A stretch of DNA of 64,000 bases from the sequence record LC788705.1; one strand, given 5' to 3'. Of the stretch, positions 1 to 64,000 are shown piece after piece. The notes under the pieces were generated by a model, which was not told where the DNA came from, made no database searches, and saw only the letters and a program-made list of their open reading frames with translations. The position numbers and the translations under genes are program-made. Positions within the stretch are counted from its first letter, which is position 1. The number at the start of each line of letters is the position of its first letter. This DNA comes from Escherichia coli phage NG_A1.

Positions 1-684
1 GATAATAGCGGTAATGATATTCCTGATATTAGTAATAATGTCCTTCCTCCTAGAGACTTTAAGTATACCCCTACTCCTGGCGGTTTAGTAGGCTCTATAG
101 GTAAAAATGGTGAGTTATCCTGGCTTCCGAGTCTAACCAATAATGTAGTTTATTACTCTATTGTACATTCAGGCCATGCCGAACCTTACATAGTACAACA
201 GTTAGAGACCAACCCTAACGAACGTATGATCCAAGAAATAATTGGAGAACCAGCAGGTCTGGCTATATTTGAGATAAGGGCAGTAGATATTAATGGTAGA
301 AGAAGTTCCCCGGTGACTCTGTCTATAGAACTTAACTCTGCTAAAAACCTTAGTGTAGTATCCAATTTTAGGGTAATTAATACTGCTTCCGGAGATGTAA
401 CTGAGTTTGTTGGCCCAGATGTGAAACTAGCCTGGGATAGAATACCTGAAGAAGATATAATAGAGAGTATATTTTATACCCTTGAAATACACGATTCACA
501 AAATAGGATGTTAAGAAGTGTACGTATTGAAAATCAGTACACTTATGACTATTTATTAACGTATAATAAGGCAGACTTCGCTCTCCAGAACAGCGGTGCT
601 CTAGGTATAAATAGAAAATTATATTTTCGTATTAGGGCTGAAGGGGATGATGGAGAACAGTCTGTGGAGTGGGCATCCATTTAA
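1..684 (+). CDS. Tail baseplate/hub-like protein, C-terminal fragment with fibronectin-III-like domain (5' end outside window)
   Basis: Frame 1 open from base 1 to TAA 682-684; beta-sandwich FN3-like signature (LAWDRIPEED...YFRIRAEGDDGEQSVEW); TAATG coupling to next tail gene. Confidence 0.5.
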   Translation, partial: DNSGNDIPDISNNVLPPRDFKYTPTPGGLVGSIGKNGELSWLPSLTNNVVYYSIVHSGHAEPYIVQQLETNPNERMIQEIIGEPAGLAIFEIRAVDINGRRSSPVTLSIELNSAKNLSVVSNFRVINTASGDVTEFVGPDVKLAWDRIPEEDIIESIFYTLEIHDSQNRMLRSVRIENQYTYDYLLTYNKADFALQNSGALGINRKLYFRIRAEGDDGEQSVEWASI

Positions 685-2741
685 TGATTTCAAATAATGC
701 ACCAGCCAAAATGGTCTTAAATAGTATAATGACTGGATATACTTTGGCTTATGTCCAGCACTCCATCTATACTGATTATGATGTTATTGGTAGATCTTTT
801 TGGTTAAAAATAGGAGAAAGTATAGATAGACGTGATTACACCGGTATAGATACTTTCTTCGTAATGATTAATAATCTAACCCCCTCTACCTCCTATGAGA
901 TTCAGGGGGCTTTCTATGACTCAATTATTGACTCAGAGCTTTTAAATGCAAAAATTGGTATCAACCTCTCTAATGAAACTAACTTTAGAACAAAGGAAAA
1001 GCCAATAATTGTTGCAGCAAGATCTGAATCAGAACCCGTCGACGTAGGTGTTGGTGCTCCAATAGTTGTTGTAGATACTACTGGTGAAGCTAGTTACTGC
1101 ACTATTGAATTAAAAAGTACTGCATCAGAAGATAGTGAATGGGTTAAGTATTATATAGGTGCGCTGGGACCTACTATCAAATTTGGTGGTGTTCCTGTTG
1201 GTGACTATAAGATCAGAATATCTGGTCAAGTTACGATGCCAGATGGTGTTACAGTTGACTCATCTGGTTATTATGAATATCCTAGCGTTTTCACTGTAGC
1301 TTATAATTTCGTACCCCCTACTGCACCTACTAACATTGCCTTTAAAGCTGCACGAATTGCAGATGGTAAGGAACGATATGATGTTAGAATAGAATGGGAC
1401 TGGGAACGTGGTGCTGGTGCTAATGTCCGTGAATTTCTGGTTACTTATATAAACTCTGAAGAATATGCCAAGACTGGCTGGGCTAAAGCTCAAAAGATAA
1501 ACGTTGGAGCTGCTAGAGCTGCAACGATTATATCATTCCCATGGAAAGTTGAGCATACTTTTAAGGTATCATCAATTGCCTGGGGACCAAATAAGCAAGA
1601 TATAACAGAATCAGCTCCTGCAACATTTATATTGAATGAAGATACTCCTCTAGACAACAGTTTTGTCAATGAGACGGGTATTGATGTTAATTATGCCTTT
1701 ATTAAGGGCAGCATGAAAGATGGAGAAATCTGGAGACAGACATTCTTAATCGACGCAGCTACTGGTGCTATTAACATTGGTCTGCTAGATGAAGAAGGAA
1801 AAGCACCTATTTCTTTTGACCCTATAAACCGTGTTGTTAACGTTGATGGTAAAGTAATTACTAGAGATATTAATGCTGCGAACTTTATCATGACTAACTT
1901 ATCAGGTAAGGATAATCCAGCAATTTACACTCAAGGTAAATCTTGGGGGGATAATAATTCAGGTATTTGGATGGGTATGGATAATACCTCTGCCAAAGCT
2001 AAACTAGACATTGGTAATGCTACACAATGGATACGTTATGATGGTACTACTTTGCGTATCTCTAGTGGTGTAGTAATTGGAACACCAAATGGTGACGTAG
2101 ATATTGAAACTGGTTTACAAGGTAAACAGACAGTATTTGTTTATAAGTTAGCAACATCTCTACCTGCTAAACCACTAGAACAAGATTATCCGCCTCCTGG
2201 TTGGTCAAAAACTCCACCTAACCGTACAGATATGACACAGAATATCTATGCCACTACAGGTACGCTTGATCCCGTTACTAACAAACTTCTTGAAGGTACT
2301 AGCTGGTCTGATGTAGTTCAGTGGAGTGGTACTGAGGGTACTATAGGACATGATGGACAACGTGGTCCTGGAATGTACTCCTTAGGTATTCCTGGTCTTG
2401 GGGGCTGGGATGATGGGCAGGCTAATGCCTTCTTCCAGAATAACTTTGGTAGTCCTCCTGTTAGATATGATGTATTAACCGAATTTAATAGTAATGCTCC
2501 ACAATCAGCATTTACAAGGCAATGGAATGGGTCTGGTTGGGTTAGCCCTGCAATGGTTCTCCACGGAAACATGATTGTTAATGGGACGGTGACGGCAGAT
2601 AAAATTGTAGCAGGAAATGCTTTCTTATCTCAGATCGGTGTTAACATCATTTATGATAGAAATGCTGCGTTATCCGGGAATCCTGAGGCATACTACAAGA
2701 TGAAGATAGACCTAAATAGTGGGTATATCCATATAAGGTAA
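684..2741 (+). CDS. Tail tip/central fibre protein with FN3-like domain (T5 pb4-like)
   Basis: About 685 aa from ATG 684 overlapping upstream stop (TAATG); FN3-like segment (RYDVRIEWDWERGAGANVREFLVTY); Gly/Thr/Asn-rich beta-rich C-terminus; sits in tail gene block. Confidence 0.5.
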   Translation: MISNNAPAKMVLNSIMTGYTLAYVQHSIYTDYDVIGRSFWLKIGESIDRRDYTGIDTFFVMINNLTPSTSYEIQGAFYDSIIDSELLNAKIGINLSNETNFRTKEKPIIVAARSESEPVDVGVGAPIVVVDTTGEASYCTIELKSTASEDSEWVKYYIGALGPTIKFGGVPVGDYKIRISGQVTMPDGVTVDSSGYYEYPSVFTVAYNFVPPTAPTNIAFKAARIADGKERYDVRIEWDWERGAGANVREFLVTYINSEEYAKTGWAKAQKINVGAARAATIISFPWKVEHTFKVSSIAWGPNKQDITESAPATFILNEDTPLDNSFVNETGIDVNYAFIKGSMKDGEIWRQTFLIDAATGAINIGLLDEEGKAPISFDPINRVVNVDGKVITRDINAANFIMTNLSGKDNPAIYTQGKSWGDNNSGIWMGMDNTSAKAKLDIGNATQWIRYDGTTLRISSGVVIGTPNGDVDIETGLQGKQTVFVYKLATSLPAKPLEQDYPPPGWSKTPPNRTDMTQNIYATTGTLDPVTNKLLEGTSWSDVVQWSGTEGTIGHDGQRGPGMYSLGIPGLGGWDDGQANAFFQNNFGSPPVRYDVLTEFNSNAPQSAFTRQWNGSGWVSPAMVLHGNMIVNGTVTADKIVAGNAFLSQIGVNIIYDRNAALSGNPEAYYKMKIDLNSGYIHIR

Positions 2742-2747
2742 TAAATA

Positions 2748-3083
2748 ATGAGTACTGAAAATAGAGTTATAGACTTAGTGATAGATGAGAAAGTACCTTA
2801 TGGTCTAATGATGCAATTCTTAGATGTTGATGATAGTACTTATCCACCTACAAATACCCCTGTTAACTTAACGGGGTATTCTCTAAGGGGTACTATAAAG
2901 GCCGGGCTTGATGAGAATGCGGAAACTTTGGCATCTTTTACTACTAAAATTATTGATGCTGCTCAAGGTGCCATAGCTATAAGTTTACCTGTAGAGGCGG
3001 TAGATAATATTGGTGAAAAAGCTACCAAAGAGAGAGAGATAAGTATAACCCTCGCCAACGTTTTGCAGGATACTATGATATAA
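2748..3083 (+). CDS. Small tail-associated protein (possible collar/Ig-like protein)
   Basis: 111-aa ORF tightly packed between tail-tip and fibre genes; no catalytic motif. Confidence 0.4.
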
Positions 3084-3171
3084 TTATGACACGAGATGTC
3101 ATAGGATCAGCTATTAGCTCTTTTCGTATAATGGAGGGTAAAGTATTTATCAGTGATGGGGTAACTAGATA

Positions 3172-5226
3172 ATGGCAATAACTACTAAGATTATTGTACA
3201 ACAAATATTAAATATTGATGATACTAAAGCTACTGCTAGTAAATTTCCTAGATACACAGTAACTCTTGGAAATTCTATTAGCTCTATTACTGCTAATGAG
3301 TTAGTATCCTCTATAGAGGCCGCTGCTAAATCTGCTGCGGCTGCAAAAGATTCTGAAATAGCTGCTAAAACCTCAGAACTTAATGCTAAGAATTCGGAGC
3401 AGGAAGCTGCTATTTCTGCCGGGGCTTCAGAAGCTTCTGCTACTCAGTCTGCTACATCTGCTACTCAATCTGCTGCATCAGCTGATAAATCTGCAGAATC
3501 AGCCGCAGCAGCTAAAGTATCCGAGACTAATGCGAAGGCTAGTGAAACTAATGCTGCAGGATCTGCAACTTCTGCCAACCAATCTGTAACTACTATTCAA
3601 GGGCTTAAATCAGATGTTGAACAATTAAAATCTGATACCCAGGCCATTAAAAATAGTGCTGTAACAGAGACAGCAGCTTTAAAAGCAGATGTTGAGCAAT
3701 TAAAAACAGATACACAAGGTATTAAGGATAGCACGGTATCTGAGACAACAACTTTAAAAAACCAAGCTGCAACTTCTGCAACTAGTGCTGCTAATTCTGC
3801 TACTGAAGCAGGAAAACAAGCTACTAGTGCTGCCAATAGTGCTAATACTGCTAAAACTGAAGCCGACCGTTCAAAAACTGAGGCTGATAGATCAGAAGCT
3901 GCTGCTAATTCTACCCCCGACATTCAACCTCTTCCAGATGTATGGATACCGTTTAATGATTCTCTAGATATGATCACCGGCTTTGCACCAGGCTATAAAA
4001 AAATAACAGTTGGTGATGAGGAAATAACACTGCCTAGCGACAAGATTGTTAGCTTTACTCGTGCATCAACTGCGACCTATATCAATAAGTCCGGTATATT
4101 GACCATTGCTGAAGTTGACGAACCGCGATTTGAACGTGAAGGTTTGCTGATTGAAGGACAAAGAACTAACCTGCTAATCAATTCAACTGATCCGACTAAA
4201 TGGAACAAGTCATCAAATATGATCTTAGATAGATCAGGTGTAGATGATTTCGGATTCCAGTACGCAAAATTTACATTAAAACCAGAAATGGTAGGGCAAA
4301 CTTCAGCGATTAACATAGTAACCGTTTCCGGCAGCAGAGGTTTTGATGTAACAGGAAATGAAAAGTATGTAACCATATCATGCAGGGCGCAAAGTGGGAC
4401 TCCAAATTTAAGATGCCGATTACGATTTGAAAACTACGATGGATCTGCTTATACATTTTTGGGTGATGCTTACGTAAATCTGACAGATTTATCAATTGAA
4501 AAAACTGGCGGCGCTGCAAATCGTATTACTGCAAGGGCTGTTAAAGATGAAGCAAGCAAATGGATTTTCTTTGAGGCAACAATTAAAGCACTTGATACAG
4601 AAAATATGATCGGTGCAATGGTGCATTATGCACCAGCAAAAGGGGGAGGTACTGGTGTAGATGATTATATTTATATTGCGACCCCTCAAGTTGAAGGTGG
4701 GGCATGTGCTTCATCCTTTATTATTACAGAAGCAACTCCAGTGACAAGGGCTAGTGATATGGTTACAATGCCAATCAAAAACAACCTTTACAATTTGCCG
4801 TTTACAGTACTTGTGGAAGCTAATAAAAACTGGAGTATAACGCCAAATGCTGCGCCTCGTGTTTTCGATACTAGAGGTCATCAATCTGGTGCGGCAATTA
4901 TTCTTGCTTTCGGATCTGCCGAAGGCGATAATGATGGATTCCCTTATTGCGATATAGGTAAATCAAACAGAAGGGTTTACGAGAATGCAAAACTAAAAAA
5001 GATGATTATGGGAATGAGAGTAAAGAGTGATTACAATAATTGCTGTGTAAGTAATGCCAGAATATCAAGCGAAACAAAAACGGAATGGAGATACATACAA
5101 TCAACGGCTACTATAAGGATTGGAGGACAAACAAATACTGGAGAACGACATTTATTTGGCCATATCCGAAACTTTAGAATCTGGCATAAGGAACTAACTG
5201 ATAGACAAATGAAGGAGTATGTATGA
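3172..5226 (+). CDS. L-shaped tail fibre protein (LtfA-like) with Ala/Ser/Thr-rich repetitive shaft
   Basis: 684 aa; N-terminal low-complexity region with tandem ~20-aa repeats (SDVEQLKSDTQAIKNSAVTETAALKADVEQLKTDTQGIK); beta-rich C-terminal domain; context. Confidence 0.6.
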   Translation: MAITTKIIVQQILNIDDTKATASKFPRYTVTLGNSISSITANELVSSIEAAAKSAAAAKDSEIAAKTSELNAKNSEQEAAISAGASEASATQSATSATQSAASADKSAESAAAAKVSETNAKASETNAAGSATSANQSVTTIQGLKSDVEQLKSDTQAIKNSAVTETAALKADVEQLKTDTQGIKDSTVSETTTLKNQAATSATSAANSATEAGKQATSAANSANTAKTEADRSKTEADRSEAAANSTPDIQPLPDVWIPFNDSLDMITGFAPGYKKITVGDEEITLPSDKIVSFTRASTATYINKSGILTIAEVDEPRFEREGLLIEGQRTNLLINSTDPTKWNKSSNMILDRSGVDDFGFQYAKFTLKPEMVGQTSAINIVTVSGSRGFDVTGNEKYVTISCRAQSGTPNLRCRLRFENYDGSAYTFLGDAYVNLTDLSIEKTGGAANRITARAVKDEASKWIFFEATIKALDTENMIGAMVHYAPAKGGGTGVDDYIYIATPQVEGGACASSFIITEATPVTRASDMVTMPIKNNLYNLPFTVLVEANKNWSITPNAAPRVFDTRGHQSGAAIILAFGSAEGDNDGFPYCDIGKSNRRVYENAKLKKMIMGMRVKSDYNNCCVSNARISSETKTEWRYIQSTATIRIGGQTNTGERHLFGHIRNFRIWHKELTDRQMKEYV

Positions 5227-5501
5227 GAGATATAATCCTAAAGTTCACAGATAAATCAACATATAAAGATTTTCTCATTCAAATAGGGTGGGATACTAAT
5301 GAAACTTTGCAAAACCAAATAATGCTTGATGAAATTGGCTATACTTATACTGAAATCTCTCCGCTAGGCGATGAGGAGCCTAGATGCATCCGTAATGAAG
5401 GGTATTATGTTAATGTAAGGATTCTTGATGAATCCTTTACTTACGAATACTTCGAGCCTTTTATAGTTCAGCTAGAACAGCCTCTTAGAGTATGGGCATA
5501 A
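5223..5501 (+). CDS. Hypothetical protein between tail fibre genes
   Basis: 92-aa ORF, start overlaps upstream stop; no recognisable motif. Confidence 0.4.
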   Translation: MRDIILKFTDKSTYKDFLIQIGWDTNETLQNQIMLDEIGYTYTEISPLGDEEPRCIRNEGYYVNVRILDESFTYEYFEPFIVQLEQPLRVWA

Positions 5502-5510
5502 GGTTTTATA

Positions 5511-6122
5511 ATGGTAACTAAAACAGTAATTCCTACGGATATTACAAAACTTAAAAATGAGTCACTTAACAAGAATAATAACTTAAGTGACTTAGCAGAC
5601 CGTGCAGCAGCATGGCTAAATGTGCGTCCTATTGGGTCCACCCCTCTTGCGGGGGACCCTGTTGGGGACTACGATGCTGCAACCAAACGTTGGGTAGAGA
5701 ATAAGATTAACACTGGTACAGTCGGCCCCACTATGAATGGTGTTATGAACTACGGCGTTGGTGATTTCCACCTTCGAGATAGTCGTGCATATATTCAACC
5801 ATACGAAGTCGTTTCTGACGGACAGCTTCTTAATAGGGCTGACTGGCCTGAACTTTGGGCGTATGCACAAATGGTTGGGGCTATAGATGATTCAGTTTGG
5901 TTAGGAGATAAATTCCAGCGCGGTAAGTACTCATCAGGTAATGGAACAACAACCTTTCGTGTTCCAGATAAGAATGGGGTGCAGGAGGGATCAATACGCG
6001 CTCTTTATGGCCGTGGAGATGGTGGGAATAGTGGTGCAAATGGGCAACTGTTCGAATCCGCTGCGCCTAATATTACAGGTTTTTCACCACATATGCCTCT
6101 CAAACCTATGCCCAGGCATTAG
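5511..6122 (+). CDS. Tail fibre protein, N-terminal part with phage tail-collar domain (frame continues in -1 frame)
   Basis: Collar-domain signature (SDGQLLNRADWPELWAY...TTFRVPDKNGVQEGSIRALYGRGDGG); stops at TAG 6120-6122 while the -1 frame is open from 6071 to 7240. Confidence 0.55.
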   Translation: MVTKTVIPTDITKLKNESLNKNNNLSDLADRAAAWLNVRPIGSTPLAGDPVGDYDAATKRWVENKINTGTVGPTMNGVMNYGVGDFHLRDSRAYIQPYEVVSDGQLLNRADWPELWAYAQMVGAIDDSVWLGDKFQRGKYSSGNGTTTFRVPDKNGVQEGSIRALYGRGDGGNSGANGQLFESAAPNITGFSPHMPLKPMPRH

Positions 6123-6334
6123 GACATACAGGTGGTTGCTTTAGTGCAAACAATAATGCGTTTCCTGACGGAAGAGGTGACGGAATCGCTCCAGGGTCTA
6201 CAGCTCTTGCTGGACGTTATAATACCTGCGACTTCAATGCCTCAATATCAAGTCCGATTTACGGGGCATCAACAGATGAGATTCTTACACGAAACTTTGT
6301 CGGCGTCTGGGTAATCCGTGCTTCTGGTGGGTTC

Positions 6335-7240
6335 GTGGCAGCAAATACATCATGGAGTGTTATTAACGCTGATAAAACAACCCCCGATTCAGGTGTTGTT
6401 GTTTCTGGTGGTAGTGTTAAATCTGAATATAAATCTCCCAGTGCAAGTGTAACAGCGGAACTAAAATCAAGTAAAGTAATTAATGGTGCATGGGGTGTTA
6501 GCTTAACTATAACAGATGATAGAGGGATCCCTGTAAGCATTAAGTATGACAGTAATGGTCAGTTTTCAACATCTCATAGGCCATCTGGAGTCGGTACTGG
6601 GAGTTCCTATACTCATTGCGCTTATCGCGCGCCAGACTGGTGGAATAACACAGCATATAGTGCCTTCGTACCAATTCTTGGAGGTGGTAGCGGTAATTCA
6701 CTAAAGAACTATAGATCTTTTGCTTGTTTTGGACAAATATCTTATCCTGATTCTAGTAATAGTTATCCTAGAGCTGCAATTGCTCAAGTAAGGGATTGGG
6801 CACTACCAGATGGTGAACAAGGTAACGGCAAGAGTATTACCGTGTTTACGTTTATTGATAATTCATTTGACCTTCAATATGGGTACAACGATGGTTCGCT
6901 AAACTATATTTTTTCAAAATCTCCAATTTGTGATGAAAGATTAAAGAAAAATATTGAATCCATTGATACTAATATTGCAATAAGTAATATTAAGCAGATG
7001 TCATATAAATCATACATCTATAAAAATGACGAGAATGAACAGGTGCGCCGTGGTTTTATAGCTCAGGATTTACAGAAAATAGATCCCCAATATGTACGGG
7101 AATATGGAGATCCTGGAAGAGAGAAAACGTTGGCCATTGATGAAAACGTTATGTTGCTTGATTCAGTTGCTGCGGTTAAGTGGCTTATTAATAAAGTTGA
7201 GGAGTTGCAAGAAGAAATAAATGTATTGAAAGCTAAGTAA
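6335..7240 (+). CDS. Tail fibre C-terminal part with intramolecular chaperone / autoproteolytic (S74-like) domain; reading frame open from 6071
   Basis: C-terminus DERLKKNIESI...GFIAQDLQKIDPQYV matches the intramolecular chaperone domain of phage fibres; coding-like conserved sequence upstream of first ATG. Confidence 0.55.
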   Translation: MAANTSWSVINADKTTPDSGVVVSGGSVKSEYKSPSASVTAELKSSKVINGAWGVSLTITDDRGIPVSIKYDSNGQFSTSHRPSGVGTGSSYTHCAYRAPDWWNNTAYSAFVPILGGGSGNSLKNYRSFACFGQISYPDSSNSYPRAAIAQVRDWALPDGEQGNGKSITVFTFIDNSFDLQYGYNDGSLNYIFSKSPICDERLKKNIESIDTNIAISNIKQMSYKSYIYKNDENEQVRRGFIAQDLQKIDPQYVREYGDPGREKTLAIDENVMLLDSVAAVKWLINKVEELQEEINVLKAK

Positions 7241-7243
7241 AAG

Positions 7244-7277
7244 AAAACCCCAGAGGGATATCCCTCTGGGGTTTATT
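7244..7277. terminator. Bidirectional rho-independent terminator between convergent tail and dUTPase genes
   Basis: 10-bp perfect stem CCCCAGAGGG/CCCTCTGGGG with ATAT loop, flanked by A-run upstream and T-run downstream. Confidence 0.8.
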
Positions 7278-7301
7278 ATTATTATTTATTTGATACGTAG
7301 A

Positions 7302-7748
7302 TTATTTACTTCCTGAGCTTCCAAAGCCGCCTTCTCCACGATTAGTCTCCCCTAGTTCGTCAACGATTTCAAAATTATGGGTTGAATAGTGGGGTAGTAC
7401 CACTAGCTGACAAAGTCTTTCAAAATTTTCCAAAGTTTGAATTTCAGAACCATAGTTGAACAGGTTCATCTTAATAGTTCCACGATAGTCTGAGTCGATC
7501 ACTCCTGCAGTATTTGCAATCATCAGATGGCGTTTACCTAAAGAGCTGCGTGGAACTACCAAACCGAACCAACCTCGCGGAATTTCCACCGCGACACCGG
7601 TGTCAATCATTAAGGATTTGCCTGGTGCAATAGCGCGTAAGTCTGCGGCAGGGTTAGTACCAAAGAATGCTCGCAGATCCATACCTGCGGCATCTTCGGA
7701 ACCAATCTTAGGCATACAATCTGGATGAGTTAATTTAATTTTAATCAT
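7302..7748 (-). CDS. dut: dUTPase
   Basis: 148 aa; trimeric dUTPase motifs (AGMDLRA, VIDSDYRGTIKMNLFNYG, RGEGGFGSSG). Confidence 0.9.
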   Translation of the reverse strand: MIKIKLTHPDCMPKIGSEDAAGMDLRAFFGTNPAADLRAIAPGKSLMIDTGVAVEIPRGWFGLVVPRSSLGKRHLMIANTAGVIDSDYRGTIKMNLFNYGSEIQTLENFERLCQLVVLPHYSTHNFEIVDELGETNRGEGGFGSSGSK

Positions 7749-8620
7749 TGTTCTGCAATCTCCAAAATATCTTTTGTAAACTTATCTAATACATCTTGAC
7801 CTACAGCAGCAATAGCATCCACACAGTAGGTAGGTAAATCAACCAGAATTAGGTTTCGATAAAGCAATTCTTCCGAAGCATTTAAATTCTGTATATATTT
7901 CTGTTTTCCAGGCAGTGGAAGCTGCTCAATAATATCCAGAACGTTACCAAATTCACGAATAATGTTATACCCGCGTTTTGCCCCAATACCTTCAACACCA
8001 CGGATATTATCCCCTAAATCACCCATAATTGCTTTTAGAGAGATAAACTGCTCTACATCATCAACATTATGATGCTCATACATATCACGAAGATGGTATT
8101 CACGACGTGTTGTGAAAGAGAAACGAGAAACTTTATCTGTTAATAAAGTATCCCAGTCACCGTCTGTAGAGATTAACCAAACATGATCATATAGATGCCC
8201 GATCAGCTTAACAATATAAGCCGCCATATCATCTGCTTCTACACCACGAATAGTGAAAGTTGGGAATGTAGTTTCACACAATTCGAAAGCATCTTTCAAA
8301 TACTCGAAGAACTGCTCATCTAGTGCTTTCTCCTCTTCCGTACGCTGCGAGTATTTCTCATCTCGATTCCCCTTATACTCAGGGAGATGCTCTAAGCGGA
8401 ATGCAGACTTCCCTTTATCCCCTAAAACTATTGTAGTTCTAGCAGAATAAGATTTTGCTAGAGACTGAATAGTGGAAACATAACTTGAGGCAAATGGTTT
8501 TTTACTGTTGTTATGTTTGAAGCGAAAGCCTAAGTTAGTTCCATCGACAATCATTAGATTACGACGGGAAGCCATTTCAGCTTCCTCTTCTTCAATAAAT
8601 TTTCCCCAGGATTTACTCAT
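7745..8620 (-). CDS. Flap endonuclease / 5'-3' exonuclease (T5 D15-type)
   Basis: 291 aa; FEN/5'-nuclease family fold (LMIVDGTNLGFR..., acidic metal-binding residues, H3TH-like GDLGDNIRGVEGIG). Confidence 0.85.
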   Translation of the reverse strand: MSKSWGKFIEEEEAEMASRRNLMIVDGTNLGFRFKHNNSKKPFASSYVSTIQSLAKSYSARTTIVLGDKGKSAFRLEHLPEYKGNRDEKYSQRTEEEKALDEQFFEYLKDAFELCETTFPTFTIRGVEADDMAAYIVKLIGHLYDHVWLISTDGDWDTLLTDKVSRFSFTTRREYHLRDMYEHHNVDDVEQFISLKAIMGDLGDNIRGVEGIGAKRGYNIIREFGNVLDIIEQLPLPGKQKYIQNLNASEELLYRNLILVDLPTYCVDAIAAVGQDVLDKFTKDILEIAEQ

Positions 8621-9102
8621 TATTTAATTAAGTCCTCAACAGATGCATGATGTAGCCACGGCTCAAATAAACCAATTACGATTTCCATGTCTTTCTTATT
8701 TAACACCATATGGGTACGACTCATTAAGTTGTCAACCATCTGGTCTGAGCTATCCAAAGCTATTAACCACTGTCCTCTGTCTTTCTTGAATATTAATGCA
8801 GGTTTGGAGTTCATCTGCTCACCTTCACGTGAGCACTGCTGCCACCACTTCTCTAGAGTGGATTCACCAACATTAAATAAATTACTTGATAATGCGTCAT
8901 CTTTATACCACTTAACTTCGAAGCAGTATTTACTAATGTGTCCACTTTGTGGTGGAAGGTAGATGTCACCCTTCAATCCGTGGCTCTGGCCAAAAGCACC
9001 AGAACCAGGAACACGTTCCCACTCAAGACCCGTACGTTCACGTAAAATATCTCTTACCTGATATTCACCACGTTTACCTTTCTCTCTACTATCTACAGCC
9101 AT
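8620..9102 (-). CDS. Putative PD-(D/E)xK-type nuclease / resolvase-like protein (T5 D14 position)
   Basis: 160 aa; KGKRGE...GSGA...GDIYL...EVK pattern reminiscent of Hjc-like nucleases; position between FEN and SbcC-like gene. Confidence 0.45.
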   Translation of the reverse strand: MAVDSREKGKRGEYQVRDILRERTGLEWERVPGSGAFGQSHGLKGDIYLPPQSGHISKYCFEVKWYKDDALSSNLFNVGESTLEKWWQQCSREGEQMNSKPALIFKKDRGQWLIALDSSDQMVDNLMSRTHMVLNKKDMEIVIGLFEPWLHHASVEDLIK

Positions 9103-9105
9103 GTT

Positions 9106-10943
9106 TTATTCTAAGTAGGAAAATCCTTCTGCATCTTTTTTGACAGTAATCTTATGAGCTAATGGATGCGTATGCCCATGAGAAACAATGATAGAATTTA
9201 GACTTTCTTCCTCATTTAATAGCTCAACGAGAGTATCAAGTCCTTTCGTATCAATAAAGCTAATTACTTCATCAAGGAATAGAAGATTAATATTAACTTT
9301 ACTAATAGATGTTAACAGCATCCGAATAGCTAACAGGGTTGCTAGATTAATTCGACTTTGCTGACCAGTAGAGCAGTTTTCCATACTGGTACGGTTTCCA
9401 TCATTGAAGATTACTACTTGTAATTTAGTTTCATCTAGTTCAAATCCAAGTGCGAATTTACCGCCAGTCATAATAGAAAGATATTTATTAATTAGCTCTT
9501 CAAATACTTTCACACTATGCTCTAGTTTATATCCAACCAGATTTTTCAATGCAGCAATTAGAATATCGAGATCAGCAACAGCTTCTGATACTCCATCCAG
9601 TTTGGAAGTAATCTCAGACATTTCTGCCTCAGCTTTCTCAATCTGTTCTAGTTTCGCCTTATATTTTGCATTGGCTAACTCAATATTTGCATTATGTTCT
9701 TTAGCAATTGCAACCTTAGAACGTCCATCAGCTATTTCCTGTTCTAATTGTCGGATTTGCACCTGTAGGATTTGCACATTGAGTTCTTCAAAAGAAGCAT
9801 CACTCATTGAATTTTTGAACTCGTCTCTAGCTACCACTGCCTTATCCAAAGCATCCTTTGCTCTAGTATACGCAACGTACTCAAGTTGTTCCTTCTTCAA
9901 CTGTTCTAGCTTAGCTTCAAGAGATTGCTTCTCTTTGAACAGAGGATCATATTCTACTCTAGCCATATCCATTGCTTTTTGAGCAGTAGTTGTATCCAGG
10001 TGAGTACCACAAGTAGGGCATTCAGTATTTGAAGCCTCTTGCTTGAACTTCTGATAACGTTTCTTAACTTCGCTCGCACGTGAGGTCACAATCGTTAGGT
10101 CACGCGTAACACTCGAGATCTCTTCATTTTGGTCGGTGGGCGCGGGCAAATTTTTGAAAGGTTCGAAAGATTGTTCGGCAACTTGTACAGCTTTGTCCAA
10201 ATTACGCAACTTAGTAATATTAGCCTCTTGAGACTTGGCTAATGCCGCCTTAATTTTCGATTCAGTAAGTTCTTGTGCTAATGGCTCTTCATCAAACTCC
10301 GGTACTTCTACAGGTTCCTGCAAAGTTCCTAGATTATTTTTCCCATTAAGGATTTTCGTAATTACAGCCATCTGGCCCTGCAAATTATTTAAGGTATTTG
10401 CTATTTCTTTACGGTCGGCCTTAATAGTTTCCGACATTTCTTTGTATTGCTCTTGATTGAACAAGTTAACAAGAAACGCTTTACGTGTTGCATCCGTTGC
10501 TTTTAGAAAGTCTAGGTTGGAACCCACTGATTGATAAATCAGTTTGGTGAATGTTTGAAAGTCACCACCCATAATCTCTTCAATCATCTTGTATGTTTGG
10601 GTTGCAGTATGCCCGCTAATATCTTCCCCATTCTTAATCAACGTTACTTTAGCAGTTGACTTGACAACTTTATGCAGCTCATACTCATCATCATCTTTTG
10701 AAAAGTAAGCGTGCATATCGTATTCTTTCTTGGGGGCATTCCAAGAGAATAATGCATCTTTCTTAATACCACGTGAGTTCTTGTTATAAAACAATTCCTC
10801 GATAACCGTAGCGATGGTGGATTTCCCTAGCCCATTGCCACCAATTAGTTGAGTAACGGGATTCTTATCGAAATGAATTACGATGTCCTTACCGTAAGAC
10901 ATAACGTTACTAAATTTTAGTGTCTTAATTGTAATCTTTGACA
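9106..10943 (-). CDS. SbcC/Rad50-like recombination ATPase (T5 D13-type)
   Basis: Walker A GGNGLGKST, long coiled coil with CPTCG zinc hook, Walker B/D-loop LLFLDEVISFID; start taken at ATG 10943 (MSKITIK) rather than the longer 11025 extension. Confidence 0.8.
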
Positions 10944-11902
10944 TATTTCGCAGCTCTAGCCAAGATTCTATCAATGTCGCCTTGAGATAGCTTCTCGACT
11001 TCACGGAAGTAAAGTTCAAGTTCACCTAACATATCAAGATCAACAAGATTTAACTTAGCGTCTTTAGTAACTCGATGGTTAATCTTCTTATCTAATAAAT
11101 CAGAGTCTTTGATAGACTTTAATTGAACAACGTCACCAGTAACTTCGTAGACTACACGATCATAATCACTAGGTTCCATCTCTTCACCAGCTCCGATTGT
11201 TTTACGAATCAGTTGTGGTAAATCACCTAGTTCAATCCATTCTACTTTTAATGTGTCGGTATCAATGATAAAGCAACCATTTGTACCTTTTGTGCGTTCT
11301 CTATGGAACGATGTAGTTAATGGAGATCCTGGGTAGAGAAGTCTAGTAGATCCGATAGTCTGGCTATTAGTATAAGAATGTAAATCGCCAGCAATTACAG
11401 TATCATAACAGTTGTACTTAGTTAGATCAATTTCTGGTTTTACATGTGGAGGGATTTCACCACGAACATGCGTGAAACATAGTTTTGATTCAGCAGGTTT
11501 CCACTTGGGTTTATGAATCTCATCATATGGGACAATATCAAATTCAGGGGAACGATATGGTTTGGTAATTACTTCCCATTTCCCACTAGTTACTTTATTA
11601 ATAACCCCCGCATAATGATATAGACATGAAATGGTTTTAGTTAACATTTCATGATTTCCAGTAAAGATTTTACCTGGATGGTCAAGTCTTGACATGAACT
11701 GTTCAAGCAGTTCTATTTCTTCTGACGACGGGTCGGCAACATCAAGTATATCACCACCAGCAATATGAAGATCACAGTTATGATTATGGAATATATCATT
11801 TAACCGTTCTCCTAGCATCAGGAAGCGACGCTTCTGCCATTCCTTTGGAACTTTATCTTGTCCTAGTTTGATATGATGATCAGCACTAAATAATATTCTC
11901 AT
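10925..11902 (-). CDS. SbcD/Mre11-like nuclease (T5 D12-type)
   Basis: Calcineurin-like phosphoesterase motifs (ILFSADHH, GGDILD, GNHE); paired with SbcC-like gene. Confidence 0.8.
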   Translation of the reverse strand: MRILFSADHHIKLGQDKVPKEWQKRRFLMLGERLNDIFHNHNCDLHIAGGDILDVADPSSEEIELLEQFMSRLDHPGKIFTGNHEMLTKTISCLYHYAGVINKVTSGKWEVITKPYRSPEFDIVPYDEIHKPKWKPAESKLCFTHVRGEIPPHVKPEIDLTKYNCYDTVIAGDLHSYTNSQTIGSTRLLYPGSPLTTSFHRERTKGTNGCFIIDTDTLKVEWIELGDLPQLIRKTIGAGEEMEPSDYDRVVYEVTGDVVQLKSIKDSDLLDKKINHRVTKDAKLNLVDLDMLGELELYFREVEKLSQGDIDRILARAAKYVKDYN

Positions 11903-11904
11903 AT

Positions 11905-11931
11905 GTTAAAAAGAAAGGGGCCGAAGCCCCT
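11905..11931 (-). terminator. Rho-independent terminator/attenuator immediately upstream of SbcD-like start
   Basis: Minus-strand hairpin GGGGC-TTCG-GCCCC followed by TTCTTTTT, then the ATG of the next gene. Confidence 0.6.
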
Positions 11932-11938
11932 CTATTTA

Positions 11939-12712
11939 TTAGTCGTCCAGATCACTTGCAGCTTCTTGGTCAATACCTTTCTGGGAGCCAGCATTGCTGT
12001 TACCAGATTTGGCATCATCATCTTTATTCTCACGACCTTCCATGAAGGCTTGAATTGCTTCTTTCTGCTCTTCATAGGTAGGAACCGGATAGGTTTGTTC
12101 CAGAGAAGGGACTTTCTCAAACTTAATGATGTCGCCATCTTCATCACACATAGCTTCACCAATCAGATCTACATCTGCAGCATATTGCTTAGATTCTGCA
12201 CTGTTAGGATCTTGCAGCTTAATCTGGAACTGCATAGCAGCAATCTGCTGTACATCATACTCAGTATCGAAACCTTTGCCTTTTTTCTCGATAGAAATAT
12301 CAATATCAAACGGAGTTGCCAGATTCAGCTGCTTCATGATAGACTGGATGCCTTTCAGAATAGTAGCTTTGACTTCCATTACTTTCAGTTTGTTATCAGA
12401 ACGGTCGATAACAAAAGCGATATAGTTTTTCTTCGGTTTCAGCGGAACGCGATTGCCATCTTTATCCAGCTCTTTCTCAAAGAAGCCCATCTCATGAACC
12501 GGATCAGCTTTACCACGAACAAAGCTCTCTTTGTCGCGGTTAAAACGGAGACATTCGAAAGGAGCTACGCTACCTTCTTTATTAGTCAGCCAATAGACAT
12601 AACGTGGAAGAACACCAGAAACGATACGAACACGAGTGATACCGTTGTTGAACTTCAGGAATTCGATTTTATCGTTAGAACCGCCAGTAGTTTCGCCCCA
12701 AGACTTAGCCAT
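11939..12712 (-). CDS. Hypothetical replication-associated protein with acidic C-terminal tail (T5 D11 position)
   Basis: 257 aa; acidic C-terminus (EAASDLDD) as seen in SSB-type partner-binding tails; function not assignable. Confidence 0.45.
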   Translation of the reverse strand: MAKSWGETTGGSNDKIEFLKFNNGITRVRIVSGVLPRYVYWLTNKEGSVAPFECLRFNRDKESFVRGKADPVHEMGFFEKELDKDGNRVPLKPKKNYIAFVIDRSDNKLKVMEVKATILKGIQSIMKQLNLATPFDIDISIEKKGKGFDTEYDVQQIAAMQFQIKLQDPNSAESKQYAADVDLIGEAMCDEDGDIIKFEKVPSLEQTYPVPTYEEQKEAIQAFMEGRENKDDDAKSGNSNAGSQKGIDQEAASDLDD

Positions 12713-12989
12713 ATTTTATTTCCTCTTTAAAGATTAATTTCGATTTGTTAATTGCGATTAGTGGGTTAGTGTCGATTACTAAACGTGGTATCCATACTGG
12801 AACATATTGTATGTCCAAACTAGGATCGTTTGTAAACTTGTATTCGGCATAATTTCGTAGACTTAAAATTCCTAGATATTCTGCCAGTTGTCTATTAGAC
12901 AATTTATTTGGATTATCAATTATTGTTGATTCATTCAAAATGAATGAGGAACCGACCAATAATTGGTGAGCATCAGGCTCTGTAAGCAT
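12705..12989 (-). CDS. Hypothetical protein
   Basis: 94-aa ORF downstream of two tandem promoters. Confidence 0.4.
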   Translation of the reverse strand: MLTEPDAHQLLVGSSFILNESTIIDNPNKLSNRQLAEYLGILSLRNYAEYKFTNDPSLDIQYVPVWIPRLVIDTNPLIAINKSKLIFKEEIKYG

Positions 12990-13088
12990 TCTTTTGAATA
13001 GCTTAATAATTAGGTCGGAATTTCCTCTAGCTAGTAAGTATAGCTTTTCATAATCGAAGAATTTAATTTTTGTTTTCTCCTCGAATTT

Positions 13089-13118
13089 ATGTATATATTA
13101 TACTAGATTTCGAGAGAA
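13089..13118 (-). promoter_or_regulatory. Sigma70-type early promoter, copy 1 of tandem pair
   Basis: Minus-strand TTGCTA-N18-TATAAT with A/T-rich upstream element; the 17-nt block TTATGTATATATTATAC recurs about 100 nt away. Confidence 0.6.
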
Positions 13119-13188
13119 TTTAGCAACTAAAATTTTTATTTTTCTGCTTCGGACTTTCTTATCAATCCGAAACTTTCTCTCTCAAATT

Positions 13189-13235
13189 TATGTATATATT
13201 ATACATCATTTATGAGCTGTTGCCAAATGCAATTT
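13189..13235 (-). promoter_or_regulatory. Sigma70-type early promoter, copy 2 of tandem pair
   Basis: Minus-strand TTGGCA-N17-TATAAT; -35 lies in the 3' end of the helicase gene. Confidence 0.55.
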
Positions 13236-14562
13236 TAGCTAATTGAACTGCTTTCTCCGGAGTCATAGTAATAGTTTTCCACCCGTTGTTACGATACACT
13301 GCCATACGTCCAGAAGCCTGTCTTAGTCCAGTGCCACCTTTCATAATTAGATCTACAACAATAGGGTCGAGTTTGCCCTCGACAATACGTTGAACACGGC
13401 CTGCAAGCTGTTCAATGAGAGATTCATTATTAATGAGGCTTCCCATTATTAAACAAGACAGCTCATTAAGGGAAATGCCTTCAGAGAAGATACTTTGAGC
13501 TGCTGCAAGTACACAAGGCCCACCTTTTGCTATATCTTCCTGAATTTTTAATCGATCATCAAGTGGGGTTGCGCCAATAATCTCATAGATTATGACTCCT
13601 CGCTGAGATAATGCTTCTAGTACTGTTTGGATTAACTCTGTTCTATCACTTACAATGAGTACTTTATGTCCCATATTCACATATAAATGTGCTAGGTTTA
13701 TAATAGTCTCTCGATATTCGGGATGGTTATACACATCATTAGCACGTAATGCCCACGGTACGTTTTGGTTTCCTGATAGCTCAACAGGCACGGAGTACCT
13801 ATGGATTGTAGGTGCAACAGTATTATTAACCGGTGGGCTAAATATCTTATATCCAAAGAAATCTTTGAACATAACTTGTAAACCATCTTTTCGTTTTAGC
13901 GTACCGGATAGTCCAATTTTATAGCGAGCACATGATATTTCTAGGAAGTTAGTGAAAGTTGTAGCCACACAATGGTGAACTTCATCAACTATAACAGTAC
14001 CGAATACTTTAGAAAGATTATTCGCATGTTTATTCACTGTTTGAATATTACTGACCACAATTGGTGGATCAATATTGTATTTTCCAGAACCTATGATACC
14101 TGGTTCAAACCCAAACCATTTACGAACTTCTGCCGCCCACATTTCACGAATAGATGTGTTGGTACAAATTACCAAAGTTTTCTGGCCAAATTTATACGCA
14201 AGTGCCAGGGCTAGGATAGTTTTGCCAAATCCAGGCTTACCATTAATAATACAGGTATCATCGCACTCTTCATATATTGGGAGCTGGTCTTCTTCACGCA
14301 GCTTGAACTTAGGTCTTGGTATATCTACTGGAGCTAATGTGCGTTTATCGACTAATTCGTATTTTACTCCTTTAGCATCTAGTAAATCCAGACGCGTGAT
14401 AGGAATCCACTTAATCTCTTTGGCAACAACACCACTATTCTTATACATAATAGGGTATTTACTAGTCATTGTCTCAATGTGATAAGTGGTTTGTTTACTA
14501 CAATAATCCCAAAGTTCATCATCGGGCTTGAAATAGGCTTTATTAGATATAACAACCTTCAT
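13210..14562 (-). CDS. SF2 DNA helicase (T5 D10-type)
   Basis: Walker A GKPGFGKT, DEVH box (VIVDEVHH), helicase C-terminal motifs. Confidence 0.8.
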   Translation of the reverse strand: MKVVISNKAYFKPDDELWDYCSKQTTYHIETMTSKYPIMYKNSGVVAKEIKWIPITRLDLLDAKGVKYELVDKRTLAPVDIPRPKFKLREEDQLPIYEECDDTCIINGKPGFGKTILALALAYKFGQKTLVICTNTSIREMWAAEVRKWFGFEPGIIGSGKYNIDPPIVVSNIQTVNKHANNLSKVFGTVIVDEVHHCVATTFTNFLEISCARYKIGLSGTLKRKDGLQVMFKDFFGYKIFSPPVNNTVAPTIHRYSVPVELSGNQNVPWALRANDVYNHPEYRETIINLAHLYVNMGHKVLIVSDRTELIQTVLEALSQRGVIIYEIIGATPLDDRLKIQEDIAKGGPCVLAAAQSIFSEGISLNELSCLIMGSLINNESLIEQLAGRVQRIVEGKLDPIVVDLIMKGGTGLRQASGRMAVYRNNGWKTITMTPEKAVQLAKIAFGNSS

Positions 14563-15056
14563 AATTTTATTCTAAGTCTAGGAATTTCAGGCTCCTCTTG
14601 ATGGACTTGGTAAATAACAGGGCTATTATTTACCAGAATATAGCTTATATAAGCTGGAACATAGGATAATACAAATGGATATGGAACTTTAGCTACATAG
14701 CATTGGTATTTTCCGTTGTAAATTCTAGCTGAATGCAAAACTTTAGAGGTGACAACATCATAAAACGTAGTTTTCTTCCAGTTAATAAGATTTCCATCAG
14801 AATCTATAAATTGGCTACGCTTTGACCCAACTAATTGAGACAACATGGATATTCTGCCCCTAATAGGATAGAGCTTATATGGTAATTCTTTCCGTTTCTC
14901 AAATAGAATAAGCCTACGTTGAGAAAAAGTGCCAGGCAACTTCCTGTTATCTAGTACATATTTATTATATCTTGTTGTAATTACGGAATAATCACCTTCT
15001 TGCTCAATTGATACAAAAGCCCGTAAAGCATATACGGGCAATTTGAAATCAAGCAC
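14559..15056 (-). CDS. Hypothetical protein between polymerase and helicase
   Basis: 165-aa ORF with GTG start; no recognisable motif. Confidence 0.4.
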   Translation of the reverse strand: MLDFKLPVYALRAFVSIEQEGDYSVITTRYNKYVLDNRKLPGTFSQRRLILFEKRKELPYKLYPIRGRISMLSQLVGSKRSQFIDSDGNLINWKKTTFYDVVTSKVLHSARIYNGKYQCYVAKVPYPFVLSYVPAYISYILVNNSPVIYQVHQEEPEIPRLRIKL

Positions 15057-17616
15057 CGAGAATCCTTCTCACGTTATCCAAATCTTTACATACAGCAATA
15101 AACTTATCATCCTTGTATTTGCTATGATCTGGATGCTCTTTATCCATTGCAGCTAGTTTCTTATACTCGAATTCTGCATCAAGTAATACACCCTTGACAT
15201 AACGAGTATATTCATCATCATCAATACAAGCGATTGATGGGTGCTGTTTCTTCATCTTACCACAAGAGTAGTCGCGAGAACCTCCAGCTTCAGAATCTGA
15301 ATCAATACCAATCGGACAGCCAGGAATACTAATACCGCGGTCTTTCTGAATATTACGAATCAGGATTTCATTGTATTGGTCGATCAAATCCTCACGAACA
15401 ATAGCAACTACGGAGTCGTGAACCAGCATAACAATCTTCATCTCTTGTTCTAGGCCAAGAGAAATGATCTCATTATCTGCATCTACAGCACCTAAAAGGA
15501 GACTATCAGAAGAAGCAGACTGAATGATTGCGTTAAATCCAGAACGGATTTCTTCACCTTGAACACCACGGTCTTCGGAGTGGATATTATGCAGACGACG
15601 TTTACGACCAAAGTGACTATAGATAAATCCATGATTCTTGATCTGATCATGGCACTTATCAATCCAACGCTTAAGCTGCGGGAACTGACCGAAGTAAGTT
15701 TCTATATACTCTTTAGCATCTGCAACCGTACACTCTACAAACGGTTCGCCTGTCTTAGCAGCCTGTTCCAGAAGAGCTTCGTTAACAGAATGAGCTACTT
15801 TAGCTGGGCCAGAACCATACAGAATACCAAAGGTGATTGCTTTAGCTGCTTGACGCAGAGCTGGGAATAACTTTTTAACATCACGAGGCTCGCATTGGAG
15901 CTTAAATACCATGTGTGCGATGTTAGAGTGGAAGTCGGGGTATTTATCTGGTTCATTTCTCATGTTGATAAATACTTGTTGCATATTTCTATCACCAGAT
16001 AGAACAGCAGCATAATAAACTTCCGCAGTTGTTAAGTCCCATGCAATTACACGATACCCGGGAGGAGCTACTACACAACCCTTGATAATAGATTCATCAC
16101 GAGGTAACTGTTGCAGGTTCAGTTTACCAGAAGAACTCAGACGACCAGAAGTAGTCATATGTTCATGGAAACCAGTACGAATGCAACCATCTGCATCAAT
16201 ACTCAGAAGAATCTTCTCAACATAAGTAGAGATCAGCTTAGTCAGCTTACGAATCTCTAGTAGAGTCTTAGCAATTGGATGCTGCGTAGACAATTCGTTC
16301 AGAGCTTCTGCATCTGTAGAGTCTGCTCCAGTATCCGTCAATTTACCTGTTGGAGTTAAGCCAACATAATCAAATAGAAGAACACGGAGTTGTTTAACAG
16401 AGTTTGGGTTAAACGCTTCGTTCTGATCTTTCTCTAGCTGAACGACTTCTGGATAAGTATACAGTTTTTCACGAGCTTTATTCAGATTATGGGTTAACTG
16501 GTACTGAGCTTCTTTTAAACGATCAATAGAAATAGGTACACCACGATCCTCAACACGCTGGAGAAATACACAACCAGGCATTAGGACATCATAATACAGA
16601 CTACAAAGTTTTTCATTCTTCTCAATTTTTGGTAAGAAGAAGTTGTGCAAACGTATGGTAGCATCGGTATCTTTCGCAGCGTAAGGCCACATAATATCAA
16701 ACGGAATTAAATCATAGGTGAAATCTTCTTTCTTGATTTTATGTGCTTTGCAGTAATCCTCTTTGAACTTATCTAGTTCGAAGTCATAGTCACCCATATC
16801 GGTATACTTCATTGCTAGAGATTTCAAGCCATGAGTACCACGACGTTCATCTAGAACATAATGCTGCAACATAGTATCATGGAGCCTGCGTTCTTTATGC
16901 GCTTTATCAAAAGTAAGTCCCAGATGGTACTTATAAAAGTGCATATCAAACTTCAGGTTGTGAAAAACAATAGTGTGGTTTTCACTATCCAGAATTTTCT
17001 GGAGATAATATACTGCAACCTCTGTGAGACAATCAGAATCGATATATACACCCTGATACTCTTGGTGAGACATAGAAACACCAAGCAGATAACCATCTCG
17101 ACAGTATAGTGCTGAGGTTTCGGAGTCGAATGCGACAGGTCCGATAACCATATTATACACCATCTTGATATATTCTTCCGCCTCGTCAGGGTCAGTAATA
17201 GGACGGTAATCACCAGCTTTTGCAACCTTCTCACGACCATTGATAATATCGTGGATATTTTCTACTGTTGCATCGAAAACTGGTTTCATTTCAGGTTTAA
17301 AGTGTAACTGGGCTGGGCTGATACTCGCAATCCAGTTAGCATATCCATTATACTCTACACGTTTACCAGTATAGTCACCAATGCCTTTCTTACCTGCGAA
17401 ATACAGGAAAGGTTCAGCACCTACTAGTATAACAAAATCGTAATCATTCGGATCAAATGGGTTTTCTGGTGTTCCAATAGTAATGTGCTTTTTAAGCAAA
17501 CGACCAGATAACTTCTCATTACACATATGGAATACATCAACTTCCTCGCCGTATAGCTGGAAATGTTTATCGTAACGAGTGTTGTTTAGGGCTTTATCAA
17601 CTACTGCGATTTTCAA
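15049..17616 (-). CDS. DNA polymerase, family A with 3'-5' exonuclease domain
   Basis: 855 aa; exo motifs (FDSETS), Pol A motif B (RQAAKAITFGILYGSG) and motif C (VMLVHDSVV); TTG start preceded by GAGGAG. Confidence 0.95.
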   Translation of the reverse strand: MKIAVVDKALNNTRYDKHFQLYGEEVDVFHMCNEKLSGRLLKKHITIGTPENPFDPNDYDFVILVGAEPFLYFAGKKGIGDYTGKRVEYNGYANWIASISPAQLHFKPEMKPVFDATVENIHDIINGREKVAKAGDYRPITDPDEAEEYIKMVYNMVIGPVAFDSETSALYCRDGYLLGVSMSHQEYQGVYIDSDCLTEVAVYYLQKILDSENHTIVFHNLKFDMHFYKYHLGLTFDKAHKERRLHDTMLQHYVLDERRGTHGLKSLAMKYTDMGDYDFELDKFKEDYCKAHKIKKEDFTYDLIPFDIMWPYAAKDTDATIRLHNFFLPKIEKNEKLCSLYYDVLMPGCVFLQRVEDRGVPISIDRLKEAQYQLTHNLNKAREKLYTYPEVVQLEKDQNEAFNPNSVKQLRVLLFDYVGLTPTGKLTDTGADSTDAEALNELSTQHPIAKTLLEIRKLTKLISTYVEKILLSIDADGCIRTGFHEHMTTSGRLSSSGKLNLQQLPRDESIIKGCVVAPPGYRVIAWDLTTAEVYYAAVLSGDRNMQQVFINMRNEPDKYPDFHSNIAHMVFKLQCEPRDVKKLFPALRQAAKAITFGILYGSGPAKVAHSVNEALLEQAAKTGEPFVECTVADAKEYIETYFGQFPQLKRWIDKCHDQIKNHGFIYSHFGRKRRLHNIHSEDRGVQGEEIRSGFNAIIQSASSDSLLLGAVDADNEIISLGLEQEMKIVMLVHDSVVAIVREDLIDQYNEILIRNIQKDRGISIPGCPIGIDSDSEAGGSRDYSCGKMKKQHPSIACIDDDEYTRYVKGVLLDAEFEYKKLAAMDKEHPDHSKYKDDKFIAVCKDLDNVRRILGA

Positions 17617-17677
17617 ATTTAATCTCCTCTTGGTAAGTAAGTATAACTTCAGTGTTTCTTCTCTAACTTACCAATAT

Positions 17678-17706
17678 ATTATACCAAATCTTTAAGCGAT
17701 TCAGCA
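17678..17706 (-). promoter_or_regulatory. Promoter for DNA polymerase embedded in 3' end of primase gene
   Basis: Minus-strand TTGCTG-N17-TATAAT; followed by a 9-bp stem hairpin (17629-17673) in the polymerase leader. Confidence 0.55.
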
Positions 17707-18569
17707 ACTAAAATTTCAATACGTTTTGCTAACATATCAATTTCTTCTTTATTTAAGTCACCGGGGTCTTTACCTTCGGGTAGAAGAAAGTTAGCAACTA
17801 CAGGTGTTAAACGCGTTTTTGTACGAATTAACTTGGCCAATGCTTGTGCAGCCTTATTACCAGAAGCATCATTATCTAGTAAGATAACAACAACTTTTAC
17901 ACCAGCAATAATATAAGGGCTGAACTTATCTGCAATATTATCCGAGGTAAACTGATGTGTACCAAAGCAACAAGAAGCATAGTCTATACCATTATCCTCT
18001 AGGTTCAGCATATCAAAGATACCTTCAACTAGAATAAGAACTGGAGTATTATATCGTACAGGGAAAATCGGTGGTGAAACTTGTTTTGGTTTTACTAAGT
18101 ATTTAGGAGGGGCAGAACTGTTTATAGAACGACCCAAAAATAGGATATTGCGTCCAACAGCATCTGTGATTGGGAATACAATTCTGCCTTCCCAGTCTGC
18201 TTGGTGTTGGAAAGCAAAATATTTCTTCAAGGTCTTAGAACTTATACCTCGGAAATCACCTTCGAAAAGGTAAGCAGATTCAGGAATTGCAAGATTTGTA
18301 GATCCATTCCTAATCTCTGAAATCTTTTTACGTACCTGCGATAGTCTTGGAGACTGTCGGTACTGAGTCTCATTAAAATAATGGTAAATGCTCGGTATAC
18401 CTTTACCGAAGCCACAACTCAAGCAGTGCATAATACCTGTTTCAGGATCAATACGCAAACTTGGATGTTTATCGTCATGATCTGGATTTAAGCAACAGAT
18501 TAAAATATCTCCACCAGTATCTTTATACTCAATTCCCTTAAGATCAAGTAATTCTGTTATTCGACTCAT
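17679..18569 (-). CDS. DNA primase (zinc-finger + TOPRIM)
   Basis: CxxH...CxxC zinc-binding region (CCLNPDHDDKH...CLSCG), TOPRIM motif (LILVEGIFDMLN, DNDASG). Confidence 0.85.
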   Translation of the reverse strand: MSRITELLDLKGIEYKDTGGDILICCLNPDHDDKHPSLRIDPETGIMHCLSCGFGKGIPSIYHYFNETQYRQSPRLSQVRKKISEIRNGSTNLAIPESAYLFEGDFRGISSKTLKKYFAFQHQADWEGRIVFPITDAVGRNILFLGRSINSSAPPKYLVKPKQVSPPIFPVRYNTPVLILVEGIFDMLNLEDNGIDYASCCFGTHQFTSDNIADKFSPYIIAGVKVVVILLDNDASGNKAAQALAKLIRTKTRLTPVVANFLLPEGKDPGDLNKEEIDMLAKRIEILVAESLKDLV

Positions 18570-19087
18570 GAATTTAACTCCTCCAGTGAAGGATACTTAG
18601 TTGGATCAAAAATCTCTTGAACAGCATTTTCTCCATGTAATTGTAGACGTAGTTCATTGGCTTTAGTGACTGCAAGCTTTAGATCTGCATAATTAAAGAG
18701 CCCACCGTGAACTTTTTCTCCCATAGAATTTACTACTCTTACATGCCATTTGTGATCCCGCTTAAACCAGAAAACTCCCAAGTACCCAGATTTACTTCTA
18801 GCTGTTTTATTTCTGCTATTTTCTTGCCGGGTGGATGGCCTAATATTAATCCATCTATTATCCCAAGTAATTCGATTAATATGGTCTACTTCCCCTGGCA
18901 TATATCCTTCCATATATAGGAAGGCTAGTTGGTGTGCAAAGTATAATTTTCTATCTACCTTTATCCGTATGTATCCACTATCTAGAGTACCCGCAATACT
19001 ACCAGCTTTCTGATTGCCTCTAGATACTTTTCTAGTAAACTCCCCAGTCTCTGGGGAGTAGTCAAATAGTTCTGTTATTCTACTCAT
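18566..19087 (-). CDS. HNH homing endonuclease with AP2-like DNA-binding domain
   Basis: HNH motif (EVDHINRITWDNRWINIR...ENSRN) and YLGVFW AP2-like segment; paralog of 42577-43125. Confidence 0.8.
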   Translation of the reverse strand: MSRITELFDYSPETGEFTRKVSRGNQKAGSIAGTLDSGYIRIKVDRKLYFAHQLAFLYMEGYMPGEVDHINRITWDNRWINIRPSTRQENSRNKTARSKSGYLGVFWFKRDHKWHVRVVNSMGEKVHGGLFNYADLKLAVTKANELRLQLHGENAVQEIFDPTKYPSLEELNS

Positions 19088-20556
19088 ATATCGCTGGCCT
19101 GTTCACCTGTTGAATTTTCAGCTTTGTCTTTCTTAGCACGTTTAGATTGAGCCGGCTTATCCTTCTCAATAGGGATAACGAACTCAGCTTCCATTTGAGA
19201 TATATCTTCCATTGCTAGATTGGTAGTGTTATCCATCCGCAGGGTTTCCCAGTTCATTTTAGGCATAAACTTCACGCTATCAGAAGAACGAGTCTTAACG
19301 AAGTCAAACATAATAGCACCTTGACCATTATCAGCTTTTGCAGCATTAAGATTAGCAGCCATGTCTGCGGAATCAAGAATCCCCTTTGACATACGTGTTC
19401 TACCATCTTGATCGATCTGGTAAGGAGCTACGCCAGCCACGTTATGTTTCTGGCAGATGGATTTGAAAGACGAGCTAACAACCATCTGTTCTTTCCAGTC
19501 ATACATATCAATGGTTTTAGAATCTGGAAGTCGGGTTTGGTTAATATAGTCCAGTAAAGCTACTGTAACTTTATCACCATATCTAGCAACTAATTTATTT
19601 AATTCTACGTCAACTGTTGTAATGGACAGTTCAGGGTCATAAACGATAATCATAGGAGTATGTAGTTCATACCCTTCTATTAGCTTACTCTCCATATCGT
19701 AGAAATCACTCATCTTAGCCATTGTATACTGTTTAACGAAGTTATCGAAAAGCTCTTCACCACCGTTGAACATTCTAGCTCTAGTTCTGGCTAATCTCAA
19801 TAGAGCTGCACCTTCTAGAGTATTATTACGCATTGCTAGTGCTGATACCCCGGCTAACATGGCTAGATTACGTCTAAATACTTCATGTTCTTTCATCTCA
19901 ATTGAGAAGTATGGAGCAATATCTCCATTCAAATATTGCTGAACCTGTATGTTTGAACAGATAATGGATTTACCAGTACCACGCCAACCACCAAGCAGTA
20001 ACGTTTCTGTGCGAGCTAAACCAATTTGAGCGTCGAACTCATTACAAATACCAAGAGCGATTAAGTTCAGTTTGGTATCTTCTTCTCTCTGGAAAATACG
20101 CATGTTATCTGCGTTGAATACTTTTCCAGTATTCGTTACTTTCTCTTCTAATTTTAAGTGAAGGGAGGCAACTCGGTTGAGAATTTCTCCCTGATCCAGC
20201 ATTGTTAAATCTTGAAGCACGTCTGTTTCTAGAAGCTTCAGGAATAAATCCTGTGTATATTCAGCCTCTAGGACTTCAAGTGCCTGTTCCATGCTCACTT
20301 CTGGAATTTGAGTGTTAGCTAAGACGACTAGAGCTTGAGAAAGGCGGGCGTTCCTATTAGCTTCAAGCATAAGTGCGTCAATGGACGGCATTGTGTTATA
20401 TTTTTTATAATAATTCTGGACGGCTTGGTAAATTGAGGAGAAAGCGTCATTAAAATGATCTTTATGCAGTTTTGAGAATGTTTCCAATGCTATTTGCTTC
20501 TGTTCGGAAGCTAGAAGCATCTTCAACACTACAGCTTGCACGTTAAACAAGGTCAT
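19084..20556 (-). CDS. Replicative helicase-like ATPase (DnaB/RecA-fold)
   Basis: Walker A GGWRGTGKS, Walker B IIVYDPE; start placed at ATG 20556 with AAGGAG RBS because the longer ORF start lies inside a terminator hairpin. Confidence 0.7.
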   Translation of the reverse strand: MTLFNVQAVVLKMLLASEQKQIALETFSKLHKDHFNDAFSSIYQAVQNYYKKYNTMPSIDALMLEANRNARLSQALVVLANTQIPEVSMEQALEVLEAEYTQDLFLKLLETDVLQDLTMLDQGEILNRVASLHLKLEEKVTNTGKVFNADNMRIFQREEDTKLNLIALGICNEFDAQIGLARTETLLLGGWRGTGKSIICSNIQVQQYLNGDIAPYFSIEMKEHEVFRRNLAMLAGVSALAMRNNTLEGAALLRLARTRARMFNGGEELFDNFVKQYTMAKMSDFYDMESKLIEGYELHTPMIIVYDPELSITTVDVELNKLVARYGDKVTVALLDYINQTRLPDSKTIDMYDWKEQMVVSSSFKSICQKHNVAGVAPYQIDQDGRTRMSKGILDSADMAANLNAAKADNGQGAIMFDFVKTRSSDSVKFMPKMNWETLRMDNTTNLAMEDISQMEAEFVIPIEKDKPAQSKRAKKDKAENSTGEQASDI

Positions 20557-20590
20557 TCTCCTTTGCACGCTTTCGTGCCTTCTAAATGCA

Positions 20591-20628
20591 AAAAGGGGAA
20601 GGAGCATAGCCCCCTCCCCTTAGGTTTA
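20591..20628 (-). terminator. Rho-independent terminator after D5-like gene
   Basis: Minus-strand G/C-rich hairpin (AAGGGGA...TCCCCTT) followed by a T-run. Confidence 0.65.
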
Positions 20629-20638
20629 ATTTACCAGA

Positions 20639-21406
20639 TTATTCAGCAGCCGCAGCTTTTGCATCCAGTTTAGCACGCTTAGCGGCACCATCATAGTCCT
20701 TAGCAACCAGACCACGACGAGACAGCATAGATTTAACACCGCGCTCAGACTTACCAGTTTTCTCAGCGATCTCAGCAACAGTCATGTTAACCAGATCCAG
20801 ACCTTCTAACAGATCTTCACGAGTTTTAGCACTTGAGGTTTCCTGTACCGGCATAGCAGCGATACGACCTTCACGAAGCAGGCTCAGAGCTTTACCGCGG
20901 ATCTGCTTAATATTACGACCGAAGTGAGCAGCGATAGCTTCAATAGTAGCACCAGCAACAACCTGATTAACAAAATCAGTTTCTTCATCTGGAGTGAAGG
21001 AACGAACAGCAGCAGCTTTTTCGGTTGGCTTAACAGAAGCGGTCATTTCCAGACTCAGAATCTTACCCTGTACCTGCTTAGCACCGAACTGACCACCAGC
21101 CACAGCAGCAGCGATTTCAGCATAGGTATACTGACCAGCATGAGCGTTCAGGAAATCAACCAGTTCAGCTTCCTGCTCAGGAGTCCACGGGGATTTCTGT
21201 ACTTCGTTAGCTTTCTGTACTTCAAAACCTTCTTTACGCAGTTTAGAGCCAACAGAGCGAGCGGTAACATCTTTGCCAGTTTCAGCGGCCAGTTCAGCAG
21301 CGATAGCAGCTACTTGTTCTTGAGAGATTACAGCAACACCCAGAGCAGTGGCTTTTGCTTTCAGAGACTCGGTTACACCTTCTACGTTCCAGTTCAGTTT
21401 AGACAT
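20639..21406 (-). CDS. DNA-binding protein with three HTH-like repeat modules (T5 D5-like)
   Basis: 255 aa, Ala-rich; three ~45-aa repeats each ending in a helix-turn-helix-like stretch (e.g. MTVAEIAEKTGKSERGVKSMLSRRGL). Confidence 0.5.
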   Translation of the reverse strand: MSKLNWNVEGVTESLKAKATALGVAVISQEQVAAIAAELAAETGKDVTARSVGSKLRKEGFEVQKANEVQKSPWTPEQEAELVDFLNAHAGQYTYAEIAAAVAGGQFGAKQVQGKILSLEMTASVKPTEKAAAVRSFTPDEETDFVNQVVAGATIEAIAAHFGRNIKQIRGKALSLLREGRIAAMPVQETSSAKTREDLLEGLDLVNMTVAEIAEKTGKSERGVKSMLSRRGLVAKDYDGAAKRAKLDAKAAAAE

Positions 21407-22172
21407 TATTATTTTTCTCCAATAGTTCTTTAATCGACAGGATTTCTATCCCATTCGTTTCGGCTTTCTTATAAGATGAGGAAGAACGTTTTGATTCATC
21501 CTCACAGATTAGGTATTTGACGTCTTTGGTAACGGATTTCTTAACCGTGTATCCTAGACCTTCTAAGTAGTTTGTTGCATCCGTTCGATTTGCAAAATCT
21601 TGCAAAGATCCGGTAATACATACCGCGATTCCATTTGGCTGGGCAACTAAATCATCAGTAACGACGGTTTTAGCTTTAGCACCAGTTGAGAATTTCCACG
21701 GTAATTCGATAACATCCTTGCCTTGTGGGGAATTTAGCCAGGCTTTATAATTTTCTCCAGCCTTGCCGTCAGCCTTCACATCATGGAAGCTAGTGCAATT
21801 TTGGGATAATTTCTTTGCTGCAACCTCTCCAATTAGAGGGATTCCTAAAGAACCGAGAACTGAACCAAAGTCAATGTCTCCGCGAACTTTAGTATTTAAT
21901 TCGCTAATTAACTTAGCGGCAACCTTGCTACCCACGGCTCTAACCAAATCTTCTTCGGTTAGGTAAAAGAGTTCTGAAATCTTCGTCAGCTCCAGCTTCT
22001 CAATAGTTTTCGGGCCAAAGCCCTTTAACTTCATTTTTGAACAGAAGTTCTCAATTAACTTACTTGATTGCGCTGGACAGTTGGACTTATTCCGACAGAA
22101 TAATTGTCCGTTGACAAGATCTAGCTTAGAACCACAAGAGGGACATTGTGTTGGAATTTCGATTTTCATCAA
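21399..22172 (-). CDS. ligB: NAD-dependent DNA ligase, C-terminal subunit (Zn finger, HhH, BRCT)
   Basis: CPSCGSKL...C...C zinc finger, HhH segments, BRCT-like C-terminus (IAVCITGSL...YLICE). Confidence 0.8.
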   Translation of the reverse strand: MMKIEIPTQCPSCGSKLDLVNGQLFCRNKSNCPAQSSKLIENFCSKMKLKGFGPKTIEKLELTKISELFYLTEEDLVRAVGSKVAAKLISELNTKVRGDIDFGSVLGSLGIPLIGEVAAKKLSQNCTSFHDVKADGKAGENYKAWLNSPQGKDVIELPWKFSTGAKAKTVVTDDLVAQPNGIAVCITGSLQDFANRTDATNYLEGLGYTVKKSVTKDVKYLICEDESKRSSSSYKKAETNGIEILSIKELLEKNNNV

Positions 22173-22199
22173 ATTTCTTCCTTATCAATTTATATAAAT

Positions 22200-22228
22200 A
22201 TTATAGCAAGTATTTAAGCATTTAGCAA
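22200..22228 (-). promoter_or_regulatory. Early promoter inside the ligA-ligB spacer
   Basis: Minus-strand TTGCTA-N17-TATAAT with A/T-rich UP element; a second TTGACA-N17-TATACT lies about 100 nt upstream. Confidence 0.65.
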
Positions 22229-22371
22229 CTACAATTTTAACTAACTTTGCTTACCCTCGCCATAACTTTCTATCCCTCAACTGAATGATAATAGTATATA
22301 CCTAAGCGGCGAAAATGTCAATAACCACTTTATAATTCCGATATGGTAGATGGGTAGCAAAGGGTTATGTA

Positions 22372-23343
22372 TTAATCGTATACTCGCTCTACTATGCACG
22401 GGATTACACCACCAGCACGAATCACTCGAATTTGGCAACCGATCTCTAGATCAAGAGAGTTAATATAATCAACGTTATTAAGAGTCGCTTTAACAATTGT
22501 AGCATCATCAATAATTACCGGTTCGAAATAACCAACTGGAGTTACTTTACCAGAAGCCCCTACCTGCCATTCAACTTTAGTAAGAGTTGTAATCTCACCT
22601 TCTTCATCCTCTTTAATAGCGAATGCTCCACGAGGGAATTTATTAGTCCAGCCTTCTCGGAAGAACTTGTTGTTGTCGTTAATACGAACAACTTTACCGT
22701 CCGTCGGAATCCATTTAAAGAAGGAACGCACATTAACAACTGTTAAGAAGTTCTCATTCTCTAGCCAAAGCATATCTTTTAAATACGCTTCTGTAATACC
22801 TACAGATTCAGCAGAACACTGGATACCATATGCAACGAAGATTAAACCACCTTCCCCGATACGTTGTACAAAATCATCACTATCTTTGAGGTTAATAGCA
22901 CCAGAGGCAAAGTTACGTTTATTTTCTACTTCTTTTGTAATTAGAACTTCACCAGTGATTTGAGTAGGTACTTTTTGGGAAATCTTTTTAGGGATGTTCA
23001 GCAATCTTACGTTGCTTGTGACATCATTCCCTAGAATACCATTACCACGAGTTAGTGCTTGAACAAATTCGCCATTAATATATAACAGAGAAATCGCACA
23101 ACCATCTAACTTATCAGTTTCTACTTGACCTAACGGGTTAAATGGGGGTTTATCTCCACGATTATAATAAACTTTCTGTAAAGAATACATACGATACAGA
23201 TGTGGAATATCACCCTTAGGTCCGATCTCTTCTTCTAACGGGAAGCGTTTTACCAGGCAATCATACTCCTCATCTGAGATTAAAGACATACCTTGATAAT
23301 ATGCTTCTTGGCAACGTTTAATAAAGTCTTTTACATTGGTCAT
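22372..23343 (-). CDS. ligA: NAD-dependent DNA ligase, N-terminal subunit (adenylation + OB domain)
   Basis: KxDG adenylation motif (ETDKLDGCAISLLY), NAD-ligase motifs, OB-fold C-terminus. Confidence 0.85.
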   Translation of the reverse strand: MTNVKDFIKRCQEAYYQGMSLISDEEYDCLVKRFPLEEEIGPKGDIPHLYRMYSLQKVYYNRGDKPPFNPLGQVETDKLDGCAISLLYINGEFVQALTRGNGILGNDVTSNVRLLNIPKKISQKVPTQITGEVLITKEVENKRNFASGAINLKDSDDFVQRIGEGGLIFVAYGIQCSAESVGITEAYLKDMLWLENENFLTVVNVRSFFKWIPTDGKVVRINDNNKFFREGWTNKFPRGAFAIKEDEEGEITTLTKVEWQVGASGKVTPVGYFEPVIIDDATIVKATLNNVDYINSLDLEIGCQIRVIRAGGVIPCIVERVYD

Positions 23344-23616
23344 TTATTCTGCCTCATAGTATGTGGGTTGTCTAGTGGATCCGTGCCATGTATAATTTTT
23401 GCAAAGATGCAAATATGTAGTTTTTACTAGCCTATCTGACAACGGAGAGTATATTTCAGCTACTAATACTTCTTTTTCGTAATGAAGTGAAATCAGCTTA
23501 TACCCACTTCTAGTTTTAGTATACTTTTCTCCATTAATCTTCTCCTCCCACATAAGTATAAGAGGCTGTCCGATGTACGGGAAAGGTTTAAGTGTACTTA
23601 TACTTATCTTTTTCAC
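23344..23616 (-). CDS. Hypothetical protein
   Basis: 90-aa ORF immediately downstream of ligA start region; own promoter at 23647-23675. Confidence 0.45.
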   Translation of the reverse strand: MKKISISTLKPFPYIGQPLILMWEEKINGEKYTKTRSGYKLISLHYEKEVLVAEIYSPLSDRLVKTTYLHLCKNYTWHGSTRQPTYYEAE

Positions 23617-23646
23617 TTTGCAACCCTCTCATTAATTTATATAAAT

Positions 23647-23675
23647 ATTATATAACAAAACTGAGTTGAAAGCAA
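23647..23675 (-). promoter_or_regulatory. Early promoter
   Basis: Minus-strand TTGCTT-N17-TATAAT followed by the conserved AAATTAATGAGAGG leader. Confidence 0.65.
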
Positions 23676-23702
23676 GTACATTTATAAAGAAAAAGCCAAG
23701 AA

Positions 23703-24011
23703 CTAGGCATTCTTGGCTTTGAGTTCTTCAGCTCGTTTCTGTACTTCATGTAAAACCTCAGATTCGCTAAGAATCTGTGTAAACGCATAGAAAAGCTGTG
23801 ATGTTGTTTCTAGGGTGTAAGGAAAAGAGAAGCCAGATTTCGTTGGAAACCATTCATCATTAATATCAAGAAGCCAGTAACGAATACCCATGTATAGATT
23901 CCCACGAAATTCAGATACTGTTAATCTTACTTGTTCCCCCTCCTTCTCCCAAAGTATGATGGACTGGTCATCAACGTGTCCTTCATAGTTTTGATTTACC
24001 TGTTCGCTCAT
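23703..24011 (-). CDS. Hypothetical protein
   Basis: 102-aa ORF. Confidence 0.45.
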   Translation of the reverse strand: MSEQVNQNYEGHVDDQSIILWEKEGEQVRLTVSEFRGNLYMGIRYWLLDINDEWFPTKSGFSFPYTLETTSQLFYAFTQILSESEVLHEVQKRAEELKAKNA

Positions 24012-24026
24012 TTACATATCCCAAAT

Positions 24027-24051
24027 ACACAAAAAGCCCCATATAGGGGCT
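24027..24051 (-). terminator. Rho-independent terminator
   Basis: Minus-strand AGCCCC-TATAT-GGGGCT hairpin followed by TTTTTGTG. Confidence 0.65.
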
Positions 24052-24061
24052 AATTGGTTTC

Positions 24062-24358
24062 TTATCGGCCTACTGGAGAAGCACGATCTAACTCTGATTG
24101 GAGGCTAGTCACACGACGGACTTTCTCGACAGGAATAAAACGGAAGCTATCATTAGTACGAGAGAAGACAAGGATCTCATCATCTTTCGCTTTACGAATA
24201 CGTTCACGTTTAATACGCTCAGCCAGATATTTATCTTGGGCTGGATCAAATTCCATCGTACCCTGAAGGTACGTGGTTCCTTTCTGACGAAGTTTCTCGT
24301 AATGAAGATAAAACTCACCAAATTTTTCACATTGTGCGATAATTTCAGCTTTGGTCAT
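24062..24358 (-). CDS. Hypothetical protein
   Basis: 98-aa ORF with ATG start. Confidence 0.45.
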   Translation of the reverse strand: MTKAEIIAQCEKFGEFYLHYEKLRQKGTTYLQGTMEFDPAQDKYLAERIKRERIRKAKDDEILVFSRTNDSFRFIPVEKVRRVTSLQSELDRASPVGR

Positions 24359-24394
24359 AACTGTGTTCCTTTTGTTGGTGGATTTATCTAAAAA

Positions 24395-24805
24395 TTACTT
24401 AGTGATAGCTCGGATTGCTTCTGCCAGATGAGCAGCCGCTTTACCGGTCAGTTTGTCGATAATTGCATCATCCAGAAAATCTGGTGCTAGGCCAGCATCA
24501 GAGAATGCTGAACGAAGATCGGCATGAGCTTGGGCTTTGGAAGTGCGAGAACCACCAGAAGCTTTTTCTCCAGTAGATGCACTAGATTTAGAAGCAGAGC
24601 CAGCAGCTTTCTTGATATATACACCTGCTTTGGTCAACTTCATACGAAAACCGTTCGGAGTTACACCATTTTCCTGAGCAATTTCGCTAACAATTTCCAT
24701 GCTAACACCCGGACGTTCATCCTCTGGGAATTGCTCCATACGAGCAACGTATTCGGAAGACATTTTTTCGAACAGTTCATCAGTCCACTGAGTTGGAGTA
24801 GTCAT
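24395..24805 (-). CDS. DNA-binding protein, single-module paralog of the D5-like repeat protein
   Basis: 136 aa; HTH-like module and Ala/Ser-rich linker resembling the repeats of 20639-21406. Confidence 0.45.
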   Translation of the reverse strand: MTTPTQWTDELFEKMSSEYVARMEQFPEDERPGVSMEIVSEIAQENGVTPNGFRMKLTKAGVYIKKAAGSASKSSASTGEKASGGSRTSKAQAHADLRSAFSDAGLAPDFLDDAIIDKLTGKAAAHLAEAIRAITK

Positions 24806-24862
24806 ATTTTATATTTCCTTAATTAAGAATTAAACAGAATAGTTCTTTCAAACTATGAGAAT

Positions 24863-24891
24863 ATTATATCAAGAATTATAGGATTAAGCAA
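24863..24891 (-). promoter_or_regulatory. Early promoter
   Basis: Minus-strand TTGCTT-N17-TATAAT with A/T-rich upstream element. Confidence 0.65.
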
Positions 24892-24908
24892 CTGAAATTT
24901 TTCTGTAG

Positions 24909-25184
24909 TTACTCCACCAGGCCAACAGCAAGCATATCATCAATGCTGGCAATCTCCCAATCGTCAGCAATAGCTTCGCATACTGTTAACGTAACAACCT
25001 CACTATAGGGATAATTACCAGCTACCCAGGTATGTTGGGTAACTACATCTGAGTCAGCGTCTAAAGTTAGTAACACTAAGCCATTATTGTCATTATCCCA
25101 GCTTCTACGATATAGAGTTTTTACTTCCCCATCTTTAAGCAAATCTGTTAGCTTACTCACGGCGTTTTCCTTTTTCTTTATCAA
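24909..25184 (-). CDS. Hypothetical protein
   Basis: 91-aa ORF. Confidence 0.4.
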   Translation of the reverse strand: MIKKKENAVSKLTDLLKDGEVKTLYRRSWDNDNNGLVLLTLDADSDVVTQHTWVAGNYPYSEVVTLTVCEAIADDWEIASIDDMLAVGLVE

Positions 25185-25857
25185 GTTTCAGGGCAGCCTT
25201 AGCAGCTTCGTTAATCAACGTAATAATTTCTTCACGAGTCCACTTATATCCTAGAGATTTTACGTCTACCCCTAACTTTTCCAGATGTTTAACAGAAGCC
25301 AGCTCGTAATTCATATAATGAACGTTCTGTTGTTTGCCTTCTGATAGAAGCCATACACGGTAACAACCAACAGGGTTATCCATTGCTTTTTTGATTTCAC
25401 CGATACACTGGTATCCAGGAACCCAAACAAGCTCACCAACTGCAAATTCTTCTGCTACAGCATCATCAGGAATAATTGGAGGATTCAATGGATCTACAAT
25501 ATCATTCAAACGAAGCAGAGCACCATATCGTTCCAGAACAGATTTAACCATTGCTACAGAGCGGTAATTACGATCGGCAATCTCTTCGAAAGAATCACCA
25601 GATAAATACTGCTCAATAACGTTAGCTAACTCAATGCCTTCAATGAGTGTGCCACGTTTCTTTTTCTTCATTTCGGCAACTTGAATCTGGCGGTCTTGCC
25701 ATTCTTCAATCATCCTTTCCATAGTTGTGTTGGATGATACGCCAAGCATTTCACATGCTGCTTTCTTAGTACCACCGTTCTCTAGATGCTCTATAACTTT
25801 TTTAAAGACTTCATCAGGGATTTCATGGATATGTTTCTTTCTGCGAGAACCAGCCAT
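25153..25857 (-). CDS. Putative HTH DNA-binding/regulatory protein
   Basis: 234 aa; N-terminal HTH (GGTKKAACEMLGVSSNTTMERM) as in small-terminase/transposase-type HTH domains. Confidence 0.5.
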   Translation of the reverse strand: MAGSRRKKHIHEIPDEVFKKVIEHLENGGTKKAACEMLGVSSNTTMERMIEEWQDRQIQVAEMKKKKRGTLIEGIELANVIEQYLSGDSFEEIADRNYRSVAMVKSVLERYGALLRLNDIVDPLNPPIIPDDAVAEEFAVGELVWVPGYQCIGEIKKAMDNPVGCYRVWLLSEGKQQNVHYMNYELASVKHLEKLGVDVKSLGYKWTREEIITLINEAAKAALKLDKEKGKRRE

Positions 25858-25888
25858 ATTTAAACTCCTCTCTCAAATTTATGAATCT

Positions 25889-25917
25889 ATTATACAGAAA
25901 AATTTTCCTGAAAGCAA
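25889..25917 (-). promoter_or_regulatory. Early promoter
   Basis: Minus-strand TTGCTT-N17-TATAAT plus conserved AAATTTGAGAGAGG leader. Confidence 0.65.
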
Positions 25918-25925
25918 ATAAATTT

Positions 25926-26384
25926 TTAATTTGGATAGAGTTCGGACTTAAAATTAGCCCTAACTTTTTTAGCCTCTTCTATAGTATTGCACTGCTGGTA
26001 CTTACGAATAGACCCTTTCTGCATTAGCACACAGTATTTATCGCCCCTCATGTAGATATTAGGCTCGCCCAACTTATTGTCTTTACGTACATTAATATTG
26101 TGCATTTGCTTAGATCTATTGGAGTCTTCTAAATTCTCTATAAAGTTGCAATCTTTAATCCTGTTTTTGTGGTCTATCTCTTCTGGTATATACCCCTTAT
26201 GATATAAGAATACCAGCTGATGCTCTCCCCAGTGCCTACGCTTAAACCCTATTCTTATATACCCTTTATGTTTACCCCCGGCAAACTTACCTACTAGACT
26301 CTTCTGTCTTGTTTTCTTCCATTTAAGATGGCCTGTTTCAGGATCATACTCAAAAGCCTCCCTAACCTCTTCCTGTGTTATCAT
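25926..26384 (-). CDS. HNH homing endonuclease
   Basis: HNH motif (EEIDHKNRIKDCNFIENL...SNRSKQ). Confidence 0.75.
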   Translation of the reverse strand: MITQEEVREAFEYDPETGHLKWKKTRQKSLVGKFAGGKHKGYIRIGFKRRHWGEHQLVFLYHKGYIPEEIDHKNRIKDCNFIENLEDSNRSKQMHNINVRKDNKLGEPNIYMRGDKYCVLMQKGSIRKYQQCNTIEEAKKVRANFKSELYPN

Positions 26385-26622
26385 TTTCTTTAATCAATTC
26401 TCCCAATTCTCTATAGATTTGATCTAACTCAAAAGATATACGTAATGATATACTTTGCTTTCTCTGCTTTAGCAACCATGCGCCTATACCATTTATGGAT
26501 GCTAGTCTAGCAGGAACCACCCTACATAGCTTTTCCGAAGTATCATAAACAGGAACTTTACGTTCTTTTACTGGAAACTTCCTTGTTTCCCATTTTTTAT
26601 TCTTCACTGTCATTTCTAGCAC
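26362..26622 (-). CDS. Hypothetical protein
   Basis: 86-aa ORF overlapping neighbours. Confidence 0.35.
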   Translation of the reverse strand: MLEMTVKNKKWETRKFPVKERKVPVYDTSEKLCRVVPARLASINGIGAWLLKQRKQSISLRISFELDQIYRELGELIKENDNTGRG

Positions 26623-29386
26623 CTAGCTCTGACATTGCTTCATCGTGCATATGTTTTTCCTCGTCAGTCATGAACTTATAAGGAATCGGCATACATTCGA
26701 TTTTACAATAGGTTCTGTACCAGTCTACTATATTTTCAGTGTTCATATCCTTACCAATACCCATCATACCAAGATACATTCTTGCATATTTTGGATTAGC
26801 ACTCTGACCTGTTTTAAGGAAGAAGTCCTTCTTCTTACCTTTCAGAGCTTCTATGAATGGTTTAATGGTCACATTTGAACACTTCTTAATATCTTCCCAG
26901 AACATCTCGTGCATCTTATGAAAGAATGCAGCTCGATCATTTGGTTTATCTTTGATATATTGTTCAACATGCTCAACTGTTACATCTTTAATAGACTCAA
27001 GATGATAATAGCGAACAAGAAGTAGTTTAGCTTCATACGCATCTGCATGACGTGGGGCACAGTAATCCGGAGTTGAATGTAGGATAGCTTTGATTCGCTC
27101 TTCTGTATATTCTTTGCCTGCACCTTCGATAGTTCCCCAGCTTTCACTGAAAATATCAATAGTTGCACCCTGATCAAGCAAGTAATAACGTAAGGTACTA
27201 GTATAGTTCCTAGATTCCAGCTCCCTACGACGTGCGTATAATTGCTGTGCTAACTCCAGCCAACCCTCATCAATATTATATTGTTCAGAACCTGCGGAGA
27301 ATCCACTCGTAGATTTATCAATAAAGTAATAAATGTTCTGAGCACCACGGTCGCGCCTGATTGCTTGGAAACGCATGTTTGGCGCTTGGTTGCTGGTTCT
27401 AGTAATAACGAATACGTTATCAAAATAGTTGAAGTCAACGCCACTTGTTACGGATGGACTACATAATAAGCAATCAATTTGTTGGTCAATTAGCTCATTA
27501 GTTGTGTAATCCAGAATACGTCGAATATCTACATCGGATGTAGAATTTGAGTGGATTTCCTTAACTAACGCACCCGTATTACGACGCAATGCCATGCCCT
27601 TCTCATTCAGTTCATCCGGTCCACAGTCAGATACTAGGATAGATTTCTCACCCATCTCTAGAGAAGTCTGAAGTGCAACCCAAATACTGGATTCATCAGG
27701 GAACTCATAAGCATGAGCTTTTGACAGCATTTTACGGTGATGATTATAAAATGCAACTGGTTTATCAAACTCAATCAAAGAACCATATGCTTCAATTGTT
27801 TCTGCACTAATATCCCCATCAGATAATATAATGATTTTTGCAGTTGCAAGAATATCCCGAAGAACCTGAATACATTCACGACGTTGTTTAACAACCGGGG
27901 CGAATAATAGGTCGTTCATTACTGCATCACATTCATCGATAAAGATTGCATCAATTTGACCAATAAAACTCTTGAACTTATGCAAAGAGTGAATAGTTGT
28001 GGACATACGGTCAATAGCACCACGCTTAAAATTAAGCATATCTACAGACTTATCGTATTGTCCTGCACTAAATTTCTTAGCATTTGAAGATACCAGTGCT
28101 CTAGTATTGGTAATTGCTAAAAAATTACCTTTAATAACTCCTGAATCTAACCAACGCACAACCGCCGTGGTTTTACCTGTGCCTAAACTCGCTTTTACAA
28201 AAGTCATATAACCTTCTGGTGGCACAGTATTTAGTTTCAAGAAATTATCAGTTTCTAGAGAATTAGTTTCTAGCTTTTTAAGTGGAATACCTTTTAAAAT
28301 ATCGGGTATATCGCGTTTAGAATTATTAACAAACGCTTTCAGAGCCTGCTTACGACCGTTATTAAAATAATCTTGAATATTACGACTGTTATCTTTAGTT
28401 GCGATATATTCTGATAAGGCTGGACGGATTTCTTTTTCTAGCCATGCAAAATCAACACCATCCTCTAATGCTCTATGGTATAGTTTGGGGATAATACGCA
28501 AGTACACCCCATCCTCAGCTTCTTCTAGTTCGCTGATAGTTTCCTCTACTTTATCAGAGGCAGCTTTTTTACCTTTAATTTGATCGAGTAAAGAGTAAAA
28601 CTCCTCCTTAAACTCACCTCTAGTTGTTTCATAGTCAACCAGATTATTTGGTAAATTTACTTTAGAACCTTTAACAAATACCAGACGTGAAGCACCCTCC
28701 GCTTTAAACGGATCTACTATACCATCGGTAAATAACGGATCTGCAAAATAATGGAGCTGTACGGAAGAGTAATAAGCTAAGTCGGCAATATCAAAGCCGT
28801 ACTTTTGTCTACTACTTTCATTGATAGATGTAAATAAGAATTTGATTTGACCCTGAGTTACTTTAACATTAGATTCTAGTATTAAGTGCATTCGGATACC
28901 TGGTTTTAGCCCAGCCGAAGACGATGCATGAGCGATAAACCCTGCATCAAGAGGAAACATATCCTCACTAATACTATTTAACATCCTAATAATATGTCGA
29001 GCCATGCCAACAAGATCAAACTTGTTACAACCACCTGTATCTACAATACCATCCACGTCCATTGCAATTATATGACTTGGGTTAGATACATTAAAGTTGC
29101 CCTTCTTACGTCGCACATTATTTTTAGGTGCAAGACATCGACCTCGTACCGCAACGATATGAGGGTCAGACGTTAAACGTCTCATAAGAGGAAGCATTTC
29201 TACTAGGGTTTGAGGATCAACTTCATCAATTACATCAAACTTGAAGGGCATTGAGGCTGGTTTACCTTCAGGATGCTTTGAGGAAAATCTTTTAGCAAAA
29301 AGATAGTCTTCTGCTTTAACTTCTCGCCAATTGCCTGTGGCTAAATCGCGATGAAATCCTGCATGACCTTGTAGGATTGAGAACAT
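26597..29386 (-). CDS. Replication origin-binding-protein-like SF2 helicase
   Basis: About 929 aa; Walker A (GTGKTT), DExD-like Walker B (IFIDECDAV); start placed at ATG 29386 with AGGAG RBS, not the TTG at 29464. Confidence 0.7.
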   Translation of the reverse strand: MFSILQGHAGFHRDLATGNWREVKAEDYLFAKRFSSKHPEGKPASMPFKFDVIDEVDPQTLVEMLPLMRRLTSDPHIVAVRGRCLAPKNNVRRKKGNFNVSNPSHIIAMDVDGIVDTGGCNKFDLVGMARHIIRMLNSISEDMFPLDAGFIAHASSSAGLKPGIRMHLILESNVKVTQGQIKFLFTSINESSRQKYGFDIADLAYYSSVQLHYFADPLFTDGIVDPFKAEGASRLVFVKGSKVNLPNNLVDYETTRGEFKEEFYSLLDQIKGKKAASDKVEETISELEEAEDGVYLRIIPKLYHRALEDGVDFAWLEKEIRPALSEYIATKDNSRNIQDYFNNGRKQALKAFVNNSKRDIPDILKGIPLKKLETNSLETDNFLKLNTVPPEGYMTFVKASLGTGKTTAVVRWLDSGVIKGNFLAITNTRALVSSNAKKFSAGQYDKSVDMLNFKRGAIDRMSTTIHSLHKFKSFIGQIDAIFIDECDAVMNDLLFAPVVKQRRECIQVLRDILATAKIIILSDGDISAETIEAYGSLIEFDKPVAFYNHHRKMLSKAHAYEFPDESSIWVALQTSLEMGEKSILVSDCGPDELNEKGMALRRNTGALVKEIHSNSTSDVDIRRILDYTTNELIDQQIDCLLCSPSVTSGVDFNYFDNVFVITRTSNQAPNMRFQAIRRDRGAQNIYYFIDKSTSGFSAGSEQYNIDEGWLELAQQLYARRRELESRNYTSTLRYYLLDQGATIDIFSESWGTIEGAGKEYTEERIKAILHSTPDYCAPRHADAYEAKLLLVRYYHLESIKDVTVEHVEQYIKDKPNDRAAFFHKMHEMFWEDIKKCSNVTIKPFIEALKGKKKDFFLKTGQSANPKYARMYLGMMGIGKDMNTENIVDWYRTYCKIECMPIPYKFMTDEEKHMHDEAMSELGARNDSEE

Positions 29387-29885
29387 AACAATACTCCTGT
29401 GTTGGAAATAAAATAAGTTTTCTTTAGGACTATTCAGAAAGAATAGAACAACTGTTACTGTCAATTTCTCAACAAATTAATCGCAAATACTGAAGTGGGG
29501 TGGCAACTTCCACTTTCACGCTGCGCTGCTGCTTTGCTATATCGCACAAATCCTTGAGGATGGCCGCTAAGCCAGATTTGCTCACCTAATGCTTCATATA
29601 CTAGCTCATACTAGATGCAATATAACTTACAGAATCACGTCTCGGAGTTTTTCACTCCTCCCATCTCACTTCACAACCACCTCATACTAGGTTGCTTCGA
29701 GGCCTTACCAGGGTTCCTATGGGACGCAGATCGCTAAGTATTCTATTAACTATTTGTTTAAAAACTAACACGTAACAGTTAAAACAACCCTTAATGGGGC
29801 AGCCTAACTGTTCCGTATCGCGGATTGTAAACAAGAAAAATTAGCAAAATCAATTTTTACTAATGTCTCTCAATTCAATATAAAT

Positions 29886-29914
29886 ATTATATCAAGATTT
29901 TGGGCATCCTGCAA
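29886..29914 (-). promoter_or_regulatory. Promoter driving the long non-coding leader upstream of the origin-binding-protein gene
   Basis: Minus-strand TTGCAG-N17-TATAAT; about 480 nt of ORF-free transcript would precede the gene. Confidence 0.55.
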
Positions 29915-30005
29915 GTAAAATTTTCCGGATGGTGCTATCATTGGTCTTGAGTACGGATAAAACCGAGCCAAAATGACTCGGTAATCAGAGTTCAGCTAAT
30001 AAAAA

Positions 30006-30398
30006 TCATTCATCATTTAAGCCTGGAACATAAATCCCAACACGGTTTAATTGTTCTTTAGCTTCTTTGAGAATATCTGGAGTGTACTCCCAAATATCAT
30101 CTTCCACCTGTAAAAGATGGGGCGAACAACCATCATCCGACACACGACATATGGCCAAACCACGTGGGTGGAACAAAGAGAAATTTAGGGCAACAATTAA
30201 ACCCATAGCAGACAACTCATTCCAATCCAACTCCCATTCCCCCGCGTAGCCGGATAGGAAAACACCAACACAGGGATCATCTATTTGCTGCTCCGGAAAA
30301 GTGAAGGAGGCTTGTCTTACCCCCAACCAACGTTGCAGCAGCTTCTCCCCACGTTTCACCAAACTAGGATCAATCTGACGCCAATATACTTGTTCCAT
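30006..30398 (-). CDS. Hypothetical protein, tandem paralog A
   Basis: 130 aa; shares PC(V/I)G...W.EL..MGL..ALN..LF.P...PGL pattern with 30408-30836. Confidence 0.5.
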   Translation of the reverse strand: MEQVYWRQIDPSLVKRGEKLLQRWLGVRQASFTFPEQQIDDPCVGVFLSGYAGEWELDWNELSAMGLIVALNFSLFHPRGLAICRVSDDGCSPHLLQVEDDIWEYTPDILKEAKEQLNRVGIYVPGLNDE

Positions 30399-30407
30399 TC
30401 TGCCTCC

Positions 30408-30836
30408 TTAAGCAGTTAAACCTGGGATCATATACCCGAAACGTCGAAGTTTCTGAATCCCCTCATTTACTTCTTCCGGTGAGTAAGACCAACCATAACG
30501 TTCATTAACCTGAAAACCAGGAGATTCACTAGTTTTATAGTTAACAACAAGGCGATGCTTAGCAGGCATAAACAGCTTATAATTTAACGCAAAAACTAAG
30601 CCCATTTCGTCTAACTCTTTCCAGCCCACAATCTCTTCAAGACCCTCCTCTACCTGCACAATTAAACCAATACAGGGAGCCTCATCAATATCATCTTTAA
30701 AAGCAAAGGAGATTTCGTTATTCTCACACCATATTTTCAAAGAGTTAATAGCCTCATTATACAGGCTAGCTGGGAGAGTACGCCAAAAGTTAGCCAAAAT
30801 TGGGTTAGCTTTTTTAGAGAATACATTATTGAACAT
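30408..30836 (-). CDS. Hypothetical protein, tandem paralog B
   Basis: 142 aa; paralog of 30006-30398. Confidence 0.5.
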   Translation of the reverse strand: MFNNVFSKKANPILANFWRTLPASLYNEAINSLKIWCENNEISFAFKDDIDEAPCIGLIVQVEEGLEEIVGWKELDEMGLVFALNYKLFMPAKHRLVVNYKTSESPGFQVNERYGWSYSPEEVNEGIQKLRRFGYMIPGLTA

Positions 30837-30838
30837 AT

Positions 30839-31345
30839 TTACACCTTAAATTGTTGCAAGGATTTACACATTTCAAGATCTGGGCTAAATTCTAGCATAT
30901 AGCTAACAGCTTTTAAATCTTGAAGATTTATCCCAGTCCTACCATTGACTATAACCGTTGGATACTGGTACATCATAGCACCAGCGTCATCCAGAACACA
31001 CCAATGTTTGAGCTTATGCTTTTCAACGAAGCGAAGAACAGAATTACCCCTAGATAATCCACCCCCAGTAAAATCCGTTGTACCAAGAAAACGATCGATA
31101 AGACCTAATCCGGTCATAATCTGAACGTTCTCCATCTCATTCCTGACAGAGAACCATGAGGATACTCCAACAATCATTATCGGAGAAGGACGAATAAAGT
31201 CCTGAAAAGCCTTGAGAAGCGGTTTGAAAACCCAATCACTTCCAAAGAAAATCTTTTCGTCATCAGGTGCATGATGGTGGGAGATGCTCGAATTGAGCAC
31301 CCCATCAATATCTAGAAAAATAATTGGAGTATTACTTATTTCCAT
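30839..31345 (-). CDS. HAD-superfamily phosphatase-like protein
   Basis: N-terminal DxDGV motif (IIFLDIDGVLN) and later VLDDAG typical of HAD hydrolases. Confidence 0.6.
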   Translation of the reverse strand: MEISNTPIIFLDIDGVLNSSISHHHAPDDEKIFFGSDWVFKPLLKAFQDFIRPSPIMIVGVSSWFSVRNEMENVQIMTGLGLIDRFLGTTDFTGGGLSRGNSVLRFVEKHKLKHWCVLDDAGAMMYQYPTVIVNGRTGINLQDLKAVSYMLEFSPDLEMCKSLQQFKV

Positions 31346-31541
31346 TTTTGTTCCTTTCTAAGAACCTATCATACTCAACCGTATCAACATATATAACACC
31401 ATAGTCATCGGATTTATAGTCCATCTCCCACAGCTCACAGCGATAGCACCAACTACCATCCGCCCATACAAATATATCATCGGGGTGTGTATACACAGAT
31501 TTAACTATGGACATACCTGTTTCCCTTGCTTCTCGACACAT
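31332..31541 (-). CDS. Hypothetical small protein
   Basis: 69-aa ORF overlapping neighbours. Confidence 0.35.
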   Translation of the reverse strand: MCREARETGMSIVKSVYTHPDDIFVWADGSWCYRCELWEMDYKSDDYGVIYVDTVEYDRFLERNKNGNK

Positions 31542-32337
31542 AAGGTCTACCCTCTAAATGAGCTTCTACACGAGCAATAAAATCAGGATCACTAAAAGCA
31601 TCTACCGCACCTTTACTCCAGTAAGGGACACCACGTTCTTCCAGCTGGTACATCTCACTACGAGTCATACCTTGATAGCCCGGTTCCGCCGCGAGGGCAC
31701 TATCATAGTAGTTAACTACCATAAATTTCGCAGCAGTCCTATTAAGAACAGGAAATAATTCCCAGTAGAAGTTAATTACTTGGTTAGAGCAACCAACCAC
31801 AATGATCATATCTTGACTGGTAATACCATCAAAAACATTATACATTTCTGCGTATGCAGGAGCATGCTCTCCAAAGAAGATTACATTAGGTTTAACCCAT
31901 TTATAATCATCTGGATCAATAGAATTGTATCCTACATCAATAATCCGTTTATTGCTACTATTGTAGCTATCAGCTACAACAACCTCTTTTAAATATCCGT
32001 GAATATGCAGAATGTCACTATGTGGAACGCCAGCACGCTCAATAAGGTCATCAACGTTGGTAGTCAAGTTTACTACTTGACCTGGATATTGTTTATACCA
32101 TTCACCAATACGCAAATGCGCAAGATTGGGTTCAACAGTTTTTAGCTCTTCACGACGCTTGTTGTAAAACATATGGGTTTTATGATAAAAATTACCACGA
32201 AAGGCATGAATATTACATACTTCTTCTAGATCATAGTCATCCCACAATGCTTTACCACTAGCAGTATCAGTACGGAAGGCTCGTACACCACTTTCAACAC
32301 TCAAACCCGCACCACTAATAATAATTAATCTACGCAT
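31501..32337 (-). CDS. Sir2-family (sirtuin-like) NAD-dependent enzyme lacking the zinc ribbon
   Basis: Sirtuin motifs GAGxS...G...FR (ISGAGLSVESGVRAFR), TQN(I/V)D-like (LTTNVDDL), catalytic HG (ILHIHG); no CxxC...CxxC zinc module. Confidence 0.65.
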   Translation of the reverse strand: MRRLIIISGAGLSVESGVRAFRTDTASGKALWDDYDLEEVCNIHAFRGNFYHKTHMFYNKRREELKTVEPNLAHLRIGEWYKQYPGQVVNLTTNVDDLIERAGVPHSDILHIHGYLKEVVVADSYNSSNKRIIDVGYNSIDPDDYKWVKPNVIFFGEHAPAYAEMYNVFDGITSQDMIIVVGCSNQVINFYWELFPVLNRTAAKFMVVNYYDSALAAEPGYQGMTRSEMYQLEERGVPYWSKGAVDAFSDPDFIARVEAHLEGRPYVSRSKGNRYVHS

Positions 32338-32551
32338 TTTTCACCTGTTCTCTGAAGTTTTGCCCAATACTGTCTAATAGCTCAGCTAATTCTTTATTGC
32401 CTTTCTCCATTAAGGTATTAGCAATAACTTCTAGCATAGTAGCGCAGGATTCAACACCATCCTTATAGCCAGTTTCCCAGTGCTGCATTAATGCGTTTTC
32501 CAAAGCGGCGTTTAAACCCTTATCTGGTAGCATCGGCTTCGAGAATGCCAT
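32330..32551 (-). CDS. Hypothetical protein
   Basis: 73-aa ORF. Confidence 0.4.
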   Translation of the reverse strand: MAFSKPMLPDKGLNAALENALMQHWETGYKDGVESCATMLEVIANTLMEKGNKELAELLDSIGQNFREQVKNA

Positions 32552-32744
32552 AAAGTTTCTCCTCTAGTTCCATAACACGATTTTCATAAGAGGCACGCAA
32601 CTTTTCAATTGCCAGCGCACGCACTGTAACCTCATTAGAATTAATAGCTAACTGGGCCAGATCTTCTGTTTCCATACGTCCATTGTAAATTAAGCGATAT
32701 TTAAGATGTTTTACATTCTTAGTCATTATTAAACTCCACTGCAA
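32520..32744 (-). CDS. Hypothetical protein
   Basis: 74-aa ORF. Confidence 0.4.
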   Translation of the reverse strand: MQWSLIMTKNVKHLKYRLIYNGRMETEDLAQLAINSNEVTVRALAIEKLRASYENRVMELEEKLYGILEADATR

Positions 32745-33099
32745 CTGTTTCTAGGTCTTCATCAGAAAAATTAGAGTATACATCTTTAAGATATTGTTTA
32801 ATGCCTTCAGTAATATCTTCGTATCCCTCAGGACTACGTTGGTATACTTTTAGTACTCTATTATAAACAAATTCAATATCATACTTTATTTCACCCTCAT
32901 CCTCTTCAAACAAGCAATCTGAGTTATACGGTGATACATCTAGATTTGTTTCTACCCAATCACCAATAATTGATGAATATCCAATACCCTCTAGATGGGA
33001 ATAATCTCCAGTAGATGCAAAAATAGCTTCTCTAAGATCGTCTACGCCAAGATGGAAACCACCACATGTAGACTCAACTATATAGGGCTTTAATTCCAT
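32719..33099 (-). CDS. Hypothetical acidic protein
   Basis: 126-aa ORF downstream of promoter 33128-33156. Confidence 0.45.
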   Translation of the reverse strand: MELKPYIVESTCGGFHLGVDDLREAIFASTGDYSHLEGIGYSSIIGDWVETNLDVSPYNSDCLFEEDEGEIKYDIEFVYNRVLKVYQRSPEGYEDITEGIKQYLKDVYSNFSDEDLETVAVEFNND

Positions 33100-33127
33100 A
33101 TCTTTCTCCTCTCAAATTTATAAATCT

Positions 33128-33156
33128 ATTATATATAAATTTTTGGCTGAAAGCAA
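33128..33156 (-). promoter_or_regulatory. Early promoter
   Basis: Minus-strand TTGCTT-N17-TATAAT; conserved AAATTTGAGAGGAG leader. Confidence 0.65.
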
Positions 33157-33162
33157 ATAAAA

Positions 33163-33195
33163 TAAAAGCCAGGTCGACTAGCAACCCGGCTGATT
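33163..33195 (-). terminator. Terminator downstream of nrdD
   Basis: Minus-strand hairpin (AGCCGG...CCTGGCT) followed by TTTTATTTT. Confidence 0.55.
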
Positions 33196-33198
33196 AGC

Positions 33199-35046
33199 TT
33201 ATTTAGCTCGAATATCCTGATGTTTCACCCTGCCCATCACCTCGTGCTGTTTGCCAGGGTTAAATGGACGAGCACCCGGATTTCCAAGATACCCACAAAC
33301 TCGACGAGTTACTTCAAGAGTTTCGGGGTCATGATTACCACAGATAGGGCACTTAAATCCATCTTCGGATGCTATTGTTTCACCTAAGAATCCACATTTA
33401 CCACAAGAATCCACTGGAGTATTAATACCGAAGTAATGAACTTTACTAGCAGCATAATTAATAACCCATTCCAGTGCATCTGGGAATCGTTTCATATCTG
33501 GTAGTTCTACATAGGAAATGCACCCACCAGAAGCAATCGGAGTAAAATTAGATTCATAATCAAATTTCACATTGGGAGCAACTTTGCGTTCTACATCAAG
33601 GTGGTGCGAGTTAGTGTAGTATCCTTTAGACAGAATATCTTCATGCTCCGGGAAATATTCACGGTCTAGACGACAAAAACGATCACATAGGGATTCTGAT
33701 GGTGTAGCATACAGGCTATAACCTAACTTAGTTTCTTCCTTCTTCTGATCGACTCTATCCCGCATGTACTGCAATACACGCTGAACAAATTTGATGCAGG
33801 TCTCGGACATTGTGTCCACATCTTTGCCAAACATGAACTGTAGCATTTCATGGCAACCAATATACCCTAGAGATACAGAAGCACGGTTATAGAAATGATC
33901 AAATACATATTCATCAGGCTCCAAGCGTAACCCAAAGGCTCCTGACATATAGAGGATGGGTGCAGCTTTAGCTTGGATGTATTTTAAGCGATCAACTCTC
34001 CACTCCAATGCTTTTAACGCTGTATCCACACGTAGCTCAAGCAAATCAAAGAATAGATCAATATTTCCTTCAGCTTCGATAGCAATTCTAGGCAAGTTTA
34101 CAGAAACAACACCTAAGTTATTACGACCGGCAGTTTCACCATCTTCTGTAGCAGCTAGGAATGAACGGCAACCCATAGAAACTTTATAGTCTCCAGTAAC
34201 TTCCACAACCTTATCATAGCTGATATAATCTGGATACATACGTTCAGACGTACATTTCATAGCTAACTTCTTGATGTCATAATTAACATCTCCTGGTTTC
34301 ATATTTACGCCATCACGAAGTACAAATACCAGTTTCGGGAAGATAGCTGTACGTTTATTGATACCTAAACCATCCATGCGTACTTTCAGTATTGCTTTCT
34401 GTACTAGACGTGCTTCCCAAGAAGTTCCTAGACCAAAACCAAAGGTAATAAATGGACTCTGACCGTTAGAGTTGAACATCGTATTGATTTCATACTCTAG
34501 ACCCTGACAGGCATCATAGACTTCCTTTTCAGTCATCTCCGTAGCCATTACGGATGCTTTGGCTTCATCCTTAGTCCAACGTTTTGCAAACGCATGATTT
34601 TTGTCATATGATTTACGAACATAAGGGGCTAATACTTCATCAAGGCGGTCTACAGAAGTACCACCATACTGATGGGAGCTAACCTGAGTGATAATCTGAG
34701 CAGTAATAGCCGCCGCAGTAGTGATAGAGTTTGGAGTGCTAATTTCAGCATTACCAACCTTCATACCATTCTTCAACATATCTTCCAAAGCTACCAGACA
34801 ACAGTTAGTCATGCCTAATGCAGCATAATCAGCATCATGGAAATGAATATCCCCAATCATATGAGCATTTCGAATCTGGATTGGCATTTCTTCTAGAATT
34901 AGATACTTACTCAATTCACCTGCAAGCATATCCCTTTGTGTAGGGAAACGTTCTGAGGGTTTATTAGCATTATTAAACAGCAGCTCTTCATCTGCTGACC
35001 CTTCGATAATCTCTTTGCAGTTTCTAATCAATTCATCTTTGTTCAT
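33199..35046 (-). CDS. nrdD: Anaerobic ribonucleoside-triphosphate reductase (class III)
   Basis: 615 aa; C-terminal glycyl-radical motif RVCGYLG and Zn site (CGKCG...CPICG). Confidence 0.9.
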   Translation of the reverse strand: MNKDELIRNCKEIIEGSADEELLFNNANKPSERFPTQRDMLAGELSKYLILEEMPIQIRNAHMIGDIHFHDADYAALGMTNCCLVALEDMLKNGMKVGNAEISTPNSITTAAAITAQIITQVSSHQYGGTSVDRLDEVLAPYVRKSYDKNHAFAKRWTKDEAKASVMATEMTEKEVYDACQGLEYEINTMFNSNGQSPFITFGFGLGTSWEARLVQKAILKVRMDGLGINKRTAIFPKLVFVLRDGVNMKPGDVNYDIKKLAMKCTSERMYPDYISYDKVVEVTGDYKVSMGCRSFLAATEDGETAGRNNLGVVSVNLPRIAIEAEGNIDLFFDLLELRVDTALKALEWRVDRLKYIQAKAAPILYMSGAFGLRLEPDEYVFDHFYNRASVSLGYIGCHEMLQFMFGKDVDTMSETCIKFVQRVLQYMRDRVDQKKEETKLGYSLYATPSESLCDRFCRLDREYFPEHEDILSKGYYTNSHHLDVERKVAPNVKFDYESNFTPIASGGCISYVELPDMKRFPDALEWVINYAASKVHYFGINTPVDSCGKCGFLGETIASEDGFKCPICGNHDPETLEVTRRVCGYLGNPGARPFNPGKQHEVMGRVKHQDIRAK

Positions 35047-35704
35047 TAATTATTTCCTCAATAAACCTTGCTACTACTTCTGGCTCAATACTAAAAAATT
35101 CTGTAGCACCATCAAAATCTTTATATTGACAATTATATTCCTTAAACTGTAAATGGGTTTCTCTCTCAATATGCATAGCTTTTGATCTATCTGAAAAGCT
35201 ATACTCCTTAAATATTTTTAAATCATGTATGTTAGAGGAAGTTTTAATATCTCTGAGTCTATCTTTAGTTCTGCTAGACACACCTATTTTGGTTCCCACA
35301 TTACTTACTAAAATATATACGTTAGTAGGATAATTATCCTTCTCTAATAAACATATAGGACAACCAGAATTATGATTTCTAACACTATCAAGTGTAGACT
35401 CCCATTTATGATCATTCTCACAGCTGAACATGATTTTACTCTTGGAATTGATGTATTTACCTTCCATCTTTATTCCACGGGCAGCTAAAGATTCATTTAC
35501 TTCTTTAAGATCTAAAGTACGGCTAGCACAATAAGGGCAACCTCTACCACCTTTTACGTTATCTACTCTAGCTTCCCAACTATGCCCATTAGAGCACTTA
35601 AATATAGCCTTGGATTTAGCTGATATATACGTGCTTAGCATAACTATCCCTCTAGGAGCAAGTGCTAAGTTCACATCTTCTGTAGTTATTTTCTTTCTTA
35701 CCAT
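35033..35704 (-). CDS. Putative endonuclease with tandem zinc ribbons and GIY-YIG/T5orf172-like C-terminal domain
   Basis: Two CxxGHxW...CPxC zinc ribbons; C-terminal YILVSN...KIGVSSR...R pattern resembling GIY-YIG-related domain. Confidence 0.45.
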   Translation of the reverse strand: MVRKKITTEDVNLALAPRGIVMLSTYISAKSKAIFKCSNGHSWEARVDNVKGGRGCPYCASRTLDLKEVNESLAARGIKMEGKYINSKSKIMFSCENDHKWESTLDSVRNHNSGCPICLLEKDNYPTNVYILVSNVGTKIGVSSRTKDRLRDIKTSSNIHDLKIFKEYSFSDRSKAMHIERETHLQFKEYNCQYKDFDGATEFFSIEPEVVARFIEEIINEQR

Positions 35705-35720
35705 TAAATTCTCCTTAATT

Positions 35721-35751
35721 CACATATTATACATAATTCCACCCCATACGT
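35721..35751 (-). promoter_or_regulatory. Leftward promoter of divergent control region
   Basis: Minus-strand TTGACG-N17-TATAAT at the edge of the AT-rich 35705-36031 spacer. Confidence 0.5.
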
Positions 35752-35926
35752 CAACTACATTTTTCTAATACTATTTGACTTTTGATTTTTATCAATTTTT
35801 ATTGATGCTATACAGCATAATATCTTTACATATAAATAAATGATTATCTAGTATCATATTTCTACCTTTATAAGCAAGTAAATTTTTTATTTAAAAGCAA
35901 TATCATAGGTTTATTTAAAATTATAC

Positions 35927-35955
35927 TTGCTTTTTGCTGTAAACCTTGTTATAAT
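35927..35955 (+). promoter_or_regulatory. Rightward early promoter (phoH operon)
   Basis: TTGCTT-N17-TATAAT with A/T-rich upstream element. Confidence 0.65.
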
Positions 35956-36031
35956 ATATTTGTAAGTTGATAAACAAGATCTCTTTGTTGATCCTCTGTT
36001 AGAAGCGAAGTACACTATAGGAGTGTTATTT

Positions 36032-36784
36032 ATGGGAAAAGCACGTCAAAAAAGAGAGAACCGTAATGGTTCAAGAAAGCGTGGCAACAAATATGAGAAT
36101 AACGTAATTCAGGCTGATTTTTCTAATGATTACGCTAACCCAGTTGCTAAATCCCTAGTAGGTAAAAACCGCGAGCAAAAATCATATATCAATATGATCA
36201 AGAACAACACAGTGACTGTGGGTATTGGTGAGCCGGGTACTGGTAAAACCTTTATCCCGTCTGTTCTTGCAGCTCAGGAACTCGTAGACATTCACTCAGA
36301 TATTGAGCAAGTGATTCTCGTACGTCCTAATGAACCTCTAGGTAAGTCTCTTGGTATGCTTCCTGGTGATCTAGCAGAAAAGCTAGAGCCTTGGTTGGAG
36401 CCAATAGCTGATGGTATGAAATGGGCCATCGGTGATCATGCCTATAAGGGATATGTCGAACGCCAGAAAATTAAATTTTTGGCTATAGAACATGCTCGTG
36501 GCAGAACTTTCAACAACTCCTATGTAATTGTCGATGAAGCTCAGAATATTTCCGTTGAGGCAATGGTTTGTCTCCTAACTCGTGTAGGACAAGACTGCCG
36601 TTTAATTATCTGCGGAGATATAGCTCAGAAAGACATTAAAGGTGACTCAGGTCTAGCACTTCTTATGGAAGTTTATGAGAAATATGAAAATGCTCCATTC
36701 TCAATGATCGAATTGATTGATAACGTTCGTTCTGCTGAGTCTAAAGCATTCTACGATATTTTTAAAGACATGGGGAAGGTGTAA
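36032..36784 (+). CDS. phoH: PhoH-like ATPase
   Basis: Walker A GEPGTGKTF, Walker B VIVDEAQN; TAGGAG RBS 8 nt upstream of ATG 36032. Confidence 0.85.
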   Translation: MGKARQKRENRNGSRKRGNKYENNVIQADFSNDYANPVAKSLVGKNREQKSYINMIKNNTVTVGIGEPGTGKTFIPSVLAAQELVDIHSDIEQVILVRPNEPLGKSLGMLPGDLAEKLEPWLEPIADGMKWAIGDHAYKGYVERQKIKFLAIEHARGRTFNNSYVIVDEAQNISVEAMVCLLTRVGQDCRLIICGDIAQKDIKGDSGLALLMEVYEKYENAPFSMIELIDNVRSAESKAFYDIFKDMGKV

Positions 36785-36785
36785 T

Positions 36786-37028
36786 ATGGGAAACGTCGTA
36801 CATCTACACCGTAAAACTAAAATACATCGTACTTCACTGAGTGCTGCTAATATGATTACACGTAAGGAAGGGGAAGAAAGTCCTAAGACTACCCTAGCGT
36901 GGAAAATTGTAACCTCAAATCCAAATCGGCCCTTCAATTATAACGAGCTGAGCACCTCCATAGATATTCTATTAAAAGAAGTAGCTAGAGCTAAAGTAAT
37001 TGAACAAGCTAAAAAGCTAGACTGGTAA
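36786..37028 (+). CDS. Hypothetical small protein
   Basis: About 80 aa from ATG directly after the phoH stop; followed by terminator. Confidence 0.45.
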   Translation: MGNVVHLHRKTKIHRTSLSAANMITRKEGEESPKTTLAWKIVTSNPNRPFNYNELSTSIDILLKEVARAKVIEQAKKLDW

Positions 37029-37033
37029 TATAC

Positions 37034-37070
37034 AGGGCCTGGGTATGAAAATACTCGGGCCTTTTCTATC
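37034..37070 (+). terminator. Rho-independent terminator
   Basis: About 11-bp stem (GGGCCTGGGTAT...ATACTCGGGCC) followed by TTTTCT. Confidence 0.7.
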
Positions 37071-37149
37071 AGAAAATTTTATTTGCCTAATGACCAATAA
37101 TAAAGTAGAATATTCCTTAAATCCTGATAACTATAAAAAGGAAAGCCAA

Positions 37150-39480
37150 ATGAGCCATCGCATTGAAAAAGTAATTAAACGTGACGGTACTGTAGAAGAC
37201 TTTGCTCCTGAAAAACTCAATGGTTGGGCGGAGTATGGTTGCAAAACAGTTGATGTAAGTTGGTCAGCCATTACTATGGCTGCCCAAAAAACTCTGCCTA
37301 AAGGGGTTGTAGATTCCGACACTCTGATGGATGCATTAATTAAAGCTGCTGAAAGTCTTATCAAAGATAATCCAGCATACGATGTGCCAGCAAAGGAGTT
37401 ACGTCTTGCGCAAATGCGTAAACGCCTTTATGATTCTTTCGAACCACCTTCTCTACGATTCTTCCATGACCATATGGTTAGCGTAGGTGCATGGGAAGAC
37501 ATGAGTGCATGGATTACCGATGAGCAATTTGAAGCTCTGAATCAGGTTATCGACCATGATCGTGATCGTCTTTTTACTAGTGGTGGGCTGAAGCAGTTCT
37601 TTGATAAGTATTCCCGTCGTAACATAGCCACTGGTGAAATTTATGAAACTCCGCAGTTTGCCTACATGGGTATGGCAATGGCGATGTTATCTCAACCTAA
37701 CTGGACAATTCTAGATGCAATCGACCTCTACAACGCAATGTCACTCCACAAAATCAACGTCCCTACGCCGCCACTGGTTGGTCTGCGCTCTAGTGACCGT
37801 GGATTCGCTAGTTGCTGCCTCGTGGATTCCACTGACACGTTGGATTCAATCGATACCGCCGAGCACATCGTCTTCAAAATGGTCGCAGCCAGAGCGGGAA
37901 TCGGGTATCATCTTGAAAGCCGATCAATTGCTGATCCGGTGCGAAATGGGGCATTCCCGCATTCCGGAAAACTGCCATATTATCGACACATTGACCGCTC
38001 AGTAAAGGCCAATACTCAGCAAACTCGTGGTGGTTCTGCTACAGTGTCTTATCCATACTTCGACCCTGAAATCATTCAATTGATGCAGGTTAAGCAACAA
38101 CGTGCTACAGATGAGAATAAAATCGATAAGATGGATTATTCTCTGAGCTTTAACAATCTTTTGTTAAAACGTTATCTTAAAAACGAAGATATTACGCTAA
38201 TGTCATACTTCTATGCTCCAGAAGTTCATGAAGCGTTTTATAGTGATGACGAGGCTAAATTTGAAGAAAACTACGTGGCAGCGGAGAAACGTGTGGCATC
38301 TCTTACAAAGATCGACCACGAAGGAAAAACAGTTCCAGCAGCTCCTAAAGTCTCTGCAAAAGAAATCCTAGATACTTGGCTACGTATCCGAATGGAAACA
38401 GGACGTATGTATGCGCATCACATCGGGGAATCTAATCGTCACGGTAATTTCCTTGATCCGATCCGTATGACAAACCTTTGTGTTGAGATTACTCAGCCTA
38501 CACGCCCGTTCCACCATATCACGGAACTGTATAAAACAAAAGAACAACTTGATCAAACGAAGCCGGAGGATATTGGTGAAGTATCTCTGTGTAACTTAGG
38601 TGGTGTTGTACTTGGACGCATGGAATCTCTGGCCGAGTGGGAAAAAACTTGCTACATCCTCCTGAAATTCGTTGATACAATTATTGAAATTCAGGATTAT
38701 CCGTTCCCAACTATGGAATATACGGCTAAGAAACGTCGTAATGTTGGTATTGGCCTGATGAACGCAGCGGGTGCAATGGCAGCAGAAGGTCTGGCTTACG
38801 AAGGTATTGAAGCCCGTAACTGGATTCATCGTGAGGCTGAAAAACTGTCTTACTTCCTGCATAAAGCCTCCGTACGCCTAGCTAAAGAACAGGGTGCATG
38901 TGAGTGGTTTGATCGTACTAAACCATCTAAAGGAATTCTGGTAATCGACACGTACAAGAAAACTGTTGATGAACTGGTATCCGTAGGTCTAGAAATGGAT
39001 TGGGAGTCTCTGCGTGCAGATATCCTGAAATACGGTATGCGTAACTCTGTTCTGACTGCTCAGATGCCTGGAGAAAGTTCTTCTGTTCTGTTAGGTGTTA
39101 CTAACTCTATCGAACCACCTCGTAAGATTGTATCTATCAAGGGTAGTGCAGTAAATAAAGTAATTGCAATTGCTCCAGGTGCAACCGATTGGGAAACGTT
39201 AATGAGCTATAAACTGGCTTATGATGTAGATCGTATCGAGTGGATCAAATGGGTAGCAACTATGCAGAAATTCTTCAGTCAGTCTATCAGTACGAATATG
39301 TATTATGACTACACCAAGTTTGAGAATGAAATCATTCCTGGCCCAGTAGTAGTTCGTGATTTCATGACTGCTGTTAAGTATGGGTGGAAAACTTGGTATT
39401 ATGCTAACTTCAATACCGCAAATGGTGGAGGTGCTGGAGAAGAAGCAGCCGGTTGTGCATCCGGTGGTTGTACTATTTAA
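37150..39480 (+). CDS. nrdA: Ribonucleotide reductase class Ia large subunit
   Basis: ATP-cone N-terminus (HRIEKVIKRDGTVEDF), active-site NLCVEI, C-terminal Cys pair; start at ATG 37150 with AAAGGAAAG RBS (the longer ORF start lies in the terminator hairpin). Confidence 0.9.
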   Translation: MSHRIEKVIKRDGTVEDFAPEKLNGWAEYGCKTVDVSWSAITMAAQKTLPKGVVDSDTLMDALIKAAESLIKDNPAYDVPAKELRLAQMRKRLYDSFEPPSLRFFHDHMVSVGAWEDMSAWITDEQFEALNQVIDHDRDRLFTSGGLKQFFDKYSRRNIATGEIYETPQFAYMGMAMAMLSQPNWTILDAIDLYNAMSLHKINVPTPPLVGLRSSDRGFASCCLVDSTDTLDSIDTAEHIVFKMVAARAGIGYHLESRSIADPVRNGAFPHSGKLPYYRHIDRSVKANTQQTRGGSATVSYPYFDPEIIQLMQVKQQRATDENKIDKMDYSLSFNNLLLKRYLKNEDITLMSYFYAPEVHEAFYSDDEAKFEENYVAAEKRVASLTKIDHEGKTVPAAPKVSAKEILDTWLRIRMETGRMYAHHIGESNRHGNFLDPIRMTNLCVEITQPTRPFHHITELYKTKEQLDQTKPEDIGEVSLCNLGGVVLGRMESLAEWEKTCYILLKFVDTIIEIQDYPFPTMEYTAKKRRNVGIGLMNAAGAMAAEGLAYEGIEARNWIHREAEKLSYFLHKASVRLAKEQGACEWFDRTKPSKGILVIDTYKKTVDELVSVGLEMDWESLRADILKYGMRNSVLTAQMPGESSSVLLGVTNSIEPPRKIVSIKGSAVNKVIAIAPGATDWETLMSYKLAYDVDRIEWIKWVATMQKFFSQSISTNMYYDYTKFENEIIPGPVVVRDFMTAVKYGWKTWYYANFNTANGGGAGEEAAGCASGGCTI

Positions 39481-39490
39481 TAAAAACAAG

Positions 39491-39515
39491 GAGATCTTCG
39501 GGTCTCCTTTTTCTT
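39491..39515 (+). terminator. Rho-independent terminator after nrdA
   Basis: GGAGATC-TTCG-GGTCTCC hairpin followed by TTTTTCTTT. Confidence 0.75.
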
Positions 39516-39526
39516 TGAAATTTTAC

Positions 39527-39555
39527 TTGCTAATCGCTACCAGATTTGCTATAAT
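39527..39555 (+). promoter_or_regulatory. Early promoter (nrdB-frd-thyA)
   Basis: TTGCTA-N17-TATAAT. Confidence 0.65.
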
Positions 39556-39586
39556 ATTCCTGAAATAGTGAGAAAGAGGAAAATCA

Positions 39587-40732
39587 ATGACTACTTTACT
39601 AAACCTGAATTGGGATCATACTAACGCTGACCTTTTCCTGGGAGATTCTCTCGGTATCGCAGATTATGTACGTGTAGCACATCCAGAACTAGAACGTCTG
39701 GCACTTCTGCAACGCTCTCAATTTTGGACTGAAACTGAAATCAGTCTGGAAGCAGATAAGAAACAATGGCCTAATCTCCCACGTGAAATTCAGGAAATTA
39801 CACTCCTGAACTTAGCATGGCAGACTCAAACAGATTCCTTTATCAGTCGTGCTCCTGAAGCAGCTATTATGCCGCTTGTAAGTCGTCCAGAATTGGAAGG
39901 TATGCTCAAACAGTGGAGCTATTTTGAAGACTTGCATAGTCGTGCTTATAGCAATATTATTCGTAATGTGCTGACTGATCCAGCAGAATTTATTGATTCT
40001 GTAACCAAAAACCAAGAAGCATTCGCACGCATCGCTGATTCTGTTGAACTATTCGATGAACTGTACCAGTTAGGTCAGTATTTCATCGCAGTACGCGATC
40101 ATCGTGGCGACAATACATATCCAGAAACTGAGTTCCCTGAAGTTAAACGTGAAACTCAGGCTAAACTATTAGACGCTTACTTTGCGATCTATGGTCTGGA
40201 AGCAATGCAGTTTTACGCATCCTTTGCATGTACCTTTGCATTAGCAGAGAACGATATTCTGCAAGGTATTGCTAAAAATCTGCAATTAATCGCTAAAGAT
40301 GAAGCTCTGCACACTCAGATGTCCAAAGCAATCATCCAGATTATGTTTCAGCAATTTGACAAAGATCTGGTAGATGAAGCAGTGGCTAAAGCACCAGCAC
40401 AGCTCCTGAAAACTCTGAAAACTGAAATTGAATGGGGTCATTTCATTTTCAAAGGTCGTAGTCTGATTGGCTTGAATGCAGAACTTCTAGAAGAATATCT
40501 GTACTTTGTGGGGCGCAATGCATTTATGCACATCGGTGTAGAATGGCCAAGTAATCTGCCGGTAATCACCAAAAACCCTATTCCGTGGATCATGAACTGG
40601 TTGGATACCACTTCTTTACAGCCTGCTCCACAAGAAATCCAGATTGGTGCAGCATATCGTGTAGGTCAGGTAACTGAGACCTCTACTGATACTCTGAAAG
40701 ATCTGGGTAATGAATTTGGAGATTTCTTATGA
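39587..40732 (+). CDS. nrdB: Ribonucleotide reductase class Ia small subunit
   Basis: 381 aa; di-iron ligand pattern (E..H pairs) of R2 proteins (EALHTQMSK); follows nrdA. Confidence 0.9.
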   Translation: MTTLLNLNWDHTNADLFLGDSLGIADYVRVAHPELERLALLQRSQFWTETEISLEADKKQWPNLPREIQEITLLNLAWQTQTDSFISRAPEAAIMPLVSRPELEGMLKQWSYFEDLHSRAYSNIIRNVLTDPAEFIDSVTKNQEAFARIADSVELFDELYQLGQYFIAVRDHRGDNTYPETEFPEVKRETQAKLLDAYFAIYGLEAMQFYASFACTFALAENDILQGIAKNLQLIAKDEALHTQMSKAIIQIMFQQFDKDLVDEAVAKAPAQLLKTLKTEIEWGHFIFKGRSLIGLNAELLEEYLYFVGRNAFMHIGVEWPSNLPVITKNPIPWIMNWLDTTSLQPAPQEIQIGAAYRVGQVTETSTDTLKDLGNEFGDFL

Positions 40733-41262
40733 TTACAGCAATGTATGCAGTTGGGCCGAATGGGGAGTTCGGCCTCCGCGGTAAACTTCCATGGGGTTCC
40801 TTCAAAGAAGAACTAGATGCTTTCTATTCTCAACTGGACGTGTTGAATCCAGATAACATCATCATTGGTGCGGGTACTTATTTAGCTCTTCCATATGCCG
40901 TTAGGGAACGTATGATTGGAGCTTCTGACCTATTTATTCGTGCTGATCGTCCATTGCCAGACGATATTACACATGATATTTACACTCCCATATCAATGAT
41001 AGGTGATACATTACCTACCTTTCTAAAAGATCAACAAACAGTAGTTCTAGGCGGAGCTAATCTTCTTCTAGAAATGTACCAACATGGGCATATAGAAAGT
41101 GCTTTTGTATCTACAATCTTTAGCGAACAGAAGCTAGAGGCAGATATACACCTAGATAGTATGATACTGGATTATAACTATGAATCCACCCGATTAGTCT
41201 ATGCAGTTGGCGCAAACAGTGATAACAGCCTGCGATTTGTACAGGAATTGGTTACTTATTAA
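40729..41262 (+). CDS. frd: Dihydrofolate reductase
   Basis: 177 aa; N-terminal DHFR-like pattern (MYAVGPNGEFGLRGKLPW); position between nrdB and thyA; ATGA overlap with nrdB. Confidence 0.6.
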   Translation: MITAMYAVGPNGEFGLRGKLPWGSFKEELDAFYSQLDVLNPDNIIIGAGTYLALPYAVRERMIGASDLFIRADRPLPDDITHDIYTPISMIGDTLPTFLKDQQTVVLGGANLLLEMYQHGHIESAFVSTIFSEQKLEADIHLDSMILDYNYESTRLVYAVGANSDNSLRFVQELVTY

Positions 41263-42101
41263 TGCAACAATACTTAAAAATTTTGACAGATGTAATTTTA
41301 CTAGGTGAACCCCGTAATGACCGTACAGGAACAGGCACAGTTTCAATTTTTGATTCCTATGCTAAGTTCGACCTACGTGAAGGGTTCCCGGCTGTAACTA
41401 CTAAACGCCTGGCCTGGAAATCAGTAGTAGGAGAACTTTTATGGTTCTTGTCTGGTTCCACAAATCTTCATGATCTACGTGTATTCACATTTGGTCGTGA
41501 CGAAGGACAGTGGACTATCTGGACTCCAAATTATGAAGACCAAGCTATAAGTATGGGTTATGATAAGGGTAATCTAGGACCAGTATATGGTAAACAGTGG
41601 CGCAACTTTGGTGGGCGAGATCAGATTCTAGAACTTATTGAAGGACTCAAGAATAATCCTCATGGCCGCAGACATCTAGTTTCTGCATGGAACGTAGCTG
41701 AACTTGATAAAATGGCATTACCACCCTGTCACTACGGCTTCCAGTGCTATGTAAGTAACGATGGATACTTAGATCTTAAATGGACACAACGCTCTGTGGA
41801 TTGTTTCCTCGGTTTACCTTTCAATATTGCTAGTTATGCTTTATTAACACATATATTAGCAAAACTGACAGGATTAAAACCTCGTTATCTTATCTTTAGT
41901 GGCGGTGATACTCATATCTATAATGACCACATGGAACAGGTAGAAGAACAGGTAAAACGCAAGCCACGCCCTCTGCCAACTCTAGTAATGCCAGAGTTTG
42001 TAGATCTCTACGATTTACTGGAGAATAATACTGTAGCTTGGTCATTCCATTTAGAGGGGTACGATCCTCACCCAGCTCTTAAAGCTAAGATGTCTTCTTA
42101 A
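41262..42101 (+). CDS. thyA: Thymidylate synthase
   Basis: Active-site PPCH..FQCYV, DCFLGLPFNIASYALL, GDTHIY motifs. Confidence 0.9.
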   Translation: MQQYLKILTDVILLGEPRNDRTGTGTVSIFDSYAKFDLREGFPAVTTKRLAWKSVVGELLWFLSGSTNLHDLRVFTFGRDEGQWTIWTPNYEDQAISMGYDKGNLGPVYGKQWRNFGGRDQILELIEGLKNNPHGRRHLVSAWNVAELDKMALPPCHYGFQCYVSNDGYLDLKWTQRSVDCFLGLPFNIASYALLTHILAKLTGLKPRYLIFSGGDTHIYNDHMEQVEEQVKRKPRPLPTLVMPEFVDLYDLLENNTVAWSFHLEGYDPHPALKAKMSS

Positions 42102-42103
42102 TT

Positions 42104-42128
42104 TAAATAGCCCTTCGGGGCTATTATA
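42104..42128 (+). terminator. Rho-independent terminator after thyA
   Basis: TAGCCC-TTCG-GGGCTA hairpin followed by T-rich tract. Confidence 0.7.
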
Positions 42129-42165
42129 TTTGAAATTGTACTTGCTTATTAAGTACAATTTCAAA
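42129..42165. repeat. Perfect 15-bp inverted repeat overlapping promoter -35
   Basis: TTTGAAATTGTACTT-GCTTATT-AAGTACAATTTCAAA; the TTGCTT -35 lies in the loop, TATAAT just downstream. Confidence 0.8.
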
Positions 42166-42171
42166 TATAAT
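42142..42171 (+). promoter_or_regulatory. Early promoter embedded in palindrome
   Basis: TTGCTT-N18-TATAAT. Confidence 0.55.
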
Positions 42172-42200
42172 ATACTCAATAAGTACAAAAGGATAATAAA

Positions 42201-42584
42201 ATGAGTAAAGAAATTGAATTAGAACAAGCCCTTCTGAATTACTCCAATTACTTGCAGGGTGATAAAGAAACTATTACTAAGGAACAGGTATTACTAATAC
42301 TAGACTCTATCACTTCTAAATTCAGGACTTTAGAAGACTACTACTCTGTAGGCAATGGAGATGAGAAGATAGAGTTATGTCTAAATCTCCTAGAAGATAT
42401 GGGCTGGAATGTGGAAGATCAAGTAGGATATTTAGGTATATCTACAGAAATTCTAGAAAATACAGAGCATGAAAATATACTTGAAGTAAAGAGCAGAAGT
42501 GCTATTCGGTATAATACTTATGGTACAGGTATTACAGGAATAAAAGCATTACTTAGTATAGATATAGGATGGTTAGATGAATAA
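42201..42584 (+). CDS. Hypothetical protein
   Basis: 127-aa ORF with RBS AAAGGA. Confidence 0.5.
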   Translation: MSKEIELEQALLNYSNYLQGDKETITKEQVLLILDSITSKFRTLEDYYSVGNGDEKIELCLNLLEDMGWNVEDQVGYLGISTEILENTEHENILEVKSRSAIRYNTYGTGITGIKALLSIDIGWLDE

Positions 42585-43125
42585 AAAGTTACCTAGCCAA
42601 GAAAGATTAAAAGAATTATTAATCTATGATCCAGATACCGGTATATTTACTAATAAGGTAAGTCGTGGTAGGGGAGGAAAAGCAGGTTCACCCGCTGGAT
42701 ACCTAAGAAAAGATGGCTATATAACTATTAAGATAGATAAAATAGATTATTTAGCACATAGACTAGCCTTTCTATACATGACAGGATCAATACCAGATTT
42801 AATAGACCACAAAAATAGGATTAGGTCAGATAATAGGTGGATAAACCTAAGAGAAGCTACAAGCCAGTCTAATAATAGAAACTGTACCGCATCGAGTAAA
42901 TCTGGATATCTAGGTGTACACTGGAACAAACAACTACAGAAATGGCAAGTACAGGTGATTGATAATAAGGGTAAAAATATTTATGGGGGTGTTTTTGACT
43001 ACTTAGACCTAGAAAGTGCGGTCATAAAGGCTAATGAACTGAGAAAAACACTTCATGGTAGCGAAGCAGTTATAGAAGATTTCTATACTAACTATTACCC
43101 ACCAGTAGAGGAACTTAATAAGTGA
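42577..43125 (+). CDS. HNH homing endonuclease with AP2-like domain
   Basis: HNH motif (DLIDHKNRIRSDNRWINLR...QSNNRN), YLGVHW segment; paralog of 18566-19087. Confidence 0.8.
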   Translation: MNKKLPSQERLKELLIYDPDTGIFTNKVSRGRGGKAGSPAGYLRKDGYITIKIDKIDYLAHRLAFLYMTGSIPDLIDHKNRIRSDNRWINLREATSQSNNRNCTASSKSGYLGVHWNKQLQKWQVQVIDNKGKNIYGGVFDYLDLESAVIKANELRKTLHGSEAVIEDFYTNYYPPVEELNK

Positions 43126-43598
43126 GCGTTTTCCACATTTACACAGATGGTGCTTGTAAGTCTAACCCAGGTCCAGGTGCTTGGGGATTTATTGTCTATG
43201 ATGATAACGATGATCGTTTAGGTTCTAAATCTGGATATAGTCCTAAAACTACAAATAATGAGATGGAACTCACGGCTATTGTAGAGGCTCTACGTTGGTC
43301 AGTTAAAAAAGATAATAGACCAATTGTTATCTATACTGATTCTGCTTATTGCAAAAATGGTATGGAAAGTTGGATGTTTTCTTGGCAAAGGAAAGGCTGG
43401 AAGAAAGCAGATGGTGAAGTTCCTCTTAATCTAGAACTTTGGCAGGAAGCATTTAAATTAACACAACAGTATATCAACTTTCATAATACTAATCCTACCT
43501 TTATTAAGGTTAAAGGACATTCTGGTATTAGTGGTAATGAAGCTGTAGACGCCTTATGTAACACAGTTATTACTGAAGCTGAAATGGCTGAGATGTGA
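43122..43598 (+). CDS. rnh: Ribonuclease H
   Basis: RNase HI motifs (IYTDGACKSNPGPGAWG, ELTAIVEAL, IYTDSAY, GHSG...NE.VD). Confidence 0.85.
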   Translation: MSVFHIYTDGACKSNPGPGAWGFIVYDDNDDRLGSKSGYSPKTTNNEMELTAIVEALRWSVKKDNRPIVIYTDSAYCKNGMESWMFSWQRKGWKKADGEVPLNLELWQEAFKLTQQYINFHNTNPTFIKVKGHSGISGNEAVDALCNTVITEAEMAEM

Positions 43599-43619
43599 TA
43601 AATAAATTAAAAAATTTTC

Positions 43620-43648
43620 TTGCTTAAAGCCCTCTAATTTAGTATAAT
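43620..43648 (+). promoter_or_regulatory. Early promoter
   Basis: TTGCTT-N17-TATAAT with AAAAAATTTT UP-like element. Confidence 0.65.
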
Positions 43649-43675
43649 ATTCGTATTGAAAGTGAGGAGGGCTTT

Positions 43676-43954
43676 ATGAGAATTTATAACTCAAATTCAT
43701 TAGGATTTAAACCGTTGAGAAAACGTGCACAATCACCTCGTCAAATAAGAAAGGCTAATATTGGTGAGCCAGAAACACGTCTTCCACCTCCTCCGGAACA
43801 GCGTTTAGTTTATCTGGATGAAGAATTAGCTGAACGCGAAAGAAAAGCTCAAGAAGAGATTGAGCGTAAGAAAATGTGTACTGCTCCAGCGTATAATAAA
43901 GGAGCATATCAATATGTTTCCGATGCAGAACAAGCCAAGATGGTTGGTAGATAA
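43676..43954 (+). CDS. Hypothetical protein
   Basis: 92-aa ORF with GAGGAGG RBS. Confidence 0.5.
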   Translation: MRIYNSNSLGFKPLRKRAQSPRQIRKANIGEPETRLPPPPEQRLVYLDEELAERERKAQEEIERKKMCTAPAYNKGAYQYVSDAEQAKMVGR

Positions 43955-43970
43955 TTTTTAAAAAATTCAT

Positions 43971-43999
43971 TTGCTAAACGCTTCAAATTCTCGTATAAT
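43971..43999 (+). promoter_or_regulatory. Early promoter
   Basis: TTGCTA-N17-TATAAT. Confidence 0.65.
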
Positions 44000-44037
44000 A
44001 TACTTCATAAATTGATAAACAAAAAGGAAAATAAATA

Positions 44038-44553
44038 ATGGCTAAGCAGAAAAACGCAAAAACTCAAGCAGCCCCGGCAGTTAAAACTTTCCCTCAGACT
44101 GAGGCTAACCGCAAAGCTCGTCTGGAACGCCACCTGCGCAAGCACCCTACTGATGCTCAAGCTGCACAGGCACTGAATCGTCCGGCTCCGATTCGTCAAA
44201 AGCCGAAGGCTAAGAATGCCACTCGTTCTGTAGCCCGCCTTGTGACCTATGTACAGGGTTATGGTCACAAATCTGTTCCAGTAGCACTGAGTTTCAATGC
44301 TGGAGCAGAATTGTTCCCTCGTAATGGCATGTCCATGAAAGATTACGAGAAAGCAGTTAACCAGAAACGCAAACCAACGGCAGATGTATTGCGTGATACT
44401 CGTGGACAGTTTGGTTCTGTTAAGCCAAATATCTTTGGCGTAGAGTATAGTAAAGATAATGTTCGTGCTCTGTGTTACGGTGTAGGTATTAAGTTCACGG
44501 GTGATTCTGCTCGTAAATCTGCTAAACCAGCTCATAAGCGTAAAGCGAAGTAA
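44038..44553 (+). CDS. Basic (Lys/Arg-rich) protein, possible nucleic-acid binding
   Basis: 171 aa, strongly basic, Ala-rich; AAAGGAAAA RBS. Confidence 0.5.
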   Translation: MAKQKNAKTQAAPAVKTFPQTEANRKARLERHLRKHPTDAQAAQALNRPAPIRQKPKAKNATRSVARLVTYVQGYGHKSVPVALSFNAGAELFPRNGMSMKDYEKAVNQKRKPTADVLRDTRGQFGSVKPNIFGVEYSKDNVRALCYGVGIKFTGDSARKSAKPAHKRKAK

Positions 44554-44559
44554 TAGATA

Positions 44560-44578
44560 AATAGGGGCGAGAGCCCCT
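44560..44578 (+). terminator. GNRA-tetraloop hairpin (terminator or processing/stability element)
   Basis: GGGGC-GAGA-GCCCC; a related GGGGGC-GAAA-GCTCC hairpin sits at 44846-44863. Confidence 0.5.
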
Positions 44579-44617
44579 ACAATCTACTGATTCTCTAACT
44601 AATCAAGGATATTTTTT

Positions 44618-44833
44618 ATGTTCTCTAAGAAACCACGTTCCGTTACTGAAATCGTTGCTTCCTTTACCACTATCACTGATGAGCTTCAAGCTCGTATTGA
44701 GGCTGATCAAAAAATTGCTGCGGATATTCAGAAACAGCAGGAAGAGCTCGCTTTAAAGTTGGCTGAAACCAACAAGAGTGAAAAATCTGCCCAAACTATT
44801 ATGGAAAATATCCTTAAACTGCTGGGCAAGTAA
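44618..44833 (+). CDS. Hypothetical small protein
   Basis: 71-aa ORF. Confidence 0.45.
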   Translation: MFSKKPRSVTEIVASFTTITDELQARIEADQKIAADIQKQQEELALKLAETNKSEKSAQTIMENILKLLGK

Positions 44834-44874
44834 TTTAAATTAGGGGGCGAAAGCTCCTCTTATTTGGAGAAACT

Positions 44875-45111
44875 ATGCGTAATTTTGTAGCAAAGAATGA
44901 TTTTAACCGTGCTAGCACCCATAAGTCAGTTAGGGATTATACACGACTTTCTAGTCATGAGGTAATGGATACCTGTTATGAAGAGCTGGAAGGTAGCTGG
45001 GATGAATGGCCCGACTTCTCTATGGAAGAGAACTGGGATGTCAGTGAGGATATGCTTCCTGGTTTTAAAGACCCCAAGAAGTGGGAGTCTATTAAAGAGC
45101 TGTCTCTTTAA
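44875..45111 (+). CDS. Hypothetical acidic small protein
   Basis: 78-aa ORF. Confidence 0.45.
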   Translation: MRNFVAKNDFNRASTHKSVRDYTRLSSHEVMDTCYEELEGSWDEWPDFSMEENWDVSEDMLPGFKDPKKWESIKELSL

Positions 45112-45139
45112 TAGTTTTCTACACAATAAAGGATAAGTT

Positions 45140-45841
45140 ATGAAAGTAAAACCATTTGGTATGCTAGATATTGAATCTCTGGGAACTCCAGGAGATTGTG
45201 GTACTACTCATATCGCAATGCCTTCTTTCGCTTTTGTGGCTATGCATGGAATTGATAAAGACCCTGATCTAATATTTGTTACTTTGGATGTACAAGATCA
45301 GCTTAATTCTGGTGCCAAAGTTACAGCATCTACTCTAGCATTCTGGATGGATCAAGCTAAAAATAGCCCGTCTGCTATCCACATTATGGAAGCTATGAAG
45401 GAACGTAATCCAAAACTGATTGCCTTCCAAAATGGTAAACATCATTGCACTAATAAATTAGGCTCAAACTATGCTGCCTTCTCTATGGCTCAAAATATTA
45501 TGGAGTTGGCTCTAGGCGAAAATGCTTTGTATTACGGCAATGGCCCAGAGTTTGATATGACTATCTACTCTGCAAACACGTTCCATGCTGGAACCAATGA
45601 AGAGGTAGTTCCGTGGAAATTCTGGAATTTAGGCAATGTTCGATCTCTTCGTAATCTCTGGATGCAAGCTGGTTATAGTTACAAAGATCTAGAGGCTGAA
45701 GGTATTAGCTGGGCAATAGCTAAAATGGAGAAGATGGACACTATTCGTTATGGGATCTATCCGGCTAAGCACGACCCAGCATTTGATGCCTTAGTTGAGA
45801 GCTATTGTGTTGCAGCTATGATCGAAAAAATGAAAATTTGA
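45140..45841 (+). CDS. Hypothetical protein, possible DEDD-type 3'-5' exonuclease
   Basis: 233 aa; N-terminal LDIESLG (Exo I-like D.E) and C-terminal H..FDA pattern; weak assignment. Confidence 0.4.
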   Translation: MKVKPFGMLDIESLGTPGDCGTTHIAMPSFAFVAMHGIDKDPDLIFVTLDVQDQLNSGAKVTASTLAFWMDQAKNSPSAIHIMEAMKERNPKLIAFQNGKHHCTNKLGSNYAAFSMAQNIMELALGENALYYGNGPEFDMTIYSANTFHAGTNEEVVPWKFWNLGNVRSLRNLWMQAGYSYKDLEAEGISWAIAKMEKMDTIRYGIYPAKHDPAFDALVESYCVAAMIEKMKI

Positions 45842-45842
45842 T

Positions 45843-45871
45843 TTGCTTCCGGCTCCAAAATTCTGTATAAT
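45843..45871 (+). promoter_or_regulatory. Early promoter
   Basis: TTGCTT-N17-TATAAT. Confidence 0.65.
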
Positions 45872-45911
45872 ATATTCATAAATTTGAGAAAACAATAAAA
45901 GGAAAACAAAT

Positions 45912-46094
45912 ATGCCAGTATCTAAAAATATTCGTAAAAATGGTAAGAAAGCTACTCGTAATCTGGGTATCCGTCGTATGGCTGAACGTCAATCAGGTAT
46001 CCAGAAAATCTTTGATCTGTTAAATCGTGCTAATCCTAAAATTGATAACAGTAATGATACTGTTCTGCGCACTCTGCTGGCAATTGGTCTGTAA
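45912..46094 (+). CDS. Hypothetical small basic protein
   Basis: 60-aa ORF downstream of promoter with AAAGGAAAA RBS. Confidence 0.45.
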   Translation: MPVSKNIRKNGKKATRNLGIRRMAERQSGIQKIFDLLNRANPKIDNSNDTVLRTLLAIGL

Positions 46095-46147
46095 TAGATC
46101 AAATTTAAACAAATTCAAATCTCAAACTTCATATAAGGAAGCAAATA

Positions 46148-46786
46148 ATGACTACTCGTATTTCTAAAACTCGCGCTCTGGCAACTATCAAATCTCTGGA
46201 AGCTAAAATCCGTAAAGCTACTGAACAACAGCTTCTGATCGCTGTTGGTGAAGGTAAGGATAAAAATAAGGTTGTAGTTGGCGCTGCAATCGAAGTAGAC
46301 GATCTATCTGCTCGTATTAAGGCAGATTTCCAATCTCTCCTAGATATGATGTCCCAGCGTGATCGTATCAAAGCTGCTCTGATTAAGAGCAATGCGGAAA
46401 CAATCGTTGAGATTGGCTCTTGTAAGATGACTGTTGCGGAAGCAATTGAAGCTAAGCGTTCTATGGAGCTTAAAGCTCAGCTGCTGGCTAACATGCGTAA
46501 GCAGTTCCATGCCGCTACGGTTAAGTTTAATACGCAGAAAGCACAGTTTGATGCTAAATATGAGCGTTTGCAGGATAGCATGGCTACTCGCGATAAGAAA
46601 ACTTCCGAAGATGAAGTTAAAATGCAGCTCAACCTGCTGGAACTCAAGAATACTCCATTCTTGATTGATCCGCTGGAACTGGAGAAGCTGATTAAGCAGC
46701 ATGACGAGGAATACCAGGACTTTGCAACAAATGTTGACTTTGTTCTGTCCGAGTCTAACGCCTCTACCTTCATTGAAGTAGAGTAA
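46148..46786 (+). CDS. Hypothetical coiled-coil protein
   Basis: 212-aa ORF with GGAAG RBS. Confidence 0.5.
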   Translation: MTTRISKTRALATIKSLEAKIRKATEQQLLIAVGEGKDKNKVVVGAAIEVDDLSARIKADFQSLLDMMSQRDRIKAALIKSNAETIVEIGSCKMTVAEAIEAKRSMELKAQLLANMRKQFHAATVKFNTQKAQFDAKYERLQDSMATRDKKTSEDEVKMQLNLLELKNTPFLIDPLELEKLIKQHDEEYQDFATNVDFVLSESNASTFIEVE

Positions 46787-47169
46787 TAATTTAAAAGCTA
46801 GTAAATCGGTAGACGAAAGCCCAAGCATCTTACCTCGCAGCAGCGGTTGAAATACGAGGTTAAATAAGACCGCTGACCATACTATAAAGTATAATCTATT
46901 GGAGATTATGTTTATTACACCAGCCTTTTAAGCTGACACGTAAGAACAAAGCGTCGTTGATATTACCGACACAACTTCAAAGATCAACATTTAAGTATGA
47001 AAGCTGAAAAGTTTAAAGAACTCAAACTTCTAAACTTCTAAAGCTAAAAGATGCAAAGTATTCGTTGATGATTCAAACCCTAGATCAAAGGTACATGGCT
47101 CGTAAGATATGGCCTGTGGCGCCTCTAGGCTGTTTATCGGTTTACTAGTTTCACAATTTAAAAATGTAT

Positions 47170-47198
47170 TTGCTAATTTATTAAGTTTTCTGTATAAT
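47170..47198 (+). promoter_or_regulatory. Early promoter
   Basis: TTGCTA-N17-TATAAT. Confidence 0.65.
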
Positions 47199-47228
47199 AT
47201 ATTTTTAAATTGATGAAACGAGGCTATT

Positions 47229-47546
47229 ATGACTTTTCATATTTTGATTGATGATGTGCGTAATCTTCATGGAATGGACATTATCATTCGAACCCCAGAA
47301 GCCGCTGTCGAGTTTCTGAATAAAACTGATACCACAGGCCACTTTGTTTATATGGATAATGACTTGGCTGTAGATGGTATGGAAGGTTATCAAATTCTTC
47401 GTTTACTCTTAGAATTTGGGCAGAGACCAAAGAAAGTGGTACTAGTAACCTCGAATCCCGTAGCTAAGCAAACTATGCGTAATGATTTGCTTGACTTAGG
47501 GTATAAAGAAAATCCCAATCGTGTCGAATATGATTGGCAGGAGTAA
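47229..47546 (+). CDS. Hypothetical protein
   Basis: 105-aa ORF. Confidence 0.5.
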   Translation: MTFHILIDDVRNLHGMDIIIRTPEAAVEFLNKTDTTGHFVYMDNDLAVDGMEGYQILRLLLEFGQRPKKVVLVTSNPVAKQTMRNDLLDLGYKENPNRVEYDWQE

Positions 47547-47551
47547 AAAGA

Positions 47552-48001
47552 ATGAAGACAGCTTTGCTTTTAGTAGCTGCCCTTACCTTCAGCTTTAGTA
47601 GTCAGGCATCGCACGATGCAAAAGAAATAGATTGCATTGCTAAAAATATCTATTTCGAAAGTCGTGGTGAGGGCATAAAGGGAATGACGGCGATTGCACA
47701 TGTTACTAAAAACCGTGTAAACTCCGGTAAATTCCCAGATTCCTACTGTAAAGTAGTATATCAGTCTAACCAGTTCTCTTGGGTATCTAAGAGACCAAAA
47801 GTTGATAAAACTGATGAGGCTTGGCAAACCGCCAAGAATTTAGCTAGAGTGATATACTACGTTGATTTACCACAAGATCCTACACATGGAGCTTTATACT
47901 TCCATAGTGGTAAAGATAAACCATACTGGACAAAGAAGTTTAAGAAAACAACTAAGATTAAGGGACATACATTTTATAAGCCTGTTGTCACTAAAACTTA
48001 A
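47552..48001 (+). CDS. Secreted cell-wall hydrolase, SleB/CwlJ-like
   Basis: Signal peptide (MKTALLLVAALTFSFSSQA), Hydrolase_2-like core (NIYFESRGEG...TKNRV...FHS); AGGAG RBS. Confidence 0.65.
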   Translation: MKTALLLVAALTFSFSSQASHDAKEIDCIAKNIYFESRGEGIKGMTAIAHVTKNRVNSGKFPDSYCKVVYQSNQFSWVSKRPKVDKTDEAWQTAKNLARVIYYVDLPQDPTHGALYFHSGKDKPYWTKKFKKTTKIKGHTFYKPVVTKT

Positions 48002-48009
48002 AAATTTAT

Positions 48010-48038
48010 TTGCTTAAATACTTAAACTTCTGTATAAT
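48010..48038 (+). promoter_or_regulatory. Early promoter
   Basis: TTGCTT-N17-TATAAT. Confidence 0.65.
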
Positions 48039-48069
48039 ACTTTCATAAATTAATGAGGGGAAGCGAAAT

Positions 48070-48240
48070 ATGAAATCAGTTGTAATTATTGGTGTTAATA
48101 CTCGCGGTATTCGTACTACGAAAACTGTTAAAACTTCCAACGTTGCTGAGATCACTACGAACCCTAAAAAGTTTGATTTCGCCAAAGTCTCAGCAGTTAT
48201 GACAGAACAATCTTTTAACCAAGCGTTAGGAATGAAATAA
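48070..48240 (+). CDS. Hypothetical small protein (56 aa)
   Basis: Below ORF-track cut-off; GAGGGG RBS; stop overlaps next ATG (TAATG). Confidence 0.4.
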   Translation: MKSVVIIGVNTRGIRTTKTVKTSNVAEITTNPKKFDFAKVSAVMTEQSFNQALGMK

Positions 48241-48683
48241 TGGAAGAGGATATTTTAGATGTTTTGCGTAGAGCTTTGCAGGATTCTAAGTTTAATGGTT
48301 CTGATAAAGAAGTCGCTAAAAGCTATCAGACCATAATCGGGGATCTTCAGCGTATTAATAAAGATTTCATCACTTCTGAACAATTTGTGTCTTATCTCAA
48401 AGCTCAACTAAAAAGCATTAACCAGATGAAAGCTAAACTTCATGGTCAAGATCTTGATAGTTATAGCTTGCAGTCCGCTCAGTATGAATACATTCTAAAT
48501 AAGTGGTTGCAGGAGTATCTGCCCTCTCAGTTATCTGATACTGAGATTCGTAAATACTTTGCAGAATTAGTTAAGCTAAACCCTGGAATTACAAAAGGTA
48601 TGCTGATGAAAGCGATCAAGGAAGAATTTCCTGGGCGTTATGATGGTGGTACTGCTGCTCAGATTGCTGGCGAATTTAATTAA
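48240..48683 (+). CDS. Hypothetical protein
   Basis: 147-aa ORF. Confidence 0.5.
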   Translation: MEEDILDVLRRALQDSKFNGSDKEVAKSYQTIIGDLQRINKDFITSEQFVSYLKAQLKSINQMKAKLHGQDLDSYSLQSAQYEYILNKWLQEYLPSQLSDTEIRKYFAELVKLNPGITKGMLMKAIKEEFPGRYDGGTAAQIAGEFN

Positions 48684-48691
48684 AAATTTAT

Positions 48692-48720
48692 TTGCTAAAT
48701 GCTTATAAATTCTGTATAAT
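48692..48720 (+). promoter_or_regulatory. Early promoter heading the tRNA/structured-RNA island
   Basis: TTGCTA-N17-TATAAT; no ORF for about 1 kb downstream. Confidence 0.65.
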
Positions 48721-49732
48721 ATATTCATAAATTAGAGAACAGCGAGCCGATTACGCTGAACTTGTCTTAATGTAAGATGCGTCGAGCACTAAGATTCGTT
48801 GAATAGAGTCGGTGGGTTAGTTGTAAAACTAGTACACAGGGGGCGGCAATCCCGGTTAGTGGCTAGAACGTGTAAAATGAGGCGTCTGAAACCTCTCCCC
48901 TAAACTCTTCTCTAATTTATAAATAGTGGGGTGTGGAAATCACTTATGTAGTAACACTGCCGTCCTAGTATAATTGGTATTATCAAGCCGTAACTGGTGG
49001 AAGATGTAGGTTCGAATCCTACGGTCGGTAAGAACTGGATAACTGATGCTTTTAATGTAAAAGCTTCCGAGGTTAGTTGCGCACTGCCTAAACCACGCGG
49101 TAGTTGGTTCCAGACTAACCAACCAGTCTGCTGAATAGTTTTATTACGATTTAACTATGTCCAGGCTAAAGAAGAACTTTAGAAGGTATTCTAGGATAGT
49201 GAAGTTCTTTCTCCATATCGGAGTAGTTTTTCAAGCTATCCACAAAGTGGGAAATGCTGACATGAGAGATGTCACTAATGGTGCACAATAGCACAGGTAA
49301 TTCGCGATAACTCCTGTTGAGTAGCAGCAAAAGGTGGGAAGTCATGACCCCAAGCCTAACCGAGTCCTCAATATACCGCAGGACATAACTACTAAGTCAC
49401 CCTGACTTAAACTGGAAAATAATAGACGTTACTGTATTTTGTCTTGAAATACTTAATGAGTGAGACTTATGACTCTCCCGGTATCGTCTGTATTTTTAAG
49501 AGTTTTTACGAGAGTTCTTAAAAATACTTAAACGGGGTGTAGTCTAAGGGAGAGGCAGGAGTCTTCTAAATTCCTTTATGCAGGTTCGAATCCCTTGTCA
49601 CGCACCAAATTTGATGGTCAGAGTAAATTAAACCTACTATCTCGGTTGAGCTGTTTTAATGGGTTCGAATCCCAGCGAGGCGTAACTGCCTGGTGTGATA
49701 GAGGCATCATTCCACTAACATTGGAAAAACTA

Positions 49733-49963
49733 ATGAAACGAAAATTAAAAAAGTCTTATATAATTAAGATAAATAAGCTACGAAGTAGGGCAAAAGGATG
49801 GCCACTTCGAATATTAATTGCGGATAACCATACTAGATACCATGCGGAACAACGTCATTACAAACAGTGGGAGTCATACTGCCGCTCAAAAGCAGGTCGT
49901 TTAGATGGATCTTATGAGTTTCTATTTGGTAAAAAGCCTACTAGAGTAGCTTTAGGTAATTAA
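49733..49963 (+). CDS. Hypothetical small basic protein inside tRNA island
   Basis: 76 aa from internal ATG of the 49595 ORF; weak RBS; the upstream part of that ORF overlaps tRNA-like motifs. Confidence 0.3.
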   Translation: MKRKLKKSYIIKINKLRSRAKGWPLRILIADNHTRYHAEQRHYKQWESYCRSKAGRLDGSYEFLFGKKPTRVALGN

Positions 49964-49968
49964 TACTT

Positions 49969-50059
49969 GGAAGAGCAAATCGAATTGGCGACGAAAACCG
50001 CTTGGAAAGTGGCTGACTGGTAAAACGGCTTGAGAGTTCAAATCTCTCCTCTTCCGCCA
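49969..50059 (+). tRNA. tRNA-Ser(GGA)-like, type II, CCA encoded
   Basis: 7-bp acceptor GGAAGAG/CTCTTCC, T-arm GAGAG-TTCAAAT-CTCTC, discriminator G + CCA, anticodon loop TTGGAAA; D-arm atypical (4-nt linker). Confidence 0.5.
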
Positions 50060-50071
50060 AACAATTTATAT

Positions 50072-50166
50072 GGTAGGTCAATCCAACGGCTGGCGCTGGA
50101 CTCCGACTTGAAATCGGTTGATCGTAGTGATACGGTGTAAGGGTTCGATCCCCTTACCTACCTCCA
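50072..50166 (+). tRNA. tRNA-Ser(TGA), type II, CCA encoded
   Basis: Acceptor GGTAGGT/ACCTACC, anticodon stem-loop CCGA-CTTGAAA-TCGG, variable arm CGTA-GTGA-TACG, T-arm AAGGG-TTCGATC-CCCTT. Confidence 0.6.
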
Positions 50167-50171
50167 AATCT

Positions 50172-50302
50172 TGGAATATGCCGGAATTGGTAGACGGGAC
50201 TGCCGAATAGGTTTACTAGGAACATCCACTCCTAGAAATATACCTTAAAAGCGGTTGAGTTAAATGGTCTAACTCATGAAGGTTCAAGCCCTTCTATTCC
50301 TT
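50172..50302 (+). ncRNA. Oversized tRNA-like element (131 nt) with Leu-type D-arm and canonical T-arm
   Basis: 5' TGGAATA-TG-CCG-GAATTGGTAGA-CGG; 3' GAAGG-TTCAAGC-CCTTC + TATTCCT pairing the 5' end; internal arms do not fit a cloverleaf. Confidence 0.4.
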
Positions 50303-50531
50303 GATACATCAATGGCTCAAAGTGTAACGGTGCTATTTGATGCTCTTGGAAAGACTTTCCCGACATGCGTTCGGGGGTAAGCTTCTGAGGCTAGAATAGA
50401 AGAGTTTCTGAGAGCCGCCACAATTGAAAATTCGTACTCGTCTTGAGCTGCATGCAATAGGAGATAACTTGATTAGTATTCTAGAACATGCTAATTGAGG
50501 ATGGTTTCGCTAACCCTGCGAGTTTTCAATT

Positions 50532-50605
50532 GTGGCTATATCATAATTGGTTAATGATCCTGATTGTGAATCAGGCCTATGTGGATTCGAATTCCACTAG
50601 CCACC
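50532..50605 (+). tRNA. tRNA-His(GTG)
   Basis: Acceptor GTGGCTA/TAGCCAC, D-arm TCAT-AATTGGTTA-ATGA, anticodon arm CCTGA-TTGTGAA-TCAGG, T-arm GTGGA-TTCGAAT-TCCAC. Confidence 0.85.
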
Positions 50606-50634
50606 CCCAAATTAACTTAAATAGGAAATAAAAT

Positions 50635-50829
50635 ATGGCTGATTTCTGCAAACAATGCTCCATTGATATGTGGGGCAGAGATACTGGTGATCTTTCTGGG
50701 CTGATTACAGAAGCCGAAGTCAAAGAAGGTTATGGTGCAGTTGTGGTTTGTGAAGGATGCGGAGTCATTCGAGTAGATCATGAGGGTAAGCGCCTTGAAG
50801 AACCTGAGCCAGTTACCCTATTTCCCTAA
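50635..50829 (+). CDS. Small zinc-ribbon protein
   Basis: 64 aa with CxxC...CxxC (CKQC...CEGC); AGGAAATAAAAT RBS. Confidence 0.45.
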   Translation: MADFCKQCSIDMWGRDTGDLSGLITEAEVKEGYGAVVVCEGCGVIRVDHEGKRLEEPEPVTLFP

Positions 50830-50842
50830 AGTAAAGAATTAT

Positions 50843-50918
50843 TGGGATGTAGATCAATTGGCAGATCGTCGGCCTCTGACTCCGAAGGTTCCACGTTCGA
50901 TCCGTGGCATCCCAGCCA
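50843..50918 (+). tRNA. tRNA-Gln(CTG), CCA encoded
   Basis: U1-A72 acceptor TGGGATG/CATCCCA, D-arm GATC-AATTGGCA-GATC, anticodon loop CTCTGAC, T-arm CCACG-TTCGATC-CGTGG. Confidence 0.75.
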
Positions 50919-50924
50919 AATACT

Positions 50925-51000
50925 TGGAGAGTAGTGTAACGGTTAGCACAACGGCCTTTGACTCCGTTAATGGTAGGTTCGATTCCTCCTTCTCCAGCCA
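50925..51000 (+). tRNA. tRNA-Gln(TTG), CCA encoded
   Basis: Acceptor TGGAGAG/TTCTCCA, anticodon loop CTTTGAC; near-duplicate architecture of the preceding tRNA-Gln. Confidence 0.7.
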
Positions 51001-51007
51001 AATTAAT

Positions 51008-51082
51008 GCGTGATTAGTTCAGTGGCTAGAATAACTGGCTTCCAACCAGTAGACACGAGTTCGACTCTCGTATCCCGCACCA
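51008..51082 (+). tRNA. tRNA-Gly(TCC), CCA encoded
   Basis: Anticodon arm ACTGG-CTTCCAA-CCAGT, T-arm ACGAG-TTCGACT-CTCGT, acceptor with one mismatch. Confidence 0.8.
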
Positions 51083-51096
51083 AATAAGGAAACACT

Positions 51097-51348
51097 ATGC
51101 ACGTTTTTGAGTTTCGTAATAAAAGTACTGATAAGCGAGTTATCATTATTGGAGAAACATATCGAGCATATGAACAAACTGATGGCTCTGTTATCTTGAA
51201 TGATGAGAAAGGAGGTTTTAGCTTTTATCCAGAAGAACCTTATGAAGAGTTTCGAAAACAATTTAACCTAGACTGGAGAAAGCATTTAAACACTGTTGCT
51301 TCATCTGTAGTATTGCCAACTACCAGTACTGTACTCTCTAATGGCTGA
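51097..51348 (+). CDS. Hypothetical small protein
   Basis: 83-aa ORF with AAGGAAAC RBS directly after the tRNA-Gly gene. Confidence 0.45.
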   Translation: MHVFEFRNKSTDKRVIIIGETYRAYEQTDGSVILNDEKGGFSFYPEEPYEEFRKQFNLDWRKHLNTVASSVVLPTTSTVLSNG

Positions 51349-51505
51349 CAACCTAAAAGTAAAGATTGATAAACAAAAGAAACGTGTAGAAGTAGAGATT
51401 GGTGAAGAACGTGTTGCCTTTACTTTTGAATTTCTACAGCAAATGGCAATGGCAGTTATGACTGATAAGTCTCCTGTTATTGAAAAAGAAATCCCGTTGA
51501 AATAA
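51341..51505 (+). CDS. Hypothetical small protein (54 aa)
   Basis: Translationally coupled ATG overlapping upstream stop; below ORF-track cut-off. Confidence 0.35.
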   Translation: MADNLKVKIDKQKKRVEVEIGEERVAFTFEFLQQMAMAVMTDKSPVIEKEIPLK

Positions 51506-51515
51506 CGGGATCATC

Positions 51516-51590
51516 GCTCCTAAAGCATTGCTGGCGATGCAGTTGCCTTGTAAGCATCTGAACCGGGTTCGATTCCTGGTGGGAGCACCA
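51516..51590 (+). tRNA. tRNA-Thr(TGT), CCA encoded
   Basis: Acceptor GCTCCTA/TGGGAGC, D-arm GCAT-TGCTGGCG-ATGC, anticodon loop CTTGTAA, T-arm CCGGG-TTCGATT-CCTGG. Confidence 0.65.
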
Positions 51591-51605
51591 AATTTAAAAA
51601 TTCAT

Positions 51606-51634
51606 TTGCCTTCTCTCTTATTTATTGTTATAAT
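51606..51634 (+). promoter_or_regulatory. Early promoter
   Basis: TTGCCT-N17-TATAAT. Confidence 0.6.
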
Positions 51635-51664
51635 ATTTATATAAATTAATGAGAGGGAAACCAA

Positions 51665-51955
51665 ATGAAACGTTATCTTTCTATTGTATTCCAAACTGGT
51701 GGTCAAAGATATACCTATGAATTTCCATCTTCTTGGAAAATCAAAGAAGGTGATCAAGTAGTAGTGTTAACACCGCGTGAAGGGTATAAAGTAGTAATGG
51801 TTAAACAAGTATTCCCAAAAGATCATGAACCAGCTAAAGGCATTCGCTATAAGATGATTCATGGTGTGGTCCGTCAAGTACCACGAACTGAGGTAGAAGT
51901 AGATAAGACTGGAGAAACTAAATTCCATTATACTTCTTACTTAGATAGTGTGTGA
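51665..51955 (+). CDS. Hypothetical protein
   Basis: 96-aa ORF with GAGAGGGAAA RBS. Confidence 0.5.
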   Translation: MKRYLSIVFQTGGQRYTYEFPSSWKIKEGDQVVVLTPREGYKVVMVKQVFPKDHEPAKGIRYKMIHGVVRQVPRTEVEVDKTGETKFHYTSYLDSV

Positions 51956-51970
51956 TGTAAATATTCTAAT

Positions 51971-52047
51971 ACTTCGGTAGCTTAGCGATCTAAAGCACCC
52001 GGCTGATAACCGAGAGATCGGGGGTTTAAATCCCTCCCGGAGTACCA
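51971..52047 (+). tRNA. tRNA-Ile(GAT), CCA encoded
   Basis: Acceptor ACTTCGG/CCGGAGT, anticodon loop CTGATAA, atypical T-loop TTTAAAT. Confidence 0.55.
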
Positions 52048-52143
52048 AATTTAGGAATTAAGACTATGCGTCCAGGAAAGTTTAAAAAAGCTAATTGGTC
52101 TAAAGAGTATAAAGAATACTTACTTAGTCTAGTAAAACATAAC

Positions 52144-52219
52144 AGTTAGTTGGCAGAGTGGTTATGCACCTCCTTCATACGGAGCGACTACAGTGGTTCA
52201 AATCCACTACTAACTACCA
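52144..52219 (+). tRNA. tRNA-Met(CAT), CCA encoded (initiator/elongator/Ile2 not resolved)
   Basis: Acceptor AGTTAGT/ACTAACT, D-arm GCA-GAGTGGTTA-TGC, anticodon loop TTCATAC, T-arm AGTGG-TTCAAAT-CCACT. Confidence 0.75.
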
Positions 52220-52256
52220 TTAAAAGAGCTAGAGATAGCTAAATTTAGGAGCAGCT

Positions 52257-52451
52257 ATGTTAACAATTAAAATAATGTCAGCCAAGAATGGTGAACATAT
52301 CCATACAGGCAAAAGTGTAAGCTTTAATCCTAGAAATAAAAGATTGGCTATAGTTGGAGTAGACCAAGCCATCTTTTTAAAAGAAGATGAAGTAGCATAT
52401 GTCATGAACCAAACTGGTAAGACAGTTTCCGTATACTATGGAAAAGTATAA
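52257..52451 (+). CDS. Hypothetical small protein
   Basis: 64-aa ORF with TAGGAG RBS. Confidence 0.45.
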   Translation: MLTIKIMSAKNGEHIHTGKSVSFNPRNKRLAIVGVDQAIFLKEDEVAYVMNQTGKTVSVYYGKV

Positions 52452-52493
52452 AGAATAAATAGCTGAGCCAAATTCTAACATCGGGGAGATCTA

Positions 52494-52862
52494 ATGAAAG
52501 CATATCAAAGTCTTAAATCTGGCGTAATTAACCTTGTTCATGAAAATCAGATTATTCAGCTATACTCCGACAACGGTGAACTTAAACAGAAAGTTCTAGT
52601 TGAAGATCTAGAAGGTATCACACCACAATTCGATCCCGAAGCCTTCCGTGAAGTCAAAGTGGAAGTCGCCCCTCAAATCGAAGGTGGTCAGCACCTAAAT
52701 GTCAATGTGTTAAGCCGTGATCAGCTTTTGGATGTGCAGAAACATCCTGAAAAATATCCTCAGTTGACCATCCGTGTCTCTGGCTACGCTGTTCGATTTA
52801 ACGCACTGACTCGTGAACAACAGAACGACGTTATTAGTCGTACATTTACTCAGGCGATGTAA
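52494..52862 (+). CDS. Hypothetical protein
   Basis: 122-aa ORF with GGGGAG RBS. Confidence 0.5.
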
Positions 52863-52943
52863 TGGGGTTTGGATACGATTTCTCCCAGCTACGCAAGGTA
52901 GTCGAGCAAACTCCGTTTATCTCCCAAGTTTTAGGAGAAATGG

Positions 52944-53258
52944 GTGGATCGAGCATTAAGACGCCATCACCGGCAACGTGTGAAGAACAACCGCAAGAAG
53001 TATTGGACAGTCTTTCCACATGAAGAAAGCCCTAAGCGGTTAGGTATTATCACTACTACTCCTTGCATCTGTTCTTGCTGGATGTGTGGGAACCCTCGCA
53101 AATATTATAAGAATAGTAAAGCAGGTATGAAAACCTCGGAGATTAGGAAAATGGAAGCAATGATTACGGATATTTCAAATGATGAATTTGATGGCTTTGT
53201 AGGATTCGGAGAAGGAATTAGCTCAGGCTGTTTCGAAGATGTACGCCCCGATTTGTAA
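52944..53258 (+). CDS. Basic Cys-rich small protein
   Basis: GTG start 6 nt after AGGAG; Arg/Lys-rich N-terminus and CICSCWMC cluster. Confidence 0.4.
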   Translation: MDRALRRHHRQRVKNNRKKYWTVFPHEESPKRLGIITTTPCICSCWMCGNPRKYYKNSKAGMKTSEIRKMEAMITDISNDEFDGFVGFGEGISSGCFEDVRPDL

Positions 53259-53267
53259 TTAATAACA

Positions 53268-53304
53268 AACCCCAGCTATTGAATAGGTAGTCTGGGGTTT
53301 TTCT
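53268..53304 (+). terminator. Rho-independent terminator
   Basis: AAACCCCAG...CTGGGGTTT stem followed by T-run. Confidence 0.7.
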
Positions 53305-53379
53305 GTATACAGGTAGATAATTTATGTATAATAAAATTCATCCACATTAGGTTAATTTAAAAAACTTAATGGAGGTAAT

Positions 53380-53727
53380 ATGAGCCGTACTTATCGTAAA
53401 CAATCTGGTGATCAGTGGTGGAAGTCTAAAGAACAATTCTCTCAAGAATATTCTTTCATCAAAGAAAATGGATACTGGATTCGTGTTATTTATGCCAAAT
53501 CTTGGGACGACATCAAAAAAGAAATGAAGGAAGCAACCATTCGTAATGAGAAAAAGGATGGTTATAACTGGAATTCTATTAGCAAGAATGTTAAGTGGCA
53601 TTCTAATAAAATGGTTCGTCAAGGAAATCGTCAAGAACTCCACCGCGTGATGAAAGATCCAGAAAATTACGACTATAATCGCGATCATGACATGCGTAAG
53701 CGTGGATTATGGTGGTGCTATGACTAA
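53380..53727 (+). CDS. Hypothetical protein
   Basis: 115-aa ORF with GGAGG RBS. Confidence 0.5.
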   Translation: MSRTYRKQSGDQWWKSKEQFSQEYSFIKENGYWIRVIYAKSWDDIKKEMKEATIRNEKKDGYNWNSISKNVKWHSNKMVRQGNRQELHRVMKDPENYDYNRDHDMRKRGLWWCYD

Positions 53728-53744
53728 TTTCTGAAATAATTCAT

Positions 53745-53773
53745 TTGCTAAACCTCTCTTTTCTTGTTATAAT
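53745..53773 (+). promoter_or_regulatory. Early promoter
   Basis: TTGCTA-N17-TATAAT. Confidence 0.65.
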
Positions 53774-53803
53774 ATTTATATAAATTGATGAGAGAGGTTT
53801 GAA

Positions 53804-54085
53804 ATGAAAACTCGTCTAGACTGTGCTATTCACGTTGTCGAGCATAGTGTTGTTGGAACCTGTATGTCTTACCATGAAGCAGGTCGTTTAATTAAAGAAC
53901 GTGTGGCAGATGTGTGTGGATTGAAGATTACTGCTGAGGAATCTGATGATCTTTTAGGTCAAGCACTGGAGAAAACCGAAATGTTCCTCTGCGATTCTTG
54001 TTCTTGGTGGTGTGAAGCTCACGAACGTTCTTTCAATGATTATGATGTATGTCGTGATTGTAGTGGGGAGGATGAAGATGAATAA
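53804..54085 (+). CDS. Small Cys-rich zinc-ribbon protein with acidic C-terminus
   Basis: CDSCSWWC...CRDC cluster and C-terminal GEDEDE. Confidence 0.5.
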   Translation: MKTRLDCAIHVVEHSVVGTCMSYHEAGRLIKERVADVCGLKITAEESDDLLGQALEKTEMFLCDSCSWWCEAHERSFNDYDVCRDCSGEDEDE

Positions 54086-54377
54086 GTTTATTATTGCACT
54101 GATGATCTCCGCAGTTAGTTTCGGTTCTCTGGCATCTACCAAAGTTTCTATGAAAAATGGTAATGTTAAAGTCCAACAGAACGGCATTATTACCGAGTAT
54201 GGTAAAGTTCGTGATGTTAAGGAACGTAATGGTAAAGTAGAAATATATACTAATAAAAACTTCACTACTCCAGCCGTTACTATTAGCAAACGTGGTGAGA
54301 TAACTACTCAACGTACTAATAGCTCTAGTTCTTTTACTTGTCGTTATGATTGCGACTTTGAAGGTGAAGATGAATAA
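54072..54377 (+). CDS. Secreted small protein (signal peptide)
   Basis: N-terminal hydrophobic signal (MKMNKFIIALMISAVSFGSLA); ends in CDFEGEDE. Confidence 0.5.
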   Translation: MKMNKFIIALMISAVSFGSLASTKVSMKNGNVKVQQNGIITEYGKVRDVKERNGKVEIYTNKNFTTPAVTISKRGEITTQRTNSSSSFTCRYDCDFEGEDE

Positions 54378-54789
54378 TTTAGATCCTAGAATTAATTTTG
54401 CTATTACAGAAATCCAAGATCAAATTGATGAGGACTTCACTGTTTGGTCAAGGTCTGGCAATGGAGAGTATTGCCAGCTTTATAGCATGAAAATGGGTAT
54501 CTCAATTGAGCTTAATATCAACTCTGAAGGTAGAGTAGAAGCCCAGCCCATGTTCAGTGTTCCAGGCTTCTCTGGATTTGTTGCAGGTATAAAATTGTGT
54601 CTACCAAATAACCATCTTCATCGAGTTATTTGTCAGCTAGTGACTATTAAGCATTTCTTGCCAGAAGGTAATATTAATGACTACTACCACGAAGTTGTAG
54701 CAGCTCATATGATGAAAGAACGCAAACGTCGGAGAGAAGAACGTGAAAAGACTAAACATCAACAGCACAGTGCAGATTCCAGCAACTAA
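54370..54789 (+). CDS. Hypothetical protein
   Basis: About 139 aa from ATG 54370 embedded in the repeated GAAGATGAATAA junction. Confidence 0.45.
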   Translation: MNNLDPRINFAITEIQDQIDEDFTVWSRSGNGEYCQLYSMKMGISIELNINSEGRVEAQPMFSVPGFSGFVAGIKLCLPNNHLHRVICQLVTIKHFLPEGNINDYYHEVVAAHMMKERKRRREEREKTKHQQHSADSSN

Positions 54790-55039
54790 GGATGTTTTAA
54801 TATTCCTACGTAGTGAGAATACCCAGTTTTGGCATGACTATATTCAGGAAAATAAAAATAATCCAGACATAGTTGCTTTTGCCAAGAAACGTATTGGTGA
54901 ATATAAAGATCCAGAGATTAAAGATGGGATGATTACCATGCAGTTATGGATAGCTATGAAAACCTTTGGACCCACTATGAGTCTAGGATTTACTCCGCTG
55001 TTTACTAATATTCTAATTAATGAAAAGGATCTGAAATGA
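54743..55039 (+). CDS. Hypothetical protein (start uncertain)
   Basis: 98-aa ORF with GTG start overlapping the previous gene. Confidence 0.35.
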   Translation: MKRLNINSTVQIPATKDVLIFLRSENTQFWHDYIQENKNNPDIVAFAKKRIGEYKDPEIKDGMITMQLWIAMKTFGPTMSLGFTPLFTNILINEKDLK

Positions 55040-55287
55040 TTATCTCTCCATTTGCTCTTTGGTTCATCATTGGATCTGTAGTTGCTATTTACAGCTTGGT
55101 TGATGATCTGTATATTTCTAAGAATAAAGATGTAATATTATACGTTATACATAAAACTCGACCGTTAGATCTGCCACCTCTTGATGATAAAACATTACTC
55201 AGATGTGCTAGATCTGTGATATTTATTGTGGATATTCTTCTAGGCCCAACATCTGTGTTTTTCTTTATAGAAAAACTCGTAATATGA
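55036..55287 (+). CDS. Small membrane protein
   Basis: 83 aa with N-terminal TM helix. Confidence 0.45.
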   Translation: MIISPFALWFIIGSVVAIYSLVDDLYISKNKDVILYVIHKTRPLDLPPLDDKTLLRCARSVIFIVDILLGPTSVFFFIEKLVI

Positions 55288-55429
55288 AAAAATTTAAAGC
55301 TGAAATGCAGAATACTTAAAGAACTCGCGTAGGACCGAGTTGCGTCACCTGCAACTGTTACGGATAAGGGAGTCGTGCCCCTTAGTGCGGTAAGTGGTGA
55401 GGTGGCTGCTAGCCCTAACTGGAGATAAT

Positions 55430-55774
55430 ATGACTATATTACTAATTCTTGTTACAACTTGGTTTTTAATCGGTGCTGGATATGCGATAGCTATTATTAG
55501 ACATTTGGACGAACATTCTGCTGAATGGTTTGTTAAGTATCTACGTATTGATGATCAAGAACAGAAGTTTAAAGATGAAAAGCAGAAAAAAGCAGTAAAT
55601 AATATGACAGCCAAAGAATGCTTGTTCTACATGCGTATTGTAGGGTTCTTTGGACTATTAGTTGCTGGCCCAATTGGTTCTACCATTGCTCCATATAAAG
55701 AAACAGTTGCTGACATCAAATTGTGGAGAAATGCAGGGGTACTACGCAAAGCTAGAGAAACTAATATTACATAA
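55430..55774 (+). CDS. Small membrane protein (two predicted TM helices)
   Basis: ATG 55430 after GGAG; TM segments ILLILVTTWFLIGAGYAIAII and VGFFGLLVAGPIGSTIA. Confidence 0.45.
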   Translation: MTILLILVTTWFLIGAGYAIAIIRHLDEHSAEWFVKYLRIDDQEQKFKDEKQKKAVNNMTAKECLFYMRIVGFFGLLVAGPIGSTIAPYKETVADIKLWRNAGVLRKARETNIT

Positions 55775-55821
55775 GATTGACACTAAGTCAGCTTACTAGC
55801 AAAAGCAAATAATGACAAAGC

Positions 55822-55856
55822 CCAGCCTGCACTTTTGCGACTGGGCTATTTTTATA
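55822..55856 (+). terminator. Rho-independent terminator
   Basis: GCCCAG...CTGGGC stem followed by TATTTTT. Confidence 0.7.
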
Positions 55857-55868
55857 ATAAAATTTTAG

Positions 55869-55897
55869 TTGCTTAGATGCCCAAACTTTTGTATAAT
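55869..55897 (+). promoter_or_regulatory. Early promoter
   Basis: TTGCTT-N17-TATAAT. Confidence 0.65.
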
Positions 55898-55928
55898 ATG
55901 TTTATAGATTGAGGCAAGAGGATTAAAT

Positions 55929-56627
55929 ATGAGGATTATTTCTAAGTTCGCCGATGTGTATGATTTGCAGAACAGTTTGTTCGACCCAGATCGTGTGTGG
56001 GAACGTAAAACCGAGGAGTTGCTGGTTAAAGTAACCGATGATGCAGAAAAGAACATTGTGCATACTCGCCAGGTATTTCGTGATGGTTCGCTATCTTTCC
56101 GTGGTGATTTCGAATACTTTGTAAACCCACTATTTGTTGCGGGTGAAGTTTACTGGTTACACGAGCTGTACTGCTGGCATCCAACATTTAGCTTCAAAAC
56201 GTTCGACCTCGACACTATGTTCGATAAAATGGAAGAGATGGGATTGCATGCTCGCTCTTACTTAATGGATAAGAGTCGTGGAGATGTTCGTGAAACAATG
56301 CGTGATCTGCTCGCTGAAGCAAAACCTAAAGCAGAACGTATCTTATCCGAACTGCGTGTACCGATTGCATATGTGAAAGGTATTAAAAAGAACGATAACG
56401 ATGATGTTCGTAACTTCGTAATTCAGACTAACATTCGTTTCCATCAGTCCGGTATTCCGTGGCAGGAAATTGAAAGTAACTTATACCGTTTACACCAAGT
56501 TCTCGAACAGTATATCTTCGGTGTACTAGGAACTGGTGAGCCTGATATGATTAAAGTATCAGATAAAGACAGGTTAGCAGCGCATGGATTTGATACAAAA
56601 ACTTCTTTCAGGAATATGGCACGGTAA
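55929..56627 (+). CDS. Hypothetical protein
   Basis: 232-aa ORF with GAGGA RBS. Confidence 0.5.
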   Translation: MRIISKFADVYDLQNSLFDPDRVWERKTEELLVKVTDDAEKNIVHTRQVFRDGSLSFRGDFEYFVNPLFVAGEVYWLHELYCWHPTFSFKTFDLDTMFDKMEEMGLHARSYLMDKSRGDVRETMRDLLAEAKPKAERILSELRVPIAYVKGIKKNDNDDVRNFVIQTNIRFHQSGIPWQEIESNLYRLHQVLEQYIFGVLGTGEPDMIKVSDKDRLAAHGFDTKTSFRNMAR

Positions 56628-57033
56628 GTGGTATATCCTGGGAGCAGGTCTAGCGATAGGCATCGGGTTCGGTGCTTATCACTTAGTAGATAAAGTGGAG
56701 ACTTTAGCAGGAGATCTTGCGGTAGCTACTAAAAAGATTTCTTCTCTAGAGACTTCCCTCAATAAGGTGAAAGGTGAAAGCGAACTTCGTGAGACTAGAA
56801 TGAATCAGTATTTCACAATGAATAATATTTCGCAAGCAGATCTAGACAAAAAGATTAAGCAGTTAGACAAAGCTCTTAGTCGCCAAGATATTATAGCTGC
56901 AAAGCCTGGATTGGTAACATTAATTGCTAAAAAGCAGAGTAAAGAGTTCGAGGAAAGATTAGCATGTTTAACTGGAAACTTGGAATACTGCTCGCAGCCG
57001 CAATCACAATCACAGGCTGTGCAGAAGAAATAA
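56584..57033 (+). CDS. Putative i-spanin (inner-membrane anchored coiled-coil protein)
   Basis: N-terminal TM helix (WYILGAGLAIGIGFGAY) followed by coiled-coil periplasmic domain; gene overlaps a lipoprotein gene. Confidence 0.5.
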   Translation: MDLIQKLLSGIWHGKWYILGAGLAIGIGFGAYHLVDKVETLAGDLAVATKKISSLETSLNKVKGESELRETRMNQYFTMNNISQADLDKKIKQLDKALSRQDIIAAKPGLVTLIAKKQSKEFEERLACLTGNLEYCSQPQSQSQAVQKK

Positions 57034-57317
57034 AACCAGAGCCATCTCATGAGTTAAAGCAAGCTCATGTAGACTGGCCTAAAGGACTTCAACCTTGTAG
57101 CTTTGACTTTAAGTTTGAAAAGAAAGTAGCTACAAATGGAGAAGATGGCGTAGTAGTTGTTGTACCATATAAAGATTGGAATATGTTGGCAAAATGCCGT
57201 GAGGCAGAATATTCATATATTTCACGACTGACAAGTATGGTTTGCTTCTATCGCCAAGATTTACAAGAAAAACGTTGCTTAGTTTACTATCCACCCATTA
57301 CAAATAGGAAAGATTAA
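56964..57317 (+). CDS. Putative o-spanin (outer-membrane lipoprotein)
   Basis: Signal peptide with lipobox (LLAAAITITGC), several periplasmic Cys; starts inside the 3' end of the i-spanin-like gene in another frame. Confidence 0.5.
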   Translation: MFNWKLGILLAAAITITGCAEEIKPEPSHELKQAHVDWPKGLQPCSFDFKFEKKVATNGEDGVVVVVPYKDWNMLAKCREAEYSYISRLTSMVCFYRQDLQEKRCLVYYPPITNRKD

Positions 57318-58069
57318 TGTCAGTATTAGTCGGTTTACATGGTGAAGCTGGTTCGGGAAAAGATACCGTTGCAAAATTAATTATCGATTGGTGTAATGAC
57401 ACGTATCCAACGTGTTTACCCCGTCGTTATAGTTTTGCTAAGCCCGTTTATGAACTTGCATCCGTAATCCTCGGTGTAACTCCGGAGTTTCTAGGAGAGC
57501 GCAGGGGAAAAGAGGTTGACCAATGGTTTACGGTCACACAATCTCAATTGGAGCGAGCCAGAGATGTGTGGTTTAAGTATGGTATCGATAAGTTTGAAGA
57601 CTTCTCGTACGTTTGGCCTATTTTTGAGGAAAAATATCTTAATCCTCAACAACTTATCTCAGAGAGTAAAAAAGACGGACTTTATAGTTTATTTATTTCT
57701 CCGAGAAAAATGTTACAGCTCGTAGGGACAGAGCTAGGAAGGCAGCTGGTGCATGAACGCATTTGGCTCATAATTCTGGAGCAATCCATCGCTAAAGACG
57801 ACCCAGATGTCGCCGTAATAACAGATGTTAGATTCCCCAATGAAGGAGAGTTACTCAGAGAAACAAACCATTTAGATATGGATTCTTTGATAGTAAATGT
57901 AGTACCCGCTGAGCAGAAGTTCACTATTAAATCAGATCATCCATCTGAAAGTGGTATTCCTGCAAAATATATTACTCACGAATTAGTTAATAAATTCGAT
58001 GGTATCAATAACCTTAAACTAGAAGTTTATAACTTCTGTGACTTAGAGCTAGAACCACTAGTTGGATAA
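57317..58069 (+). CDS. Deoxynucleoside monophosphate kinase-like P-loop kinase
   Basis: P-loop GLHGEAGSGKDT; 250 aa. Confidence 0.65.
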   Translation: MSVLVGLHGEAGSGKDTVAKLIIDWCNDTYPTCLPRRYSFAKPVYELASVILGVTPEFLGERRGKEVDQWFTVTQSQLERARDVWFKYGIDKFEDFSYVWPIFEEKYLNPQQLISESKKDGLYSLFISPRKMLQLVGTELGRQLVHERIWLIILEQSIAKDDPDVAVITDVRFPNEGELLRETNHLDMDSLIVNVVPAEQKFTIKSDHPSESGIPAKYITHELVNKFDGINNLKLEVYNFCDLELEPLVG

Positions 58070-58081
58070 TCAAGGATCACT

Positions 58082-58681
58082 ATGACTAATAAAAAAGAAG
58101 AAAAGACTAACCTGTTTCACTCCATTCGCCAATCTAATGAGTATACCTTTTTCTTTGATGAAGAATTAGGCCCGCCGGATGAATACCGTGATTTATCAAT
58201 GGTACTTATGCAAGCAAATGAGGACGACGAAATTAATCTGATGATTAATGGCCCTGGTGGTTATGTTGATACTGCTGCACAGTTATCTAACTTAATTGCT
58301 AATTGCCGTGGAACAGTTATAGGACATCTGGTTGGTCCTAGTGCTTCTGCTTACTGCACAATTTTCCTATCCTGTCATGGGTGGGTAGTACATCCACATG
58401 CTACGCTAATGGGACACACGTTCTCTGGCGGATTCTGTGAGAAGGGTCAAGAAATCAAGAAAGCCTATGAATCTTACAACAAGTTCGTAGAAGATATGAT
58501 GCTAGATGTCTACTATCCGTTTTTCTCAATAGACGAAATCGATGAGATGGTAAAAGACAACAAAAATATCTATCTAGATAGCAAAGAAATCCATAAGCGT
58601 ATTGAAATCTTGGCAAAATATCGATCTGAGCAGTATAATAAAGCCCAGTTACCTCAATCAGAGGAGCATAAAGAAGAGTAA
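58082..58681 (+). CDS. ClpP-like serine protease
   Basis: ClpP-type motif LMINGPGGYVDTAAQL with downstream Ser and His candidates. Confidence 0.55.
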   Translation: MTNKKEEKTNLFHSIRQSNEYTFFFDEELGPPDEYRDLSMVLMQANEDDEINLMINGPGGYVDTAAQLSNLIANCRGTVIGHLVGPSASAYCTIFLSCHGWVVHPHATLMGHTFSGGFCEKGQEIKKAYESYNKFVEDMMLDVYYPFFSIDEIDEMVKDNKNIYLDSKEIHKRIEILAKYRSEQYNKAQLPQSEEHKEE

Positions 58682-58684
58682 GTA

Positions 58685-58712
58685 GTTTTAAGCCAGGGTT
58701 TAACGACCCTGG
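58685..58712 (+). terminator. Rho-independent terminator
   Basis: GCCAGGG...CCCTGGC stem followed by TTTTCTTTT. Confidence 0.75.
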
Positions 58713-58784
58713 CTTTTCTTTTATCTAAAATTCTTCTTGACAACGACAAAATTTTGTGCTCCAAAGAAAATCTTTAAAAACACA

Positions 58785-58813
58785 TTGTAATTTTCCTCCA
58801 AAATTAGTATAAT
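58785..58813 (+). promoter_or_regulatory. Promoter of lysis cassette
   Basis: TTGTAA-N17-TATAAT; weaker -35 than the early promoters. Confidence 0.5.
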
Positions 58814-58837
58814 GGTACTGGTTAGAGGAGGTTACAA

Positions 58838-59494
58838 TTGGAAAAGTTCTTACAATTATTAACGGTACTGCTCCAAGAAGCGAAAGATCCAGCATCGCTT
58901 CTTAAACGTCTGCTAACTATCTTAGTTGCTGTCATTATTTTCTTATTTGTTAGTAATACTAGCGAGGTGATGTCATTCTTAAAGACTTTCTCCACGTCTG
59001 CGGTTCTACAGGATGTTCAAACTCAAAGGATAGATAACTTTCCTAATGTAGCTAGAGAAAAGAGCATGGTACTCTTTTCTCAAACGGGTGCGGATGCTGT
59101 TTTTGTAGTCAAGTATAAACCCGATGCCATTAATGATTATTCTAACATTATTGCATGGGAAAGCAATGCGCAATTAGATAGGGCTGACTTGGCCGATAAA
59201 GCAGTAAATAAAACGTCTGAGCTATACAGACGTCACTTAGAGGGCTTTAACTACGCATCGGATTTAAGTGTAAGAGTAAATAAATATACGGGGTTAAATA
59301 TACCTGCGTTTAAGAACGTTACTTTTAATTACATATACACTTGTCCATATTTCAATCTAAACAATATCTATGCTGGATATATTGGTATTGCTTGGAAAGA
59401 TAATCCTGTAGATGCAGCCGATTCTGAGAAATTTAAGGAATATTTAACAAAGCTCTGTTCCCCACAACAGAGATCTTTAGGTAGATCAATATGA
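58838..59494 (+). CDS. Putative holin (single N-terminal TM)
   Basis: 218 aa, TTG start 6 nt after GAGGAGG; TM helix LTILVAVIIFLFV; immediately upstream of and overlapping the endolysin gene. Confidence 0.55.
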   Translation: MEKFLQLLTVLLQEAKDPASLLKRLLTILVAVIIFLFVSNTSEVMSFLKTFSTSAVLQDVQTQRIDNFPNVAREKSMVLFSQTGADAVFVVKYKPDAINDYSNIIAWESNAQLDRADLADKAVNKTSELYRRHLEGFNYASDLSVRVNKYTGLNIPAFKNVTFNYIYTCPYFNLNNIYAGYIGIAWKDNPVDAADSEKFKEYLTKLCSPQQRSLGRSI

Positions 59495-59904
59495 GTTTTA
59501 AATTTGGTAAAAATAGCGAAAAACAATTAGCTACCGTTAAGCCAGAGCTACAAAAAGTAGCTCGTAGAGCTTTAGAATTATCTCCATATGATTTCACGAT
59601 CGTACAGGGTATTCGTACAGTAGCACAAAGTGCCCAGAATATTGCTAATGGTACTTCATTTTTAAAAGATCCTAGTAAAAGCAAGCATATTACTGGGGAT
59701 GCCCTTGATTTTGCTCCATACATTAATGGCAAAATTGATTGGAATGATTTAGAAGCATTTTGGGCAGTTAAAAAGGCTTTTGAACAAGCGGGTAAAGAAC
59801 TAGGCATTAAACTTCGTTTTGGTGCTGATTGGAATGCTTCGGGAGATTATCACGACGAAATAAAACGTGGTACCTATGATGGCGGTCATGTCGAACTAGT
59901 TTAA
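59491..59904 (+). CDS. Endolysin, L-alanyl-D-glutamate peptidase type
   Basis: 137 aa; VanY/peptidase M15-like metal-binding pattern (H...D...H: KHITGDALDF...GGHVEL). Confidence 0.8.
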   Translation: MSFKFGKNSEKQLATVKPELQKVARRALELSPYDFTIVQGIRTVAQSAQNIANGTSFLKDPSKSKHITGDALDFAPYINGKIDWNDLEAFWAVKKAFEQAGKELGIKLRFGADWNASGDYHDEIKRGTYDGGHVELV

Positions 59905-59981
59905 TTAATAACTGAGGCGGGAATATTCCCGCCTTTTTAGGCAAAGGGGGCTTTAATAATTTTTGAAGATAGGAGAAAGCC

Positions 59982-60398
59982 ATGTTTGCAGAACTATTCA
60001 CTATGATGCTGCTAGGTATCTGGAAAATAAGTCTAGTAGTATTCGTTTTAATGATAGTCTTTACTATCATTGCATTAACTACCCGAAATAGCTTATTAAT
60101 AAAGGTTATTCACGGACTAGAGTATATAATTATGGGTTCATTCGGCGTTTGTAAATGCAATTGCCATAGAGATACGAAATATTGTTGGTTATGGATGGAA
60201 CTAGAGAATCCTATATCCATAGCTTTGGCTGTTTCATTCGGTATGATTCTTATGGCCCTTACTCTAGCATTAATACCTTTGATGTTAGCTGGGGGAGTTA
60301 CAGCGTATTTCACCCTTTTCTCCCCGATACTTATGTACTCAATTTACCCAATAACTATGTATCTAGTTAGGAAAAAATTTATACATACAGTAGATTAA
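59982..60398 (+). CDS. Polytopic membrane protein (possible lysis regulator)
   Basis: 138 aa with about four hydrophobic helices; AGGAGAAAGCC RBS. Confidence 0.45.
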   Translation: MFAELFTMMLLGIWKISLVVFVLMIVFTIIALTTRNSLLIKVIHGLEYIIMGSFGVCKCNCHRDTKYCWLWMELENPISIALAVSFGMILMALTLALIPLMLAGGVTAYFTLFSPILMYSIYPITMYLVRKKFIHTVD

Positions 60399-60411
60399 GA
60401 TAAAAAAGTAG

Positions 60412-60440
60412 TTGACTTTTAGCCCTAGTTATTATATAAT
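60412..60440 (+). promoter_or_regulatory. Early promoter
   Basis: TTGACT-N17-TATAAT. Confidence 0.65.
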
Positions 60441-60473
60441 ATATACATAAATTAGTTAAGAGAGGTATATATT

Positions 60474-60905
60474 ATGTCTGATCGTTTCTATACTCAAATG
60501 GCGGAACATTTTCGTATACCACATTACGAGCTAAACATTGCACTCCGTGATCATGACTCTCCTGAGTACAAAAAGCTCGAAAAGAAAGCGGAAAAATCTA
60601 TTGATACAAAGGTAGGTGCATCTATGTCTAAGGGCAAAAAGTTAACTCGTCTTGATCTTAATAAAATTTTAACTGAACTTTTGGGTACTGATATTGAAGG
60701 TGCTAAATTACCGCTTCTTGTACTAGAGACTATGATTAAAAAGGTCAAAAATAAAGAATATAAGAAGGTAGAAGTCCCGGAAGGCAGATTAAAAGCTCCT
60801 TATCAGGAAGCATTAACCGAGTGTTTGGGTGTAAATCTTGATCTAAGCACCGCAACCGTAAAAACTATGAAAAACTTCTTAGAGGCCATTAATAACTATG
60901 AGTAA
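60474..60905 (+). CDS. Hypothetical protein
   Basis: 143-aa ORF with GAGAGG RBS. Confidence 0.5.
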   Translation: MSDRFYTQMAEHFRIPHYELNIALRDHDSPEYKKLEKKAEKSIDTKVGASMSKGKKLTRLDLNKILTELLGTDIEGAKLPLLVLETMIKKVKNKEYKKVEVPEGRLKAPYQEALTECLGVNLDLSTATVKTMKNFLEAINNYE

Positions 60906-61188
60906 ATTAGTATATCTATTGAAAGGTTCCACTTGCAATCCTTGCAAAATGTTTGAGCCAGTATTTGATAAAGTAGTCAATGACTATAATTTGGAAATCC
61001 ATAAAGAGACTGATAATACAGAATTAATGCAGAAATTTGGTGTGCGCCAAGTTCCTGTAGTAGTTCTGGCAGATCGCTTACCTAATGGTCGAGTAGAAGC
61101 TAATCATATTCTGATTGGACGTCAGCTTCGTAAAGAAACTATGCACGAAGCTATTAAAAATTTCCTGGATGATAATCCAGAGGACTAA
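60898..61188 (+). CDS. Thioredoxin/glutaredoxin-like protein
   Basis: CxxC redox motif (STCNPCKMFEPVF) in a 96-aa thioredoxin-fold-sized protein. Confidence 0.55.
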   Translation: MSKLVYLLKGSTCNPCKMFEPVFDKVVNDYNLEIHKETDNTELMQKFGVRQVPVVVLADRLPNGRVEANHILIGRQLRKETMHEAIKNFLDDNPED

Positions 61189-61192
61189 TAAA

Positions 61193-61226
61193 CAAAGCCT
61201 GATCTTAGCGGATCAGGCTTTTATTT
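61193..61226 (+). terminator. Rho-independent terminator
   Basis: GCCTGATC...GATCAGGC stem followed by TTTTATTTT. Confidence 0.75.
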
Positions 61227-61229
61227 TAC

Positions 61230-61258
61230 TTGCTTTTTGCTAAAAATTTTGGTATAAT
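61230..61258 (+). promoter_or_regulatory. Early promoter
   Basis: TTGCTT-N17-TATAAT. Confidence 0.65.
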
Positions 61259-61285
61259 ATTTATATAAATTGATCGGAGGATTAA

Positions 61286-61531
61286 ATGTTAGCGGAACAG
61301 GCAAAACGTTTAGCCAGAATAAATAGAGCTGCACTTCTTAAAAGCAGAAAGAAACAATATAAGTATGTTAAAAAGAGAATAGTTTCTTCTGTGGGGATTG
61401 GAGGTTCTTTTGTACAGTTTAATCGTGATGAAATTGGTTATGAAGCTATAAAAGCCCTCTATAAAGAGGGTTATACCCTCCAACTATCTAATGATTATGG
61501 CACAACTATTTTAACTGTTATTTGGGAATAA
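61286..61531 (+). CDS. Hypothetical protein
   Basis: 81-aa ORF with GGAGG RBS. Confidence 0.5.
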   Translation: MLAEQAKRLARINRAALLKSRKKQYKYVKKRIVSSVGIGGSFVQFNRDEIGYEAIKALYKEGYTLQLSNDYGTTILTVIWE

Positions 61532-61533
61532 TT

Positions 61534-62397
61534 ATGAAAAAAGAATTTAATGTACATAAAACTCTAGTAGTGCCGGATGATGCCAACTTGTTTTTCGTTG
61601 GTGATATTCATGGGTGCAACGATTTGCTAGAAGATGCGTTAAAATTAGCTGGGTATAATAGCAAAAAAGATTGCGTAGTATGTGTTGGTGACTTAATTGA
61701 CCGAGGCACACAAAACTTACAAGTTTTAGCCAAATTCCTGTATAATCCACGCTTTATCAGTGTCCGTGGCAATCATGACCAATTTATGATTGTGGGAGAT
61801 TGGGCTAACTGGATGTATAATGGTGGTATGTGGGCCATGAATGAACTAGATGCTGACACCATTAAAAATATTGCCGAAGATATGGCTGAAAAAATGCCAG
61901 TATTCCTAACTGTTAGACATCGTGGTAAGAAGTTTGGTGTTGTTCATGGTGGTATACCTTTTACATACAAAGAATGTGGTAATGAAGTAGAAACCCCAGT
62001 ATGGGATAATCTTATTGCACAAGTAGAAGCAACTAAGGAAGACCCACATGACCATCCGGGATACCATGTTGAACCATATTTATGGGATCGAGATGTAATC
62101 CAAGAAATAGGCTTCTACTTGTCCAAAAATGGTGAGGAACACCCATATTTCCAGCGTTATGCAGGATTTAAAGAAAAATACATGGTAGAAGTGCCTGAAG
62201 TTAAAGGGGTAGATTTCGTGTTTCACGGGCATACTGGGGTCCCTTACCCACTTCTTTATAAAAACCGTGTTTATCTTGATACTGGCGGTGTTTTCAACGG
62301 GCAGTTGACGGTTGCGCAGGTTAATGATGAAACGGGCAAAATCACCACATTTACTACACTCCGGGAAGATAGCTGTGGTGTACAGAGGATTCTTTAA
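61534..62397 (+). CDS. Ser/Thr protein phosphatase (calcineurin-like metallophosphoesterase)
   Basis: GDIHG, GDLIDRG, GNHD motifs. Confidence 0.75.
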   Translation: MKKEFNVHKTLVVPDDANLFFVGDIHGCNDLLEDALKLAGYNSKKDCVVCVGDLIDRGTQNLQVLAKFLYNPRFISVRGNHDQFMIVGDWANWMYNGGMWAMNELDADTIKNIAEDMAEKMPVFLTVRHRGKKFGVVHGGIPFTYKECGNEVETPVWDNLIAQVEATKEDPHDHPGYHVEPYLWDRDVIQEIGFYLSKNGEEHPYFQRYAGFKEKYMVEVPEVKGVDFVFHGHTGVPYPLLYKNRVYLDTGGVFNGQLTVAQVNDETGKITTFTTLREDSCGVQRIL

Positions 62398-62684
62398 TGA
62401 ATGATAGAATGAAAGAAGTACGAGAAGAATTACGAGCAATGCGTATTGATGCCCTTCGTTGGAGGGCATTAGTTAATGCTTTCGTCAAAGGAGATACTGG
62501 GGTAATATATTCTGGGATAGCAGTCAATTTTTGTTTTAATTCTCCTGCTGAAATAGAGATAGAAACAAGGCTTACTACCTACCTTAATGAGGTAGACCTT
62601 AAGGAAGGAGAGACTCCAGAGGAGTTTAAAACTAGAGTATTAACTACCTGGGTTGATAATTTAATACAAAAAAGGAGTAAGTGA
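62397..62684 (+). CDS. Hypothetical protein
   Basis: 95-aa ORF, TAATG-coupled. Confidence 0.45.
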   Translation: MNDRMKEVREELRAMRIDALRWRALVNAFVKGDTGVIYSGIAVNFCFNSPAEIEIETRLTTYLNEVDLKEGETPEEFKTRVLTTWVDNLIQKRSK

Positions 62685-63274
62685 TGAAGGTTAAATTCTG
62701 GTCAGACTTGCACTTAGACCACCCTGGAGCACTACGTTTCCGTCCGTGGTTTAAGAACATGAAAGAGCACGATGAGTATATTCTAGATACTTTGTCCAAG
62801 CATATTGGTAAACGAACAAAACTTATTTTGCTAGGAGATATTGCAGTAGGTCGTGAAGGTCTGGCCAAGTTAAAGTCGGTTATCCACAATGTCCCTAATC
62901 AACTCATTATGGGTAATCATGATGCGGAGCGTCAAGGACTGAGTATTAGGGACTTAGCGGAAGTTTATGACGATATTCAAGCTCTAGGCAAACAGACTGG
63001 AGGTGGCAAAAAGTTTTGGCTATCTCACTGCCCTTTGCATCCCAATGAACTTCGTGGCAAACTAAATATTCACGGACATGTACATACTACTTCTTTACGT
63101 GACCCACGTTATATTAATGTCTCATTTGAAATGAGTAGAACTCCAATTCCACTAGAGGATATTGTGTCTGGTAAGTTTACTAGTTACGATAGAGTGGTTA
63201 ATTGTACTACCGGCGAGGTATTACAAATAGGAGAAGACGTAGCTGCTGTATTGCGTGGCGATATAAATGTCTAA
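62684..63274 (+). CDS. Metallophosphoesterase (second calcineurin-like enzyme)
   Basis: LGDIAVG, GNHD, GHVH motifs; AAGGAG RBS. Confidence 0.7.
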   Translation: MKVKFWSDLHLDHPGALRFRPWFKNMKEHDEYILDTLSKHIGKRTKLILLGDIAVGREGLAKLKSVIHNVPNQLIMGNHDAERQGLSIRDLAEVYDDIQALGKQTGGGKKFWLSHCPLHPNELRGKLNIHGHVHTTSLRDPRYINVSFEMSRTPIPLEDIVSGKFTSYDRVVNCTTGEVLQIGEDVAAVLRGDINV

Positions 63275-63381
63275 GTATATAGCTGAGGTTATTATTAAAC
63301 GAATCATACAGGCGATAGCAATACTTATAATCATTTGTATTGCTGTTGGCACAGGATTAGGCATTTTAATTAAAAGTTTTA

Positions 63382-63410
63382 TTTGCTAAAATGCTTAAGT
63401 TTCTGTATAA
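63382..63410 (+). promoter_or_regulatory. Early promoter
   Basis: TTGCTA-N17-TATAAT. Confidence 0.65.
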
Positions 63411-63441
63411 TTACTGTATAAATTGATGAGAAGGAATCAAA

Positions 63442-63873
63442 ATGAACAAAGTTGATAAAGCTCTAGTTTTTGCAGCAGCAGATAAGTTTGAACAAGTTAA
63501 AGCTACTTTCAGAACCCTGTTTCAGTCCTACGTTCAGGATAAGTCTAATCCTATTTCTGAACGCTTGATGGTTTGGGAGTGTCATGCTTGTAATGCCCTG
63601 CTAATTGCTGATTACCGTAGTGATATAGATAAAGATCTTTGTGAAATCCTTATCCCCGAGGAAGCAGAACGTTATCAGTTAATCTCTTTTCAAGATTTAG
63701 CAGAACACATCATCCCAGATGATCTTTGGGACAAGTATTATGGTGATCCTGAAGACGAAGGAATGGCTCCAGAAGCATGTATTGAGTTAATCTGTAAAGA
63801 TCATCCTGAAATTGCAGAAAAATTTGAAAAAGTTTTTGCTTCTGAGTTCTCAGGTTTCGTTAACGATTGGTAA
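63442..63873 (+). CDS. Hypothetical acidic protein
   Basis: 143-aa ORF with GAAGGAAT RBS. Confidence 0.5.
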   Translation: MNKVDKALVFAAADKFEQVKATFRTLFQSYVQDKSNPISERLMVWECHACNALLIADYRSDIDKDLCEILIPEEAERYQLISFQDLAEHIIPDDLWDKYYGDPEDEGMAPEACIELICKDHPEIAEKFEKVFASEFSGFVNDW

Positions 63874-63890
63874 GTAATTAAAAAATTCAG

Positions 63891-63919
63891 TTGCTTTAAG
63901 CCTTAAAATTCTGTATAAT
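63891..63919 (+). promoter_or_regulatory. Early promoter
   Basis: TTGCTT-N17-TATAAT. Confidence 0.65.
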
Positions 63920-63951
63920 AAGTTCATAAATTAATGAGAGAGGAAATTCTA

Positions 63952-64000
63952 ATGGAAAACATGACTAAAAATGAAATGGCTAACGTTCTGGCAATTCTCC
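63952..64000 (+). CDS. Hypothetical protein, 5' fragment (continues beyond window)
   Basis: ATG after GAGAGG RBS; open to the window end. Confidence 0.4.
   Translation, partial: MENMTKNEMANVLAIL

What the first reader, a model, noticed from the sequence alone, without database searches (positions are those of the whole stretch)
35705..36031. AT-rich divergent control region separating the leftward replication block from the rightward early block
About 330 bp with no ORF, promoters firing in both directions, the palindrome ATCAAT-TTTT-ATTGAT (about 35785-35805) and repeated TTGAT(A/C) motifs. All genes to the left are on the minus strand and all to the right on the plus strand, so this is the transcriptional divergence point and an alternative origin candidate.
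Basis: partly seen in the sequence, partly recalled or inferred. Interest (0 to 1): 0.4.

Follow-up and report, generated by a model that had tools for sequence, protein, structure and literature searches.

The report
T5-like phage divergent promoter region
This AT-rich gap is the known back-to-back promoter region between the anaerobic ribonucleotide reductase gene and the phoH/aerobic reductase genes of a T5-like phage; nothing marks it as a replication origin, but the repeated TTGAT motifs include a perfect binding site for the host oxygen sensor FNR in front of the anaerobic enzyme gene.

Summary
The window is a T5-like phage (Tequintavirus). Positions 35705-36031 are a real 327-bp gap with no gene, and the most AT-rich stretch of the window. 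It is homologous to the phoH-nrdD gap of phage T5, where three promoters are already annotated. Comparison with about 35 relatives supports a rightward T5-type early promoter for phoH/nrdAB (-35 35927-32, -10 35950-55). It also supports a leftward consensus promoter (-35 35754-49, -10 35731-26) for a homing-endonuclease gene plus nrdD. A third, leftward, promoter-like element lies in a conserved block (35842-35878). The TTGAT motifs are explained otherwise: two form TTGAT-TTTT-ATCAA (35782-35795), the only perfect FNR-box consensus in 64 kb. This dyad sits exactly 27 nt upstream of the nrdD-unit -35 hexamer. Tequintavirus, Epseptimavirus and Sugarlandvirus lineages keep a dyad at that offset although the flanks differ. 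The other TTGAT motifs belong to the phoH promoter's downstream box and leader. No iterons or DnaA boxes are present, and GC skew follows gene orientation, so an origin is unsupported. FNR binding is inferred, not shown.

The parts
35705..36031 (.). Whole non-coding control region between the homing-endonuclease/nrdD unit (leftward) and phoH (rightward)
   Evidence: ORF lists. Homologous to T5 NC_005859 53591-53960. Lowest GC of the window.
35719..35754 (-). P_left: consensus sigma-70 promoter. -35 TTGACG 35754-35749, 17-nt spacer, -10 TATAAT 35731-35726, predicted start about 35719. It drives the endonuclease gene plus nrdD.
   Evidence: 11 of 12 match to consensus. TTGACA/G-17-TATAAT is kept in 23 of 24 aligned haplotypes (AKFV33 has TATACT); AGTCAA in My1. 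Hexamer columns are 0.99 conserved against 0.70 for the spacer. Equals the annotated T5 nrdD promoter 53884-53958. Transcription start is inferred.
35702..35716 (-). Shine-Dalgarno AAGGAG (35716-35711) and ATG (35704-35702) of the T5orf172/DUF4379 putative homing endonuclease
   Evidence: Sequence; Pfam hits.
35782..35795 (.). TTGAT-TTTT-ATCAA: perfect FNR-box consensus dyad. It lies 27 nt upstream of the P_left -35 hexamer, so its centre is about -69.5.
   Evidence: Only exact match in 64 kb. 0 of 300 shuffles of the gap reach 10/10, and no other tested transcription-factor consensus beats chance. A dyad at the identical 27-nt offset is seen in seven lineage types including Klebsiella phage IME260, despite unrelated flanks. 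Consensus from PMC3688515 and PMC10425943. Binding is not tested.
35791..35806 (.). Its left arm is the right half of the FNR-type dyad. Its right arm lies in the decayed upstream region of promoter P2.
   Evidence: Located, which also shows it is no better than chance. Among the aligned relatives it is present only in the window and NR01.
35796..35830 (+). Remnant of the second phoH-ward promoter P2. P2 is intact in T5 and most relatives but lacks a usable -35/-10 pair here.
   Evidence: Alignments. T5's annotated promoter 53776-53850 has no equivalent here. No acceptable hexamer pair was found by inspection or by the profile scan.
35842..35893 (-). Conserved block with candidate leftward promoter P3. 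A/T-rich upstream element 35893-35879, -35 TTGCTT 35878-35873, 18-nt spacer ending in TG (35857-35856), -10 TACTAG 35854-35849, predicted start about 35842.
   Evidence: The core TAAATAAATGATTATCTAGTATCATA is identical in Pectobacterium phage My1 (PhoH 67% identical) and nearly identical in Serratia phage Kamaji. The -35, TG and TAYTAG are kept while the 16 nt between them vary. The upstream half scores 24.5 bits, as high as the best promoters; the total is 15.4, rank 27 among all positions of the window on both strands. Function is inferred.
35912..35962 (+). P1: T5-type early promoter of phoH. A/T-rich upstream element, -35 TTGCTT 35927-35932, 17-nt spacer, -10 TATAAT 35950-35955, ATATT discriminator 35956-35960, predicted start about 35962.
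   Evidence: A profile trained on 24 other promoters of the window scores it 41.7 bits, the only out-of-sample hit in the training range. It is invariant in 28 close relatives and recognisable in every genus examined. It equals the annotated T5 promoter 53638-53712. The ATATT early signature is from PMC7472727.
35962..36031 (+). phoH 5' leader.
   Evidence: Nearly invariant in 28 relatives. TATAAT-N11-TTGA recurs at 8 exact sites, all co-oriented with the genes. The stem pair covaries: A-T, G-C (IME260), T-A (Kamaji). The overall fold is not better than shuffles (z = +0.8).
33167..35704 (-). Transcription unit served by P_left: endonuclease ORF 35033-35704, nrdD 33199-35046, intrinsic terminator 33191-33167
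   Evidence: Pfam. Terminator and the next promoter; T5 annotates the same terminator.
36032..36784 (+). phoH, first gene of the rightward unit, followed by nrdA and nrdB
   Evidence: Pfam.

Best explanation
The interval is the divergent early-gene control region of a T5-like phage, read by host sigma-70 RNA polymerase.

Rightward promoter. P1 is a canonical T5-type early promoter: A/T-rich upstream element, TTGCTT, 17-nt spacer, TATAAT, ATATT discriminator and a TTGA box near +7. It starts the phoH-nrdA-nrdB unit through a highly conserved 70-nt leader.

Leftward promoters. P_left is a near-consensus promoter (TTGACG-17-TATAAT). It starts a short unit made of a mobile T5orf172 endonuclease gene and nrdD (anaerobic ribonucleotide reductase), ending at a terminator just after nrdD. 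A conserved block between the two promoters carries a third, leftward, promoter-like element (P3) with an extended -10. Its -35 and upstream element lie back-to-back with those of P1. A fourth promoter (P2, phoH-ward), present in T5 and most relatives, has decayed in this lineage.

The TTGAT motifs (inferred, about 45% likely). TTGAT-TTTT-ATCAA at about -69.5 of P_left is an operator for the host oxygen sensor FNR. It would tie expression of the phage's anaerobic reductase to anaerobiosis, as FNR does for the host nrdDG operon. In lineages that keep P2, the same site overlaps P2's upstream element.

What is shown and what is inferred. Shown: sequence anatomy, homology to annotated T5 promoters, and conservation patterns. 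Inferred: transcription start points, activity of P3, and FNR binding and its effect.
For: The window is 97% identical to T5-like phages. The T5 homologue of the gap carries three annotated promoters, which map onto P1, P2 and P_left. P1 scores 41.7 bits with a profile built from 24 other promoters of the window. It matches published T5-like consensus features (PMC3326045; PMC7472727).

The P_left and P1 hexamers persist across Tequintavirus, Epseptimavirus, Sugarlandvirus, Novosibvirus and Pectobacterium phages while their spacers diverge. For P3, the -35, TG and TAYTAG are conserved around a variable spacer in 22 haplotypes.

The FNR consensus occurs once in 64 kb, in this gap. It is the only one of seven tested transcription-factor motifs that beats shuffles. 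A dyad sits at the same 27-nt offset in seven lineage types, with core conservation 0.87 against 0.71 and 0.56 for the flanks. The chance of at least 9/10 at a fixed offset is about 2e-4. The downstream unit is nrdD alone plus the endonuclease gene. E. coli nrdDG is activated from FNR sites at -64.5 and -33.5, and FNR represses nrdAB (PMC10425943, PMC3688515). Serratia phage Kamaji lacks nrdD and lacks the dyad.
Against: No transcription start-site data were found for this locus, so all starts are predicted.

P_left is already a consensus promoter, unlike typical activator-dependent promoters. A centre at -69.5 is 2 bp away from the classical class I position (-71.5) and 5 bp from the host nrdDG site (-64.5).

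The dyad is degenerate in T5 itself (7/10). It is only 8/10 in the commonest lineage, which alone is not significant (P = 0.45). It is deleted in the lineages carrying the 267/301-aa endonuclease, and absent from Proteus phage PM135. In Pectobacterium phages a different dyad, TGTTA-N8-TAACA, occupies the same centre. That pattern could point to a different regulator.

The P3 -10 ends in G rather than the usual T, and its downstream half scores poorly (-7.6 bits).
Confidence: 0.75

Rival explanations
1. The interval is, or contains, an origin of replication. Strong divergent promoters would open the most AT-rich duplex of the region, and the TTGAT repeats or the palindrome would bind an initiator such as the phage D2 UL9-like helicase. 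This would be a transcription-activated origin like those of T7 and T4.
For: It has the lowest GC of the 64-kb window. The cumulative GC-skew minimum lies here. It lies at about 44% of the T5 map, and old electron microscopy reported internal bidirectional origins (Bourguignon 1976, cited in PMC3632103). A D2 'origin-binding' helicase is encoded 6 kb away. T5 origins have never been mapped to sequence, to my knowledge.
Against: There are no iterons, tandem repeats or DnaA boxes; the best DnaA-like match has 2 mismatches. The palindrome and the left half of the gap are not conserved among relatives that share the replication genes at over 90% identity. Coding-strand GC skew is the same in all three gene blocks (+0.115, +0.118, +0.092) and flips equally at the convergent boundary at 7.3 kb. 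Skew is therefore explained by gene orientation. Recombitron editing of T5 showed one strand preference across the genome, read as unidirectional replication from one end (PMC10055335). Stacked promoters with A/T-rich upstream elements explain the AT-richness.
Confidence: 0.08
2. The TTGA-N6-TCAA dyad is real but is not an FNR site. It would bind a phage-encoded regulator or another host factor that sets the balance between the leftward and rightward promoters, independent of oxygen.
For: The centre position is kept, but the sequence is replaced by TGTTA-N8-TAACA in Pectobacterium phages My1 and DU_PP_V, as expected for a co-evolving phage regulator. P_left needs no activator by sequence. In P2-bearing lineages the dyad lies about -52.5 from P2, a position better suited to occlusion than to activation.
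Against: The sequence is the exact FNR consensus here and in NBEco002 (L021). It is 9/10 in three further lineages, including the Klebsiella phage. All hosts concerned encode FNR (general knowledge). The regulated gene is the one RNR class that host FNR activates. No candidate phage regulator was identified.
Confidence: 0.2
3. The TTGAT cluster has no function of its own. It would be chance similarity in AT-rich promoter debris: -35-like TTGA words from decayed or shuffled promoters, in a mosaic segment remodelled by endonuclease-driven recombination.
For: TTGA is the start of every -35 hexamer in this promoter-dense phage. The left half of the gap is mosaic, with at least three endonuclease types and several haplotypes. 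The dyad is dispensable, being deleted in the 267/301-aa endonuclease lineages. The commonest variant is only 8/10.
Against: The dyad sits at exactly the same 27-nt offset in seven lineage types with unrelated flanking sequence, including a different genus. The chance of at least 9/10 at a fixed offset is about 2e-4. The only exact consensus in 64 kb lies in front of nrdD.
Confidence: 0.2

Closest known systems
Phage T5 phoH-nrdD intergenic promoters (NC_005859 53638-53712, 53776-53850, 53884-53958; annotation after Wang et al. 2005)
   Same: Homologous locus. P1 and its leader are almost identical. P_left has the same hexamers, spacing and position relative to the gene. The flanking genes are the same.
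   Different: The window has a T5orf172 endonuclease gene inserted between P_left and nrdD. It lacks a functional P2 and the GC-rich element that follows P2. It carries a perfect FNR-type dyad where T5 has only 7/10. P3 is not annotated in T5, and its -10 region differs there (TATTAG).
T5 early promoters of the Gentz & Bujard type (P_N25, P_H207 and others)
   Same: P1 has the family signature: AAAATT-type upstream block, TTGCTT, 17-nt spacer, TATAAT, ATATT, TTGA near +7. P1 shares TTGATAAACAA with P_H207, which is present in the window at 43994, next to an exact P_N25 at 25894.
   Different: P_left is a plain TTGACG/TATAAT consensus promoter without the ATATT discriminator. P3 has a deviant extended -10.
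E. coli nrdDG promoter, FNR-activated, sites at -64.5 and -33.5 (Roca 2008, as described in PMC10425943)
   Same: An FNR-consensus dyad lies upstream of the promoter of an anaerobic (class III) ribonucleotide reductase gene, with a distal site in the -60s to -70s.
   Different: There is a single site here (possibly two in IME260). The predicted centre is -69.5 rather than -64.5. The core promoter is consensus rather than activator-dependent. No binding or expression data exist. The site lies between anaerobic and aerobic RNR operons transcribed divergently.
Transcription-activated phage origins (T7 primary origin, T4 oriF/oriG, lambda ori; from general knowledge)
   Same: Strong promoters next to a very AT-rich stretch.
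   Different: No initiator repeats or defined unwinding element downstream of a promoter. The AT-rich core is not conserved. No replication evidence exists.

Membership tests
T5-type early sigma-70 promoter | -35 TTGCTW, 17-18 nt spacer, -10 TATAAT(A) | tested here: met
   P1: TTGCTT-17-TATAAT at 35927-35955. Consensus as in PMC3326045.
T5-type early sigma-70 promoter | A/T-rich block around -43, ATATT discriminator, A/T-rich +1 to +20 region with TTGA | tested here: met
   The profile from 24 other promoters gives 41.7 bits: 20.7 for the upstream half and 21.0 for the downstream half. ATATT signature per PMC7472727.
T5-type early sigma-70 promoter | Transcription start and early kinetics in infected cells | not testable with these tools
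   No start-site data for this locus were found in the literature searches.
Divergent (back-to-back) promoter region | Functional promoters facing both flanking units | tested here: met
   The hexamers of P_left and P1 are conserved across genera while the spacers are variable. Both are annotated in T5. This is comparative, not experimental, evidence.
FNR-regulated promoter | TTGAT-N4-ATCAA dyad | tested here: met
   10/10 at 35782-35795. Unique in the window. 0 of 300 shuffles reach it.
FNR-regulated promoter | Site centred at an activating position (about -41.5, -61.5, -71.5) or overlapping a promoter for repression | tested here: inconclusive
   The predicted centre is -69.5 from P_left (start inferred, +/-2). 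In relatives it is about -52.5 from P2.
FNR-regulated promoter | Core promoter dependent on the activator (poor -35) | tested here: not met
   P_left matches the consensus at 11 of 12 positions.
FNR-regulated promoter | Oxygen-sensitive FNR binding and fnr-dependent expression | not testable with these tools
   Needs EMSA or ChIP and reporter assays.
Replication origin | Repeated initiator-binding sites (iterons, DnaA boxes) | tested here: not met
   No tandem or direct repeat family beyond promoter-like words. No DnaA box with fewer than 2 mismatches.
Replication origin | AT-rich unwinding region | tested here: met
   Lowest GC of the window. Stacked promoter upstream elements also explain it.
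Replication origin | Strand-composition switch not explained by transcription | tested here: not met
   Coding-strand GC skew is equal in all three orientation blocks.
Replication origin | Conservation of the candidate element among relatives with the same replication machinery | tested here: not met
   Among the aligned relatives the palindrome occurs only in the window and NR01. The left half of the gap is covered by only about 20 of 440 GenBank relatives.
Replication origin | Replication initiation at the site | not testable with these tools
   Needs marker-frequency analysis or 2D gels.
Free-standing homing endonuclease gene (T5orf172 / GIY-YIG-related) | Nuclease-family domain, plus presence/absence polymorphism at a fixed site between conserved genes | tested here: met
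   Pfam T5orf172, DUF4379 and CapR. The site is empty in T5 and most relatives. Elsewhere it holds 222-223, 267 or 301 aa ORFs, or an HNH gene in phiR201, together with altered nrdD 5' ends.

The most novel reading that the evidence does not exclude
A strictly lytic phage wires its choice of ribonucleotide reductase to the host oxygen sensor. FNR bound at the dyad between the divergent nrdD and phoH-nrdAB units would boost the anaerobic reductase unit. In lineages that keep P2, it would also dampen an aerobic-reductase promoter. This would copy the host's nrdDG/nrdAB logic within a single 330-bp control region, and the dyad would be kept at a fixed position across three phage genera.
Probability: 0.35. 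Interest if true: 0.5.

Novelty: new member of a known kind. Interest (0 to 1): 0.3.

Why it matters
The FNR-type site may be new: no paper in the searched library links FNR with T5-like phages. T5-like phages are widely developed for biocontrol of gut pathogens (Salmonella, E. coli, Klebsiella) that live with little oxygen. An FNR-controlled phage nrdD would be a simple, testable case of a virulent phage reading host physiology to secure its dNTP supply. The negative result on the origin also matters, because T5 origins remain unmapped and this locus should not be annotated as one from sequence alone.

Tried and rejected
Generic sigma-70 scan: no more hits than shuffles, and it missed P1 because TTGCTT matches TTGACA at only 3 of 6 positions. 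It was replaced by a family-specific profile.

Rfam: nothing in the gap, and only tRNAs in the whole window.

Small ORFs: only 21-34 aa spurious frames.

Other transcription-factor consensus sequences: NrdR, CRP, Fur, ArcA, IHF and LexA were no better than shuffles in the window or in five relatives. A Fur-like reading of the conserved block and ArcA-like readings of the Pectobacterium and Proteus dyads were therefore dropped.

DnaA boxes, iterons and tandem repeats: none.

RNA structure of the phoH leader: not more stable than shuffles (z = +0.8), and RNAalifold found no consensus structure across genera. Only a 4-bp stem with one covarying pair remains.

Pattern scan of IMG/VR for 'P_left + 27 nt + TTGA-N6-TCAA': 20 hits, of which 4 are T5-likes already in hand. 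I did not inspect the other 16. I take them for chance matches to an AT-rich pattern, so the scan was uninformative.

The 540-bp gap upstream of the D2 helicase (29465-30005) was checked as an alternative origin candidate: no repeats of note.

The Bourguignon 1976 paper could not be retrieved.

Full report
**Identity of the window.** The 3-kb stretch around the finding is 97% identical to E. coli phages AZ23 and AZ21 and Salmonella phage SA001. It matches 444 T5-like records in total. The window is a Tequintavirus genome read in the opposite orientation to the T5 reference.

The left block (7302-35704, minus strand) encodes a flap endonuclease, an SbcC-like ATPase, an SF2 helicase, family A DNA polymerase, primase, DnaB-like helicase and NAD ligase. 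It also encodes the UL9-like D2 'origin-binding' helicase and nrdD. The right block (plus strand) encodes PhoH, NrdA, NrdB and a tRNA cluster. Genes at 226-7240 are again on the plus strand. The statement 'all genes to the left are minus' therefore holds only for the adjacent 28 kb.

**The observation.** The interval 35705-36031 is exactly the gap between the ATG of a minus-strand ORF (35033-35704) and the ATG of phoH at 36032. It has 24% GC. Only 0.08% of equally long windows in the 64 kb are as AT-rich. It contains no Rfam family and only spurious mini-ORFs.

The palindrome ATCAAT-TTTT-ATTGAT is at 35791-35806. However, 82% of dinucleotide shuffles of the region contain a palindrome of that size. 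TTGAT is moderately enriched, at 5 observed against 1.5 expected (P about 0.01).

**Homology to T5.** The gap corresponds to T5 NC_005859 53591-53960. There the deposited annotation lists two promoters towards phoH and one towards nrdD. Extracting these features shows what each one is:
- TTGCTT-17-TATAAT-ATATT, here called P1.
- TTGCTA-17-TATAAT followed by a GC-rich discriminator, here called P2.
- TTGACA-17-TATAAT, here called P_left.

The divergent-promoter reading is thus already on record for the type phage.

**Rightward promoter P1.** A simple search for T5-like promoters finds about 30 stereotyped sites in the window. All are co-oriented with the genes. They include exact copies of the classical P_N25 (25894, minus strand) and P_H207 (43994, plus strand).

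I built a two-block profile from 24 of these sites, all outside the gap. It scores P1 at 41.7 bits (-35 35927-32, -10 35950-55). That is the only out-of-sample site in the training range (34-59 bits).

P1 carries the ATATT discriminator reported for all known T5 early promoters (PMC7472727). It also carries the A/T-rich -43 and +1 regions described for AKFV33 (PMC3326045). TATAAT-N11-TTGA occurs at 8 exact sites, all in gene orientation.

P1 and the whole 70-nt phoH leader are almost invariant in 28 close relatives. P1 is recognisable in phiR201, Klebsiella phage IME260, Proteus phage PM135, Pectobacterium phages My1 and DU_PP_V, Serratia phage Kamaji and a Vibrio phage.

**Leftward promoter P_left.** TTGACG-17-TATAAT (35754-35726, minus strand) matches the consensus at 11 of 12 positions. 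It lies 15 nt upstream of the ribosome-binding site of the first leftward ORF.

Anchored alignments of 24 haplotypes give these majority fractions:

| Segment | Majority fraction |
|---|---|
| -10 hexamer | 0.99 |
| -35 hexamer | 0.99 |
| 17-nt spacer | 0.70 |

In different genera the spacer is unrelated. That is the pattern expected of a working promoter.

The unit it serves ends at an intrinsic terminator right after nrdD (33191-33167), followed by a fresh promoter. P_left therefore serves only the first ORF and nrdD.

**The first ORF is a mobile endonuclease gene.** The ORF has T5orf172, DUF4379 zinc-finger and CapR domains. T5 and most relatives have nrdD directly after the promoter. Other lineages carry 222-223, 267 or 301 aa ORFs, or an HNH gene, at the same site, together with altered nrdD 5' ends. 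This fits a free-standing homing endonuclease.

It also explains why only about 20 of 440 relatives match the left 110-130 bp of the gap, while nearly all match from 35818/35838 rightwards.

**The TTGAT cluster.** Positions 35782-35795 read TTGAT-TTTT-ATCAA. This is the canonical FNR consensus TTGATnnnnATCAA (PMC3688515 and PMC10425943). Its right arm lies in the remains of the upstream region of P2.

Evidence that the dyad is more than chance:
- It is the only exact match in the 64-kb window. Matches with one mismatch occur at chance frequency (8 found against 5.2 expected).
- None of 300 shuffles of the gap reaches 10/10. NrdR, CRP, Fur, ArcA, IHF and LexA consensus sequences do no better than shuffles.
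- The dyad begins exactly 27 nt upstream of the P_left -35 hexamer.

The same offset holds a related dyad in other lineages:

| Lineage | Dyad at the 27-nt offset |
|---|---|
| L021 (NBEco002) | TTGAT-CTTA-ATCAA |
| AKFV33 | TTGAC-TTTA-ATCAA |
| L026 | TTGAT-TTTA-GTCAA |
| L028 | TTGAT-CTGA-GTCAA |
| Commonest lineage | ATGAT-CTGA-GTCAA |
| phiR201 | TTGAC-TTTA-GTCAA |
| Klebsiella phage IME260 | TTGAT-CTGG-ATCAT |

The intervening 27 nt differ among these lineages. Core positions are more conserved (0.87) than the flanks (0.71 and 0.56). With the local base composition, the chance of at least 9/10 at a fixed offset is about 2e-4.

**Why FNR is a sensible candidate.** The downstream gene is the anaerobic ribonucleotide reductase. 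In E. coli, nrdDG is activated by FNR from sites at -64.5 and -33.5, and the distal site is necessary and sufficient (Roca 2008, as described in PMC10425943). FNR also represses nrdAB (PMC3688515). Serratia phage Kamaji has no nrdD at this locus and has no such dyad, although it keeps the rest of the architecture.

**Caveats on the FNR reading.**
- P_left is a consensus promoter that should not need an activator.
- The predicted centre (-69.5, with the start inferred) is not a textbook activating position.
- T5 itself has only 7/10.
- The lineages with the 267/301-aa endonuclease have deleted the segment.
- PM135 lacks the dyad.
- The Pectobacterium phages carry a different dyad (TGTTA-N8-TAACA) centred at the same point.

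I therefore rate FNR control at about 45%, and a functional dyad of some kind at about 60%. In relatives that keep P2, the dyad lies about -52.5 from P2, over its upstream element. Any bound protein could then also dampen that phoH-ward promoter.

**The conserved middle block.** Positions about 35831-35858 (TAAATAAATGATTATCTAGTATCATA) are identical in My1, whose PhoH is only 67% identical. They are nearly identical in Kamaji.

Read on the minus strand, the block is a T5-like promoter with an extended -10:
- an A/T-rich upstream element;
- a -35 hexamer TTGCTT (TTGACA in My1, TTGACT in DU_PP_V, TTGCTA in Kamaji);
- a variable 16 nt followed by TG;
- one variable base;
- TAYTAG, then ATAATCATTT, which resembles the usual ATATTCATAAATT.

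Its upstream half scores 24.5 bits, as high as the best promoters. The total is only 15.4 because of the deviant -10. I call it P3 and rate it about 50% likely to be active.

Its -35 and upstream element lie back-to-back with those of P1. This accounts for the 23-nt imperfect inverted repeat at 35872-35894 and 35910-35932. In relatives that keep P2, P2 and P3 face each other with starts about 25 bp apart, so they should exclude each other. In the window, P2 is decayed.

**Origin hypothesis.** The gap has no iterons, tandem repeats or DnaA boxes. The cumulative GC-skew minimum here is not independent evidence. Coding-strand GC skew is +0.115, +0.118 and +0.092 in the three orientation blocks, and it flips just as sharply at the convergent boundary at 7.3 kb.

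The putative element, the palindrome, is not conserved. Stacked promoters with A/T-rich upstream elements explain the extreme AT content.

Published data are sparse. Old electron microscopy reported multiple internal bidirectional origins (cited in PMC3632103; the original could not be retrieved). [quoted passage not shown] I leave about 8% for an origin function.

**Verdict.** The palindrome is not meaningful as such, and the origin idea has no support beyond AT-richness. The new point is the FNR-consensus dyad at a fixed position in front of the phage nrdD unit. The searched literature does not mention it, and it is directly testable.

Noticed in passing
window 25830-25900 (-) and 43950-44025 (+): Exact copies of the classical T5 promoters P_N25 (the 'T5 promoter' of expression vectors, recognised from memory) and P_H207 (annotated as such in T5). 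About 30 stereotyped T5-type promoters in the window are all co-oriented with the genes.
   Followed up: partly
window 35033-35704 (-); loci L005, L017, L019, L021, L044: The site between the nrdD promoter and nrdD is a hot spot for free-standing endonuclease genes. It holds T5orf172-type ORFs of 222-223 aa, ORFs of 267/301 aa, or an HNH gene in phiR201, and it is empty in T5. The nrdD 5' end differs with each occupant (624 aa against 608/615 aa; T5's is annotated as 574 aa).
   Followed up: partly
L007 (T5), L010-L031, L029, L033, L045, L046, L048: just downstream of promoter P2; absent from the window: A GC-rich, partly palindromic element (for example CACGCACTCGTGCACGCG, CACGCGCACGCGCG, CGCGCGCATGATGCGCG) sits in the middle of this otherwise very AT-rich gap in most T5-like genera, including Vibrio phages. 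It may be a stringent-type discriminator or 5' hairpin of P2. From memory, T5 nick sites have GCGC at their 5' ends, so it might instead be a nick site. It is lost in the window lineage.
   Followed up: no
window 35974-36000 (+); L045, L049: A small stem in the phoH leader, ACAA-GATC...GATC-(CTC)-TGTT, has one pair that covaries across genera: A-T in Tequintavirus, G-C in Klebsiella IME260 and T-A in Serratia Kamaji. The whole leader is nearly invariant in 28 relatives, yet its fold is not more stable than shuffles.
   Followed up: partly
L029 (My1) and L033 (DU_PP_V), 25-43 nt upstream of the nrdD -35 hexamer: Pectobacterium phages carry a different near-perfect dyad, TGTTAC-N6-TTAACA. It is centred at exactly the point where the FNR-type dyad is centred in the other phages.
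   Followed up: partly
L049 (Serratia phage Kamaji) 2408-2694: This Demerecviridae phage has no nrdD at the locus. Its leftward promoter is a T5-type TTGCTA promoter, and the FNR-type dyad is absent. The conserved block, P3 and P1 are all kept.
   Followed up: partly
window 35840-35851 (+): The conserved block contains a mini-ORF, ATG ATT ATC TAG. It stays open-and-closed in variants (TAA stop in T5; ACT codon in L013 and L033) but has no ribosome-binding site. This is probably coincidental.
   Followed up: no
window 29465-30005: A 540-bp stretch without a credible ORF lies upstream of the D2 UL9-like 'origin-binding' helicase gene and holds two promoter-like sites. There are no iterons or notable repeats. 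Its function is unexplained.
   Followed up: partly
L016, 870 bp between nrdD and phoH: One relative has about 500 extra bases between the nrdD start and the conserved block, and no recognisable P_left at the usual place. The content was not examined.
   Followed up: no
window 48959-49030 and 49532-49607: The two tRNA finders disagree. Rfam reports a weak tRNA at 48959-49030 that ARAGORN does not list. ARAGORN lists tRNA-Arg(tct) at 49532-49607, which Rfam does not report at gathering threshold.
   Followed up: no
L045 (IME260), 5-18 nt upstream of the nrdD -35 hexamer: A second FNR-like match, TTTAT-TATA-ATCAA (9/10), lies 22 bp promoter-proximal to the main dyad. This gives a possible tandem arrangement reminiscent of the two sites in E. 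coli nrdDG. It is AT-rich and may be chance.
   Followed up: no

What the first reader, a model, noticed from the sequence alone, without database searches (positions are those of the whole stretch)
42129..42165. Perfect 15-bp palindrome enclosing a promoter -35 element just after the thyA terminator
TTTGAAATTGTACTT-GCTTATT-AAGTACAATTTCAAA is a perfect inverted repeat with the TTGCTT -35 hexamer in its loop and TATAAT just downstream. It could be an operator for a dimeric regulator, a second terminator hairpin, or a cruciform-prone site; none of the other copies of this promoter family carry such a palindrome.
Basis: seen in the sequence. Interest (0 to 1): 0.45.

Follow-up and report, generated by a model that had tools for sequence, protein, structure and literature searches.

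The report
Conserved hairpin wrapped around T5 promoter
Just after the thymidylate synthase gene of this T5-like phage, one early promoter lies inside a perfect 22-base-pair inverted repeat whose pairing, not its sequence, is kept across relatives, so a hairpin or cruciform is being maintained; its function is untested.

Summary
The palindrome is real and larger than reported. Its arms are 42122-42143 and 42151-42172: 22 perfect pairs around a 7-nt loop. Block shuffles of the window never gave more than 14.

The window is a T5-like phage (Tequintavirus). The repeat encloses a PN25-type early promoter (-35 TTGCTT, 18-nt spacer, -10 TATAAT) directly after the thyA terminator hairpin. Only this one of the 20 family promoters in the window folds.

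The same cassette occurs in 59 fetched relatives from two genera, in 23 sequence versions. All keep at least 18 pairs. Pairing survives four or five double (compensatory) substitutions and a matched 1-nt deletion in both arms. The half-site sequence changes and is not repeated elsewhere. This argues for a nucleic-acid structure, not a protein operator.

Best guess (about 0.4): a composite terminator-promoter cassette, like the T4-type PeSLs. The hairpin would form in RNA that reads through the weak thyA terminator.

Rivals:
- a palindrome that maintains itself by template switching;
- a cruciform that gates the promoter.

Database records label the same 50-75 bp "promoter" (T5, BF23) or "terminator" (Shivani, Lindwurm). 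I found no experiments on it.

The parts
41262..42101 (+). thyA (thymidylate synthase), the last gene of the nrdB-frd-thy block upstream of the cassette
   Evidence: ORF. Pfam PF00303, E = 1.5e-93. 100% amino-acid identity to T5 thy.
42106..42125 (+). thyA intrinsic-terminator hairpin: stem AATAGCCC / loop TTCG / GGGCTATT. Its T-tract (ATATTTGA, 4 T of 8) is weak and forms part of the palindrome's left arm.
   Evidence: Sequence. RNA fold. Nearly invariant in relatives, with RNA-type covariation (GTAGCCGC/GCGGCTAC in L014). ARNold-predicted terminator in the BF23 record. Not called by the consensus scan because the T-tract is weak.
42122..42143 (.). Left arm of the inverted repeat (TATTATATTTGAAATTGTACTT). 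It covers about -59 to -38 of the promoter. Its inner half is the A/T block typical of this promoter family upstream of the -35.
   Evidence: Family comparison.
42144..42150 (.). 7-nt loop GCTTATT (last four bases of the -35 plus the start of the spacer)
42151..42172 (.). Right arm (AAGTACAATTTCAAATATAATA): the rest of the promoter spacer plus the -10 hexamer
42142..42147 (+). -35 hexamer TTGCTT (T5 PN25-type)
   Evidence: Family scan. The exact PN25 promoter at 25917(-) has the same hexamer.
42166..42171 (+). -10 hexamer TATAAT, 18 nt after the -35. The transcription start is inferred near 42178.
   Evidence: The homologous stretch is annotated 'promoter' in T5 NC_005859 (46937-47011) and in BF23. 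The start site is inferred, not mapped.
42123..42128 (-). Mirror-image TATAAT on the minus strand, created by the symmetry. With TTAATA 18 nt upstream it makes a promoter-like match pointing back into the terminator.
   Evidence: minus-strand match 42152..42123, 10 of 12.
42201..42584 (+). orf127, first gene served by the promoter in this window. Function unknown; present in only some relatives.
   Evidence: No Pfam hit. PHROG 26840, unknown function. Absent in T5 and in most B-type relatives.
42577..43125 (+). HNH homing endonuclease (called hegE in BF23), part of the variable insert between the cassette and rnh
   Evidence: Pfam HNH_3, E = 9.6e-14. PHROG 99. BF23 annotation.
43122..43598 (+). 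rnh (RNase H), the conserved gene downstream of the variable region. In T5 it follows the cassette directly.
   Evidence: Pfam RNase_H, E = 2e-32. T5 layout.

Best explanation
The element is a composite terminator-promoter cassette of T5-like phages. As double-stranded DNA, the 51 bp are an early sigma-70 promoter of the PN25 family (-35 TTGCTT, 18-nt spacer, -10 TATAAT) that drives the variable genes before rnh. In addition, the spacer and -10 have been kept complementary to the A/T-rich block upstream of the -35. The thyA terminator has a weak U-tract, so some RNA polymerases read through it. Their transcript would fold into a 20-22 bp A-U-rich hairpin stacked directly on the terminator hairpin. 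I propose that this RNA hairpin is the selected feature. It would act as a second-tier attenuator, or as a 3'-end or processing structure, that insulates the downstream module from the heavily transcribed nrdB-frd-thy block. This is the role shown for the stem-loops embedded in T4-type PeSL promoters. The conserved cassette would also serve as a homology patch where alternative upstream and downstream gene modules are exchanged. Shown here: the repeat, its uniqueness among 20 family promoters, the conservation of pairing with compensatory changes, the predicted fold, and the module reassortment. Inferred: promoter activity, read-through of the terminator, that the hairpin forms in RNA rather than DNA, and any effect on termination or stability.
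For: (1) Pairing, not sequence, is conserved. There are 23 distinct versions in 59 relatives from Tequintavirus and Epseptimavirus, all 49 or 51 nt long and all keeping at least 18 of about 22 pairs. (2) Of paired cells, 97.7% are standard pairs, against 93.8 +/- 0.6 in shuffles (0 of 500 reach it) and 37-49% when partners are slid. The covariation score is 0.186 against 0.114 +/- 0.009 (0 of 500). Four pairs changed on both sides (8/44, 11/41, 17/35, 18/34), and a fifth (20/32) went C-G to T-A via T.G. (3) B-type cassettes lost one nucleotide in each arm relative to A and C types, at mirrored positions. (4) Intermediates are seen: T5 has G.T where L010 has A-T; L006 has T.G where L014 has T-A; BF23 has T.G where JNwz02 has C-G. 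(5) On the mRNA-sense strand there are 35 G.U-type cells against 6 on the other strand. (6) The predicted RNA has the terminator hairpin followed, with no unpaired base between, by a 20-bp hairpin: -33.6 kcal/mol, z = -7.7. (7) The thyA terminator has only 4 T in the 8 nt after its stem and is missed by the consensus scan. (8) In 38 of 59 relatives the hairpin is followed by 5-6 T in 8 nt, and two GenBank records annotate this 50-51 bp as a terminator. (9) Precedent: PeSL cassettes of T4-type phages place stem-loops between or over the -35 and -10 boxes. Those stem-loops terminate transcription in reporter assays and flank shuffled ORFs (PMC2839356). (10) Palindrome types A, B and C reassort with at least 4 upstream and at least 5 downstream sequence contexts.
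Against: In this window the hairpin lacks a U-tract (TACTCAAT, 3 T of 8). Its stem base is all A-U and it has only 3 G-C pairs, so it is a poor intrinsic terminator here. The T-rich tail in other relatives is also simply the family's usual initial transcribed sequence. The strand bias is weak when counted as independent events: about 12 G.T-type against about 6 A.C-type, P = 0.05-0.12. Hairpin-templated mutation could produce the compensatory changes without any selection. A canonical terminator already precedes the hairpin. There are no transcript-end data for any T5-like phage at this site. PeSL stems are G/C-rich and multi-copy, whereas this one is A/T-rich and single-copy.
Confidence: 0.4

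Rival explanations
1. Self-maintaining quasipalindrome with no selected function. An inverted duplication once copied the promoter's upstream block into its loosely constrained spacer. Since then, intramolecular template switching during replication ('quasipalindrome correction') has copied changes from one arm into the other. The cassette is carried along because it is a recombination junction.
For: Template switching in quasipalindromes is an established mutational mechanism in E. coli and phage T4 (established knowledge). It yields exactly the events seen here: complementary substitutions and matched indels. Both left-arm variants look like ordinary family upstream blocks (AAAATTYAY before the -35), as if the spacer simply follows the upstream arm. 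EC148 has lost the 15-nt hairpin tip, including the -35, which is the kind of event hairpin DNA provokes. The strand bias expected for an RNA structure is not significant by events. Only one such element exists in 64 kb, or in the first 45 kb of T5.
Against: The palindrome persists in every full-length cassette examined, across two genera and about 430 GenBank records with the cassette. In A/C-type versions like this window's it holds the promoter away from family norms, with an 18-nt spacer; it also lacks the TTCTG or TGn spacer end. The same genomes keep the nrdB promoter cassette almost invariant without any palindrome. Non-Watson-Crick cells lean strongly to G.T on the sense strand (35 against 6), which mutation alone does not predict: the background is 48% wobble-making transitions.
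Confidence: 0.28
2. DNA-level structural switch. Under negative supercoiling the A/T-rich repeat extrudes as a cruciform, or forms a hairpin on one unwound strand. That places the -35 in a loop and the -10 in a stem and shuts this one early promoter off, so its activity depends on template topology.
For: The symmetry axis lies within the -35/spacer region, and the arms span about -59 to -6, the entire RNA polymerase contact region. The arms are perfect and A/T-rich with a short loop. The DNA hairpin is -18 kcal/mol, z = -10.6. Loss of the hairpin tip in EC148 suggests the DNA hairpin can form in vivo. An engineered cruciform-controlled E. coli promoter is known (Horwitz and Loeb 1988, from memory). 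Covariation fits any base-paired structure.
Against: A cruciform needs both strands to pair, yet most natural mismatches are G.T on one strand and therefore A.C on the other. T5 virion DNA is nicked, and its topology in vivo is unknown. There is no evidence that this promoter is regulated differently from the other 19.
Confidence: 0.15
3. Operator for a dimeric phage or host DNA-binding protein that covers and represses (or activates) this promoter.
For: A perfect dyad centred on a promoter is the classical operator layout. The outer 10 bp of each arm are nearly invariant.
Against: The inner half-site differs at 4 of 15 positions between A and B/C types, and the spacing of the outer blocks changes by 2 bp (49 against 51 nt), while complementarity is kept. 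Even the outer block shows a compensated T-A to C-G change (JNwz02). No other copy of the half-site stands above chance in 64 kb. The outer block's invariance is explained by the -10 hexamer plus its mirror. At 51 bp the dyad is far longer than typical operators. The adjacent genes are variable.
Confidence: 0.07
4. Back-to-back divergent promoters. The symmetry creates a second -10 on the minus strand (42128..42123), so the element also fires a short antisense transcript into the thyA terminator and 3' end.
For: The consensus scan finds minus-strand matches TTAATA-18-TATAAT (42152..42123) and TTGAAA-18-TACAAT (42164..42135), each 10 of 12. Promoter bidirectionality arising from sequence symmetry is known in bacteria (Warman et al. 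2021, from memory).
Against: The loop is asymmetric, so the family -35 TTGCTT exists only on the plus strand. The TTGAAA/TACAAT pair is absent from B and C types. The inferred minus-strand start would fall inside the terminator hairpin. All genes in this region are on the plus strand. Promoter-like matches here are no more frequent than in shuffles (20 against 19.8).
Confidence: 0.05

Closest known systems
PeSL (promoter-early stem-loop) cassettes of T4-type phages (Arbiol et al. 2010, PMC2839356; Comeau et al. 2014, PMC4122927)
   Same: Both are strong sigma-70-type early promoters with an A/T-rich upstream block and a stem-loop overlapping the -35 and/or -10 boxes. Both lie in the short gap between the stop codon of one gene and the RBS of the next. 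Both flank interchangeable non-essential ORFs, with G-T pairs tolerated in the stems. In PeSLs the stem-loop was shown to terminate transcription and the cassettes to mediate module shuffling.
   Different: PeSL stems are short and G/C-rich (polyG/polyC) and occur in dozens of copies per genome. Here the stem is 22 bp, almost purely A/T, and spans the whole promoter. It is single-copy (1 of 20 family promoters) and is preceded by a separate canonical terminator. The phage family is different (Demerecviridae). No functional test exists.
T5 early promoter family (PN25, PH207 and others)
   Same: -35 TTGCTT, -10 TATAAT, and an A/T block AAATTGTAC just upstream of the -35. The site is annotated as a promoter in T5 NC_005859 and in BF23.
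   Different: The spacer is 18 nt instead of 17 (A and C types). The spacer does not end in TTCTG or TGn. In this window the conserved +1 to +15 box (CATAAATTGA) is missing. The spacer and -10 are the reverse complement of the upstream block.
Intrinsic (Rho-independent) terminators and tandem terminators
   Same: A stable hairpin with a 7-nt loop directly after a gene. In most relatives a T-rich tract follows it. Annotated as a terminator in phages Shivani and Lindwurm.
   Different: The stem is A-U-rich with an all-A-U base. There is no U-tract in this window. The stem is far longer than usual (22 bp against 5-12 bp). The consensus scan does not call it.
Supercoil-dependent cruciform promoters and quasipalindrome mutation hot spots (engineered and mutational systems, from memory)
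   Same: A perfect A/T-rich dyad that includes promoter hexamers. The arms evolve in concert.
   Different: Those systems are engineered or mutational. A natural, phylogenetically conserved case in a phage promoter has not, to my knowledge, been described. Nothing here shows that extrusion occurs.

Membership tests
T5 PN25-type early sigma-70 promoter | -35 TTGCTW and -10 TATAAT | tested here: met
   TTGCTT at 42142-42147 and TATAAT at 42166-42171. These are the same hexamers as in the exact PN25 copy at 25917(-).
T5 PN25-type early sigma-70 promoter | 17-nt spacer | tested here: not met
   The spacer is 18 nt in the window and in A/C-type relatives, and 17 nt in B-type relatives. 18 of the 20 family promoters in the window have 17 nt.
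T5 PN25-type early sigma-70 promoter | A/T-rich block (AAAATTYAY) directly upstream of the -35 | tested here: met
   GAAATTGTAC precedes the -35, matching neighbours such as 39527 (GAAATTTTAC).
T5 PN25-type early sigma-70 promoter | Conserved initial transcribed box (ATWTTCATAAATTGA) | tested here: not met
   The window has ATACTCAATAAGTAC. T5- and B-type relatives carry ATATTTTAYWWATTG-like sequences.
T5 PN25-type early sigma-70 promoter | Mapped transcription start / RNA polymerase binding | not testable with these tools
   Only computational 'promoter' annotations exist, in the T5 and BF23 records.
Intrinsic terminator | G/C-rich stem of 5-12 bp | tested here: not met
   The stem is 22 bp with only 3 G-C pairs. 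Its outer 10 pairs, the base of the stem, are all A-T.
Intrinsic terminator | U-tract immediately 3' of the stem (at least 5 T in 8) | tested here: not met
   The window has TACTCAAT, 3 T of 8. The criterion is met in 38 of 59 relatives (TATTTTAT or TATTTTAC). The site is not listed by the terminator scan.
PeSL-like composite promoter/stem-loop cassette | Sigma-70-type early promoter with a stem-loop overlapping its -35/-10 boxes, lying between a stop codon and the next RBS | tested here: met
   PeSL definition from PMC2839356.
PeSL-like composite promoter/stem-loop cassette | Sits at boundaries of interchangeable ORFs (module shuffling) | tested here: met
   The same cassette follows T5-type thyA, a second thyA type, a small membrane-protein gene, or a homing endonuclease. 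It precedes orf127+HNH, rnh, a 93-aa ORF, an MGLF... ORF, or a protease gene. Palindrome types reassort with these contexts.
PeSL-like composite promoter/stem-loop cassette | Many copies of the motif, stem-loop included, per genome | tested here: not met
   Terminator-then-promoter cassettes recur, but the promoter-embedded hairpin is unique: 1 of 20 promoters. No other inverted repeat has arms longer than 15 in the first 45 kb of T5.
PeSL-like composite promoter/stem-loop cassette | The stem-loop terminates or attenuates upstream transcription | not testable with these tools
   This needs reporter or Term-seq experiments.
Operator of a dimeric DNA-binding regulator | Half-site sequence conserved among relatives | tested here: not met
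   4 of the 15 inner positions differ between A and B/C types, and there is a matched 1-nt deletion, while complementarity is kept.
Operator of a dimeric DNA-binding regulator | Further sites, or a linked regulator gene | tested here: not met
   The half-site gives 6 matches against 3.8 +/- 2.0 expected. The flanking genes vary, and orf127 has no known domain.
Known RNA family (Rfam 15) | Match at the gathering threshold | tested here: not met
   Only generic hairpin (miRNA-precursor) matches, far below their thresholds.
T5 site-specific nick | Consensus Pu-pGCGC | tested here: not met
   The consensus is quoted in the T5 record. There is no GCGC in 42100-42180.
RNase III substrate | About two turns (at least 20 bp) of uninterrupted dsRNA | tested here: inconclusive
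   A 20-22 bp perfect stem is predicted. Cleavage cannot be tested here, and no literature links T5 mRNA to RNase III.

The most novel reading that the evidence does not exclude
The palindrome is a natural DNA-structure switch. On relaxed, nicked, freshly injected T5-type DNA the promoter is in ordinary B-form and active. Once the template is ligated and negatively supercoiled, by gyrase or by the wake of its own strong transcription, the A/T-rich 22-bp arms extrude as a cruciform. The cruciform hides the -35 in a loop and the -10 in a stem, and so times or limits expression of the module before rnh. That would make it a conserved natural counterpart of the engineered cruciform-controlled promoter.
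Probability: 0.12. Interest if true: 0.75.

Novelty: new variant of a known kind. Interest (0 to 1): 0.45.

Why it matters
T5 early promoters are textbook strong promoters and standard expression tools. Yet one member of the family is wrapped in a hairpin-forming repeat that is conserved by covariation. Current genome records call the same bases a promoter in some phages and a terminator in others. If the hairpin acts in RNA, it extends the PeSL idea to a second, unrelated family of virulent phages. In that idea, promoter and terminator are fused into one portable cassette that insulates and shuffles accessory genes. If it acts in DNA, it would be a rare natural example of a promoter gated by cruciform extrusion. 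If neither holds, it is a clean natural case of a palindrome that maintains itself by templated mutation. All three outcomes can be tested with a handful of arm-scrambled and compensatory constructs.

Tried and rejected
1. Second copies. The BLAST table showed '2 places per record' for relatives. This is the palindrome matching itself on the other strand, as in the self-BLAST. There is no second copy.

2. A regulon of half-sites. TTTGAAATTGTAC with up to 2 mismatches gives 6 matches against 3.8 expected. The matches other than the two arms are ordinary promoter upstream blocks or chance hits.

3. A family-wide tendency of T5 promoters to fold. Rejected: 19 of 20 have z between -1.8 and +1.6.

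4. A known RNA family. Rfam gives only sub-threshold generic hairpin matches.

5. A T5 nick site. The consensus Pu-pGCGC is absent.

6. More distant phages with thyA (L018-L031, about 50% identity). None has a comparable repeat within 500 nt downstream of thyA.

7. A pattern scan of bacterial genomes returned only chance matches. The metagenome scan returned 120 stretches, of which 6 were true T5-like cassettes.

8. Strand asymmetry as a decisive RNA-versus-DNA test. It is strong by cells (35 against 6) but not significant by independent events (about 12 against 6, P = 0.05-0.12). The background in 3.3 kb of upstream coding DNA is 48% wobble-making transitions.

9. The EC148 tip deletion as a stable natural variant. 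Only EC148 itself carries it among 371 matching records, so it is a singleton and could even be an assembly artefact.

10. Literature. Five full-text searches found no description of this element. The BF23 genome paper does not mention it. A 2026 preprint on promoter-terminator coupling was listed but could not be opened.

11. orf127 as a cognate regulator. It has no domain, and it is absent from most genomes that keep the palindrome.

Full report
**What is in the sequence.** The window is a T5-like phage. A 2-kb stretch around the finding is 96-97% identical to Salmonella phage VSe12 and other Tequintavirus genomes. The thymidylate synthase protein is identical to that of T5. An exact copy of the classic T5 PN25 promoter lies at 25917 on the minus strand.

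The gene order around the finding is nrdB, frd, thyA (41262-42101), the intergenic cassette, orf127 (42201-42584), an HNH homing endonuclease (42577-43125), and rnh (43122-43598).

The reported 15-bp palindrome is present as described. It is the core of a perfect 22-bp inverted repeat with arms 42122-42143 and 42151-42172 and a 7-nt loop. It is the longest inverted repeat in the 64 kb. In 200 block-wise shuffles the longest perfect arm averaged 10.3 and never exceeded 14.

**Anatomy.** Directly after the thyA stop codon comes a G/C-rich hairpin with a TTCG loop (42106-42125). It is a normal-looking intrinsic terminator with a poor T-tract: ATATTTGA, 4 T of 8. The last 4 nt of its 3' stem are the first 4 nt of the palindrome's left arm.

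The -35 hexamer TTGCTT (42142-42147) straddles the end of the left arm and the loop. The right arm is the remainder of an 18-nt spacer plus the -10 TATAAT (42166-42171). The repeat therefore spans roughly -59 to -6 of the promoter. It also places a mirror TATAAT on the minus strand at 42128..42123.

As RNA, the region folds into the terminator hairpin followed, with no unpaired base between, by a 20-bp hairpin (-33.6 kcal/mol, z = -7.7). As single-stranded DNA the 22-bp hairpin is -18 kcal/mol (z = -10.6).

**Relation to the promoter family.** The window holds 20 promoters of the type TTGCTW-N16-18-TATAAT. The inner half of the left arm (GAAATTGTAC before the -35) is the ordinary A/T block of this family; 39527 has GAAATTTTAC and 35927 has AAAATTATAC.

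What is unusual is the spacer. It is the reverse complement of the upstream block, it is 18 rather than 17 nt long, and it lacks the common TTCTG or TGn ending. In this window the usual CATAAATTGA box after the -10 is also missing.

Folding the -59 to -6 stretch of all 20 promoters gives -24.1 kcal/mol (z = -8.4) for this one. The other 19 have z between -1.8 and +1.6. The half-site is not enriched elsewhere either.

**Relatives.** I collected the cassette from the following sources:
- IMG/VR;
- JGI metagenomes;
- GenBank phages, including T5, BF23, EPS7, phiR2-01, Shivani, Lindwurm, EC148 and others.

This gave 59 sequences and 23 distinct versions. BLAST finds the cassette in about 430 GenBank records, essentially all Tequintavirus and Epseptimavirus genomes.

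Every full-length version is 49 or 51 nt long and keeps at least 18 of about 22 pairs. There are three sequence types:
- A: window and T5, TTTGAAATTGTAC, 18-nt spacer.
- C: BF23, TTTAAAATTTCAT, 18-nt spacer.
- B: the majority, TTTAAATTTCAT, 17-nt spacer.

A and C differ at four inner positions of each arm. Three of these are full complementary double changes, including a G-C to T-A transversion. B has lost one nucleotide in each arm at mirrored positions.

Single-pair compensations have also arisen separately, and intermediates exist:
- G-C to A-T in L010, with the G.T intermediate in T5.
- C-G to T-A in L014, with T.G in L006.
- C-G to T-A in phiR2-01.
- T-A to C-G in JNwz02, with T.G in BF23 and C.A in AKM_HA2021_32.

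On the alignment, 97.7% of cells form standard pairs, against 93.8 +/- 0.6% in shuffles and 37-49% when partners are slid. The covariation score is 0.186 against 0.114 +/- 0.009, with 0 of 500 shuffles reaching it. MAFFT hides four mismatched cells; my own count includes them.

By contrast, the nrdB promoter cassette in the same genomes is almost invariant and has no palindrome. What is preserved here is therefore complementarity, not sequence.

**What this excludes.** Chance and simple neutral drift are excluded. A sequence-specific operator is unlikely:
- the half-site changes and the spacing changes by 2 bp;
- there are no other sites above chance;
- there is no conserved linked regulator.

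The near-invariance of the outer 10 bp is explained by the -10 hexamer and its mirror. The element is not a known Rfam family, and it is not a T5 nick site, whose consensus is Pu-pGCGC.

**RNA or DNA, selection or mechanism.**
- *Strand bias by cells.* On the mRNA-sense strand, 35 non-Watson-Crick cells are G.T-type. Only 6 would be G.T-type on the other strand.
- *Strand bias by events.* Counted as independent events, this is about 12 against 6 (P = 0.05-0.12). The background is 48% wobble-making transitions in the neighbouring coding DNA. This is a trend in favour of a sense-strand (RNA) structure, not proof.
- *Templated mutation.* Hairpin-templated mutation (quasipalindrome correction) is an established mechanism and would also produce complementary substitutions and matched indels without selection.
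- *EC148.* This phage has lost exactly the 15-nt hairpin tip including the -35, leaving a 34-nt perfect palindrome. That hints the DNA hairpin can form. However, it is a singleton among 371 matching records.

**Context.** The cassette is an island between interchangeable modules.

Upstream it follows any of:
- T5-type thyA;
- a second thyA type;
- a small membrane-protein gene;
- a homing endonuclease.

Downstream it precedes any of:
- orf127 plus HNH;
- rnh directly (T5);
- a 93-aa ORF;
- an MGLF... ORF;
- a protease gene.

Palindrome types A, B and C reassort with these contexts. The break to variable sequence falls right after TATAATATA. The same is true at the nrdB promoter.

After the hairpin, 38 of 59 relatives have 5-6 T in 8 nt, while the window has 3. 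GenBank annotators label the same 50-75 bp 'promoter' in T5 and BF23 and 'terminator' in Shivani and Lindwurm. No paper I could search describes it.

**Closest known.** The PeSL cassettes of T4-type phages are the nearest described kind. They are strong early promoters with stem-loops placed between or over the -35 and -10 boxes. They have been shown to terminate upstream transcription, to flank ORFans and to mediate module shuffling (PMC2839356; PMC4122927).

The T5 element shares the layout and the genomic role. It differs in several respects:
- it is A/T-rich;
- it is 22 bp long and embraces the whole promoter;
- it is single-copy;
- it is preceded by a separate canonical terminator;
- it lies in a different phage family.

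I therefore file it as working like a PeSL, not as a member of that family.

**Verdict.** The element is real, non-random and evolutionarily maintained as a base-paired structure superimposed on an early promoter.

| Explanation | Confidence |
|---|---|
| Composite terminator-promoter cassette; the hairpin acts in read-through RNA as a back-up attenuator or 3'-end structure, and the cassette serves as a recombination linker | about 0.4 |
| Palindrome that maintains itself by templated mutation, with no function | about 0.28 |
| Supercoil-driven cruciform that gates the promoter | about 0.15 |
| Protein operator | about 0.07 |
| Divergent antisense promoter | about 0.05 |

None of these can be settled without transcript-end mapping and arm-scramble/compensation constructs. 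Novelty: a new variant of a known kind. Interest: moderate (0.45).

Noticed in passing
window 25860-25950 (minus strand): An exact copy of the classic T5 PN25 promoter (TTGCTT-TCAGGAAAATTTTTCTG-TATAAT-AGATTCATAAATTTGAGAGAGGAG). It is one of 20 promoters of this family in the window.
   Followed up: partly
window 53750-53800: A 22-nt imperfect (77%) inverted repeat centred on the -10 of the family promoter at 53745. It pairs the spacer with the initial transcribed region and RBS (AAACCTCTCTTTTCTTGTTATA / TATAAATTGATGAGAGAGGTTT). Its fold over -59 to -6 is not significant.
   Followed up: no
window 42150-42158 and 42180-42188: A 9-nt direct repeat, TAAGTACAA, occurs in the right arm and again in the leader of orf127. 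In read-through RNA the left arm could therefore pair with either copy. BF23 has the same leader with a different (C-type) palindrome, so this is probably a relic of how the A-type arm arose.
   Followed up: partly
window 39488-39560 and loci L003, L010, L012, L014: At the nrdB promoter, too, the sequence common to all relatives ends right after TATAATAT. T5 and three other genomes continue with a different module there. The -10 hexamers of these cassettes thus look like general break points for module exchange.
   Followed up: partly
L221 (Escherichia phage EC148, NC_106721), about 47,230-47,270: The 15-nt tip of the hairpin, including the -35, is missing. This leaves a loop-less perfect 34-nt palindrome, TATTATATTTAAATTTC|GAAATTTAAATATAATA. 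Only this record has it among 371 matches, so it is either a recent hairpin-tip deletion or an assembly artefact.
   Followed up: yes
window 42106-42125 and relatives L014, L015, L017, L222: The thyA terminator hairpin itself shows RNA-type evolution. L015, L017 and L222 have GTAGCCC/GGGCTAT with a G.U pair. L014 has the fully compensated GTAGCCGC/GCGGCTAC, which forces a C.A mismatch at position 3 of the overlapping palindrome.
   Followed up: partly
GenBank records NC_005859, OR083247, NC_028754, OK143207: The same homologous 50-75 bp is annotated 'promoter' in T5 and BF23 and 'terminator' in Shivani and Lindwurm. All of these are computational predictions.
   Followed up: yes
GenBank PP892525 (vB_EcoS_I14) and MG065642 (Campylobacter phage A148): Both records carry this T5-type cassette. 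I14 is filed under Felixounavirus. A148 is an UNVERIFIED 'Campylobacter' phage with Epseptimavirus sequence. Both look like mislabelled or contaminated records.
   Followed up: no
window 7238-7281: A 22-nt, 86% complementary, G/C-containing palindrome with no loop (TAAAAGAAAACCCCAGAGGGAT/ATCCCTCTGGGGTTTATTATTA). It is flanked by A- and T-runs on both sides, so it looks like a bidirectional terminator.
   Followed up: no
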